DNA of 64,000 bases, from positions 930,001 to 994,000 of the forward strand of contig NW_026515668.1 of assembly GCF_025526975.1 (NCBI RefSeq), read 5' to 3'. The DNA comes from Fimicolochytrium jonesii (lineage: Eukaryota). A program made the position numbers and the translations under genes. Shown here one piece after another: positions 1 to 64,000 of this stretch (its first letter is position 1; the number at the start of each line of letters is the position of its first letter). Below the pieces are notes generated by a model. It searched no databases. It was not told the DNA's origin and was given only the letters and a program-made list of their open reading frames with translations.

Positions 1-2217
1 CAATCCGGCACCCGCCCGTGGCAGTGGGGCGCCAAGGAACAAGCAGCATTTGACAGCATCAAGGCGCGCGTCGCCGATGCCCCTTGCCTGGCGTTCTTCG
101 ACCCCGATAAGTTCCCCTACGTCTTCTCTGACGCGTCAGGCTTCGCCGTAGGGGGCTGGATCAGTCAGGCCACGGACGGCGACTTTCCCATGCCGAATCC
201 ACTGCCCACCACGAAAAAGGGCCTCAATGACCTTCCGCGCCTCTGCGTCATCTCATATGACTCACGCAAGATGGCTCCGGCCGAAACCCGATACCCCGTG
301 CACGAACAGGAGCTCCTCGCATTGGTCAAAGTGATCCGCGCTAACCGCCACTACCTCATCGGTCGCCAATTCCGTGCATTGGTCGACCACAAATCCCTCA
401 TATACCTCCAGAATCAGCCTCATCTCTCCCGGCGCCAGGCCGGATGGGTGGAGTTCCTTCAGGACTACGACTTCAATATCGAATACCTCCCCGGCGAGTT
501 CAATCGCATCGCCGACATACTCAGGCACCCCGCTGTACGCCCTGAAGTGCGCCAGCTGTCAGATGAAGGTCGAAGTGTTCTCCATTGTCACCGGGACACC
601 TCTACCGGACATCACTGGCCGCCTCCCTACCGACGCCGAGTGGCTCACTGCGCTCGACGATGACAAGTTCTGCAAGGACACCCTCGCCCACCTGCAGACC
701 ACCGCAACGAACCCCGATGACCCCTCTACCCTCTCGGGTTTTGCCCGCCGCCTCACGCGCGACGACCGCGGCTTCCTTTTGTACCATGGCCGCCGCTACG
801 TCCCCAAGGGCCTTCGGGGCCCCCTCCTCAGGTTCTATCACGACTCCCTGGCCAACGGCGGCGACTCGGGTGTCCAGCGCACCGTCGCCAAACTCCTCGC
901 GCTCTACTACTGTCCCCGCCTCGAGCGCAAGGTCCACCATTATGTCCGGACTTGTCCCGACTGCCAACGCAACAAGCAGGCTTCCAACTTCGGGCGCCTA
1001 CGCAGCATTCCGGTCCCCAACGAGCGCTGGCGTTGCGTTGGCTTGGACATCTACTTCCCCACGACGAACTCTAAGGGGGGGGAAGCGGGAGACGAGTCCG
1101 TCATGGACAAGGGAGCCGTCCTCATCCTGGTGGACTACTTATCCAGCCGCGTAATCCTCCTCGAGACCCACCCCAAGGCGACGGCAAAGGAACTCGCCCA
1201 GCTGTTCTTCGACCAGGCCTTCCGCATCACGGGCATGCCCCACACAATCATCAGCGATCGGGACACCAAATGGACCGGCGCCTTTTGGAAGCACCTTCTG
1301 AAGTGCGCCGGCGTAGAGCAGGAACTCTCGTCGGCACGCCACCAACAGACCGACGGCAAGACGGAGAACGTCATCAAGACAATCAAGAAGATGATGGTCC
1401 CCTACCTGAACTACACCGGCTCAAACTGGCGCGAGATGCTTCCCCTCCTCGAGTACAACTACAACAGGACGCCCCAGACCTCCACGGGCATGTCCCCGTA
1501 CGAGATCGACATCGGGTACATCCCAAAGGTACCAGACCAATGGGGACCAGCGACCCAACAGAGCAACTGAAACAGGCCGATCGAAAGTGCATTGAGGAGC
1601 GCATGCAGCAACTGACCGAGGTGAGCCGCATCGTTCAGCACAGACTCCGAGAGGCCCAGGACAGGCAGGCAAGATACTACAACAGGAACAAGAATACGGA
1701 CGCGTTCGTAGTAGGCGACCAGGTCCTGCTGAACCGCGAAGGCATCCAGATCAAGAGTATCTCGGCCCGAAACAAGAAGCTGTCCGCGCTATGGATCGGG
1801 CCCTTCAACGTCAGCAGAAAAAGGCCCCACCCGGACACCTACGAGCTGGAGCTCTCCCACGAGTTCAGTGGACTACACCCGGTGTTCCACGTCAACATCC
1901 TACGCAGGTACAACCCTCCGGAGAACGGCCCATACCGAAAAGTGGACGCACCACCCCCCCCGGAGGAAGTCAGCAGCAAACTCGAACACCGAGTTAAAGA
2001 CATCCTCGACTCCAAGTGGGTACGCAACACCGAGATGTTCCTGGTCAAATGCGCCGGCTACGACGTGTCCCAGAACACCTGGGAGCCACTCCGACACGTC
2101 CGTGGCACCTCGGCCCACAAGCGATATGTCCGAAAGCAAGCCGCCAAGCGCCAGGAGACTCGGGAGACCAAGGCGAAGGAGAGAGCGGCAGTCTCTCGTC
2201 GCTGTAAACGTATCTGA
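1..2217 (+). pseudogene. pol: pol (RNase H-integrase-chromodomain) of element 1, disrupted
   Basis: Domains are split over three frames (1-663, 374-1570, 1270-2217), with frameshifts near 525 and 1550. The second His of the integrase HHCC appears replaced (HDSLANGGDSG). Confidence 0.88.
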
Positions 2218-2280
2218 ACCTTGTACATACATCAAAACAGAGTTTCTACTGTCCGAAATGATCATTACCATTACGGACTC

Positions 2281-2590
2281 ATGCGGGCGGGTACTAGTAC
2301 CAAGGCCTATGATGCGGGCGGGTACATAGTACCAGGGCCTATGATGCGGGGGGTATGTAGTACCAGGTCCTATGATGCGGGCGGGTACGAGGTACCAGGG
2401 CCTATGCGAGCGGGCAAGCGAGGTGTCAGGGCTCATGCGGGCGGGTATGCAATACCAAGGCCTAGGATGCGGGCGGATACAGGGTACCAGGGCCTATGCG
2501 AGCAGGCAAGCGAGGTGTCAGGGCTCATGCGGGCGGGTATGCAATACCAAGGCCTAGGATGCGAGCAGGTGCGAGGCACCAGGGCTCAGG
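2281..2590. repeat. Tandem array of about ten ~29-32 bp units inside the retrotransposon 3' region
   Basis: The unit ATGCGGGCGGGTA-N-ACCA(A/G)GGCCT recurs; one pair of units is duplicated almost exactly (about 2404-2467 and 2496-2558). Confidence 0.95.
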
Positions 2591-2676
2591 ACAATCGGTG
2601 AAGTACTAAAGGGAAACGCTCCAAAGAGATCAAATTCAACAAAATATATACAAGAAAGAAGAACGACGACGCCAGG

Positions 2677-3413
2677 CTAAATACCAGCCTGTGTGGCGAA
2701 AGACCATTGGCAATGTGAGCCGTGGCAGGCGGTCCCCATGCCACAACGCAGCGGGACAAACTGCTGGACGTTCATCTGGCTAGAGGGAGCGCGTCACGTC
2801 AGTGGCGGGACCTTTCGAAAATTCACGACTGTTGTACTTACGCGCGGACATGCCCCATACACTGGATGTGGTCGCAGGGGAAGACCCGCACGTCCTCGGC
2901 CAGACAATCGCAGTCGGGCCACACAGAGGTGCAGCGTAGCGCCTGGCAGAAGAGCGGCACTTCACACTCCTCCCTGAAACCGTCCACATGGCCGCACGTG
3001 AACTCCCCGATGGGCGTGTCGGTCTGTTGGGAAGAGACATGAGCTGTCAGTCATTCCACGGGAACCACCCATGACATGCGGTTCCTTACGGTGTCACCAC
3101 AGAGCGGGAGGATGCAAGGTCGGCATATAACGTGCTGGCAAGCCGAGAGGAACATCTTGCGGTGGCGGTACGTGTTGCAGTTCCAACTGGGGGTTCCGGG
3201 GTACTGTCCAAGTGCACCCCAGGGGTGTCCTGAGATAGATTTGGTCGAACCACGTAAGTTCGGTCAATTAGGCAACCTCCGTGGACTCACCACTCGCTGT
3301 CGCTTGAGAGCCTTCTTCAGGCTGTCCCCTGTGGTGGGGCCCTTGCCTACTTTCTTCTTGCCCGATGACGGGCCGGCGGCAGTGGGCTTGGCAGGAGGAG
3401 CTACGCTGGCCAT
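2677..3413 (-). CDS. Antisense four-exon gene for a basic N-terminus plus tandem RING-like Cys/His-rich protein (possibly frameshifted in this copy)
   Basis: Exons 3413-3291, 3229(or 3203)-3090, 3023-2842, 2779-2677. Introns GTGAGT..CAG, GTAAGG..CTGAC..CAG, GTAAGT..CTGAC..TAG. Translation includes WNCNTYRHRKMFLSACQHVICRPC and DCDCLAEDVRVFPCDHIQCMGH...LRCGMGTAC. Confidence 0.72.
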
Positions 3414-3514
3414 AGTGAAGAGGGGAACGGCGACGGTGAGAGGTTACGAGATTGGGAGCAAGAAATGTAAGTCCAGGGACTGGCGGGAAGGTGCCGAGGG
3501 GACTACTGCCTTCG

Positions 3515-3521
3515 TTTTATA
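3515..3521 (-). promoter_or_regulatory. Candidate TATA box (TATAAAA) for the antisense gene
   Basis: TATAAAA on the minus strand about 100 nt upstream of the ATG at 3413. Confidence 0.4.
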
Positions 3522-3755
3522 TGCCGCAGGGACAAGGACCATAGCGCCCCACGACCAGCTGCGGCCGAATCATCTCTACCTCAGATCGACGTGGATCTGA
3601 TTGCCATCGTGGTGACCACCGGTGACGCCAGCTGCTCCAGTAGAGCCATGTGCACTCCTCATGGCCGACACCTGTGTCAGCTTCACATCAAGTAACAGCG
3701 GTGAGCGACTGACAGGTGCGGTCGGTGTCGGAGTGACACTTGGCTCTAAGGGGGG

Positions 3756-3974
3756 TGTAATGAGGTGCTGCAGGTGTCACCTTAGTGCGGGGAAGCGCGT
3801 AGGGCATGAGATCACGTGTAGCATAGATTATATTGGGGTTCTACGCTCTGGGGTGACTCCCAAAGGGAAGAAAAGCCTTCGGGCGGCGCCCCGGGAGGTG
3901 GGAACTCTAGAATTCTTTCAATACATTGAGCGGAGACAGAGCTAGCCTCTGGCAACGGACCTAGCATTATTACA
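3756..3974 (+). repeat. 3' LTR of element 1 (219 bp)
   Basis: Begins TGTAAT directly after the PPT and ends ATTACA (6-bp inverted termini). The PPT AAGGGGGG is identical to that of element 2. The partner LTR is not in the window. Confidence 0.78.
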
Positions 3975-4872
3975 TCGTTCCCCCAACGGCGTCGTGGAGA
4001 ATAGACGGAAGCACCCTACACCCTTCAAGCTTGGCCTTACGCCCCTCACGCTCGCCCTTACGCCCTTCACGTTCGGTCTTACAGCTTCACGCTCTCAGCG
4101 CCGTGGTTTACCATTTGGTACGGCTGGTACGTAGGGGGGTAGGCACTACTACCCCAGAATTCATTTCCCACAAATACTCATCATCCAAAAAACGAATCAT
4201 GGCTCGAGTCCTGCAACATAGGGCACTCAACTCTCCTCTTCCGCTTATGCAGATACCGATAGACGTACATGTGCAGTTTTCGTGTTTGAACCGGAGATGA
4301 GATATGGTGGGTGATCAATGATGACTGATGAGGCTTTGCGAAAAACCGGAGATGGAATGGGGACAGGATGGTTGGACAGAAACAGGATGGTTGCACGGTT
4401 ACGGGATGGTTGGACGGAAACGGGAGACGCAAGGATGGGATGTGGAACTGCCACCTCGTTGCTGCAGGCGTCCCTCTGTCTGATATGGGCCCATACGCAG
4501 ACCGCCATCAATGCCCGCCATAATATCGCACTGAGCATCGTTTTCGCGACGCTTCTTAATGATGGGGATGCTCATCAGTATATGAATGTGACAAAGTGCT
4601 AGATCTCTGGTGACTCTAGCCGTAGTCCCTTCAATAGCATCATTGTACAGTAGTAGTCAAAATGCTGTACAAACATCGGCCACGCTTCGGCCAGGTCTAC
4701 AGAAAAGATCCAGTCCTGATCAGGGCCGCTGCCGGATTCACCTGGAATATATCGGCGGCCACAACGGATGTGTTGAACTTCGGCGCATCGAGTCCGGAAA
4801 CCGTCACAGTAACCGGATATGGCTTGACGAACTTCATTATTTCTGGAGGCGCCGTGCAGCCGACCTTCCAAT

Positions 4873-5066
4873 GTTAACCCTAACCCAAGAGAGGTGACCT
4901 AACACTCCCGAGACCCAAGTTAGGGTTGCGGGTAGGGTTAGGGTCGTTGCGGGTTGCGGTTAGGGTTAGGGTTAGGGTTGGGTTAGGGTTAGGGTTGTGG
5001 GAAAGGAAAATGTGCTCGTACAGCGTTGCGCCAATAATGAAAAGGGTTAGGTTAGCGTTAGGGTTA
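4873..5066. repeat. Interstitial telomere-like repeats, TAACCC then degenerate (TTAGGG)n
   Basis: taaccctaaccc at about 4875, then many ttaggg/ttgcggg units from 4920 to 5066. Confidence 0.9.
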
Positions 5067-5076
5067 TATCCTGTGC

Positions 5077-5115
5077 GAAATTCTACCAAGTGCGGGTAAA
5101 CGGCGGGAGTAACTA
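5077..5115 (+). other. 39-nt fragment of 28S (LSU) rRNA, helix 68/69 region; not a functional rRNA gene
   Basis: GAAATTCtACCAAGtGCGGGTAAACGGCGGGAGTAACTA matches the recalled conserved eukaryotic LSU sequence GAAATTCAACCAAGCGCGGGTAAACGGCGGGAGTAACTA at 37 of 39 positions. Confidence 0.85.
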
Positions 5116-5855
5116 CATACAGAGTCCATTCGGACCTCGCGTCCTCTTTCTACTTCAGACAACACTGTATAACTTCATATACAATAAAGGGCTTCGTCTC
5201 CCCATTACACAGAGTTCGCTCATTATCTGTTTCCTCTGCCAGCTACCGCTAAGTGGTTATGAGCCCTGGCTTCGCCCGCAACTTGCGTACGAGTCAGGAT
5301 AAAGAACTCACGGTCTCCCGTCACCGGTTCCCTCAGTAAGCACCATGCAACCTAAGGATTCAACAAACCAAACTCAGAAAGCACGCTCTGAGGATAAAGT
5401 GAGGGAGATTGCGTGCCAGACGGGGCCATTACCGTTCGCGCCGGTAAGTATGGGTCATGGGAAATGCTTCCTTCAAGTCAGGGAGACAGGGGACCCGGCA
5501 AAATGCTGATCTATGTTTGTTTCATTTCACGACACGACATATATTTACAGAAAGTGGAAGCCAAATATCTCCTCGGGGAAGTACGGTAATGGGGCGCGCC
5601 GGCACTCTCTTTGCCGCAGAAGGGGTTGGAGCAGTATGTCGCGCGGCGGCGGTATGTGTCGCAGCCGCCGCAGACGACGATGCCCGTGGTGGGGATTTTG
5701 GTAGGGAGAGAGGGCTGGGCCGGCTTTGAGGTCGTAATTTTCATGTATATCATGTGCGAAATCACACGATGTTTGCTGCCGAGACCCTCCTTCCGATGTT
5801 CCTTGTCCTCGCATACTACGCTCAACGTCCTATATCCTTTGCTATCGCTGAGCCT

Positions 5856-6694
5856 CTAATCCTCGGCCGCGGGCGCCTCCTCCTCCAAATATTTGACCAG
5901 CCTAACCCTCAACTCCGTCACCTCATCCCCCCTTAACACATCGCTCACAAACCACGCCTCGACCTGCATCTGCACCATCTCGAGCGCGCCGCGCAGCACC
6001 CCGCACAGGATGTTGGAGTACCATAGTTCGGTCACGGCGTCATCTGGCAGCTCGACGAACTCGGATAACGGGTTGTCGTCGAGGATGAGCGAGAATTCTT
6101 TAGAGTCGGCGGAGAAGGAGGTTATTGTGGGGGTTATGTTGAGGAAGATCTTGAAGCCGACCTGCGGGTTGGGAAGGTCGTTGAGAACTTGATCATCAGA
6201 AACCGTCATGAATAATATCTTTGGCCGCTAGATTCATCGCTCTCACCTTTGCTATCGTATCAGCCGTCTCCCGAAAGTCGCCACACTTGTTCACCCCAGA
6301 CTTTGCCAGAAAGTCTTCAATCAATTTCACTCCAATATTGTATCCCCTACAAATTGATAGCCCATAGGAAACAGTCAGCCTTACCACACTAATACAGCCG
6401 CCTATGTACGTTGCGCGGCCGGCTTCCCTCTCCCCGCCCCCAAAAAACGAACCTACATCTTATCTAGATGCTTATTGACCTCAATATAGTTCTCGTGGTC
6501 TTTGATCAGCTGGGCGACAACGGAGCCGTATGTGAGGGTGAACAGCTCGGCGCTCTGCCAAAACGGACCGAAAAGGGTTTGGGGTTAGTGAGGGCGAAGG
6601 ACGGGGTGTTGAAGATGAGCGGAACTTCACGCACGATCTTGTCGACGCGGGTCTTCCATATGTCGTCGCCTGTCTGTCGTGGTTGCTTGAGCAT
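5856..6694 (-). CDS. BET3: TRAPP complex subunit Bet3/TRAPPC3 (4 exons)
   Basis: [60 protein letters not shown]. Confidence 0.97.
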
Positions 6695-7777
6695 GGCTTA
6701 TTTCGGTTCTGGTGGGGAGGCGAGAGAGGATGGGGTTTGGGGTGGGGATGGGTCTTTGAGGCCTTGTCAATCTGCTTGTCAATGGGTTTTCTGAGTGAAC
6801 GAATCCCCACCGTCGCCTCGCATGGGATATGGGTTTGCTAGAGGTTAATAATACAAGGCTGGCCACGGCGGCGTTGCCGCCTCTAAGGTCCAGAAGGCTC
6901 TAAGCGCAGGTCCAGGGCTGGCCAGAGTGCAGTACCGGATATTCGGGACATTTTGACGGTCGGATGGTCTGGCCAGATGGTTTGGTCAGGAGTGGATAAT
7001 CTAAACCAGATTCTTCTGGTTCATTTCCCGCCGTGGAGGGTGTCGGGCACTTTCTCATTCATTGTCTGGCCAGGGCTGGCCAGAAGTGCGGTACCGGATA
7101 TTCGGTACATTTCACACGCGGGGTGTACCGGCGAAGGGTTTGGCCAGATGAAGTGGAAGGCTCTAATAAGTTCGCCTGGGGCGGCCCAGGGCTCCAAAGG
7201 CGCGCGTGGTAAGGCAAGCGTCCGAGAGAGCTCGCCGTGAAGGCCGTAAGTCCGCCGGTGAAGGCTCCAAGTCCGTTAAGTTCTGTATAGACGGGCGGCC
7301 ACCGTACAGTACCTTCCTTCCCCTTCCTTCCGAACGCAATTGTGAGCAGTAAGCATCCCCGTTTTCAGCTTCAACCGCCACCAGGTAACAACCCCAATTC
7401 TTCACCGTTCTCAGCTTCATTATTACCACAGCACTGACGCGAGTTCTTTGACACACAGCTATCACGGCAATCACCTGCAACACCTGTACTGTACATGTAC
7501 ACACACCAGGTGCCGGTACACACACAACCGATCGTACACACACAATGCCGAAACGATGCAACCACGTTGGAGACGCCTACGTCGGAGAGGCCTACGTCGG
7601 GGGAGCAGTTTCAAACGGGGGAGGAGGAGGAGGGGGAGGAGGAGGCCGGGGACTCGGCCCGAGCGCTGGCTCTCACAGTAGCGGGAGCCGTAGCATCTTA
7701 CGCACGATCGGCACCCGGAGCACCACTTAAATTACAAACCTCAACATCAACTCAACAATCCCCTATTTAACCCTACC

Positions 7778-9937
7778 CTACAACGCCTCATACGCCGCCA
7801 ACCTCCAGAGCCCCACCCTCCCCTTATCATTCCCAACCGCCAGGTACCCACCCCCCGGCGAAAACGCCACCGAATTGACATACCCCAGCGGCGTCATTCC
7901 CGTCGGCCAGTTCAGAAACACCCGTCGTGTGGGCACATGTAGTAACTTCAGGGCATCCTTTTTGTCCCGCGAGGCCATGGCGAGGATTTGGGAGTCGGGG
8001 GAGAAGAGGAGGGAGGTGATGGGCGTTGTTAGGTTGAGGATTGTTTTGAGGGGGGTGGGGTGAGGGGTGTTGAGGTAAGCGGAGGGAGAGTAGATGTTGA
8101 TGACGCCGGTGTCGGAGCTGGGGGGTGGGGGGAATGGGGTTAGGTGTGTGCGAGAAGGGGTTTGATGGGGATGAACTCGTTCTTACCCTGTGGCGATCAA
8201 GTCGGTTGAGGATACGGCGAGACAGGTGGCTTTGACACATCCTTCGTCGAAGAACCTGTGGGTGCATTTCCGGGTTTCTAGGTTCCAGATGTAGATCTCG
8301 CCGTCGCCTGCATCAAAACAGAGGGAGGAAATATAATCAGAGGTACGTTCACCAAAGCGGGGATGTGACTGCACACGTACCACCAAGAGAGTACATTGAC
8401 TCCCCATCCGCGGAGAACTGGACGGCCACGATGCGTCCGTTCATCTTCAGGTTCCCAATCCATTGCTTGGTATCCTTCGACACGAGGATGATGTAGCCGT
8501 CGCGGCCGAGGAAGACGATGTACTTGTTGTTGGGGGAGATGTAGGATTGGGCGAGGCTTGTTTCGTCACGGCCTTAGGGAGATGAGAAAAAAGAGTAAGC
8601 AACTGGTCTTGCATCCCCAAACCGACATTCCAAGTATAATAAAATCCAAACCTCGTATCCCCGGTACCCTCATCACAACACCCTTCTCAACATCATACGA
8701 ATAAAAAAACTTGCGTTTCCCCGTCATAACAACCTCCTTCCCGTCCGGGCTGAAATGGGCGGTGTGTAAAGGCAGGTCTTTGATGTGGATGCTCTGGATT
8801 TTGGGGTTTATCCGGCCGTCGATCTGGAAGAGGCGGAGCGTCTTGTCGTAGCCGCAGGTGAGCAGGACGGGCGCTGTTGGGTGGAATTCGATGGATTGGA
8901 CGACCGACTGGAGGTGGGAAACCATTGAATTTAGTCACGAGGGGCTATGGAGATATCCAAGCGTTGGCGGACCCCGTACCTGAGAGTACGCCATCTGGTT
9001 GGCATCCTTCATCCGCACAATATCCAGCGACTCCGGGGACAACTGCTTCGCCTGTCTGCCTTTATCCACAATCCCCATACTCGTCCGCAGAATCCTCAAC
9101 AAATCATCCGACGAGCTGCCCCCGTTCTCCTGGTCCCTTAATTTAATCGTCGCCCACTGCGGCGTCGGGTGCATCTTCACAAATTGCTGCCGTAACCGTT
9201 GCTCGTACTCCTTTCCCGTTAGAACCTTTTCGGAGTAATCTAGTCGGAGTTTGCGCAGGCGTTTGGAGTCGATGATGTTGACAGGGACGTCGTCGTCGTC
9301 GGACCAGGCGGCGGGGAGGTCGGAGGACAGCAGCTTTTCGGTGGTGGAGACTGGTGGTTGAGGTTCGGTCTCGGTTGTGCTGTCATGGATTTCCTCCGCG
9401 TGTTTCCCGCCTGTGTCGATGAAAAACCCAAAGTCCTAGAAGACAAGAACACCAAGTCAGCACCCGTTTCTCCCATTTCGGCCCTTTTGCACGTTGGGCA
9501 AGCCATACCTCTCCCGCATCGCTCCCCTCTAGGCCATCCCCTCCATCAATCACAATCTGATCCGCCTCCTCACTATGCCCCCGCTCGTCTCGCTCGTCAT
9601 GTTCTCCCACCCCATACCCCCTTGCAGCCTCCACCAACCTCTCCCTCACACCCGTCACATCCCCACCAAACACCAATTCCTCCAACTCCAGCTCTTCATT
9701 GTCCTTCGGGTCCAAAGCAGCCGCTGCCTCCTCAGCAGCGGTCTCCTGTTCTTTGCTGAGTGAGGCGGAGAGGAGGGAGTCGGCGGCGGTTTTCTTTTGT
9801 TTCTTCTTTTGGGGGCCGTCCGTTGTTGTTGGTTGTGCGGGTTTTGGTGGGAGCGGGATGGCGTCGTCTGCTGATGTTGGGGGATGGGGTGCGGCTGCTT
9901 TCCGCTTGCTGCCTGTTCTTGTTTGTATGGAGGACAT
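7778..9937 (-). CDS. UTP18: U3 snoRNA-associated WD40 protein Utp18 (multi-exon)
   Basis: ELELEELVFGG, RMKDANQ, QSIEFHPTAPVLLTCGYDKTLRLFQIDGRINPKIQSIHIKDLP, VFLNWPTGMTPLGYVNSVAFSPGGGYLAVGNDKGRV. Confidence 0.95.
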
Positions 9938-11142
9938 TGTGGTGCTTCTGTTGGTGGGGGGGGTGTTCTGCTCCTGCAATGTCGAGACTGTGCAAAGTGG
10001 GTTTCCCATTTTGGGGACGACCCTTTCTCTCGTAAGCGCAGGTGTGGCGCACGCTGCTCCGTCGCATGGGCGTCCCACTCTGCTTCCCACTTGACTTGCA
10101 AGCCCAAAAACACGCCGAAAAAGTTGGAAGCGGTTGTCTTGGACTGCTGTTGGGCTGCTTGGAACTCCTCTATGCTGCTGACGAGTGTACTGCGACGGAT
10201 GGACGGGGAGACCGGCTGGTGCGTGCGCCAACCTTCAGATACCGCCTGAAACGTATATTCTGCTCAAAGTCGCGACTTTCCCAGCGAGCGGATCACATGC
10301 GACCGTGGGCACCAGTGTATATTCTGCATTCTCTCACCCCTCACTTTGCATTAGAAGAGGCCAGAGCTGATCATTGAACACAGGTGAGCTTTAAGTTGCT
10401 AGACTATGGAATATGTGATTGCGGGTCACTCCTTTATCGGCTGTAATGCCCTGCTTCCACGATACAACTCACGCGCGGCACTGACGGAAGCATCATTAGG
10501 TTTGGAAAGATTAGGGCACTGAACTCCCCAGCAATTCACTACTCCATGGCAGCGTCGATGTATGATCCTGGGAATTATGACGACTGCCAAAACCCTTATA
10601 CTCAATGAGTTTGCACCTGAAGACGCAGAGGACGTTTTGTGGATGTTTGACCTGGACGGGTGGACGACGGTTTGGAAGCGAAGGGGGGTCCAGCTACGTG
10701 CTTTGATCACTTCGCTGGCCAACAGTGGGAGAGAAGTGCCATGCAATTTGATTTGATTTGGCAGCACGGAACTGCGTTACTTTGGTCAAGTCGTTGGAGG
10801 CCAGCAGTCATCCATTGACCGGCATGGGCGTTTCTCCCTGCGGGGGCCAATAATGACATTCAACTCCTGTACAAAGTGCCTCTTCCATCGCGTTAGAGTG
10901 ACATACCCGCAGCCATCTACTCCAGCTGGGCTTCCACCTATTCCGGACTCTCACATTCCCCCCCGCGGCCAAAATACCAGATTGTATGCACGAGCAGTGG
11001 GGTTGGAGTGTTGGGGAAAGCCCGAAAGCGACGCGTTCGAGGGTTGTTCGTCCCAGACGCGTTTTAGGAACCGTGCGTTCGCTCTCACACAGGGTTGTCT
11101 GTTCCTTCGGAAACTCCTGGCAATCCACCTCCCAACAGCAAC

Positions 11143-12591
11143 ATGAAGCCGTTCTGTGAATCCACAAGAAAGATAGCCCTCCTGGCCCTCCTCCTCACCT
11201 CCTCCAGCGCAACCACCTTCACCACCCACTACGACATCGACCTCTCCTCCCTCCTCCACCCCGGCATCCCGCGCTACACCCCGCGCGCCGCATCCCACCC
11301 GCCACCCCGCCACCTCCTCCGCCGACAACAATCCCCCGACCTTACGACCCCAATAGCCCTCGACTTTACCTGCGACCCGTCCCTCCCGCCGTCCCTCCTA
11401 ACCCGCACCCAAATCGCGCAGATCTCCACCGGCTCAACATCAGCCCTGCCGGGACCAGACTCAAACACATGCACAAAAGCCCACGCCACGATCCTCCGCG
11501 CCCTCACCCGCATCTCGCACGTCATCTACCTCCGCACCCCGATCACCGTCTCCGCCCAATTCTTCTCCTTCTGCGCGGCCGCGCAAACACCCTCAAGCAC
11601 CCCGGACGACCTCACCCAGTGCAGGAACGCCGCGGAGGTGCTCGGGTCCGCCGGGCCGGCCGGGTGGCACGAATGGAACGCGACGGCTGCGGGGGCGGTC
11701 GGGGTCGACGCGGCGTACCTGTACCCATCCGCGTTAGCGAGACAGTACGCGCCCGCGGAGCTGGCCCTCCAACACCAAGTCGTCGACATCTCCGCCAGTT
11801 TCAATTCCGAGCCGCTGTGGTGGTTCCCGACCCACGACGACCCCACGGGCGGGGCGGGCGGGCCGGCGTCCACCTCGGACTCTGATTCATCCGCGTCGGT
11901 GTGGTCGGCGGCCCTCGCGTGGGCCAGGCAATGGGGCGGAAGGGTGTCGCCGCCCACACGGCTCCGGGGGCAGATCTACGATTTCGAGCAAATCTGCTTA
12001 CATGAACTCGTCCACGGCCTCGGGTTCATGTCGTCGTGGTTCCCCTACCTGTCGCCGACCGCCCTCCTCCCCGCAGCCCCTCTTGTCTTGAACGGGGTGA
12101 ATGTGGGGTTGAGCAAGGAGTATGTGTTCAACAAGTGGATGCGCGATGTGGCGGGGGGGAGGTGGATGAGCGAGTGGGCGGGGGAGATCTATGGCGCGGC
12201 GGGGAATGGGACGGGGATGGAGGGATGGGAGGAGACGTTTCGGGCGAGTGGGGCATACGTGGTGGCTGAGCGGCTGTACAATCGCACGGCGACGCGGCCG
12301 GGGGCCATGGCGGTGTATTACCCAAAGTACACGGGTGGTGGAGCGAGGAGTCGGGCCCCGGTGGAGATGGCGTACGCGTTGCTGTACACGCCCGCGCGGT
12401 ACAGCCCGGGGAGCACGATGAGCCATGTGGATAACGCGGTGTATTCGGGGACAAGGGAGGTGCTGATGCGCGCGTTTGGGACTAGTGGGGTTGGGTTGGA
12501 TGGGTATCGGCCGAGGGGGGAGCCGATTGGGGAGGTCGTGCAGGGCGTGTTGGCGGCGATGGGGTATGCTACGAGTTTTTTTCAGCCGTAG
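11143..12591 (+). CDS. Secreted protein with zincin-like HExxH motif (putative metallopeptidase), single exon
   Basis: Hydrophobic signal (IALLALLLTSSSA), YDFEQICLHELVHGLGF, LYTPARYSPGSTMSHVD and a downstream LM; about 482 aa from ATG 11143. Confidence 0.75.
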   Translation: MKPFCESTRKIALLALLLTSSSATTFTTHYDIDLSSLLHPGIPRYTPRAASHPPPRHLLRRQQSPDLTTPIALDFTCDPSLPPSLLTRTQIAQISTGSTSALPGPDSNTCTKAHATILRALTRISHVIYLRTPITVSAQFFSFCAAAQTPSSTPDDLTQCRNAAEVLGSAGPAGWHEWNATAAGAVGVDAAYLYPSALARQYAPAELALQHQVVDISASFNSEPLWWFPTHDDPTGGAGGPASTSDSDSSASVWSAALAWARQWGGRVSPPTRLRGQIYDFEQICLHELVHGLGFMSSWFPYLSPTALLPAAPLVLNGVNVGLSKEYVFNKWMRDVAGGRWMSEWAGEIYGAAGNGTGMEGWEETFRASGAYVVAERLYNRTATRPGAMAVYYPKYTGGGARSRAPVEMAYALLYTPARYSPGSTMSHVDNAVYSGTREVLMRAFGTSGVGLDGYRPRGEPIGEVVQGVLAAMGYATSFFQP

Positions 12592-12923
12592 AGCGTGGGG
12601 ACGAACGTATGTGCAGCTCTTTCCATTTTTGTACAATGTCCAACAAATATCACATCAAACACATGTTCGCGGGATGTGCAACGTCAGTATATGCAACAGT
12701 CCTTTTTCTTACGAGAAACGCCGGTCTCAGGAGGTATATGTATGTACAAGAAGAAAAACAACTACGGACGGGGTTGCAGAGATACTCCAGGGATATAACC
12801 AACTACATACAGCCCATCAGCGAAGCAGGCAGGGGCCACGCAAACCACGAATCAGTCGTACATCGTAACAGCACACAGCTAACCAAAGGACAACACTACG
12901 CTGCCGTGTATAAAACCTTCCAT

Positions 12924-13400
12924 TCACTCGATCTTCGCCTCCTTCACCCCCTCCTCAGCCGCCGGCGCAACAGCCTGCACAGGGTACGCCCCAGCCACCC
13001 CGGTCCCAGGCACGGTAACCAGCCTCATCTTCCTCACCCACATCCTCCGTCTCGTCAAACTCGACATATACGGTGCACGCCTAGGGTTCGCCCACAACTG
13101 CCACCCGCCGGTGTTCGGGTCGACGTCGGCCCACCCGACATCGAGCAGCCAGTCGTCGTCGGCCCATTCCCAGTCGCCGAGCGGGTCGGGCGGGGGAGCG
13201 AAGAGGTCTTTTGTGGGGCGGGAGAGGGTGCCGGTGGAGTCGGACCAGGCGCCGCGAAACCAACAACCACAATACTCCCATCCCCCGTCTTCCTCGCCTC
13301 CTTAACCGCCTCCTTGAAAGTGTCCACCTGGAACTTGAGCTTCTTCAGGCCTTCCCAAAAGTCCACGGGGCTGATGATCATGGCCTTCCCTCAACATGTT
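12924..13400 (-). pseudogene. Relic of a dysferlin (DysF)-domain peroxin-like gene (Pex23/Pex24 family C-terminus)
   Basis: A frame not in the ORF list reads AWSDSTG...PDPLGDWEWADDDWLLDVGWADVDPNTGGWQLWANP...SLTRRRMWVRKM. It is out of frame with the upstream piece and lacks the N-terminal membrane region. Confidence 0.6.
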
Positions 13401-14217
13401 CTGGCTGGGGCTGGCGCGTGAGATGGTCGTTCGAGTCCGTTCTAAGAGGTTATCAACGCTACAGTATAAACACTACCTCTCGTGCGTACCCACCCCATAG
13501 ATCCACCGACTTTCATCATCATCCCCGGTCCCTACTTGCGACTTGCGAGTGTGTGAGCTGGTGTGTGAGGCATGTGTGAGGGCTTTCACTCAAGTTTCAA
13601 CGCGTTGTGAGGGCTGCTGTGGACGGCTGCACGCGAAAGGGAGATCGCGCGCGGTGGACACTTCGAACCCCGGCCGCTTTCATTCCCAATGCGATGTCGG
13701 GGGTCAAGATGTCGGGTTCAATCTCGCAATTGCGGCATGTCTGGTCTGGCCGCCTTGTCTGGTCTGGTCTGGCGCGACCTACACAGGGGGATGGGTCGCG
13801 TATTCAAGATGCAACTCGGTTCAGAGTGCCATCGGGAAGGGAAGGGAAAGGGGTGTGAGCTTTGGGCCTAAGCTAGTTAACTATCTACGTACCCAACTAC
13901 TGTACTGCACCCGTCTCCTCTCCTTTCTACATATCTACCACAAGGGAGCCGGATTCCGCTCCCACGGCCCCACATTCCACCGGGGTCGATGACCTTGATG
14001 TCGGGAATAAGCTTAACTCGGACTACCCTCCCACCAATGACGAGTCTACTTCCTTCCTTCCCCCTTGATGTCATGCCCCCGGCTTCTGTCATTTTCGAAT
14101 CAACCCAGCTCAGAAATAAGGCAGGACAGGAGGGATCCACGTTCGCCGAAAGCGCACGGTCAACAGATCGGTTTGCAAAAACGAGCACCTCATCTATTCG
14201 TTTCCGAAAACACAACC

Positions 14218-15709
14218 ATGGCAGCTGTAGTCGACCCCAACACCCCGACCCCCGCAGGCACCAACCTCACCACCGTCAACGTAACCCTCACCCTCGACAC
14301 GCCCACCAATAACTCTGTCGTCGGTTTCGGCGACGCCACCGCCCCCGACGCAAACTTCCGACCCGTCCCCATCCTCCCCGCGCCCAGCACCACAAACACC
14401 AGCACAAATGCCACCGCCCCGCGCCCCGGGGGAAGTCTCGGCGGGCCGCCCCGCGCGTTGGTCCTCCAATCCTTCACGGACCTCCAAACCTCCAACCTCA
14501 ACTCCGCCATCTTCGGCTTCCTGACCGCGTGGTGTCTGTACACGACGTACACGGCGTGGCGCGCGTACCGGTCCCGGCGCAAACCGATCTACCTGCTCAA
14601 CGGGCTGCAGACGACCCTCGTGGCGATCAAGACGGTGTGCGCGACGTGCTACGCGACGCTGAATGCCGCCGGGCTGGACTGTGCCGCCCGCAGCCCATTG
14701 ATGAATGTGCCGCTGGTGTTGGCGTGGGACAGTATCTGGGCGATCATGTTGGTCAAGCTGCTGTTGTTTACGGAGTGGAAGAGGACTAGTAAGGCGCTGG
14801 TTGGGGCGGCCGCCGTGGCGCATTTTGCGGTGGTGGTGTATGGGGTCGTGAGGCGCACCAGCACCGTGTCGGTGACGGGGTTGTGTGGGGATAAATATCC
14901 GTTGGTGTTCAAGCATCAGTATGCTATTGAGGTAAGAGCGAAACAGAGCCCGGCCTTTTTTTTGCGTTGGGCACGTTGTGATTTTACTCATCATGTGAGA
15001 TTTACAGTTGGGGCTGGAAATCGTAACGACAGGCATGCTCCTGCAAGGCATCACCTCGCGACGTCGCGGGGGTGTGTTTGCGTCCACGAAAGAGGTGTTT
15101 CGACAGCTGCAGGCGAATGAACATACGAGAGTGTTTTTCGCCCTCGTACGTAGACCCCCGGTCGTCTCGCCTCCCCGACCCCAAAATCTCAACTGATCTC
15201 ACATTTTCTGATTTTTTTTTTAGATATTCGTAACACTCAAAATCCTCTTCACCTACGGCAACTTCAGTCTGGTCGCCGGGCTAACACACGCGGTCGACTC
15301 GGCTCGCTCGGCCGTGGTGTCATGGGCGCTCGTGAAGGAACAGCGCAATTCAGTAGCGCGGAAACACGCCGCGGCCGCCGCATCCAAAAACACTCAAAGC
15401 CAGAACGCACGGTCCCGCAACCAAAGCGCCAAACCGGGCGGAAAAGCAGGGTATGACACACAAGGCAAAGGGGACGGGACTGTAAAGACAATGCAGAATG
15501 GTGCGGTGAGGAATACACGTATCGCCACCACACCCCCAGTGCAGGAATCGCAGGATGAGGATTTGGATCTGAGTTTTGGGGATATACCGGGGTTTGATTA
15601 CCATGGGCGGGATGATGAGGAGGGGAGTCGGGATGCGTTGGCGCGGAAGGGGGAGGAGGAGGGAGACGGGAGTCGGGAGACTGTTGCTGGGGATGGTGAT
15701 ATTGTCTAG
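14218..15709 (+). CDS. Orphan multi-pass membrane protein, about 7 TM (GPCR-like topology), 3 exons
   Basis: Exons 14218-14931, 15008-15145 and 15224-15709 join in frame. There is an N-terminal T/N-rich ectodomain with NxS/T sites, seven hydrophobic segments and a polar C-tail. Confidence 0.75.
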
Positions 15710-16031
15710 CGGAGGTGAGGGTTGTGTTGTCGGGAGTCGGAGCGCTAAGGGATTAAGCCGTATGTTCTATGAATATGTCAAGTGTTCATATACGTATAGG
15801 TACTGTACGGAATGGGCTTTATTGGGACGTGCTGCTCTTTTGGGTGGGTGGGTTTTCTGAAGGGCGAGGCCCAGTGCGCACATCCTGGTACAGTACGCTA
15901 TCCTAAATATAAACTCCCTGCCACGCGTGACGCGCTCGAAATTAAATTCACATGTCATTCGAGCCATCGCTCAAAACCACACCCGGCTCAGCAAGGATCC
16001 CGCTTGTATCTCATCTCAACGCACAGCAACA

Positions 16032-17798
16032 ATGGCAGAAATTTACGGACCAAGCGAGTACGAATACACCGAGCGTGATCTCGCTCTCTACGCCCTCGGC
16101 GTCGGAGCCACGCGCGAAGACCTCCGATGGGTTTATGAGAATGACGAGAACTTTGCTCCTCTGCCGACGTTCGGTGTCGTGCCGCCCTTTAACACGATGA
16201 TGGAGACGCCATTTGGTGACTTTTTGCCTGGGTTCAACCCGGTAGGTGGATTCGACTTTTGGGGATGAACGTGAGGCGGGCGTGTCGTAGCACGCCGAGA
16301 GCTGGTGGAGGCTGTTGGAAGCAAATATGGCAGAGGGTGGGAACAATGGGCGGTGACAGTGCGGTGTGTGCTGGAGATGGGAGAAGACGTGCACCGAGGG
16401 GAAACAGGTTATTCGAGAATGTGCTGCTGTGGATGATTATGGGGCGGAAAGGTGGGAAACGAATACGGCGCAAGCGGGCGCGGTAAACTGCGGACATGGC
16501 AATTGAATCTGGATGCACATCATTGTGTCAACTGACGATGTGATATTTTGCGGACGCATTTACTAAATGTCCTCAATCGGTTCTCAGATGATGCTCTTGC
16601 ACGGTGAGCAGTACCTGGAACTGCACCACCCGGCCCCAACATCCGGCAAGCTGATCACAACGGGCAAGATTGTGGACATCGTCGACAAGGGCAAAGGCGT
16701 CGTTGTCGTCATGGGCACAACCACGAAGGACGAGGAAGGCAACGTGATCTACTACAACGAATTCTCCAACTTCATTCGTGGCGTCAAAAACGTTGGCAAC
16801 AAATCGGGAAAGGACCGTGGACCGGCGACCGCCTCCAACGACCCACCCAACCGTAAACCCGACGCGATCGTGCAGGAAAAAACCACCGAAAACCAGGCGG
16901 CGTTGTACCGTCTCAGTGGTGACACCAACCCCCTCCACATTGACCCGAACATGAGCAGCATCGGCGGGTTCGACGTGCCAATTCTCCACGGCCTCTGCAG
17001 TTTCGGCATCTCTGCGAAACATGTCTTGAAGCACTTCGGAGAGTCTGATGGGTCCAAGGTCAAGAGCATCAAGGCCAGATTCTCGAAACACGTCTTCCCC
17101 GGCGAGACGCTCCAGACGGAGATGTGGAAGGAGGGAAACAAGGTCATCTACCAGGTCCGCGTCCTCGAACGGGACGCTATCGCCATTTCGAACGCTGCAC
17201 TTGTCTTCCACGGTGATGCGAATGATGCATCAGCATCCGCTGGCGGTGCTGCTGAAGCGTCTGCCCCGGCTGGCGTTTCTGCTCCCGGGTTCAAAGCCAG
17301 CCCCGTCTTCGAGGCGTTGAAGGCTGCCATCGAGAGCGGATCTGAAGAGGAGCGTAAAGCTCGGGTTGGCAAGGTGTGTGTCGGCCCAATACACCTTTTT
17401 GCATGCCTCATGACGATTCTCATCCCATCCCCACTCCCAATCCAGACAAAAGCCCTCTTCCAATTCAACCTCACCACCAGCCCCAGCTCCGAGCCAACCT
17501 CGTGGACAGTCGACCTCAAGAACGGGCTCGGCAGCGTGAACCTCGGGCCCGCCAAGAACCCCGACGCAACCGTCATCGTTTCCGACGACGACTTTGTGGC
17601 GTTGGCGGCTGGCAAGGCGAATGCGCAGAAGCTGTTCATGGGTGGGAAGCTGAAGGTTAAGGGCCAGATGATGTTGGCTATGGTGCGTTTATTAGTTGGG
17701 TTTTCGGTCCTTATGAGGGGGATTTTGGAACTGATCTTCTCTTGTTACAGAAACTGGACTCGGTCTTGCAAGAAGCTCGCAAGAAGGCAAAGTTGTAG
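16032..17798 (+). CDS. Peroxisomal enoyl-CoA hydratase 2 fused to SCP2 domain (MFE-2 lacking the dehydrogenase), 4 exons
   Basis: LYALGVGA, LPTFGVV, LLHGEQYL, YRLSGDTNPLHIDP (hydratase-2 motif), ILHGLCSFG, SCP2 (QKLFMGGKLKVKGQMMLAMKL), C-terminal PTS1 AKL. Confidence 0.93.
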
Positions 17799-18162
17799 AT
17801 TACCAAATAATGCGGCGGATGGTACACATATAGCGTAGGCGTGTATTTAGGAACGTTGTATGAGCACGGCTTTGACCGAAACCAGATGTAGTTTGGGAAA
17901 TCTTATAGATCCTGTTTTTCGCCTTTTCCTTTCGCCGATTTTCCCACGACAGTTTCCACGCTAAGTGCTTTGCAGACCAGTGATATTTGTTTGCAAGTAT
18001 TGCTGCTGTCTATGATGAGTGGGCTTCCAAAAAGAATACATCATCTATCTACATACGCTATCCTAAACTCCCTGCCACGCACATTTGTCGGAGATCGGCC
18101 ACCTTCCCCAGCAGAGTCCATGTGCACAACGTATCCTCTCTTCAATACATCTTCAGTCACAA

Positions 18163-18849
18163 CTACTCCACCGCCCAATCCCCACTCCTCCCGCCCGACT
18201 TCCTCACCACCCTAACATCCGCAATCCGCATCCCCTTATCCACCGCCTTACACATATCAAACACCGTGCAACACGCCACTGAAACCGCCACCAGTGCCTC
18301 CATCTCCACGCCCGTCGGGCCATGACACGCTACTGTCGCCCGTGCCTCCACATAGTGCCCAGCATCCTCCCCTCCATCTCCACTGAGCGTCAACCCCACA
18401 TCGATCTTGGTAAGACTCAGCGGATGACATAATGGAATCAACGTCCCCGTCTGCTTTGCGGCGTTGATACCGGCGATCTTGGCGACCGTTAGGACGTCAC
18501 CCTTTTTGTGCCCGTTGGCGCGGATCAGAGAGTGAGCGTGGGAAGAGAGGTAGATGCGGCCTGTGGCAGTGGCGGTGCGGTGGGTTGAGGGCTTGGGTGT
18601 TACGTCGACTATTTGAGCGCTACCTGTTTTTGGGTCGGTGTGCGTTAGGTGCAGTGATGCGGAATGGGGAGATGGTGGTAATGCCGGTTTCGTTTGCGAG
18701 GGAGGTTTATATTGAGTCTCGATTCTGCGGATCTGTTTGGAATGGGAAAGCGGCTGGTGTGGGAGTTGTTTCCGGTCTACAAAAATTGGCCGACATTGTA
18801 GAGCCACCTTGCACGATGTTGCAAGATGAACCACCCGGCGATAGGACAT
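18163..18849 (-). CDS. moaC: Cyclic pyranopterin monophosphate synthase, MoaC/Cnx3/MOCS1B type (start uncertain)
   Basis: LTHTD...IVDVTPK, KKGDVLTVAKIAGINAAKQTGTLIPLCHPL, TGVEMEAL, DMCKAVDK, KSGGRSG. Confidence 0.95.
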   Translation of the reverse strand: MSYRRVVHLATSCKVALQCRPIFVDRKQLPHQPLSHSKQIRRIETQYKPPSQTKPALPPSPHSASLHLTHTDPKTGSAQIVDVTPKPSTHRTATATGRIYLSSHAHSLIRANGHKKGDVLTVAKIAGINAAKQTGTLIPLCHPLSLTKIDVGLTLSGDGGEDAGHYVEARATVACHGPTGVEMEALVAVSVACCTVFDMCKAVDKGMRIADVRVVRKSGGRSGDWAVE

Positions 18850-19149
18850 GACCTGGTGAAGGGAGGCTGGTCAGGTCCGGTGCGGACTGCAGTGAGAGGG
18901 ACACAGCGGAGAGGTGGCACTTGCCATACAGATATCCAGTATCCTCAATAGCTTCCTGTACGCTCCAGTGCTTGCGGTTATGCTCGATCCCTACTTGCGA
19001 CTTGCGAGTGTGTGAGGGCAGACTCAAGTTTCAACGCGTTTTTTCGAAGGAGGCGAAAACGGTGGGACTCCGAGGGAGGGAATTAGAAGACTTTGCAACG
19101 CACGCTGAGGTGCATGGAGTGAGGGACAATAAGCCTCATACATATCTAC

Positions 19150-21318
19150 ATGCTACTGGCACCCCTCCCAAGCCTTCTCAGCCGCACGGGGACGCTTCTC
19201 GCCCGACTTCATAGCCACCAAAATATCAGAGTAGCGGCAATTGGTAGCAGAATGAGCACCCACCAACGCAAGCCGGTGTTCGCCGTAGTAGGCACAACCG
19301 GCGTCGGGAAATCACAACTAGGGATAGAGCTCGCAAAAGCTATTGGCGGGGAAGTCATTAACGCGGACTCTATGCAAGTATGTCTGTGCGTCTCCTTTTG
19401 GTTCGGAGTTTTCGGACAGTTTGACCAACATACCATTCTTCCCAAAAGCAAAGGTGTACAAAGGCCTCGATATTGCAACCAACAAAGCGACGATGCAGGA
19501 ACGCGACGGCGTGCCACACCATCTGATGGACTTTGTTGAACCATCGGAGGAGTATTCGGTGATTGAATTTGAGAGGGACGCTTTACGTGTGGTACGATCG
19601 GGTGGTCGTCTCTTCACAGTGACTGCCTGGATAACCGTCTGGCGGATATCAGATAGACGAGGTCCACTCCCGGAATCGCATTCCCATCCTCGTCGGCGGG
19701 ACAAACTACTACATTCAATCCGTACTGTGGGAACAGCAGATTATCTCGTCGGCAGCGGGTTCGGATCCAGAGCGGGTGAATCCAATGGCAGGGGATAGAG
19801 ACGTGATCCATCCGTCGCTGGCTGCTCATCCGTTACGAGCACGCATTGCGGAAGCGTTGGCGGCTACGCAGAGCGGGACGAGAGGTCCTGCGCTCAATGC
19901 CAGCGCGGACAGCGTGGATTTGCTGGGGTTGTTGGCTGAGGTTGATCCTGGTACGATTACCCTTTTGCCGTTGAATGGGAGTGCGCTGCAACTTACTCAT
20001 GATGTATGTCTACATGTAGGCATGGCGGACAGATGGCATGCGAAAGACACCCGCAAGATTCGTCGGAGTTTACAGGTACGGTATCCTACAGTTCTTCCCT
20101 CTTTGCCCTCCACTGACGGTGTCATCTAGGTGTTCTATACGACTGGCAAGGCCCATAGTACACTACTAGCCGAGCAGAAGCAATCGGGAGAAGCCGGGAG
20201 TCATTTGAGGTTCGCGTAATATAAAGGTATTCGGTTACAAACTTGAAAATGACGCCTGGTCTTGCTAGGTTCGACACATGCGTGTTCTGGATCTACTCTG
20301 ACCCAGCAACGCTATACCCACGCCTCGACGCACGTGTGGACGAAATGACGAAAGTGGGTCCCGGCTTGATGTTCCCAAACAAAAGTTCAAGTGAAGTATT
20401 TTAGAAACTCATCCCTTCCGCTCCACAGCTGGGGCTCTTCAACGAACTCTCAGAAATGCGCCACAGAGTCCGCTCAGGACAGGTCCTCGGCGCTCCCGCA
20501 TCCGGCTCTGCAGATTATACGCGCGGGATCTTACAAGCCATAGGTGTGCACCACCCTTCTCGATTATCATCACCACACCCCCGTTCCCCAATTGACTAAC
20601 TCCTCCTGTAAAGGCTTCAAAGAGTTCTCCCCCTACCTAACCGTGCTCGAATCCCCCCAGCCACCATCACCAGACGCACTAGAAAAACTGAAATTGGAAG
20701 GCTTGGAACTGATGAAGCGCGCGACGAGACAGTATGCGAAACGGCAGGTTACGTGGTTGAGGAATAAGATGGCTGGGGCTGTTTTGGAGGAGACGCAGGG
20801 TGGGAGTGGGGAGGTGCGGGGGAGGGCGGCGTTTTATGTATTGGACGCGTCAGGTAACGATTGGTTACCTTGCGAAACACGGAGAAATTGTCGCTGATGG
20901 AATGGGTACTTCTCAAATGTTAGATATCGCAAAATGGACCGCCAACGTCTCCACCACCGCCCTCACGATCGCCCGCACATTCCTTTCCCCCACCACCTCT
21001 AACGAGCAGCTACCCTTCCCATACACCCTCACCCCCCTCGCCTCTCAACTCTTCCCACCACCACCGCATCCATCACCGGAACACCCCACCCCAAATAAAC
21101 CAACATGGAAAAAACACACCTGTCCCTTCTGCATCGACACACAAACGGGGAAGCCGAAGGTGTTGAATGGGGAGCATGAGTGGAGGGTGCATTTGGGGAC
21201 TAGGGGGCATAAAATGAGGATGGGTGGTGGGGAGAGCGGGAGGAGAGGGAGACGGAGGGAAAGTGGTGGTGGGGATGTGAGCAGGGAGGAGGTGGCGGGT
21301 AGAATAGATGTGGAGTAG
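19150..21318 (+). CDS. MOD5: tRNA dimethylallyltransferase (Mod5/TRIT1), multi-exon
   Basis: [71 protein letters not shown]-terminal CPFC...HLGTRGH zinc finger. Confidence 0.96.
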
Positions 21319-22796
21319 GTAGGATGTACGGTTTTTTTTGGGTGGCAGAGACGTGGAACGTCCCCAACCATTCACTTTCTCGAACGTATCGACATCGTGT
21401 GGGGGTCTTCGAAGGGGGAACGCGGAAAGTGCGAGGAATGTGGAGAAGGGTGCTTGTTGTTGTTGTTGTTGATGATGACGGCGCCGGTGGGGGGGAGCGA
21501 GCGGAGACCAAGACGTGGGTCGTTGATGATGCCGACGACGGGTGCTGGGGCGTTCCAACACCTACCAGGCGGGGCGGTGCGTCGGAAATCACCTCAGCAA
21601 TCGACAAGGGGGAGGGTATGCGCATCAATGGAAGCAGGAGGGCGGAACGCGGCACCACACCCCCACCGCCCACCGACGACAGGCCGGCAACCGCATCCCC
21701 TCGGTACAGCCGTCGACAGTCGTAGTCCATCATCCACCCACACCCCCATTGCCCAAGAAGACCAACAAACAAACCTATCCACAAAAAAATTCAAAAGCCT
21801 CCGCCTCCCCCAATACCCCACCCTCTCTGCCTCACCCTGCAGCACCCAATCAAATGGACACCCCTCCACACAACCCCACCTCCTCACCGCCCCACAACAC
21901 CCCCGACACAGCTGTACAAACACCTCGCGGATCATATCAACGCCCGGGTCGGGTCAGGGCCACGTGACACCGGGTCAGGAAGACGTGTTGGGCGATGAGG
22001 AGGGGTGATCAGCGGGTGGTTGAAGAGGGTGGGAGGGGAAGCGGGGAGTGGCGATAGTGAGATACGATCGAAGATACATTGGCCTCTAGCATACCACCGA
22101 ACTACTCCTATTTGAATCTCATCCCTCTCCCGGTACAGTACAAAAAAAAGATTTACGGTGAGGGAGGAGGGGGCTGCGTGTACTGTACAGTATGTTACAG
22201 AGTATGGACAGTACGTGGGCTCACAGCGCGTTACGAAGCAGGTTACGAAGTTCCATAGGCTCAGGGCATTGCATTGGGAAGGAACGCTCAATGGGAAAGG
22301 CAATGGGAAGGCTGGCCAATGGGAAGCTGTGGTGCGAGATGGACATGCTGTCTCCGAATATCGAGAGAATGGAAATGAATGAAGCTGCCCCAAACCCGCG
22401 CACATCTTATCTGCTGAGGCCCCTCCACGCTCACCGCCAACCCCGCATACTCTCCACACTCGTACCCCAACATCATGCCATGTGTCCTGTCAGAATCGGA
22501 CGGAGATTTATCCTCGCGCCATCGGAATTCGACAGCGCGTGCGGTGTCAAGCCCGTCACTTTAATGCGCTCCAGTCAGCTTCCTCCATACCTTCCTCCAT
22601 ACATACGGTTCCACTTACATCAGCGCGGGTTCGGCAAGCATAAACACATAGGAGTTACAAGGTCGCCGGGTGAAGTGGACGGGCGCTTAATCAACCTACA
22701 CACACCCGTCTCGAGGACAACAGGGGACCGCGGGGGGCAATTCAAAGCCGCTGCTCAGTCGGGGGATTTATCGCCGTCCCCCTCCCCCGTCGAAAG

Positions 22797-24164
22797 ATGA
22801 CAACTCAACCCGCACATCCCCTCATCCCCACCTCAAAATGGGCCACCATCCTCTCCCACGCCCACGCCCGCATCGAATCCTACGGCGGGATCGAGCGCGT
22901 GCTCGCCGAGCTGCAGCTATCTCCTCCACCGATTATCTCCGACACGAAGCCGTCGGAATTGGATACAGCGACGTTAGATGATATGACGGAGGATGAGGTT
23001 AGGAAGTGTGAAGAGCTTGCGGCGAGGGTGGATGGGATTGTGAAGAGTGGACGTGTGAGGGGCGTGGGGAATATGTATGCGGTGCATCCTAGACCGCCTC
23101 CCGTTGGTGGGATGGGGATGGGGCCAGCAGAGGGGAGGTTGAAGGGCGTGCGTGAGTGATTTGATTTTGAGATTGAGCCTTCTTCGAGGGGTGCTGTGAA
23201 TGAGGAAACTGATTTGTTGCCGTGGGGTGGGTACAAGAGATGTACATTGAGAAATTGGGGTACTGCCATTTGGGTAAATGTCGCCCCGTCCTTTGAATCT
23301 ACATATACCTGCCACACATTTACGCATGGGCTGATTATATTCTCACAGGCACAACATTCCACGAAATCCGCAAGACCGCCTCCACCCGCAACCTTTTCCG
23401 CCAAGCGCAAGACATCATCGCCGCTGGGCTGCCCATCAAATGTCTCGAGGCTGTCGTCGTTGCCGCTTACCTCACCGCGTCCAACAACCCAGTGTCTTCT
23501 ACTGCGGATATCGATCGTATTCGTATGTGCGATCATGCGGAATTTAACTTCAAAAGGATACTAACTCATGATTGATGATTGCTTTCTTAGCATGTAGTTT
23601 CAAATCACGGCACGGGGCAGATACATATAGGCATATCGTCTTGTTGGTCAGGCATGGCGAGCGGTGGGGATCGGTGGGGTTGTCAAGGAGGAGGGAGTTG
23701 GCGGGAAAGGATCTGGGATTCAAGGTTTGTTGCGATATTTGGGGCGGCGTGTGCAGGTTTGGAAGTGTACTTACGGTGGTTGTGTATGTAGAGCTTGCAG
23801 GAAATCTTGAGGGATTTTGAAGCGGGATACCGGACGAGTACGTGCCCTGGGAATCTGCAGTCGATCAAGACGACGTACGATGGGCTGAACCACTTTCCTC
23901 CCGTTCTTTCTTTCCCACTACCCATAGATGGCCACGTTCTCCTAAAGACGAAGCTAGGTTTACCGTTCTCGCACGACACGACGAGCAACGAGCGTGTTGT
24001 TTGGAAGGTGAAGTCCGTGCGGCATATCAAATTGACGGGATACTGATCAACTGATACACCTTTCAATACCAATGTAGTGCCTCACCCTGTCGCATGATGG
24101 GTCACATGTGTTGGACCATGAGCGGTTGCTGGAGCGCTATTTGAGGGGTGTGCGGGGCGGGTGA
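22797..24164 (+). CDS. VASH: Vasohibin-family tubulin carboxypeptidase (multi-exon; ends approximate)
   Basis: TGTTFHEIRK...IIAAGLPIKCLEAVVVAAYLT, FKSRHGADTYRHIVL, WGSVGLSRRRELAGK: the Cys-His-Ser vasohibin motifs. Confidence 0.88.
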
Positions 24165-24582
24165 GTACACAGCGGGCGAAGGTGGTGATATATTGTGATG
24201 ACCTATCTAACATGGTTTTGGGGCGGCGGGGCCTAGGTTCAATCCGTTCTTGTGATGAAGGGGGTTGAGATTTGCTTAGCGGTAGCCTGTATGTAGATTT
24301 CTCGAGAGGTAGCGAACTGGGTTTATTGCTGTACGGAATGGTAGATTGAGACGATGGATTCACAATGATCGACTGGGGCGGTTATAGGGTTACATGCGCC
24401 GCGCCACAGCCAATCACAGCCTTCGAAATGCTCCTTTTTTCGCAACTGTTTCTTCAACGCCCTCCCATACAGTAGTACACTCCCTTCCTCCAGCACGCAC
24501 TCGGCTTCTGCAAACTCCTTCGCTCCGCCATACCCTCGTCGCTCACTATCTGCACTTCTCTCCACGCAGGAACCTCGCCACA

Positions 24583-25593
24583 ATGACCATTTCAATCGAC
24601 GCAGCAAACGTCCCAAACGTAGCAACCGCAACACCCAAAACCTACGCCCTCCTTGACGCCCTACTCAACCCTCCAACCACTTCAACAACCTCAACTCCAG
24701 GCACAAACCTCCACAAACGCTTCCGCGCCCTCTTCACCCTCAAAAACCTCAACACCCCGGAATCAGTTCACATCATATCAAAAGCATTCAGCGACCCCTC
24801 CGCGCTCCTCAAACACGAGGTCGCTTATGTCCTCGGTCAAATGCGAAACACCGCCGCTATCCCGAAGCTCTCGGAGGTTCTGAATGATAATAACGAAGAT
24901 CCCATGGTTAGGCACGAGGCGGCTGAGGCCCTCGGGGCGATTGCGGATGCTGAGGCTTCGCTACCGCTGTTGAGGCGATACGTTGAAGGCGGCGACCTGT
25001 TTGACACCGCGCCCCGTGTCGTGGTCGAGACATGTATCCTCGCCATCGACCGCATAGCGTACGAAGAGGCTCGCAAAAACCGTCCTGCTGCCTCTCAGAC
25101 AGAAGACCCATCTCCGTATGCATCCGTCGACCCCGCACCCCCACTCAGCGCCACAGAGACCAAGTCAACCCAGGAGCTGAAGACGATCCTCCTCGACCCG
25201 GCATTGCCGCTCTTCACTCGCTACAGGGCGATGTTTGCGCTCCGCAACCGCGGGGATGAGGAGAGTGTTTTGGCACTTGCGGAGGGGTTTGGAGACGAGA
25301 GTGCACTGTTCAGACACGAGATTGCCTACGTCTTTGGCCAACTCCAACACCCGGCCTCGATCCCTTCCTTGAGCACCCGACTCCGGAATACCGCCGAAGA
25401 ATCCATGGTCCGCCACGAATGCGCTGAAGCCCTCGGTTCCATTGCCACCAAGGACTGCATGGACCTTTTAGAGGAATATAGGAAAGACGCCGATGTGGTT
25501 GTGAGGGAGAGCTGTGTGGTTGGGCTGGATATGGCGGAGTACGAGAATTCGGCGGAGTTTCAGTTTTTGGACGGGGTGGAGGTCAAGGCATAG
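24583..25593 (+). CDS. LIA1: Deoxyhypusine hydroxylase (Lia1/DOHH)
   Basis: RFRALFTLKNL, SALLKHEVAYVLGQM, MVRHEAAEALGAI, SVDPAPP, SALFRHEIAYVFGQL, MVRHECAEALGSI. Confidence 0.97.
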   Translation: MTISIDAANVPNVATATPKTYALLDALLNPPTTSTTSTPGTNLHKRFRALFTLKNLNTPESVHIISKAFSDPSALLKHEVAYVLGQMRNTAAIPKLSEVLNDNNEDPMVRHEAAEALGAIADAEASLPLLRRYVEGGDLFDTAPRVVVETCILAIDRIAYEEARKNRPAASQTEDPSPYASVDPAPPLSATETKSTQELKTILLDPALPLFTRYRAMFALRNRGDEESVLALAEGFGDESALFRHEIAYVFGQLQHPASIPSLSTRLRNTAEESMVRHECAEALGSIATKDCMDLLEEYRKDADVVVRESCVVGLDMAEYENSAEFQFLDGVEVKA

Positions 25594-26184
25594 AGTAGAC
25601 CATCACATTTTCTCGCCAGTACCCAGAGTCAGACCACCTTGCGTAGATCGCCCCTCCCTGCATTTTCATTTGTGTATCATACTGTGCTTCCATCTATCTA
25701 TCTATTCACGCATCTTAGCCATTTCAATACACTCACACCAAACCACGTTTGCGTACAGTACATGCCGCATGCCACGGCAAGTATACAACTTCCTCATCAC
25801 GGCCATCAAACATTTTACACTTAGAATTTACATGCGCGAGTAACAGCCAATAAACAGCCCACGGATCTAGAGTCTTTTCTGGAGGCGGCAACGCCGCCGT
25901 GGCCAGCCTTGTATGTATGTACAGTACATGACACGCAAGCATAGATATAGCCCGAGATGACAAGTGTGGCAACACATGTAGCCACACACGAACAACATTT
26001 TGATCTCTATTACCGCTGTATGGATACATGCCCACATGCATCCCCCCCGTTGTGCGGCGTCATCCCCAAAGTGTTACTTCGCTGTTCGTGAACAATGGTG
26101 CGTGTATATATGACGGACGCTTGTGAAGTAGGGAGAACGTGAAAGTACCCCTAAAGATTGTACGTGGATGCGGATGCCCTTTCC

Positions 26185-28354
26185 TCAAACGCGGTCTACC
26201 GCCCCCTCGCGTTCCCGCACAACCAGCTTGACCTCCGGCGGAGTCGCGCCCGCGGCCGCGGTCGATGGTGGAGGAGTTGAGAGCGTGACTTCTGCGAGGG
26301 GTTCGTCGTCTGATGAGAAATAGGGGTTATGGTGAGTAACACAACACGAACACAGCAGAGGGTGAATGTGAGAAACTGTACCTCCTGCAGCCGATAGGAG
26401 TTCAAACGTCGCGTTTTTGGCCTGTCGGAGATGAAAACATGGATGAGACGTTGACACCTGCACGTCCATCCCCCATTCCACAAGATGAAGCCTCCCCCCA
26501 AAACTTACATCCCCAACCCTCCACCTAACCCCCTGCCCCTTCTCCCCCTCAACAATCCCCCCAACCTGCCCACTCAACGCCTCCAAAACGCCAACCCTAT
26601 ATCGCACCATCTCCGGCAATCTGGTAAAATAGTACCGAAACGTGCCCAAGGCGCCCGGGTACGAGAATCCACAGAGTGCTTGCGTCCAGATGTAGGCGTA
26701 CCCGCCGGCGAGCGAGGGGGAGAAATGGAAGGGTTGGGCGCTGAACGAAAAAAAAGTGGGTTTTACAATTAACGGCTCGCGGGGGGGGGGGGGGGATCAA
26801 AGGGTGGGATTATGTTTCTGCACTTACTCGCCACCCAAAAACGCATTAGCAGGGTTAGGTGACACCAACCCCGTATCTTCCGGCCACAGACACGACGTCA
26901 GCATGTGGGAGGGGATGTGCGGCCAAGGTTTGGCCGGTTCGGCGGCGACGACGACGATTTGGAGGTTGGTGAGGTAGCTGAATTTTAGAATCGCTATTGG
27001 GATTGGGGTGCTAGCTGCTGTGAAGACGGATATCACCGGTGAGAATCAAATGGGCACTTCAAGGTCGGGGGAAGGGTTGTGATAGATAGATTGACTTACG
27101 AGGAGAATAGATGGTCATAACGATCTCCAATGGGTGTTTACTGTAATACGTCGCAGACCGGTCAGCGTGGCCTTTATCTTTGGTCTGATCTCGCGCGTGT
27201 TGGTCGATGTCGATGTCCATGTCGTCTGCTGAAGCGCTGCGGTCCACGGCTGGTACAGCTGCCTCGTTGATTTCCTTTTCCTTCGTTTCTGAGGAGGTTT
27301 TGGACTCCATCCGCATTGTAGCAGCGAGGTCGATATCGCCTTTGATCTCCACGCTAAGTTCGTTTTCGGCTGTTGCCATGTACCCGAGGGCGTGCTTGTA
27401 CAGCACGTAGAGCGGTTCTGGGAGGAGGTTGGCTTGAGACGCGGTGGCGCGTTTGGCGGTGGTTTCGATGTTGAGACGTTTCTGGAGCGGGAGTGTGGCC
27501 TGGTGGTTCCCCAATCATCAATCAATACACGCGCAGATAAATCCATAGTAACCCCCGGGTACACGCCATACGACACCTTTAACGCCTCCATCAACTCCTT
27601 ATCCAGCGCCTCCAACTCTGCCGTCTCCTTCGATAACCCGATTTGAGCACGCGCAAGCTCCACCTCGAGCGCCTTCTCCTCCTCGACGAGCCGGATCCGC
27701 TCCTCGAGTTCGTAGTTGAGCCGCTTCAGCATGATGTCGTGGGAATCGGTGTCGGTGGCTGCGTCGAGCGAAATTTCGGCTTCTGAGACGAGCTCGATGT
27801 TCTGATAGTTTGTCCTGATAAAAACCATGCACAAAGATGAGATTTGCTCCGCAATCTATGTAATCGCTAGCTTCCTTGATCCCAAAATCACAGATAGACA
27901 GACCGACATACTCAAGCTTCTTGCAGTCAGCGATTGACTGTTCAAAGTGGCGTATCTCATACAGCAAGTTCTGCAGTTCCAGGTTCAGTTTGTCCATGCT
28001 ATGCTTCGCCTCCTGGGTTGCCTGCTTCCGCTGGGCGGTATGAGACAAGGCTTTGCGCTGCGTCTCTAGGAGCTCCATGAACCGGACGGCTGCTACGTTC
28101 GATAGGCCGGCTTGGATGGTCACCGTCTGCCAAAGGACATACATAACGGGGGTTGAGGGGATATTCGTCGTGGCTGGAATTTCAGATCCACTTACAGCGT
28201 TGGGTTCTGTTGCTTTGCTTTCATCCTCCAGTCTTCGCTTCTTGTCGGCCCTGGCCTCTTCACGAATGGACTCGCATATTGGGCCGATTGCGGCCACATG
28301 GGGTAGTGTCGGTGTCTCCTGCTGCTCGGACCTCTTCCGTTTTTCGATGGACAT
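26185..28354 (-). CDS. THOC5: THO complex subunit 5 (Thoc5/FMIP family), multi-exon
   Basis: MDKLNLELQNLLYEIRHFEQSIADCK, IELVSEAE, HDIMLKRLNYELEERIRL, LPEPLYVLY. Confidence 0.85.
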
Positions 28355-28425
28355 TGTGTTCTTGATATCAAACTCAAGTCTCGGGGAGCAGCAGGTCCTT
28401 CCTGTCCTGCTTCCTGTCCGCGCGT

Positions 28426-28523
28426 GTTAGGGAACCGTGCCTAACCCTAAACCTAACCCTAGCCCTAACCCTAACCCTAACGAACCCTAACCCGAACCCT
28501 AACCCTAGCCGTCTATAACCCTA
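28426..28523. repeat. Interstitial telomere-like repeats in the THOC5/RPB7 divergent promoter
   Basis: gttaggg followed by roughly a dozen perfect or degenerate CCCTAA units. Confidence 0.9.
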
Positions 28524-28682
28524 CCTCGCGTGCGTATGGAACTTGCCACTGGGAAAACCAGGGACAACTTGGACGACGACAAGCTTCATTTTGCGTCGAC
28601 GACGCCCCACCCCAACCGCCATCCACATCGGATCCGCTCCCACCGGGCCGTCTCTAGATCCCCTTGACCCACCAGAGCAGCC

Positions 28683-29784
28683 ATGTTCTTCCTCGTAAGT
28701 GAGGGGTCATTCACTTCAAACGTGCAATGCACAGGAGCTCTTCCCCGTCCCACACTGATCTCACCCCCGTCCCGCGCAGAAATACCTCCACAAAACAATC
28801 CGCCTGCCCCCCTCCTCCTTCGGCCCGCACATGCGATCCCACGTCGAGCGGCGCCTCTACGACGAAGTCGAAGGGAAGATCGACGGGCGGTACGGGTACA
28901 TCATCTCCGTGCTGCAGATTGTGGAGATTGGCGCCGGGGTGCTGCAGCCCATGACCGGGTTGGCGGAATTCAATGTGGTGTATCGGGCGTTGGTGATGAA
29001 GGTGTTTAAGAATATGGTTGTTGATGGGGTTGTGACTGTTGTTAATCCGGTAAGCGTTTGGGGTGTGGGTGGGAGGGGGGGTGTGGGAGAGTGGGCGGCG
29101 TTAATGAGTTGGATGCGCTCGGTGGGCGTTGGCGATTTCTGGGGAGCGTAGCGAGCCTCTGGTGCTCCAGCGAAGGCGCGGGGTCTGCCAGGGATATGAA
29201 GCATCCATGGTTCATGGCGGAGCGCTTATGGGGCACCGAACCCTTCTTGTTTGTCGTTGGAGACCGCCGGCATTGACTCTTTCCTTACCTCTTTTAGCTA
29301 GGATTCTGGGTGGAAGTAGGCCCAATGACGATGTTTGTCGCATCTGCCGTAAGTATCGGGAAATGCCCCTCTTCATATTCCACAATCTCGATCATTCACT
29401 CACATCACATCACTCACCCAACTCCCCCAGCTGATACCCTCCTACTTCAAATACGACCCCAGCGCAAACCCGCCAGCCTTCGTGTCCGATTTCGGTGACG
29501 TAAGTACCCGTACCTCACAATAACGGGATATACCCCACCTCTAACGCATCGTTTGACCGCATTGCGACCTAGGAATCAGGCCAAGCCTCACGGATAGAAA
29601 AAGGCATAGCGATCCGGGCGCGGATTATTGGGATACGGACTGAGGCTACGGATATTGTAAGGCGTTAACACCTCGATTGCAGCCTGAATCGTTTTACGGC
29701 AACTTATGAGGACGAATACTTTTCTTTTAGTTCTGCGTCGGAACGATCAAAGAAGACTATCTCGGCCCACAAGCCGGGGTATAA
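28683..29784 (+). CDS. RPB7: RNA polymerase II subunit Rpb7 (6 exons)
   Basis: MFFL/..LPPSSFGP..LYDEVEGKIDGRYGYIISV, VVDGVVTVVN, GFWVEVGPM, FCVGTIKEDYLG. Confidence 0.95.
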
Positions 29785-30753
29785 ACCCCTCCTCTGATTG
29801 CAACGATAGTCATCCCGATGGCGATGCATTTTCATTTTTGGAAGAACGACAAAAGAAAAAACGAGAACGTATACATGGCATCTATCTATGTATTCATCTG
29901 ATCCGCAGACGTTTTTTCCGGCAATCGTTGCTGTTCGATCTTTGCCCCCGCTTTCGAATACTCGAAGACGACGGAGAAAGTTGAGGTTGATGCAGGGGCA
30001 GGAGGGGTTACGACGACGGGATGGCATGGATGAGGAAGGGGCTTGGGGTGAGCAAGAGCGGCGGTCGCGCGGTGATGAGGGACCCGGATCTTGCTCTCAG
30101 TCAATTGAAAGACTGGGACGAGGGTGGGTGAGGTTTTAAAAAGAAGGGCGGGATGCGGAAGGAGGATGGAACGTTGGAGGGGGGTTCAAAGAGAGGGGTT
30201 GACAAGGGGCGTGAGTCGGGCGGGGGGGGGTGATGGATCTGTGGGGCGTGGACGGGAGCGGGAGGAGGTGACGGCCCGGACAGTCATGCACATGTCCGCT
30301 GCAGGATTTGCAGAGGGAAGCCTCGATCGAGGAGGGGGTGGACTGGATGGTGGGGAAACTGGCCACCCTTTTATGAATGTGGGATGGTCTTTGGGGGCAT
30401 ATGTTTTTCGTGTGTTATTGAACTCAAACTCTTCAACTTGCTTGATTCTGTGTTGTATTCCTATCAGATGATATGATACGTGCTTGCGCAAACGTAACAT
30501 GGGGAAGACGGGGTATTGTGCGTGGGACGGTTGACAATAGGCGGGTTCATGGTGTTAAAGCATAAGTACCAAAATGTCCCTCATCCCCGCGCTGGACGGC
30601 TGCATATGAGCGTCAGGAGACGGGATTGGCGCCGAGTCGGTCGATGAGGCCTTCATCTTGTTGGTTCTCTGGGGTAACGGCCCTCATACGACACTAGGAT
30701 CAGCCTTCGGCGCGGAATTATAATTATCTATACTGTCTTCTGCACGGAATAAT

Positions 30754-30779
30754 TTAGGGTTAGGGTTGAACAACCCTAG
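30754..30779. repeat. Short inverted telomere-like repeat
   Basis: ttagggtTAGGGTTG-aa-CAACCCTAg. Confidence 0.7.
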
Positions 30780-31127
30780 CACCTAAGTCATACTCAGCGT
30801 GTTTCTTCAGTAGCTATGACAAACGCCTGTAGTGCGCTATAGCCGAAAAGCGCCCCACATATGGATTTTATCCACCTAATAGGACGACCGATACGTCGAA
30901 TAAGTCACCCCCCTTGACACTGGATGGTTAAACAAACCGCCGTAACTCACTGTTTGCCATCCATACCGAACTCGTTTCAGTGGACCAACTCTTGAGAGTA
31001 TTCGTTCATCGGTCGACAACGTTATCGGCAAAAACACGCTGTTACTAGTAGCCACTCAGTGGAAACGTTTTCGAAGCGGGAAATTTACGGACAAGCGCAT
31101 ATCTTTCTTCGCCATAATAGAACCCCA

Positions 31128-31323
31128 ATGAGTTTCATAACCGTCAAATATGGAGGTAAAAAGCCATCTGTCCAATGCCCTCACCCCTCATCCCTCCTTT
31201 CATTATCTCAACATCTAACCGGTACCTCTCGCCCAACCAGCCAACGAAGAACGCCTCGCAAACCCCAACGTCCTCTCCTCCGTCCTCCTAAACCACCTGA
31301 AAACGGCGGAAGGTCATTATTGA
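31128..31323 (+). pseudogene. 5' fragment of a CXorf65/C22orf15-like (cilia-associated) gene, one intron, early stop
   Basis: MSFITVKYG | intron 31156-31240 (GTAAAA..CTAAC..CAG) | ANEERLANPNVLSSVLLNHLKTAEGHY*. It resembles the recalled family N-terminus MFITVK.G......NPNC....LL. Confidence 0.5.
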
Positions 31324-31524
31324 CTTTGTGAAGAACTGTGGTGATAAACGGGAAGGAGGAATATGTCCGGAGGAAAAGGTCCAGCGGGAAACTATTTAAG
31401 CGCACCGCTTCTCAACAGATGCCCTCAGTCATACATCGGAGTGAAAACACGAAAAAAAACAACATCAAAACGCTGGCGCTACCACCACCGCTCCAACTCC
31501 TGGTCTCGCATCTGACCGTCCCCA

Positions 31525-32085
31525 ATGGCGGAGGACGGTCCATTCCAGTACTGGATCACCCGGCCAGTCGGACGGCTGAAGAATTTCATCAGGCCACCGG
31601 ATGATGAAAACGAGGCAAACGTAGTTCCTGCCGGCGAGGCTGTTTTCCGCGCAAGGTCAACCTTCATCACCGACACCGTCTTCAGTGCCTGGCATCTCCT
31701 CGCTATCTACCTCAGAAGCGAGGCCGACGACTGGCTATCCACCCTCGACAATGATCCCCTTGTTTCCCCGGCAGGAGACGCAGCCGGGAATCACAGAATG
31801 CGGAAAGGACTCAATAAGATGATCCAGGACACCTTGAGAATCATTGCCACGGATGGTGACCGGGGCAGTGTTGATCCGGTACTCCTGGAAACCTATACTA
31901 CCAAGCTCCAGCCAACCATGATGACCGGCTACCATTTCGAACAACACGACCTACCTGACGAACCTCCAAACAATGCTCAGTACCTCTTTACTCGAAAGAT
32001 TCTTCGCACCGCAGCCAACACTCCCACCGGGGAAGGGTGGACGGATTATCGGTTGCACTTCCTCCACCACCCAACAACCCACTGA
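31525..32085 (+). CDS. Hypothetical intronless ORF, possibly a gag-like relic
   Basis: 186-aa ORF with protein-like composition; YLRSEADDWLSTL loosely resembles the retrotransposon capsid L.G.A..W motif. Confidence 0.3.
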   Translation: MAEDGPFQYWITRPVGRLKNFIRPPDDENEANVVPAGEAVFRARSTFITDTVFSAWHLLAIYLRSEADDWLSTLDNDPLVSPAGDAAGNHRMRKGLNKMIQDTLRIIATDGDRGSVDPVLLETYTTKLQPTMMTGYHFEQHDLPDEPPNNAQYLFTRKILRTAANTPTGEGWTDYRLHFLHHPTTH

Positions 32086-32388
32086 CCACCTCGCAACCCC
32101 ACCCATAACCTCCACCCCACCCACCAACGCCTTCGACACCACAACAAAAGCCGCAGCATCCACCACGCAGGCCGCCACCCTCGCCGCCTACGTGGAACAC
32201 GACCCTGCCAAGCGGGACTCCGAGAAGAATCAGGAGGTGGGGATCAGAAAGGGTGGGAAGGGGACGTTGCCGCCGAATCTGGTTGAGGAGAATGGGCCGT
32301 GAGGGAGGATATACGCCTTTTTGTAATCTGGGCCTGTTCTGGGGGAGGGCCGCGCCAACCCACATTATTTTGCGCGGAAGGCCTAACC

Positions 32389-32550
32389 TGTAAGAGAATG
32401 CTCGCAGAGATCTGTATTCTGAACGTTTATAAAGCTCTCGCTCGATGATAACTAAAAAGGAAAGGGAAGGTCCAGCGTACTCTGCTATGTAGGGAAGAAA
32501 ACAATAAACTGTGCTAGTGTCACGTGGACGCATGGGAGGCTTCTCTCACA
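32389..32550 (-). repeat. 3' LTR of element 2
   Basis: 160/162 identical to 38594-38755; PPT AAGGGGGG (minus strand) adjacent at 32551-32558. Confidence 0.97.
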
Positions 32551-32779
32551 CCCCCCTTAAAACTCGAAGAGTTTTACAGAGAAGCACAGAGAATGAGAAT
32601 GGGGATGGGGATGGTGAAGTCGGTGGTTGTTTCGTTTTGTGGTGACGGTGGTGATGCCTAAACTTCCGAGGAAATGGGGTCGGCAGAGGACCGGTGTCTC
32701 ATTGTTGGTCGCTTGCGGTGGGGTAGGAGGGGTCGTCGGCGGTAGGGGTAGGCGGGAGGGGTTCGTGTCGGTGTACAGT

Positions 32780-35700
32780 AGTCCAGATCGGCCAGTTGTT
32801 CTGGTATGCGGCGAAGGCCAGGGATTTGGCGACGGCGTGGAGCGGTACCCAATCGGCAGTGTGCGGGGGTTACCCTGATCTGCGAGCGAGATAGAGCATG
32901 CGGCCGTATGTTTTGCGTTCACGTAGAATCTCCGCATATGGATGGCCGTCCGCGCTGACTGTGTACAGTGGTGGTTTGTCGGCGGTGTAGAGTCGGAGGA
33001 CGTCGCAATGAAAGACGGGATGTTGTCGTGCGAGGGTTGGGGGTAGTTTGACTTCATACGTATTTGGTTGGGGACCGACCTTGACGACCAGGTATGGACC
33101 GAGGAATTGGGGAAGGATTTTGAGGTTTGAGTTGGGGAGGTTGCGGTATTCGGGGACAGTGAGAGTGTTGCGGTGGCCCAATACATGCGTGCCGGGACCA
33201 AGGCGGGGAACTTGGGGAACGCGGCGGATGTGGGCATAAGCGGCGAATCGGTCTTAGGCTTCGCGGATACGCTCCTTGAGAAGGACCACAATGTCCCCCA
33301 TGCGGCCGGCCCATCCTGTCTGCTCTATGGGAGGAGGAAGGGTGGTTGCCCCCATGTTGCGCGGTGTCTGGAGATGAAATCTAAGATCTGCCTTGAAGGG
33401 AGTCACTCCGGTAGATGCGTTGATGGAGTCGTTATAGGCAAATTCGAGTGAGGCCAGATAGCGAGACCAGTTGCGACCGGTGAGATCCAGTGTAGCCGCT
33501 AGCATGTCTTTGAGAGTTTGAATTGCCCGCTCTGTTTGTCCATCGGTCTGTTGATGCGCGGCGGTTGCGATGGCTGTTTCGAAGCCGAGGTAGTCGGATA
33601 TGGTACGCCAGACCGCAGCCGTGAATTTGGTGTCGCGGTCGGTGACCAGGGTGGATGGAATTCCATGGAGCTTGATGACGTGTTCGCAGAAGAGCTCCCC
33701 AATCTCTTCGGCTGTCACTTCTCTGTGGGTCGGAATCAAGTGAACTCGCTTTGTGAGTCGGTCTACGACGATCATGAGCAGGTCTCTGCCTTTTGAGTCC
33801 ATGGGCAGGAAGGCGAAATCGAGGGTGACGTCGGACCAGCGAGCGTGAGGGATCGGTAGCGGTTGGAGAAGTCCGTGGCGGCGTCGACCAGTCTTGGCTC
33901 TCAGGCAGTTGTCGCATCCATGGACGTACGCTTCGACGGAGCGCTCCATTTTCGGCCAGTAGAAGTGGTGTACGAGTCTCTCCCATGTGCGAAACCATCC
34001 GGGGTGGCCAGCGGCGCCGGCAGTGTGAGCGTCGTGAAGCAATTGGAGCCGCAGCAGGATATCTGGTACGTAGAGGCGATGTTCGTAGAAGAGGAGCCCG
34101 TCTTCTTCTGTGTAGCGCCGCTCTTTCTGACTGCGACCGGTGATCGGGCGCTTGAGGGCTGTGCGTATGGTGTCCGCCAGAGGGTCTTTGGGTAGCGCTG
34201 CGCGAATGATCTCGTGTAGGTCGGTGGACGTGGTCACAATGGTGGAGATCTTGGCGACGTTGCTGCATTTGGAGCACTTTGGCGCATAGTCTGCTTGTCG
34301 GGATAGGAGGTCCGCTAGGGTATTCGCCTCACCGGGGACGTACTGGATATTGATTTCGTACTCTTGCAGTGTCTTGATCCAAGCTGCTTGTCGCCGGGAG
34401 ATATGGGGTTGGGTTTCGAGCCACGTGAGAGCCTTGTGGTCGGTAAGGGCATAGAAAGGCTGCCCACGGAGGTATGGGGACAGGGCCTTGAGCGCTTCCA
34501 CGAGACCGAGGAGTTCCCGCTCGTGCACGCCGTATCTTGTTTGGTATGGAAGTAGTTTGCGGCTCCAATAGGCAACGGGTTTCATCTGGGGCAGGAGTAG
34601 TTTCCAGTCGGCGTGGGCAACGTCGATGTCCTTCCCGGGGGGGGCTGGCTCAGACATGCTCCGATCGCAAAGCCGCTGGCATCAATTTGGAGGAAGATCG
34701 GCCGTATCGGATCGTACCATTGCAGTACGGGGCTGGTGGAGATTGACGTCTTGAGATCTGCGAAGGCTGCCGCCGCGGACTCGGTCCACAGGTACGGGAC
34801 GGTTTTACTGAGGAGGTTACTGAGTGGCAAGGCGCGGTTGGCATAGTTGTGTACGTTCCCGGCCAAGTGGTTGGTGAATCCTAAGAACGCTCTCAACTCG
34901 GCGCGGTCGACGGGTGTGGGCCAGTCTCGTACGGCTTGCGTCTTCGTGGGGTCCACGGTGATGCCGTCTTGTGACACAAGAAAGCCACAGAAAAGTGCGG
35001 AGGGCTGGAAGAACTTGCATTTGGGCAGTTTTGCCGATAATCCGTTGGCCGCCAGTCTTGAGAGTACGATGTGCAGGATTCGCAGGTGCTCCGCGTCGTC
35101 GTTGGTGTAGATCAGTAGGTCATCCATATAGATGATCAACCCCTTGTCAATAAGGTCGGCGAACATGGCGTTCATACAGCAAGTCCATGTCGCGGGCACG
35201 GAGGTTAGACCCATGGGCAGGACTGTCCATTCGAAGTGCCCGAATCGGGTCCTGAAGGCCGTCTTGTGCATGTCCGCGGGATGGAGAGCGATCTTGTGGT
35301 AGGCGTCCAGTATATCAATGGTGGTGAACTTCGTGGCACCGGAGAGTCTGTCGCGGAGCTCGGATAGGTGGGGAATTGGGGTGCGGTCGGGCACTGTCAC
35401 CCGGTTGAGTGCACGGTAATCTACACAGAATTGTAGACCCCCGTCTTTCTTGGCAAAAAATAGAACGGCCGCGCCCCAAGGGGACGAGGAGGGCTTGATC
35501 CATCCTCGCTGCAGTAGTGTTGTGATGCGGCCCTGTAGTTCCTCCAACTCCACGGGTGCCATGTGGTGAAGACGTGAGAAGGCTGGCTTAGCTCCGGGTT
35601 GTGTGCGAATGGAGTGTGCGACATTGGGTACGACTTTGTCGTTGATCCGGAAGACCTCCTCATGGTTGGCAACGATGTCTCTCACTTGCGGCGGGACGGT

Positions 35701-36952
35701 CTGGAGGTTCTTGGCGAAGTCAATCTTGTCAGGGTCTTTCAGGGGCTTTACGTGACAGCGCCGATTATGGTTCCTCCTTTGCGAAGCATGCGGCGCGCCT
35801 GGTGGTGGGAGAGCGGTACGTCATCGGATTCATAGCCGGAGTCGTGTCCATCGACCGTCAACGGGGCAATCACTGGGTTGCGGGGTCGTTTGAAAGGTTT
35901 ACGGGGGCGTGGTAGATCACTCCAGGCATCGGTGGGGAGGAGATGTCGGGCATTCGTGTCGGGGTCAGTGATGGCCAAAGAGACGCGAGGCCGCTCGTGA
36001 TGAAGGCGGGACTAAAGGTCATGAACCAGGGAAGACCGATGATGGCGTCGTACCGTATGTTGGCAATGATTCATGGGAGCTTCTCGGCGTATTCGTCGAT
36101 GGTGATGTCCGCAACAGTGTAGGAGGAGGATGAGCGACGGGAGTCGCGCGCTGCGTATTCAAGTTGGATGCGGGATTCACGAAGGCGTAGGCGGTGTGCT
36201 TTGACAAATTGATCGCTTATCATGTATGTGGAGCACCCGGTGTCGAGGAGGACGGTGGCGGGGTGACCGTGGATGGTGGCCTGGGTGGTCAATCGAGCGT
36301 CCGTCACGAGGGGACCGCTGATACAGTTCCGAGAGTGTACGCAGAGCTCCGCCAGGAGGGCTTGTTCTTGCCGCGCATCTAGCGTACCACCGATGGACTT
36401 CAGTCGGCGTTTAATGTGCACGAGAGCTTGCGAAGTGGATGGCGCCGAGAGCCCGGTGGTAAGGGAGGGTTCGGATAGATCTTGGTTCTGTGGGGACGGT
36501 GTTCTGGGAGGTTTTCTGGGGAGTCTGGGGTCTAGGGTCACCGTCGCGGCCAACGGGCTCAAGGTCTGGGTCACCGTTGGAAACGGGATCTGCGATCTCA
36601 GGTCACCACCGCGAATAGCAGGGGTAGCGTCGTGGTCACCGTGCGAAACGGGCAGGAGGTTCGCCAAACCGATCATCGTGGGATCAAGGACAGGGGGGGC
36701 GTTGGTCGTTGTGAAAGGGGAAGATACGTGTTGGAACGCCGCGGGGTCTACTGCGCGTCTCGTGTGGAGAATAGGTGGGACAGGTGTTGGGTCCTCCGTG
36801 GCGTGGAGGGGAATACAATTGGCCGCGGTGAGTGGTGTAGGTTTGGGGATTTGCGCGGGCTCGGGGAAGAACCCGACGCGTCGGCGTTTCCGCGGGGCGG
36901 TTGGCTCGCGGCCGGCGGGCAGATCAGGGGGTTGACCAAGGTTAGGTCCCAA
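32780..36952 (-). pseudogene. pol: pol of element 2 with several frameshifts/stops
   Basis: Protease VLLDTGCST; RT CVDYRALN, KTAFRTRFGHFEWTVLPMGL, YMDD; RNase H IDASGFAIG, TDHKAL; integrase HDAH..GHPG..CDNC, VTDRDTKF, HQQTDGQTE; degraded chromodomain near 32800-32940. Confidence 0.93.
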
Positions 36953-38434
36953 GAGCGTGGTCGTCGCTCTGAGACGTTTTAAAAACCCGTCTGGATCTGG
37001 CGGTCCGGGTGGTCATGTCGATCTCCGGCGCGCGGTCGTCCTGGTTGTCTGTTGTCGGTTCGAGGTTCCGGATGGCGACTGGCCAAGGGGGCATGTTGGG
37101 GCAGAGGTATGCAACGTGACCATGTTGGCGGCACCGAAGGCATAGCCCTTCTCGAAGACTGCCAGCTCTCTCTTCTGGGGTCAAACGTTCAAGTCTCGCG
37201 GCCGGCCAGTTGGCAAAGCGGCTTTTCTTTGCGTCGGCTTGGGCTACGGCAGCGCCCGGAAACGCGCGCTTGGCTGGCCAGGTAGATGTGGGGGTGCTGC
37301 TTGAAGCGAAGCGGTTGCCGTGGGTTCGAGGGTCTTGTTCTTGTTTGGCCTTCTGGCAAGGAAGGAGCGGTAGGTGGCGCAATCGAGACGGTCCGCGATG
37401 TCGTAGACCTCATCAACGGAGAGGGTCTTTACGTTCGACTGGGCTAAGATGTGTTCCGCGATCTTGTCCTTGAGGCCTCGAATGAAGTACCTCGCAGCGT
37501 CGGTCTCGGTGACCTGTGGGCCGGATACATGAAGTTTCTGAAAGTCTTTGTAATAAGCATCAACGGAGGTCAACTGCTTCAGGGTCTCGAGAGCGTTGCG
37601 GGCTTGGTTGGTAGCGCGGCTAGGGATGAAACGGTTGCGAACCGCTGCTGCAAAGTCCTGCCAGGTGACGACAACGCGGCAGCCGACCTGATCGAACCAG
37701 GTAGCAGCGAGACCATCCAGGCGGCCTGCGGCCATCTCGATCTTGCCGACATCGGTCATAAGAGGGGCTGTGCGGAAGTGGCGTTTGAAGGCCGCAAGGA
37801 ATTGGTTGCGTTTCGCGATGTCGCGGGTGCCGTCGTAGCGATGGACGCTCTTGCGCAAATCTTTCGCGATGGCAGTTTCTTGGACAATGAGGGTTTCGGG
37901 GGTCACCGGCGAGGGAAGCTGGCTCCAGGGGTCAATGCGCAGGGTGCGGTTCGGGTAGGGGGCTTGGCCGCGTGGGGCGTTGGCAACCGGGTTGCGCATC
38001 GACGGAGGTCGAGGAATAACAACCGGCTGCGGCGCAGCTTTAGCGTCTGCGGTTTGGCAATGGAGGAAGGCCATGATCTCTTGATTCTGCAAATAGAGGC
38101 GCTTGGACAGTTGGGCCAGCTCAGCGCGGGTGGGCAGCTCCTGGCCGTTGTCAGCGTCGGAGTCGTCCTCGGCGATCGGTTCATCTGGCGGAGTGGGAGG
38201 GCCATCGATCTCGGTTCCCTCCTGCTGATAGTCTTGGTGTTGAGCCTCTAGGTCCTCCGGTAGAGCGTCCTGGTGTGATTCGTTGTCGTCGTTCCCACGT
38301 TGGTCAGTGGCATCGTCGGGCCCAGCCTGCTCCGTACGCTCAACAGCTTCCTCAACTCGCTTGAATTGGCGGCCGTCAGAGGCTTCGCCGCAAACGAGAA
38401 CGGTGCGGGACCTGGTCTTTCCAAGTTTGGTCAT
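36942..38434 (-). pseudogene. gag: gag of element 2 (frameshift before the zinc knuckle)
   Basis: RLDGLAATWF..TWQDFAAAVRNRF..LKQLTSVDAYYKDF..FIRGLK; the CLRCRQHGHVAYLC knuckle is in a second frame. Confidence 0.9.
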
Positions 38435-38580
38435 TCTGGCGAGAGAAGGTCGTGGGAAAATGGTGGCGAGGTGAAGATGCACAAAGACGTGGTGAGGCGG
38501 CAACGACGGTAAAACGCAGGACAGTGTACAGGTGAGGTGGTGGAACGTCGGCGGGTTCTCTGGGGCTGTCTCAACGTTTG

Positions 38581-38593
38581 GTGGATGCTACCA
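38581..38593 (-). promoter_or_regulatory. Primer-binding site, probably tRNAi-Met
   Basis: TGGTAGCATCCAC directly after the 5' LTR; TGGTAGC is complementary to the GCUACCA 3' end of initiator tRNA-Met as in Ty1/Ty3. Confidence 0.7.
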
Positions 38594-38755
38594 TGTAAGA
38601 GAATGCTCGCAGAGATCTGTATTCTGAACGTTTATAAAGCTCTCGCTCGATGATAACTAAAAAGGAAAGGGAAGGTCCAGGGTACTCTGCTATGTAGGGA
38701 AGAAAACAATAAACTGTGCTAGTGTCACGTGGACGCATGGGATGCTTCTCTCACA
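38594..38755 (-). repeat. 5' LTR of element 2
   Basis: Direct repeat of 32389-32550. Confidence 0.97.
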
Positions 38756-38870
38756 TAACCCCACCCCTTACCCCAACCACGCCTAACCCTAACCCTAACC
38801 CTAACCCTAGGCGTGTTGTGCACGGCTAAACCAACGCTGAATTCGTTAGGTAGGCGTGGGGTTAGGGTTA
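38756..38870. repeat. Interstitial telomere-like repeats flanking element 2
   Basis: taacc..(cctaac)x4 cctag ... ggggttagggtta. Confidence 0.88.
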
Positions 38871-39110
38871 TTTCTCCATGCGTCTGTCTCTTTGGTAATA
38901 ACATTCTGCATTGGCCCTGAACCTAGCCTTTCCTTTGCATGCATTCGTCAGTGGTGTATTTAGTCTACCTTGAACACTTTCGGTCAGGCTATTTCTAGTT
39001 CATATTATATGTACTGGACAAGGGACGTCATGTAGGTAGGATACGGGGGTACCGTCATGCGCGCCAGAGTATTTCGCCTCGCGCATCATCCCTCGTCCCT
39101 GCCCCGCCGC

Positions 39111-40400
39111 TTATACTCCCAACTCCCTCCTCGCCTCCATCACAAGCCTCACAACATCTGGGTCCGGCATATGTCCCCTACTCACCATCGCATCATACGC
39201 ATCCACACACTCCCTCCACCGTCCCCTAACCCCCAACGCCCTCACCAGCGCCTGACAGCTGCCCAAATCGGGTATATAAGCCTTCTGCCGCTGGTCAAAT
39301 AACCTCGTCACGGCGTCCACGTCCCCGCGCCGCGCGTGCAGGGCGAGCATGCGTGTGAATGTCGATGCGAGGGGTACGACTTGTTTTGTGTCTGCGGATT
39401 TCTGGGCGCAGAAGGCGAGCAGGTCGGCCCACAGGGTGGAAGCGCGGGAGATGTTGTCGGCGGTTTCGCAGGCGTGCAGGATGGCGTCGTAGGATTCGAG
39501 GTCGGCGGGGTGGGATGTTCTGTTGTCCCGAATCGATTCGAATAAATGTAGCGCGGAGTTGAGGTCGCGCGCCACAGCGTGCGCTTTGATGAGGGCTTCT
39601 ACGATCTTGCGGTCGGGTTTGCGCAGGGTGGAGGATAGCTCCTCGTAGAGTTTGAGAGCGGCCGGGAGCTTGCGACATAACCCGCCATTCTCGATCATCA
39701 GCGCCCACGAGTCCATGTCCGCGCGCGCACCGGGAACGTTCCGCGCCATCTCCTCCCACACCGCCCTCGCCCCGTTCCAATCGCGCGCGTGGCCGTACGC
39801 GGTTAATACCATGTTGTATGCTCTTATATCGGGTTTCTCGCCCGCGTCAAGCATCCGGTGGAACTCCTGCACCGCACGTCTGTAGTCCCCGCTTCGTAGT
39901 TGGCAGAGCATCAGGGCATGGTAGTCCCGCAGGTCGGGTTGGTGCCCACACACGGTGCGCAGATTATGCATCGTTCGCGAGGCATGGATCGCCGCGAGTC
40001 GCGGTAGCGTGTGTGAGGTCAGCCAGCCGAGCATGGTGGAGTGGTCGTCTGGATGCAGTGTATGGAGTTTTTTCTCCTTGAAGAGTTGTTTGTACACGTT
40101 CCAGGCATCGCGCGGGTTGTGCCGGCGGAAGGCGTCGTGCAGGGCTTCGACGGTGTTGCCGGCAAGATGGATTGTGTTGGAGACGGGGCGGCGCCGGGGT
40201 TTGGCGGTGAAGCGCGGGGCGGTGAGGAGGTGGGCAAAGTCGATGTGTGCGAGAGCGGTGGGATCTGAGGGGTCTGGTATTGGTGGGGGGCTGTTGGGCG
40301 ATGCACTGCCGGTTGAGTCTGTGTGTTGGGCTCGTTGGAGACAGCGGGGAGGGAGGGTGCATACTAGCCGAGTCGATTTGCTGTTCGTCAGCACCCTCAT
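39111..40400 (-). CDS. Pentatricopeptide-repeat protein, probably mitochondrial
   Basis: PPR motifs (PDLRDYHALMLCQLRSGDYRRAVQEFHRM, KPDIRAYNMVLTAYGHARDWNGARAVWEEM); Arg-rich presequence-like start at 40400. Confidence 0.9.
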   Translation of the reverse strand: MRVLTNSKSTRLVCTLPPRCLQRAQHTDSTGSASPNSPPPIPDPSDPTALAHIDFAHLLTAPRFTAKPRRRPVSNTIHLAGNTVEALHDAFRRHNPRDAWNVYKQLFKEKKLHTLHPDDHSTMLGWLTSHTLPRLAAIHASRTMHNLRTVCGHQPDLRDYHALMLCQLRSGDYRRAVQEFHRMLDAGEKPDIRAYNMVLTAYGHARDWNGARAVWEEMARNVPGARADMDSWALMIENGGLCRKLPAALKLYEELSSTLRKPDRKIVEALIKAHAVARDLNSALHLFESIRDNRTSHPADLESYDAILHACETADNISRASTLWADLLAFCAQKSADTKQVVPLASTFTRMLALHARRGDVDAVTRLFDQRQKAYIPDLGSCQALVRALGVRGRWRECVDAYDAMVSRGHMPDPDVVRLVMEARRELGV

Positions 40401-41086
40401 TGTTATAGTCTGCTGCAATCTCCACAACAATCCTGTCCAAGTATGTTTCTCACTCCTAAAAGCCGTTGTCCTTCCAGTGAGTGACTCGAGGCCGTCGCAG
40501 GTGATGCCTGGTAGCCTGGTGTCGCTGGGCTCGGTGGGAATGCCAGCCTGGACGGCTGGACGGTGGAGGCGCCTTCCACATGGTTTTGGTTTCTGCGGCA
40601 GTGGAAACGGATGGCCAAAATAATGCATATAAACAGCCACGTGTGCGCCGCTTCCCACTTCTCGCTCATTGCTGCAAGCGAACTTCAAGGCCACATCACT
40701 ACCTATTCGAAGGCGCCATCACAGCCGCCGAGATGGTTCTAAAGGCGTATATACCGAGCGACAGGGAAGACTCGTCGGGCACATCCAGTAACGATGACGA
40801 TGACAGCAGTGGCGGTGAGGATGGCGACAGCGAAAGCGGGGACGACGTGGTCGAATTCGATGGTATTGGGCACAGCGACACCGGATCGCCAAGGACATTT
40901 CCGTCGTTCCTACCACCGTCTAATTTATCGCTAGAAGGAAATGATGGGCAGTCGTAACGTCGTCCGGCTCTTCCACCTCCAAAAAGATCCTATAGATATG
41001 TGGCACACTGCCATTTCCCCCCTCTGTATATACACAATATTCGAGCATCTCGAGCGCTGCTGGGTGATTTGCTGATGCACTCCTGA

Positions 41087-41758
41087 TTAGCTTACGGAGC
41101 CGAAGATGAGCTCGTAGACGATTATGACGATGTTTATCGCGACCAGAGGGACTAGGATCGGAATCCATTAGTATGTGATTGAAAAGAAGAGGCTTGGTGT
41201 CATTCGGAAAAAACTACATCGCAATAACGTCCTGATAGCAGAAATGAGATTTATGATCTCATACTTGACTGTTTGCGTTTGGTCTCCGAACTGTGCTTGT
41301 GATGAGGAGTGGGCTAAACCGACTGTACGATAGCAAGAGAAAGGGTACGTAAATTCGTTAGCACCTTTGCCCTTCAGTTTGAAGGAGCGGTGTGAGGTGA
41401 CCAATCGATGCACGAGACGTGGATGGTAGAACGATAGATGGCCCTGCTCGCTCATGCTCGCCGTTAAGATGCTGGGCTCAAGTGACGCAAAAGATTCACT
41501 CGCTATAGGTCGCAGGAGCGACCTCGGCTCGCTCACATTCGCCAAGCATTCTTGCCCCTCGCTTCACTCGCACTCCGGCAACATGGGCTCGCTACCGCTC
41601 GGGTTCTCACACTGGGACGGTCGTTGTCAAGCTCCTTCAGTCCGCTTCCTCCAATACTTACTTCTAGCAAGAAACCGCTCCTCGTGCAAGATTGCGACCG
41701 CATTGGTCAGCAGTAAAATGACGTAAAACAGGGTGCCGATGGACTCCCTGATTGACAT
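41087..41758 (-). CDS. YOS1: ER-Golgi membrane protein Yos1/IER3IP1 (3 exons)
   Basis: LFYVILLLTNAVAILHEERFLAR / VKYEIINLISAIRTLLR / PLVAINIVIIVYELIFG. Confidence 0.95.
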
Positions 41759-42621
41759 GGTGAAGGGAGTCGACGTCGGTAAAGCTGCACTAGATTCGCC
41801 GGGGAGGTCGTAAACGTGAGTCCGCTGAAGAGTGGTCAAGATGGGGCAGGTTCTCTGCAAGCCGGTTGAAGATGGTGGTAGATGGTGGTGCCACTTTGAA
41901 GTTGAGTCTTTGCCGGTCCAAATCTCAGCAGGTTGGGGTTAGACGACAACAGGCCGGTGGACTGGGGGACGAATTCCTGTTCGGCGGGCTGGATATTACT
42001 GACCAACAGCAAGACCACCAAGGTATCACATCACGATCACATTGCAACATCGTCGAATTCTCGTCTACGCAATGGGACCCTTCAGCATCCCAGGGTGGTG
42101 GCAGGATGAAGACTCTGTCCGTTCGTATGAAGATCCAATCGCGACATACCACTGGGCCAGAGTTCTTCGGCGACTCCCTGGTACCGGTATCGTAGGAGCG
42201 AGGAGAGTCGAATCATCCTGCGCATGACATACTACATGCAGTATCTTTCCAGAGAGGCCACTGCTGCTGCCTAATGCACACCCCTCACTATGGAAGGCGC
42301 TAAAATTTTCTTACCATTTCGCGTCGTGCTAGAAAACGAACCTGGAGGAATGTCCAGGAAAGTCGAGCAAATGAGTGGGTCCGCTATTTGTCGGTTTAAC
42401 GGCAAGTCTGAGCGGAGTTGCATTCGACAGTTTTGACGCGTGCGTTTAAAAGCTTTTCGAGTTTACACCCCTACATGTACATACGTGCCCTACCCACCTT
42501 TGCTGAGGCTCTAATCGACGAATACCAGTCCTGTTTAACCTGAATACGAAAGTCTACCCAAAACGCTCGACGAACTCTGCAATAGAAGCCGAACCTCAAC
42601 ATCCCCATCAAGCTTTCCCCG

Positions 42622-43353
42622 ATGGCAAAAAGTGCGGGGCGTCGGCCTCCTTCTTCTGGTGGTGGGTATAGAGGATGTTTTACGGGTCTTTTTCTGATGC
42701 GTCTCGAACGAATGTTTGATAACTTCTCCTAGCAGCATCAGTCAAACTCACCGGAACCTTCATTTACACCGACGGGTCGCAATACGGTACGGTTAACGTT
42801 TTCAGGGTACGTCCACACCCCTGCACCCAAACCCAACCACCTCACTCCGCACCTCTCCCCAAACAACAGAAGGCGAATTCGCCGGCGACCCCGTCATCGT
42901 CCCGCCCCCCGGCACACCCCTCACCACCGCCCCCTCCACACCCCCATCTAGCAACGGGTTCAGCGGTTTCGGCCAACGCACCCGCAACGGACTGGGGACG
43001 TATCGGTGTGAGAAGACCGGAGTGGTGTATGAAGGTATGTGGAGCGGGGATGCGATGGCGGGGAGGGGGCGGATGAGTTATCCTGATGGCTCTGCATACG
43101 AGGTATGTCCCAAAATTCGTCTCGCGCATTGCATGTCAACATGTTGATAAGATCTTTTGAACAGGGAAACTGGCTCAACTCGAAATACAACGGCGAAGGC
43201 ACCTACACCTTCCTCGACGGGGCGAAATATTCGGGCGAGTGGACGGACGGGCGGATGAATGGCGCGGGGGTGTTTTTGGATAAGATGGGGAGGAGGTGGG
43301 TTGGGGTTAGTGTTAATGGCGTGGGGGCGGATTTCGCGCCTGATATTGTTTGA
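42622..43353 (+). CDS. Small MORN-repeat protein (MORN2-like), 4 exons; start tentative
   Basis: GTFIYTDGSQYEGEF, YEGMWSGDAMAGRGRMSYPDGSAYEGNW, YNGEGTYTFLDGAKYSGEW. Confidence 0.85.
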
Positions 43354-43886
43354 GAGATGGGGGATTCGGAGGTGGGTGGGTGGGTTTGTTTGGTGGGTTT
43401 GAGGAGATGGGAGTGAAGATGTACAGTATTTGAACCAGCTGCTTTATCCCGTTGTTGGGTTCAGCTGGAAATGGACTTAAGCGTGCGTGCTACCGAGATA
43501 TCTGAACGTTTGGAGATTAGACATGTGCCCAAATCAAGATGAGGTGCCGGGAGAGGCCGAGGGCAAAAATCCAGACGAAGCCTGCCCTTCCGGAGAGTTC
43601 CACCTTTACTAGGTCCGTACGAGTTTCTTCAAAGACGTAGAAGCGTAAAGTATATATTTTGCTGTACATCTGCGGGCGAGGCGGGCGGGTGGGCAAGGGC
43701 GGGGAATGCGCCGGGGATGACCCTTACCACCGCATACCACGGGGAGAAAAGCTCGTTCCTTCCTGCGTATTCCTCAGAGCTGCAGTATTCCTCCGTCGTC
43801 CTACTTCCTTCTGCCGTATCCTCCACCCCTCAAATCCTTTTCCCCTCTCCCAACGCAACCCCGCACGCAGACCCTCCCAATCCCAC

Positions 43887-45150
43887 CTAATCGGCCTTCT
43901 CAACAATCCGCGTAAGATGCTCATCAATCTGCTCGGTGGTCAGCTGGACAAAACGCGGGTTGGCTGCTGTGACGATCCCAATTTCGAGGTCGGCGGGTTT
44001 GAGGTCAAGGGAGAGGACGTTGGAGAGGGTGTTGATTGCCAGCTGTTGGATGATAGTCGATTGTCAGTCAATGATTACGCTTTCCAAAGAAAGTGTAGAA
44101 GATGAATCGGTGGGGTAGCCGGGGCGGTATGTACCTCGACGGTATCCTCCTCATTAAGCTCCGGCCGCTTCTTGAGCTTCTTTTCAAGGTGGTTCAGCGC
44201 CTCTTGGTGCTTGGAGCCTGCGCTGGTGGCGTAGTACCCGACAAAGTAGCCTGCGGGATCGCATTTGAAGAGTTGCGGGCCCCGTTCGTCGTCGAAGCCG
44301 ATGAGGATCATTGCTATGGTGTGGAGATTGCGGTGAGAACTTGGTTTTGCCATGGCCTGGCAGGCAGATCTGAAGTTTGGGGAGGATACATACAAACGCC
44401 GAGAGGCCTCATGGCGGCGTGCTGCGTGTACACCTGGTTGATGTTGGCCATGCGCTTCGCCAGCATGTCCGCTGGGATCTCGTATCCGAATTTGTACCGC
44501 CATTCGGCAGCTTCCATCCGGGCGCGAGAAACTTGGTTTCGCGCGTCGGCTATCCAGGTCAGGAAAGGAATTGGGGATGAGTGACCTAATGAGGAAAACC
44601 TATGACTTCTACTCAGAGAAGGGCAACTCACGTAATAGTCCAGTCATCACACATCCGATCTTAGGGGTGATTTGAAACACACGGGTAATTGTGGAAGGGT
44701 CGAAGAGCTTGTCCTGAGATGAGAGCGAGGGCAAGAGAGTGTCCGATAATAAGCTCCTATACCCCACATTCCCAGTATTTCTGCGGTGCTGACAGCCCCA
44801 TCCTATCCCTTGACGTACCGGAACCTTCTTCTGCGTTACCACAACGGCGCAGTCCTTCCCTCTCACACCGATTGAAGTGACCCCAGCATTGGAAATGGCC
44901 TTAAACGCGTATTCTATTCGATTCGAAGGGGTGTCAGTAAGCAGTACAGAAGTGTACGAGACTCACAAAACCTTAATCGCCCAACCTACCGACTTGGTAT
45001 AGTCGTCCCTCAGGGGAGAAGACAGTGATATGCCTATCGTAGGCGGCTGAGAGCGAGCGTAAATTCGCAGGTTAGGACTATGCACCTCTCCGTAACTAGA
45101 ATTCCCAGCTGGCAGCGAAGACACGACTTACAGCTCGATCCTCGGCTCAT
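43887..45150 (-). CDS. SCL1: 20S proteasome subunit alpha-1 (Scl1/PSMA6), multi-exon
   Basis: [63 protein letters not shown]. Confidence 0.96.
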
Positions 45151-45499
45151 GGTGTTTCTGTACTACCGGTGATTTCGAAAGTAGAGACCCTCCGTTTAGA
45201 GCTGGCGTTTTTCAGGGTTGTTGATTTGTGAGTAGAGGGTGCGTGGGAAAGAAGGACAAGGCGAGATGGATATGATCTGTCGCCCAAACTGAGGACGTTT
45301 GCGCGTCGCACACTCTTACGTATAGCGTTGTTATTTGCGAGAGAAGACGCAGGTCTTTTCAGGCTGACTTGATGTCCCGGATGCCGAGAAGGAGCAAGAC
45401 GATGATTCAGCAGGAAAGGACTGCGGTGATGCGGGTTTTGGGAGCTCTGATAGACAGCACTGGCAAGCAACAAATTACGTGTCATGCCAGGGGGACGCT

Positions 45500-45560
45500 G
45501 TAACCCTAACCGGTCGTACTGTATGTGGGTTAGGGTGGCCGTAACCCTAACCAGTTAGGG
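45500..45560. repeat. Alternating-orientation telomere-like motifs
   Basis: taaccctaacc..gggttagggt..gtaaccctaacc-a-gttaggg. Confidence 0.8.
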
Positions 45561-46399
45561 ATACGTATCTGAGTGGGACAAGTTGCCGCTCCATCAACCA
45601 GTCAAGGTAGCCAATCAGATCCCTCAGGCGGATGGAGGGGGCCAACTGCATCTTCTCTTTGCCTTGCCCAATGGCACGCACGACCCGGCCATTCGCGGGT
45701 GTCGATCCAGGTCAACATCAACATTCGCAAGCGGCCGTCGTCTGGCCAGACATCGCCACCCTGACTAGAAACATTCTCCAGACACCGCGAGAGGAGAGAC
45801 TTCGACACGCTCGCCGAAGGACCGTCGCCAGGGTCACCGGAAAGCATTATCGGGTCAAGAACAAGTCCGCCTGGTTTCAGCAACGGGATTCAGCAACGGT
45901 TTCTGGGACAACCCAGAGATCGACCTCAGCAACGGAGAGCGACGGACACATCGTGCGCACATCAGTAACGCTCTCCGCTGCCTTTCCAGGAAGAGAACAC
46001 CCACCGCCGGTTATTGCACTCCGCAGCCCTCCACGTGGGCCCCATATCTGAGGACGAAAGAGTGATGCTACGAAAAGCCTCAACATCACTATGTGTGCCC
46101 CTGAAGGAGATATGCACTGCGAGGACAGTGAAGCGGAAGAGTGCTACTTCGCGAGTGATCTGTGTGGCTGCTTTTACGAGTCAGACGGTGTGTCGGTATC
46201 CGAGACGGCCTTTTGGGGCTGGGGGTGAAGGTGAGCTGTGCGGATTGCTAAGGGTGGTTGGGGACGCCCGGCGAAGAAAGGAGGGTGAGGGAGAGAGCGA
46301 GTTCAGTGGGACCCTCGGCGCATGAACACTTGAGGATGGCGAGCGTAGGGAGGATTAACGGTCCTTGGGGTTTCAGCCATGCAAAGAAAGTGCGACCGA

Positions 46400-48032
46400 A
46401 TGCGAGCGTACTGTGTTGCAGGCACAGGATTGTTTAAGATCGCGCGTCGAGCGCCAGGGGCATGGATTGCAGCCAAGGTGCAGGAATGCTTGGGGACGCT
46501 TGCGCCGCCCAACATCCAGGTCATGCGGGGAGCGAGCATGATCTCCTTTTGCACGCATCCCCAAATCCACTACCATCGCCCAGCGCACATATTCACAACG
46601 ATCCACTCTATATTACACAGGCGATCTACTAGCAGCGACGACGGCAACCATCCCTGCTCCGCTAAAGTCATCTTCCAACTCACGAGGAGAAAGATCACAA
46701 GACACCCTGCCGCCGGTATCGCAACCTCAACGCAAACGCTTCCAAGTCCGTTTCGATCGCGAAAAGATCCGCAGCCTCAGCGGGTCCGACAAAGTAGATC
46801 TCTTCCGCGACTACATCAAATGCCATCAAGCCGACGATGCGCTGTATGTCTACACGATCCTCAAACAAAACGACCTGAATGTCCGCCTCAAATACGATGA
46901 CTACCACGGGTTCTTCCACACCCTCATCACCAACCCGAACAAGTACCGCGACGCCATCAACACCCTCGTCAGCGATATGCGCCGGTACGGATACAAACCG
47001 AGCGACAACTTCTTAATGGACTTGCTGGTCTGCTGCAAACGCTGCGGGGATTTCGATACCGCCATGAGCGTGTACGACGAGCTGAAAGCCGCCAAACGCG
47101 CCATCTCCCTGCAAGGCTACAACGCCCTCCTCGACCTCTGCACGCACCACGGCGGGCTCGCGCAACGCCAACGCGGCGTCGACATCTGGTCCGAGATGCT
47201 CGCCTCCTCCACGCCGAATTTTTGCCTGGACTCGGAATCCTACCGCATCGGCATGGAACTGTTCGGCAAACTCTCGAATTCATCCGAAGTCGACAGCATC
47301 TACGCCCGCGCAATCACCGAGTGGAAAAAACACCGCGTCGCCACCCTCCAACCCACCGCCGCCGCCAGCCGCATCCACATCGACAACGCCTACCTCGGCG
47401 TCCTCGTCAACACCGCCCAATACAGCCGCGCCAAAACACTCTTTGACCGCTATTACCTCCCCGGAGCGCCCCTGCACGGGGATAAAGCTTTCTCACTGGC
47501 AGCTCTCCGCCGCACACTCAACATCCTCCTCAAAATGTGCGAAGCCACCCGCGACTACCCCTTGGCCCACGTTTATTGGACGGATTTCACCCGCCGCGGC
47601 GTGCACCCGGATGCTGTCGCCTACGGGCGCATGATCACACTATCCTCCCATGATTTAGTTTTAGCGCAGGAGTACTTTGAGAAAGCGGTCCAAGTCCACG
47701 GCGCCGACGCCAACATCCGCAAACTCACTAAACTGCGCACCGCCCTACTCGCCGCACACGCCCTATCCCCCTCCGGTGATATAAAAGTTGCGTATGAACT
47801 GTACGAAGGGATCCGCAACGACGCGGGGGGAAAGGTACCGAGGAGTGCGGTGGGAAGTATGGTTGGGATGTGTTTGCGGGCGAGGGATTTGCCGATGGCG
47901 TTGGGGGTGTGGGAACGGGCCGGCGTTGAGGGGGGCATTGTTTTGGGGGCCGGGGAGGAGAAGGAGGGGAGGGAGGTGAGGGAGATGGCGGATGTTGTTG
48001 CGGCGTATCGGAGGATGTGGCCTGGGCAGTAG
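46400..48032 (+). CDS. PPR-like helical-repeat protein (5' end uncertain)
   Basis: Frame is open from about 46542 to 48032 with PPR-like repeats (GDFDTAMSVYDELK, LQGYNALLDLC, GVHPDAVAYGRMI). Confidence 0.8.
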
Positions 48033-48358
48033 AGGGCGGAGGGAGGGGGTTGAGATTTAGACACCGTAAATTTAGAGTCCCTGAACGAAGTTACCTTGTG
48101 TCATTGGATAGCAGTGACAAAGACCATCTAACCGTCGGGTACGGCGACCTCTACACATATCTGTCTGCTGTATTGTCCAGGGTCTGTCTGCCTCCCCCGA
48201 TTCGTACGCACACAAGCGCATGTGGCATCGTAACGAACGCGACGCAAAACTCCTAACGCGTTCTCGTCCGCCCTCTGCCCAAAATCCCACTTCTCCTTTT
48301 CGCTCTTCCCACCCACACCTCCAAAACACCGCAATATTATAGGCCTTTGACATAGAGG

Positions 48359-49952
48359 ATGGCGGCAACAGCAACGACAGCAGCCGCGGCAGCTCAGGAC
48401 GCTTCCTCCTCAGCTACCTCCACCACCACTTCAAGTAAGTACGTCCCCCCCCCCCCCCCCCCGGCCCCCCTCCCGCTGCCTTACTCCACCACTGACACCC
48501 CACTCGCCCCCTTCACTGCCCAGCCGACCACCCCTACCTCGTAACCTTCATCCCCCTCAACCCCCCCGGCGCCCCATCATCCAGTACATCACACACACGA
48601 AGAATAGTCAACCTCGAACACCCCGTGTCGATCGGCCGGTTGTTGGATAAGGACGAGCCGGATTTTAGGGGGTTGAAGTTTGCGAGTAAGGTTGTGAGCA
48701 GACGACATGCTGTTATGGGGTTTTTGGATCGGAAGGTAGGTCTGAGAATCATACAGTTGTGTGTGTGTGGGGGGGGGGGGGGGGGGGGCTTGCGATGTGG
48801 GTTGTGGGACGGCGATGTTTAGCTTGTTTCGTCGACGGGATGTCGGACGGGATATCTCCCTGTTCTATGCACCCTTCCCAACCCCCACGACTTACGCGAT
48901 CTCACACCCACCCTATTTGATGTCATTCAACCCACAGCTCTACATCCAAGACACATCCTCCTCCTCCGGCACCTTCCTCAACTCCAAGCGGCTGTCCCCG
49001 CAAGGCACCGAGAGCGGGAAAGTGGAGGTGCGGGATGGGGATGTGATCCGGTTGGGGGAGGAGTGTGAGGTGAACGGTGGTACGTGTTGGTATCATACCA
49101 CGTCATATCATATCATCCGATGTTAGCGAAGAGGGGGGACTGATCCATGATGTTGACGTGTTTTTTTTTTCGTTTTATAGTGGTGCATCAGGCGGTAACC
49201 CTGAAAGTAGCCTTAGGAAACGTAACGGCGCTGAAAGGGAGGGAATCGCAGCCGGGGCGTCACCCATCCGAGGATTCTGATAACTACATGTACGTCGTCC
49301 ATCCTCCATCCTCCAACCATTGTGGGGGTACATAACACACTCATCTATGCCCGCAGCGACCTCTCAACAAACCCGCTAATCCAACACGCCGTCGACTCCG
49401 AGTTCACGCTCATCTGGTCCTCGCTGACACGGGGGTTAGACCACCCGCTTAAAAAACTGCGTGACGCCGCCGTCTCCGCCTCCCAAGCCACACGCACGCC
49501 TTCGTCCATATCACAGTCGTCGTCGAAGGGTACGAATCGGTCGAGTAGCGGGTCGACGGTGACGACAGGGATGGGGAGACGGCCAAGCGCGACGCCGCCG
49601 AGGGGACTGGTGATTCGGGAGGGGGAGGTGTGGGGGGAGACTCCGGGGAGTGTGGTGAGGAATTTTAGTGGAGATAGTCTTGCGACTGTTGGGGGTGCGG
49701 GCTCTGGGAGCAGAGCAGGAGAGGCAGGAGGGCTGGGGCAAGGGGTTGTTTCGCCGGGACTGAGGACTGCTGTTGGGGGTGAGGGGGTTTTGGCAGGTGT
49801 GTGTGTGAGTGATTGGGTGCATGAAGAGGAGGGATGGTCATACTTACTGTATCTTGTTTGCGGTGATAGTTGAACCGTATATCCCGTTTGGAATCCCGCC
49901 GTCCGACCCGCCGTCTGATGAACTGAGGCCGCCGACGCTCGGGAAACAGTGA
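48359..49952 (+). CDS. FHA-domain protein (Dma/Vps64/SLMAP-type FHA), multi-exon; 3' end tentative
   Basis: VSIGR..FASKVVSRRHA..LYIQDTSSSSGTFLNSKRLS..VRDGDVIRLG. Confidence 0.85.
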
Positions 49953-50304
49953 ACAGATCGGGTCAATCACCCCTCGCCTCTCCAACTCCACCGAAACCCC
50001 ATTTTTAGACTTTTAGAACACACTCACACAGTTCATCATCACGTATATGATCTCCCTATCCAAGTTATCACAATTATCATCATTAGAGAGGGGCTGAGGG
50101 AGGATGGACAATGCATATTTCCACGCCGTTGGGTGCGCGGGGAGTTGACGCCGGGTTATCAAGCCCGCTTTCTCTTCCATTCCGTGACATCGGATGTGTA
50201 CCATTCTACAAACGTCGGCAGATAATAGAACCGGACGAGGTGTCGAGGGGCGGGTATAATTGATCTTATAGATGGCGAATGTATTAGGAGCGCGGAGAGT
50301 TGTG

Positions 50305-51574
50305 CTAGGAGGCTCCGGCCGACTTCATAGATATCTCCACCGCCTCCCTCACAACCAAAAACCTCCCTGGGGCCGGCGGGGCCGGTCTCAGCTCCTCCAC
50401 CGACCGTAACGTGTGCGTTGGCGCGGGTGGGCCGGTGGCGGCCATTGTCGCCGCGACCCAATTTGGATCTGTGAGGGGTGAGAGGTCTTCTGCGGGCGGG
50501 GTTGCGGTGGAGGTGGGGCGGATGTGCCAGGCTGGTTGTTGGCTTGGGAGTTTCTTCAGGGGTTATGTTAATGGAATGCGATGGGAGATTAAGGTGGGGC
50601 AAGGTTTTTTTACCTCGCGGATGGTAGCGTACTCCTCCTCCCTGCTGGAGTACTCACGGACGAGATGCGAAGTGCCGAACTCGTGGTAGACGCGTGTATC
50701 GTTGATGCGGAAGAGAACATCGTCGACCCGGAGGAAGAAGCGTTGGAGGACTAGGAAGCAGGATGGCATTACGCGCTGTGGGAAGAAAAGGGCGTTATGA
50801 GCCGCGGCACATCTCGCAATACCGTCTCCTGGTCTTGGCCCCTCATAACTTGGCAAACTCACCACCCGTAACGTCAAAAGCGCCGTCCCATTGTCCCCCA
50901 ACTCATCCTCAAACAGCACCACCTCATCGTAAAACAAGATCGGATCTGGCCGCTTCAGCCGCTCCACATCCACCCCATGTGTCGTCGTCGGCTCAAACGG
51001 CCGTTGTGGTGATGAGACCACCGTGCCGGTGTAGTCAGTGCTGTAGGTCCAGTCGTAGGGCTTGACGACGTCTTTGATTTTGTGGGCGTCGGGGCTTGGG
51101 AGAATATCACATCCGTGTTCGTAAGATTGCATGTTTCGATATGAAATATATGCAGTTTCATCATAGATGCCCGCCCCCTCACAACATACTTGTTCTTTGC
51201 CCAATGCGCCGCACAAGCGACTTTGATCCCCTCTGCGGACTCTGGCGACGCATCCACCCGTTTCAACGCATCCACCGCCCTGAACGTGATATGTAGCCCA
51301 GATTCGTGCGTGATATCTAGGAAGTTGTTGCCAAACAGCATCTCGGGTGTTGGGACCGGTAATATCGCGGATGCCCTAGCATGTCCATCACGAAAATTCT
51401 TGTCAGTATGTGTGCTCCATGGTCATTGGTGAATAATGGGGAAACCCACTGCTCGAGTTCTCCAGCGTTGCATATGGCGGCTTTTCCGGTGGTGATTGCC
51501 CAGCCGTGCAGGGCGATGCCGGACTTGCCGGGCCCGCCAGAAAGCCGTACTGGGGCATCGCTGCTCGTCGTCAT
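50305..51574 (-). CDS. TIP41: TIP41/TIPRL PP2A regulator, multi-exon
   Basis: PEMLFGNN, VVKPYDWTYSTDYTGT, PILFYDEVVLFEDELGDNG, RVMPSCFLVLQRFFLRVDDVLFRINDTRVYHEF. Confidence 0.96.
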
Positions 51575-51807
51575 GGGAGGGATATGGGCGAGTGGCTGGT
51601 CGTAAGCTCCGAGGACGAAGATGACAGGACGATGTGCGCACTTGGCAGAGGATCCTCAGACGGCAGTAAACGACGAGGCGAGCAGCAAAGTTGTGAGCGG
51701 CCTTGGAAGCAGTATACCAGTACTAGTGTTGGAACTGTGTGATATCAGTTCGAGGGTAAAGATCACGCCTTGCAATTGAAGAGATTGAAGTGGGAATGAA
51801 GGCACCA

Positions 51808-51940
51808 GCGACGGTGGGGATTCTGGTGGGGATTCGTTCACTCAGGAAACCCATTGACAAGCAGATTGACACCCCAAACCCCATCCCCTCTCGCCTCCCC
51901 ACCAGAACCGAAATAAGCCATGCTCAAGCAACCACGACAG
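51808..51940 (+). repeat. Duplicated fragment of the BET3 5' region (inverted copy of about 6674-6816)
   Basis: Shared strings gattcgttcactcag, cccattgacaagcagattgac and ctcgcctccccaccagaaccgaaataagccATGctcaagcaaccacgacag. Confidence 0.95.
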
Positions 51941-52385
51941 TAAGTTTGGACTCCTAAGTTTGGACTCCTGATTAGATCTTCAGTCTAACGCTCTCCCAAC
52001 GGAGCTAAGGAAGCTGGTTGAAAGAGCGATCGTTTATAGAATGTATTACCATACTGGACAGCTGTGCGGTGATGGCAATCCTCGAGGAACCTTCTTATCA
52101 GATAGTAGGATATCTGTTGCTTCTGGCGGGCTCCGGCCTGGTTTTCTGTCTTCCCGTATCATACACGGAGTGAGTTTCAGCCCGGGCGAGGTCATCCCTG
52201 CCAAATACATTGGTCCAAACGAGTGAAGAGAAATCTGATGCAGACGACCCCGTGCATCAATTCAGTGTAAATGTTGATGTTTCATACGAAGTGATATGTT
52301 CTGAGAGCTGCAGTACGCCGAGATGTGAGATATTGCTCGAAATGTCCTGCCATTTCATCCCCCAACCCTTGCTCTCTATCTCACT

Positions 52386-52958
52386 CTACTTGAACCCGGC
52401 AGTCTCAACCAACACCTTCACCAACCCGTCCACACCCACCCGGTCCTCCTCATCAAACCCCTCCTTAACCAAACAATCAATATCCAACACCCCCACGACC
52501 CTCCCTCCCACCACAATCGGCACCACCAACTCGCTCTCGGTATTCGAATCACAGGCAATATGTCCCGGGAACAGATGCACGTCAGGCACGAGTTGCGTTG
52601 ATGCGGTCGCAGCCGCCGCGCCGCAGACACCCTTGTTGGGCGGGATGATCGTACAGGCTACCCGGCCCTGAAACGGCGCCAGGATGAGTTTTGGCGGTCC
52701 CTTTGGTGGTGGTGATCCCGCCTCTGGTACTCCGGCAACACCGTCCAGAACATCCTTCGTCAGATAGAAACCGAGCCAGTTGATCTCCCTGCTGACGGGC
52801 GGGTCGCGGTAAGCGTGGAACAGCAGGGCGGAGAAGTTTGCGAGGTTGGAGGTGAGCGGGAGGGAAGGGTCGACGAGGGCGGAGGTTTGCTCGAGGACGG
52901 CGGCGTAGAAGGCTGGCTTGGCGAGGGGGTAGGCGAAGCCCGGGACTGTTTCGAGCAT
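52386..52958 (-). CDS. Free methionine-(R)-sulfoxide reductase, GAF domain (MsrC/YKL069W-like)
   Basis: NLANFSALL, INWLGFYL, LAPFQGRVACTII..KGVCG, VPDVHLFPGHIACDSNTESELVVPI, GVLDIDC. Confidence 0.95.
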   Translation of the reverse strand: MLETVPGFAYPLAKPAFYAAVLEQTSALVDPSLPLTSNLANFSALLFHAYRDPPVSREINWLGFYLTKDVLDGVAGVPEAGSPPPKGPPKLILAPFQGRVACTIIPPNKGVCGAAAATASTQLVPDVHLFPGHIACDSNTESELVVPIVVGGRVVGVLDIDCLVKEGFDEEDRVGVDGLVKVLVETAGFK

Positions 52959-53966
52959 CGTTGCGGATGTTCTTTGGAGGTGTGATTTTTCTATACTCTG
53001 CTTTCCTATGCCTCTCTGTCCGGCGCTACCTGGCGCTTCAGACGGTATTCTTATTATGTTGCGAGACAGGGTTGGGTGGTGGGGGGATGACCCTTCTGGC
53101 TTGACTTTGGAGAAACGAAGGCGGTGCATTTCACAGCGTTTGTCACACTGCGGGATCTCCCTCGTCGGGACGCGTTAGAGCGATTGCGCAATCAAAAAGG
53201 CGTGTTCTCCTGTATTATCGACACTCTTCGCTGTTTGGACAGGACTTGCTTCCGTCCCACCCTGACGGCCCATGTGCGATGGGTCAGTCCGGGGATGCGT
53301 TGCTCCTGTTTGAGTTGACTAATAAGTGTTGATCAGAGAAAAGAAGCGAGAGAAGCGCAGAGTGGAGTTGAGCTGGGATATGAACGCGTTCTCCAACTTC
53401 CAAATCGCTCTGTCGGGCGGAGAAACCTCAATAGGATGATTTCAGGTTAACGCCTAGTGAGAGAGAGAAAATGGCTCTGGAGCATGGAGGGAAGGAGGAA
53501 GTTTTCTTGTGAGGAAGGAGACTCCCTTGAGTGAGTTGAGTTGAGTTGAGGCGCGTCATTCGTGGGGGGTAGAGTTAACGTTTGGACTCTCACTCATTTC
53601 TACCCAGGCTCGTCTGGCCAGATCAAACCTGAGTCATTCATCCATGTCATCAACAGCAATATTATTTATATCCGCCCTGGTCTCAAGCCACGCAAGTTCG
53701 TGCGACATCGCATTATGATAAGTGCGATCATTATGACATTCCCCCTCCCTTTCCTTCGCTTTCCTTCTCAACAACAACCCTCCCTCATTCCTCATTCCTT
53801 ATTCTACACCACCCGGTTCAAACACTCGCCCCCTTCACAACCCTGCCGAAACCCCCTCCGCAACCCAAGAAGCTTCAGCGCCGGGCGCTCAACCAGACTC
53901 TTCACACCCGCGGCGTCCAACATCACACCCCCATTTCACACCTCCCAGTTCACAGAAGTTGGACAA

Positions 53967-54312
53967 ATGCGGCACCATCTCGAAGCATACCACACCCACC
54001 TATGGGGCGCCTTCTACCTCACGCTTGCGATACTCGGTGGTGTCTTTGCGGGGGCGCTTAAATGGCAGGCGCAGACCGAGTTTAGCGGGGAGCATGTTTG
54101 GTAGGTGATTCAGGAAAAAGCGAGGTGGGACGAAGGTGGGAGGAGGATGAACAGGGTGCGGGGTGTTGCTCAAGCGCCAGCGAGCGCGTTCCTCTGCGGC
54201 GAGGGAAGCGAATCGAGGTGTCTCCGGCACGCAAAGCGGAAGTGCAGGGTTGGTTTCGCTTTGATTCGCGGAAAGAAACCCGAAGCGACAGCGGCCGGCG
54301 ATAATCTTCGGG

Positions 54313-54345
<33 letters not shown>

Positions 54346-54941
54346 ACCCCGGGATTGTTTGTTTCTCGTCGCATCGCATCGCTCGACCCATCGCTCATCC
54401 TCCTCTCATCTCCCCCCCTTTCCCAGCCTCTTATTCTGGTCCGCAGCCGACCAAGCCCAGGGCGTGAAAACCTCTAACATGTGCGGTGTCGCCATCGGGT
54501 AAGCTATCCCCCCCTTCGCACCCTCCCTCCCTCCCACCCACTTGCTAACCCCCCGTCTCCCCACCCAGAATCGGCACCCTAGGCCTCCTCCTCTCCCTCA
54601 CCCTCGGCACCCTCACCACCCTCCTCCTGACACGCTCCACCTCCGGCCGCGCAAAACGCCTCATCCGCGCCCTCGCCGCCCTCTCAACCCTCTACACCCT
54701 CCTCCTCCTCATCGGCGCCTCGCTCGCCACCGCCGGCCTCAGATCCACCTGCGCGAACATCGAAGCGGGCACCGAGGCCGCCCCAGGGATGCGATGCGAG
54801 GACGGGTTCGGCGTCATGGGCAAGCGCCTGGGGACCGTCAAGGCGGGGGTGAGTGCCGCGTGGGTCGGGGTGGGCGCGTGGATGGCGTACAGCGCCGCGG
54901 AGTGGTGGAATTGGAAGGTTGCTAGTGAGCGGTGGTGGTGA
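53967..54941 (+). CDS. Four-TM membrane protein, TMEM179-like (3 exons)
   Basis: Spliced: ...QTEFSGEHVC|LLFW..NMCGVAIG|IGTLGLLLSL..TAGLRSTCANIE..CEDGF..VSAAWVGVGAWMAY. Four hydrophobic spans with paired Cys. Confidence 0.65.
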
Positions 54942-55402
54942 GGGGAGCGGGACCCCCATGTGCGGCTGTGGATATGAGCGGGTTGGGATGTGGGTATCCC
55001 ATGAGATTATGACGCGGGGGAATGAGAGCCGGGCTCTTTGTTTCCCCCCTTCCCCCCCTCGGGACTTTGGGTTTTGTTTCCTAGACGTATGCTTTGGTTT
55101 CCCGTTTTTTTCGAGGCGTAAACCTTTACACATCTACACGGCGTTGGACCACTTTTTTATTTACGGTTGTTGGGGTTGTAATATAGGCTATGGTTGATAT
55201 GTTTTGTGAATAGAAATGCAGGAGACTCGGATTATTGCTTTCGGTATGCTTTTTATTATGCAATGTATTTTGGGTGAGAGTGTACAGAGCGGGTTGGTGC
55301 AGATATATACGATTTGAAGCGTCTCCCAAGAGGCTTGCAGACTACGGGGTATTGTGCGGTGTAGGGTTGGGCGCCTATGCTGTGGGCAATATGTAGGGTC
55401 CC

Positions 55403-56676
55403 TTACAACACCTTGGCTTCGTTCTTCAATTTGTCGATGAGCTGGAAGAGCGACAGGGATAGAGACAACGGTCAACACGATCATCCCCATTCATATTGCA
55501 TTCTACCAACCCAGTGTGATCCCTTGAACAACCCCCTTCCCCTGCTCGCCCCCACCCAACCTACCTCATCAACACTCTCAACCTTCTTCCCCCCGCTCCT
55601 CTTCTGCGGCTCCGCGATATCAATCGTCTCAATACTCGGCTTAATGTCAACGCCCAAATCCTGCGCCTTGAACACCTCCATCTTCTTCTTCTTGGCTTTC
55701 ATGATGTTTGGGAGTGTTGCATAGCGGGGTTCGTTTAGACTGCGGAGAGGTATTAGCATTCAGTTCGCGAAACAATGCGAAGGAGGAGAATGGGGGGTGA
55801 CATAACACATACCGTAAATCCGTAGTAACAACAGCCGGCACCTCCATCTTCACCGTCTCCAACCCACCATCCACCTCCCGCGTCACCGTCACCTTCCCCC
55901 CATCCACCTCGACCTTATTAGCGAACGTGCCCTGCGACCACCCCAGAAGACCGGCGAGCATCTGCCCTGTTTGCGAGCTGTCGTCGTCGATGGCTTGTTT
56001 GCCGAGGATGATCAGGGAGGGCGATTCTTTGCGTGTTATGGAGGCTATTAGCTTTGCTACCTGAGTGGGTGAGAGGGAGGCGATGAGTGGGGCATCGTAT
56101 GAAGCGAACGAGGATGATGATGCGAAGCGAAGTGATGGACGGATGAAAGAAACGAGATTCTGCTCGCTCCCGATCGCGACAAGGCCGTGGAAGGAAATCA
56201 ATGTTCGCTGACGCTCGCATCTACCAGTCGCTGTTGCTCGCTAGAACGGCGCCTGAGCGAACCTCGCTCCGCTCACGCTCATAGTCGCTCGCGTGTAGAC
56301 TCATACCTGAAGCGGTAAAACCTCCGTCCCCTCCCCCACATCCACATGCACCGCCCGATCAGCCCCCATCGCCAACGCCGTCCTTAACGTCTCCGCCGAC
56401 TTCGGCCCCCCGATACTCAACGCAATGACCTCCTTCGCGACCTTCTTCTCCTTCAGACGCACGGCTTCCTCGACGGCGATCTCGTCGAAGGGGTTCATCG
56501 AGTGCTGGGGGGGGATGACAAGGAGGTTTATTAGCACGCTGGAATTACGGTCAGTTTTTCGGGGGGAATGGAAGGGTTACCTTGACATTGGTATCGATTT
56601 TGCCGCCCGTGACGCGGACCTTGACGGCGTAGTCGATGACCCGCTTCACGGGGACGAGGATGCGGTTGAGCGACAT
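55403..56676 (-). CDS. ETFB: Electron transfer flavoprotein beta subunit (5 exons)
   Basis: [73 protein letters not shown]. Confidence 0.97.
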
Positions 56677-57744
56677 TGTTGTTGTGGTGTTGGAGCTTGG
56701 CTGGGTGGTGGGAGAATGGGGAAAATGGGAAGGGGGATGGGGCAGCTCCAAGCCGGGCTGTGATGTGAGCGGAATGACCCGATGAGCCGACGCGTGCGTT
56801 CCGGGTTCCTCCGGCCGTCTCCGCGACAGACGCATCTGATGGAAGGCATGAGGCCCACCTTCCAATCCACGCGGTACCTGAGAAAGATTCACTCTTTCGG
56901 AAAATACATACATACATCAGCAGCGAGCGTAGACCCTTGGAACACAACACACCAACCTCTCTCCTTTATCTGCTTGCAAGGACCTCTCCGTAATTCGCTC
57001 GCGTCTACCGTTTTATGGCCCTATCCTATTTTTCTACTGTAACTTTAGCTGATATGCACAATTCCATGGCATCTAAAATGGCCAAATCCCGCCTCCTTGC
57101 ATTCGACTCGAACCATCCTCGAGACAGCTATTTCAGTCCAACCCCAACTCCCGTACCCAATATGCATATCATAGATATCAGCGAGAACAGCGGGCCAAAA
57201 AAAAAACTGCGTGTGGATTAGGGGATTTAGAGTGATCTGTTTTAGGTAAGTGTGAGGGATTGCGGCAGGGTGAGGGATTGCGGTTGTTGACCTGGTGGGT
57301 GGTCGGCGAAAGGATGGTACTGTACTGTACAGAGCTGCTCGCCCATTGCGTTGCGAAGGAGGAAGGTTAGTGGGCCGTTGAGAGCCTTCGCAATAGCGTT
57401 GCGAATTTGGGAGGGAACGCTCAATGGGAAGGCAATGGGAAGCGTGGCCAACGGGAAGCAACATTAGGCTGCGCGTCCAGAGGCCTAAGTTCCGTCGGTT
57501 CACATCCCGCCGTCTCGTGGATGATGGCGGGGGGGACGTCGGACCCGGTGGGTAAAAATGTAGCCATACTTGATGATGTCGTTTCGACGGATGCTTGTAT
57601 TATGTACAGATTCTCTAAGCAAAAGGTCCCCGGCGAACCGGGTGAAGGAAAGGAATCCGAGTATGTGCGGGTGACTGGAAGCAGAGACTATGAAGGATGG
57701 GGTCGTCCACTATCGTATCTACATGCGCTGGCCAAAAGAAATAT

Positions 57745-59381
57745 CTACATGAAGTGCCTAGCCAAAAGACGAATGTTAGAATGCCTTCGTGCGCATAAGG
57801 AGCGGAACATAGTCGGACTTACTTTCGCATGTAACCTGAGACGGTCTCGAAAACCACCAAGAGGATACCACCGCCGGGTCCCAGACGAAGTACTTTCGGT
57901 ACAAAGCCTAGAATCGAAGTGAAGGATGAGGACACGGTTATTCTGGGTTCTCGGGATTCCATGATCCCGCTCCGTTTACCCCTCAGGCGTACCTTTGTAA
58001 AGAGCCCGAGGTCCTTCCTCACGCAGGACCAGTCCAAGTGATGGTAAGGCACCCCGGTATTTGTAAGGAGCAGCCAGCTGCGACTGGATTCTTGTCTTCA
58101 CTGAAAGAGGGAAAGTTTTGTTTAGTTGGCAGCATGATAGCTAGTCATCGGGCCTTCAACCGTAACTGACCGACATCGAACGGGCACTAGGGGAATTCGG
58201 ATTGATTAGCATTTGGAATGGACGCAACCCAAAGATCGGCAACTTACGTTCAGAATGGTGGCAAAAGTACCGCCAATGGCTCCGCAGACAAAGTTCCTCA
58301 TGAGGACACCTTCCTTGGTCTCAGCGACGGGCACAATGTCTCGCACAGTGCTAATGACCCCAAAGTATCCTCCGTTCCAGACGGCATGTCTCCACATGGT
58401 CGCTTCAAGGCCTCGGAAGAATGCGCGGAATCCTGTAAGACAAGATAACATCAGTAAGATCATCGACGCGAACCGATTTTGTGCATTTATCCCAACAAAC
58501 CTTCTTCCTTGAAGATTGTGGAGATGCATTGTGCCCTGCGTCGTGATGAGGTTAAAAGTCGGCTTCCAAGTCGTCTGAACTCTTCATTTTGCTCCACACT
58601 CACGTTCCAGTGTATTTGCCAGCCTAAAGTACGATGCGGTGAGGACCAAATTGCGGGAGGTACTGTGCGAGACGCAATAAGCTGACTTACATTTCGATTG
58701 TCCTGCATCCTGATTTTGATCAACTCCGGCGTCGCCACAATGAATGCTTCCGTGATACCCGCGCTAACACCCGTCAAGACTGCCAGCTGACTCCCACTCT
58801 GCCAGCCAAACTTGGATTTGTAGAGGGCGGTATATTGTTCATTTGCTCCGAACTTGATGGCGCGCTTCGGCGCCTCCACCAATATTGGCGGTACGATTCC
58901 ACGGTAGAGTGTCCCGAATCTAGAATCGCACATTGAGCTCAGCATCTTGCTACTCCGCATCACGACGGTAGCTGACATGGTACCCTCACCCTTCCGTTTT
59001 TATGATGTGTCGAAACGTTCCAACAATCGACGTTCTCTGTTGCGCACCGACGGCCAGTTGCAACCGTGTTTTCACAACGTCCAGGGGGTACATCGTGAGA
59101 ATCTCCGTCGTACCGGCTATCGCACCAGCCACCTGTTAACATCGGGAGAAGTTCCCTTGTCAGCCCCGAAGCTAATCCTAGTGACTACGACCGCCTCCTC
59201 CAACCGCGATAGTTGACTCACCAGGCTGAAATGGAACGGTAGCGGCGCCTGAATGGCTCTCAGCTGGGGTTCTGCTCAAGGTGAAAGTTCACAAGTATGG
59301 TTAGGATACACCCCGCGATGTTGTAATGCCAATGGCAGACGTATTCTCCCACGTACGTGTTGCAGCAGCGTTTGCCGCCAT
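57745..59381 (-). CDS. ODC1: Mitochondrial 2-oxodicarboxylate carrier (Odc1/2, SLC25A21), multi-exon
   Basis: EILTMYPLDVVKTRLQL, LYRGIVPPILVEAPKRAIKF, WRHAVWNGGYFG, GFVPKVLRLGPGGGILLVVF. Confidence 0.95.
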
Positions 59382-60218
59382 GTTGACGTTGGTTTTGGCG
59401 GAAATGGCGAGGAGTGGGAGATCAGGAGACAGCTCAGCAGGAGTCTGAGGATGGGCTGGCAGGGCTGGACAAGAATACGGGTAGTATTTACAGGAGCTGC
59501 GGCTGCTGCTTATGCTTATGGGGCTGGCTCCGAGAGGCTGGGGGGTGAGAAAAGGAAGGCCGTGGCCGGGAAAGCACGGAGCGAGAGGACGCGGGGAGAT
59601 GCGCCGTGATGATGACTCGCCTCTCACAGGATGCTGTCACGCGCCTCACCATTGATATTAATATCGCTCGCCACCGAGATGCACCATCTGGACCATGCCA
59701 ATGACTGTGACCAACGGAGCGAGGAAAGGAAGGCCGTGGCCGGGAAAGCAGCACCGTGTCTCAGATCTGAAAGCCATTGGCATTCTGGCCTGGCCTGGCC
59801 TGCCGCTGGCCAGGCTGGCCAAACTGGCCCGCTGCACGCCGCGTCTCTTGTGACACGGACACTCAATTCCATTAAGAGGTGGGTATAGCTTTATGTTCCC
59901 TGACGGAAATTCAGTTGACGGAAATTTCATTTCAGTTGACGGAGTCCCGGATATCGTTGCTGAACTAGCCAGCACGAAGAAAAAGTAAGGGCTGTCGGTC
60001 GGTCGTCTACACTGGAGCCGGGAGAGCCGTGAGGAGCAAGACGCGTTTGGGGCCCGTCCACCCCGTCCAAGGCCAGAAACATCGACTCCCAAAAAGGCAC
60101 AGCAACACGGGCCAAGACTGCCAAGATCAAGTCCCCTGAAGAGAGTACCCTTACGGACCCCGCCTCCGGCACTTCAAACGTCCCACCACCAGCAGCAGTA
60201 GCACGCCTCGCAACGACA

Positions 60219-61056
60219 ATGACACAAACTCCCATGGACACAGGCCAACCACCGCAAACTCTGCAGCAGCACGATGAAGGCCCGCGGATGCGCACCCTGC
60301 GCCAACTGTTCGACGTGGCACTCGCAAACTGTCTCAACGCTAGCAGGTGGGTAAAGAATGTGTGTGCGTGTTGTGAGAAGGAGAGTGACCCCGTGGACGT
60401 TGTTAGCAATCCAAACGGAAAGTCTCACATGACTGACTCTGGAAGGTGATTCATTAGCTACGATCGTTTCGCACAAGCGTTCCCGAAACTGGCCCGCGAC
60501 GACCCTGACGCTCTGAGGATAGCCCGGGAACAAACGGTGGATTTCATCAGGAACGCCATGCAGGTGGGATTTTGAGCAATGGAGGCGGGAATGATCACCT
60601 GTCCGAGAATCCTCAGACGCTCGACTTCACTTGTAGGAAGAGTTCAACGACATCAACACAGAACGCAACGTTGGCGAACATCTCAACACCCTGGACAGGG
60701 TAATCGCCGCCGCTCTCGCATCACAAAAACAGCATCAACTTCAACAAACGTCGTCAGCAGCAGCAGCTGCAGCTGCAGTATCCGGCACCGGGATAGTCAA
60801 CCCAGTCCAGGCAGTACGAGCGCACGCTGTCCAAGCCAAACGCGCCGAAGTTGAACGACTGAAGGCGCGCCTACAATCGGTCGAGAACGCAACAACAACC
60901 TACGAAACAACCCTGACCGACCTCCGCACGCAAACAGAAACCCTGAAAGACCACATCGAGACGGGCATCGCGTCGTTGTTGGCGTCGCGGACGGCGGTGG
61001 ACCAGTTGGCGGTTGAGGCGACGGGCGGGACGGGTTGTGATGTCGTGTGCAATTGA
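60219..61056 (+). CDS. NNF1: Kinetochore MIND/Mis12 complex subunit Nnf1/PMF1 (3 exons)
   Basis: GPRMRTLRQLFDVAL..SYDRFAQAFP..EEFNDINTERNVGEHLNTLDRVI, then coiled coil. Confidence 0.8.
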
Positions 61057-62787
61057 TGCGGGATGTGGACGGCGTGCGTCTGCGTGTATCGATGTTTCCT
61101 GGCGTTTTGGTGTATATTAGTACGTTCGTCTTTTTTGAGACGGGAGGGGATGGCGCAGTGTAGCGGAAATAGAGATAAAGACACTGTAGGACCTTTGTTG
61201 AGTATGAATGTCTTGGAATCAAACAACCTGCGAAAGTCGAACTCGAGATGGCCCACACAAGATGGTGCAACTTGTAAACAACCGCTCGACATCTGCGAAT
61301 ATTATAGTCCGAATATCATGTTGAATTACGGACTCGCGCTGTGGTGTTCAAATCTGTTGACCTTGCACGTATTGTATTGTACGGCCATTCAAGTCTGCCT
61401 TTGAACGCCTCGCTTCACAGCATAGAAATCGTAGATCTTGGGGATGAAACATCCTTAAAAGGATCAGAAACGCTCAATCTTCATTGAGAAGAGTTGCGGG
61501 CCAGGAAACGGGAAAGTTGTTCAAGAGATGGGTACAAGACTAAGCTGGCTAACACAATCTAATGACTATGAACGGTAACTGATACATCGTCGGTTACACT
61601 GCTTCTTCCTCTTCTAATAGTCTTCCTCCGCTCGATACGATGTTCGCGTGGCTCCGGACAACACGATGGTCAGGTCGCAAGTGCCTCTCTGATACTCTTC
61701 GGCGTCTGAGTCGCGTGCCCAGGAGTATCCCGTCCATCGTCGTGTAATGGGCCGGCGTACGGTGACAACAGCGAGAACGTAAACCTTCAATCTGCCCTGG
61801 ATGGATATCGCGCGTATGATCGCCAGTATTGCGCTAGGTGGAGCGTAGATTTCACTGTTCCCAAGCCAGCCTTGTAGATATTCTCGTCATTGTCCGCCGC
61901 GAGCTTGTCCCCTGTATCCAGCAAGGCCAGCAATGTCCGCATTGCGTCCAAACGAAAAACGCCGATGCTGCTTGACCTCAGCAAACAACGTGCGGGAAAA
62001 TCTTGGTGGTCGTCCAGTTCGCTCGTTGACATAGCTGTCGACACGGACTTTCATGACGTCCAACCATAGCTCCAGAGTAATGGGTTCGTTCAACGCCCAG
62101 TAGATCAAAGTGCTCCCAAGCGGCACATGAAACTTATGCCCGGCAATTTCAAGTAACAGGCCCGCCGACATTCGGCTGACAACGGGATATACGACCTGGG
62201 CTTTTGCACCGCAAGCAAGGCAATTGGTGCCCATGATCAGAGACAAGAAGCGACTGTAGGGCGCCTCGAAGAATGTCGTAGGTGTATTGGGGATTGTGCG
62301 GGCTTTTGATTGACAAGATCGTCGAGCTGTCAAGATGAAATGGCCAGGGAAGGCGCCGACATCACTACATTATACCTACTATACCTACTATTTCATTGTA
62401 CCTACTATATACATGGCGTTTCTTCCCACCTTTCTTTGAGTAGTATGCATGACTTCATGAGAGTGGAGTGATGTGTGGGGTGATGGATGGCGTCGTTGTG
62501 ACGTATGGAAGGGTTTTTGGGGAAATAGTTTTACTTTCTCTTAAATCTAATGCATATAGTATCTGCGCTTCCTCCAAAAATGCGACCCAGAGCCGGTCTC
62601 CCTCCGCTCGTCCCACGCATATACGCCGAGCAACAGCCGCACTGGCATTCGCCCCGATATCCTTCCTGCTGACGGCCAGGACCCGTTTGCGGCTACGGAT
62701 TGGATTGATCAGGGGAAAGGGAAAGAAAAAGTACGATAACTGTCTCGTCTCAACTTCCATCTGCTCCTCTGCTTGCTCCCCCATCCC

Positions 62788-63274
62788 TCAACGCCCTCCC
62801 GCCGCTCCGGCCGCCCTCTTCTTAACATCCATCTCCGGATCATGGAACACCTTCCTCGCATTATTCAACTCGACCTCCATCGCGAGCAATTCATGCGCGC
62901 GGGCCAGTTTCTTTGGATCCCTCCGCAGCGCATGAAGGAAATCTGATGTTTTCGGTTTGGGTGCCGTCCGTTGTGCCTCAGTGACGAGATCGGAGAGGTA
63001 GGTGAGGAGCAGCTCCTCCATTAGGTCGACGCTGTCGGGGGACGGGTTGTCGGTGTCGCCGAAGCCGTACATTAGCGTGCGGACTGCGGTAAGTAAAAAG
63101 TGAGTGGGCAACCGAATACGGGGTGGGGAAGAAAGACAGGTGGGCTATTGTGGTTCACGAATTCTTACCTTCTCGTGTGAATGGTCGATACAGCTTCTTT
63201 GACCTCTGTTGTTGTTGCTGCTGCTGTTGTGCTGAGTGCTGGTCCCGCGCATCTGTTGCTCCAAAGGAGGCCAT
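62788..63274 (-). CDS. TAF13: TFIID subunit Taf13 (2 exons)
   Basis: FTREVRTLMYGFGD..DSVDLMEELL..DFLHALRRDPKKLARAHELLAM..ARKVF. Confidence 0.93.
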
Positions 63275-64000
63275 TGCGTTTCTTTTCGTGGGGAGCTGCT
63301 GAGCGATGAGTGCAGGATGAGAGCGGTGTTTTGGAGCAGTTGCCGAGCCTTCGATGTTTTCTTTTCACAGACGCAAACCGCCGTGAGATGGCTGTCCAGA
63401 AGGCTCTCACGAAAAAAGCAACTGCGTGCTTTCCAAACAATTCGTAGGCTGGCCTCTAGAGACGCAGCCTAACGCTCCTTCCTTCCCAACGCAATTGCGA
63501 GCATCGTCATCACGGCAATCACCGCACTGCAACTCTGTACTGATCTTGGCTGTTCTGGAGCAAGCAACTGACTTTGACGCATTCACTGTGTCGGAATCAG
63601 CTTGTTCTGCTAGAGTGGTCTACAACAGACATCATCTCTAGCAGTCACGCAAAGCAATTCACAGCCATCTCGACATGTTGTCCTCCCAAACTCTGAAAAG
63701 GCGCAATAAGAAACCAGGATGGAGGATTCTATAGAGTTCATTGCACGTGAGGTTCTTTCCGAGGAGGGTTTAGCAGTGTTGGACTTGGAGAACCTAGACC
63801 TAAGTGAAAAATAGGTACCACGTAGATACCCGGGATACCCAAAATACCCCTGTCATATGGCCTTCTCCCACTCCCATTTGAGGCAAGCTGTGTAATTGAA
63901 GGTTGTGAAGCACGCTCCGCACGCTCGCCGAATGGACCCCTGTTCAGTAACTGAGACGCGACTGTATTACATGTTTAAGAACCAGCCGCCGTTTTGTCGG

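Follow-up and report, generated by a model that had tools for sequence, protein, structure and literature searches.

The 64,000-nt window analysed here comes from a fungal host. Its genes have short GT-AG introns and include housekeeping ones (a TRAPP subunit, a WD40 protein and a HEAT-repeat protein), and the window opens inside a decayed retrotransposon. The host is probably a chytrid, since homologues of the cargo gene described below were found only from Powellomyces. Positions 1–2217 of the plus strand encode the 3′ part of a chromovirus pol, comprising RNase H, the integrase zinc finger and core, a Tf2-type SH3 domain and a chromodomain. The Pfam matches fall across three ORFs (RT_RNaseH, 9e-24; Integrase_H2C2, 2.4e-14; rve, 4e-4; SH3_Tf2-1, 1e-12), and the chromodomain at the integrase C-terminus (PF00385, Chromo) scores above its cut-off (E 1.5e-7). 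RNase H precedes integrase in pol, which places the element among the Ty3/gypsy chromoviruses. The pol frame changes twice, at about 550 and about 1515–1570 (tblastn frames 1/2/1), and an integrase search returned no close relative, the best match being 38%. A tandem array of 31–32-bp units with a 92-bp higher-order unit (2281–2588) separates the pol stop from the 3′ end of a gene on the opposite strand. Beyond that gene is a polypurine tract (PPT; 3748–3755, plus strand), whose AAGGGGGG junction with TGT is identical in a complete second element of the window. It is followed by a likely 3′ LTR of 219 nt (TGTAAT...ATTACA; 3756–3974, plus strand), recognised from the succession of PPT and TG...CA. 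The 5′ LTR falls before base 1 of the window, and 3756–3974 has no further copy within these 64 kb. Just past the likely LTR are short tandem arrays of 21 bp and 19 bp, at 4017–4094 and 4363–4425.

The second element is a complete Ty3/gypsy copy on the minus strand (32383–38755) with gag, RT, RNase H and integrase, and 123 of 307 integrase residues are identical to those of the first. Its LTRs (about 162 nt; 32389–32550 and 38594–38755) are nearly identical and are accompanied by a 5-bp duplication, TAACC; its short 3′ region holds no extra gene. Since the LTRs are near-identical and yet the element has several frame changes, some repeat indels could be assembly errors. Interstitial telomere-like (TTAGGG)n tracts lie among the host genes at 4919–4996, 28440–28521 and 38782–38809; the last is about 25 nt past the 5′ LTR of the second element, and the target duplication is itself telomere-like. 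Two pairs of near-identical inverted pieces (6674–6811 with 51825–51940, and 6851–6883 with 25882–25914) probably represent a small dispersed repeat.

A spliced gene antisense to the element

Between the pol stop and the PPT/LTR-like end, the minus strand carries a spliced gene of four exons that is almost certainly real. The first-pass annotation had proposed such a gene, and its positions for the TATA motif, the start codon and all three introns hold; the splice-site ranks and the matches to homologues given below bear out the gene itself. As a coding gene antisense to the element and situated between pol and the likely 3′ LTR, it has the layout of an aORF-3R. A TATA-box-like sequence, TATAAAA (3521–3515, recognised as a motif only), lies about 100 nt upstream of the first downstream ATG, at 3413; this heptamer occurs four times in the 128 kb of the two strands. 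Exon 1 (3413–3291) is rich in Pro, Thr and Lys, with basic tracts that a regular expression scores as bipartite-NLS-like. Intron 1 (3290–3230) is 61 nt long and in phase 0, with a donor ranked 2 of 102. Exon 2 (3229–3090) encodes the RING-like core of a first Cys/His module, in which a frameshift near 3186–3188 removes the first zinc ligand. Intron 2 (3089–3024; 66 nt, phase 0) contains an in-frame TGA and is missing from P0028, a cluster of hypothetical proteins of Powellomyces hirtus. Exon 3 (3023–2842) has a GC3 of 50/60 and supplies the end of module 1 and most of a second module, and intron 3 (2841–2780; 62 nt, phase 2) has the top-ranked donor and, if retained, an in-frame stop at that donor. 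A second AG, at 2776, neighbours its acceptor at 2780. Exon 4 (2779–2677), which ends in the stop codon, encodes the last Cys pair of module 2 and matches residues 148–174 of P0028. We found no terminal inverted or direct repeats flanking the gene, and rejected a nested DNA transposon as its carrier on that ground.

A crude motif scan of this region was weak: it recovered two introns, missed intron 1, and was equalled by 137 of 3000 shuffles with at least two introns (p about 0.05). Taken alone, this value would leave some room for chance splice signals next to a chance Cys-rich frame. Against the homologues that reading fails and can be dismissed: three exons independently match annotated proteins, whereas the introns do not. 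Weight matrices, trained on 31 host candidate introns that were picked by consensus and are unvalidated, ranked the three donors 1, 2 and 4 of 102 on the minus strand and the three acceptors 2, 3 and 5 of 74. The best gene parse scored 22.0 and none of 600 shuffles reached it (maximum 21.4), although this parse used the downstream ATG 3155 and the neighbouring AG 2776. GC3 was 126/166 across the exons, and introns 1 and 2, translated in the exon frame, gave 21/42 (p 0.002). The exon value of 0.76 resembles those of pol (0.75–0.83) and of the host genes (0.65–0.82). The plus-strand mirror frame has equal GC3 and a higher codon score than the antisense gene, so composition alone leaves the strand undecided, and it is homology that settles it. 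We rejected a sense-strand ORF read in that mirror frame, whose best parse scored 0.5 at the intron penalty of the shuffle test, and also an unspliced ORF with nonsense codons, because the introns show neither GC3 bias nor homology. Both occurrences of the motif C-x-H-x2-C-x2-[CH] in the six frames of the window fall inside the antisense gene.

Homologues in Powellomyces hirtus and in a DNA virus

A HMMER search of 1.84 billion representative proteins gave three hits, P0026, P0028 and P0027, the last of which is a Rib-repeat protein and was discarded as spurious. P0026 (E 8.8e-14) is the 'oncoid' DAC81638.1 of Powellomyces chytrid fungus MELD virus 1, deposited on a virus genome record of 21,205 bp; this presence of the family in a chytrid MELD (polinton-like) DNA virus had escaped the first-pass annotation. 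P0028 matched with an E of 3.7e-4. We identified five P. hirtus homologues (KAI8911323.1, KAI8921334.1, KAI8921335.1, KAI8903067.1 and KAI8904226.1) on four contigs, sharing 83–91 of their first 91 residues (91–100% identical). Copies so dispersed and near-identical suggest a mobile carrier. A profile search found three clusters among 2438 candidates, adding one P. hirtus gene and otherwise nothing, so that relatives were detected only in P. hirtus and in one Powellomyces MELD virus. Other searches gave little: exon 3 alone against longer proteins led to no confirmed candidate (0/1), pattern matches in viral contigs were confirmed in 0/7, 0/5 and 0/23 cases, and phages held no match to the gene. 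A metagenome match (L001; 1/141) was set aside as chance, lying antisense to a prokaryotic response-regulator-like gene, and the single Rfam hit (E 0.34) was put down to chance.

With the break written as X, the spliced model is identical to P0028 at 70 of 158 positions (44%; range among P. hirtus proteins, 44–46%), and Cys residues are kept at 12 of 16 positions vs 54 of 153 for other residues. The viral oncoid shares 40–48% identity with the model over both modules, and 53% with the P. hirtus copies. We compared the exons and introns separately with shuffled sequences. None of 3000 shuffles did as well as exon 4 against P0028, or as exon 3 against P0026 and against P0028, and exon 2 matched the homologues beyond 3000 of 3000 shuffles. 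Exon 1 showed no significant similarity to the homologues (2706/3000), which are likewise basic there. Intron 2, translated in frame, showed none either (1832/3000 shuffles as good), and homology to P0028 resumes at 2781, past intron 3.

The same comparison bears on the frame of exon 2. Splicing at the acceptor AG 3230 misses the Cys frame, and use of AG 3204 would yield an open frame of 173 codons; the first-pass annotation had offered either AG 3204 or a single base lost near 3187, whose restoration gives the first CxxC. The branch score of intron 1 is 7.3 for AG 3230 vs 2.0 for AG 3204, and the segment 3229–3188 fits P0028 in the AG-3230 frame (0/3000 shuffles as good) and not in the Cys frame (276/3000). 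AG 3204 was therefore rejected for its weak branch site and on homology, and AG 2776 was rejected because it would shorten the conserved exon 4. Together, the exon and segment matches indicate that the acceptors 3230 and 2780 are right and that this copy is frameshifted near 3187. At the break, all four aligned P. hirtus and viral homologues have Cys where the first ligand was predicted, so this part of the proposal stands; since they are also about five residues longer, the lesion is not necessarily of a single base. We conclude that the window copy is most likely broken and would make no intact protein. The intact gene is predicted to encode a protein of roughly 180 residues, in which a RING-like module is followed by another Cys/His module.

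The viral ORF, P0026, has 25-residue insertions where introns 1 and 2 lie in the window gene, and it stops at the donor of intron 3; since insertions and end coincide with the introns, the intron positions look shared, as read from the protein. We infer that the viral gene has these same three introns and was deposited unspliced, as an ORF without the exon-4 part present in the window gene. This suggests that the viral 'oncoid' may be a mis-called, spliced RING-like gene whose annotation may need revision. Judged by these protein comparisons, the family is probably one truly shared between the retrotransposon and the DNA virus.

The same introns allow a quite improbable alternative, in which the family is purely retrotransposon cargo and the 'viral' copy belongs to a retrotransposon that was inserted into the virus of the 21-kb MELD record, or was joined to that record as an assembly chimera. 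Host-type introns apparently kept in a viral ORF fit this idea, as do the labelling of that ORF as an oncoid from short motifs only, in the text of PMC8502044, and the Gag-like genes of some MELD-related elements named in the Fig. 5 legend of the same paper. The deposition of the gene within a 21,205-bp virus genome speaks against it, and so does the divergence of the viral gene, whose identity to the P. hirtus copies is just 53%.

We regard the antisense gene as cargo borne by the chromovirus itself, and do so with good confidence. The gene might instead be a passenger, a MELD virus or host gene inserted once into the 3′ region of the element and without a role in its cycle. Such an origin would account for the single, broken copy seen, for the lack of a similar gene in the second chromovirus and for the viral identity of the closest relative. 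We consider it rather unlikely, because insertion-type flanking repeats are missing, GC3 is like that of pol, and the whole gene with its TATA motif sits where antisense extra ORFs typically lie and points the same way. Moreover, no homologue reaches 50% identity with the gene, which has nonetheless kept its Cys and His residues; this implies a long separate history under selection.

The two modules and a proposed role

Module 1 looks RING-like by its ligand order, by sub-threshold Pfam hits and by weak fold matches that are almost all to RINGs. Its spacing is C-x2-C-x12-C-x-H-x2-C-x2-C with the last pair widened to C-x4-C, and eight ligands in RING order are kept in P0026, P0028 and P0031, the window copy having lost ligand 1. 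Pfam zf-RING_5 matched window exon 2 at E 2.6e-4 with 21.4 bits, under the gathering cut-off of 27.9; across this exon and all four homologues scanned, the scores were 17.5–23 bits, all below that cut-off. A family profile aligned with the RING of PCGF5 (E 0.009) along 39 columns without a gap. P0028 gave a poor AlphaFold model overall (mean pLDDT 44), with about residues 57–113 only at 50–70, and the best fold match, which lies in this 50–70 region, had Z 4.9, rmsd 3.7 and 64 aligned residues; none attained a Z of 5 or an E of 0.001. Of 50 fold rows, about 47 were RING, SP-RING or U-box chains, some of them classed by the identity of the chain, and the weak viral fold matches were mostly RING proteins, such as PE38 and IE2. 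Single-exon queries of PDB sequences had no match better than E 0.49, and a single-sequence fold was discarded (pLDDT 29).

Module 2 may be called RING-like by its ligand pattern only. This pattern, C-x4-C...C-x-H-x2-C-x2-H...C-x5-C, is conserved across the homologues and matches no Pfam family; in the P0028 model the region has a pLDDT under 50 and is without fold support. In the window copy the first ligand of module 2 is Ser. The ligand spacing of both modules is the same in the P. hirtus proteins and in the window model. Of the tandem RING-like modules described earlier, the first is supported as RING-like. A duplication between the two is undetectable (hhalign E 0.12; 73/200 column shuffles as good), and an internal duplication of module 1 to give module 2 was rejected on this result.

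The earlier proposal of a nuclear ubiquitin ligase loses ground. On such a reading, the same element-borne gene would encode an active RING E3 whose ubiquitylation substrate is a silencing or restriction factor of the host; ICP0 offers an analogy. It would agree with the retention of all eight module 1 ligands in P0026, P0028 and P0031, with the RING proteins among the viral fold matches and with a His after the last Cys of module 2, at the linchpin position. In module 1, by contrast, the linchpin position holds Gly, Gly or Glu, lacking the cationic residue of active E3s. In RINGs, a hydrophobic residue before the second Cys and a Pro in the last pair contact the E2; in module 1 the former is replaced by Lys or Asn and the latter is absent. 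The C-x4-C widening of the last pair is also found in RBR RING1. No IBR family was found at E up to 10 in a 178-aa homologue, nor was RING2; with neither domain and only two modules, the protein is not an RBR ligase. Most active RING E3s carry a cationic linchpin after the last ligand, and its role is described in passages of PMC12326332 and PMC11992055; TRIM32 is an active RING without one, as noted in the latter. With the Pfam scores below the gathering cut-off as well, an active ligase role appears unlikely.

Without a cationic linchpin, module 1 is likelier to be a RING partner or decoy than a stand-alone ligase. Our favoured account, held with moderate confidence, is that of a decayed chromovirus carrying a frameshifted, four-exon accessory cargo common to chytrid selfish elements, which probably encodes a nuclear, non-catalytic RING partner or decoy. 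Antisense introns are not spliced out of the genomic RNA of a retrotransposon, so the gene would survive reverse transcription whole and would need a promoter of its own. The TATA motif is the candidate promoter and would drive the antisense transcript. Nuclear import would depend on the basic N-terminus, and two zinc ions would be bound by module 1 in a RING fold. The least certain steps are that module 1, not discharging ubiquitin itself, might pair with a RING or an E2 of the host, and that this partner or decoy action might ease silencing of the element. That such a role is directed against the host ubiquitin-chromatin machinery is a tentative proposal, which we hold as doubtful. A DNA virus integrating in the same hosts would profit from the same anti-silencing activity.

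A bolder version would have an intron-bearing RING gene travel between an LTR retrotransposon and a polinton-like virus, mimic the PCGF subunit of PRC1, a complex kept by these early-diverging fungi, and so disable silencing of its carrier. Spizellomyces punctatus belongs, like Powellomyces, to the order Spizellomycetales. PRC1 orthologues are reported in that species in a passage of PMC10638273, which makes a PCGF mimic possible. The mimicry idea rests on one marginal profile hit, that to PCGF5 (E 0.009), and we regard the whole scheme as a long shot. If it were true, it would mean a retrotransposon-encoded RING anti-silencer and a pool of accessory genes spanning elements that replicate through RNA and through DNA.

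Comparison with known systems

The RING-HC domains of PCGF/BMI1 (PRC1) share the spacing of module 1 and align with it without gaps in PCGF5, but here no RAWUL, IBR or RING2 was found. The closest known relative is the MELD virus 1 oncoid (Starrett et al. 2021, PMC8502044), a homologue whose carrier, in contrast, is a polinton-like dsDNA virus. By the oncoid definition of that work, the family has the paired CxxC (two each in P0026, P0028 and P0031), whereas the Rb-binding motif LxCxE is absent from all four sequences (0/4; P0026, P0028, P0031 and the window model). The main text of PMC8502044 on this oncoid does not use the word RING. The P. hirtus proteins are full-length (178 aa), spliced and intact at the first ligand, unlike the broken window copy. 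Their natural, intact state would allow activity to be assayed directly, and an origin by exchange between co-resident selfish elements is testable.

Literature searches turned up neither a RING gene carried by an LTR retrotransposon nor an earlier account of this gene family, and excerpts of PMC3248453 and PMC9289625 contain no RING cargo. The window gene shares its slot and orientation with the antisense extra ORFs of plant elements (Grande gene23, RIRE2, Retand and PvRetro13) and with brtn of the Boty-like Ty3/gypsy elements of Botrytis and Sclerotinia, which is likewise a spliced gene. The claim that such genes lack any description in fungal chromoviruses therefore falls: antisense genes between pol and the 3′ LTR are known both from plants and from Boty-like elements of Botrytis and Sclerotinia (PMC7264820), and the antisense brtn gene of Botrytis Boty elements is already in print (PMC7264820, and a passage of PMC8365987). 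The Grande antisense gene has its own promoter and a nuclear product (PMC7264820), and Retand also carries a tandem repeat, going by a reference title in the same review. That 2020 review describes antisense ORF proteins as without clear similarity to known ones and as lacking counterparts among other elements and viruses, and it names no RING (PMC7264820). The window gene differs from the reviewed ORFs in both respects: it encodes a domain that looks like a RING, and it has a DNA-virus homologue. We conclude that the antisense layout is not new, Boty and brtn having preceded it, and that the novelty lies in a RING-like cargo that a polinton-like DNA virus has in common with the retrotransposon. 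This suggests an exchange, between unrelated selfish elements, of a small helper gene whose product is probably nuclear.
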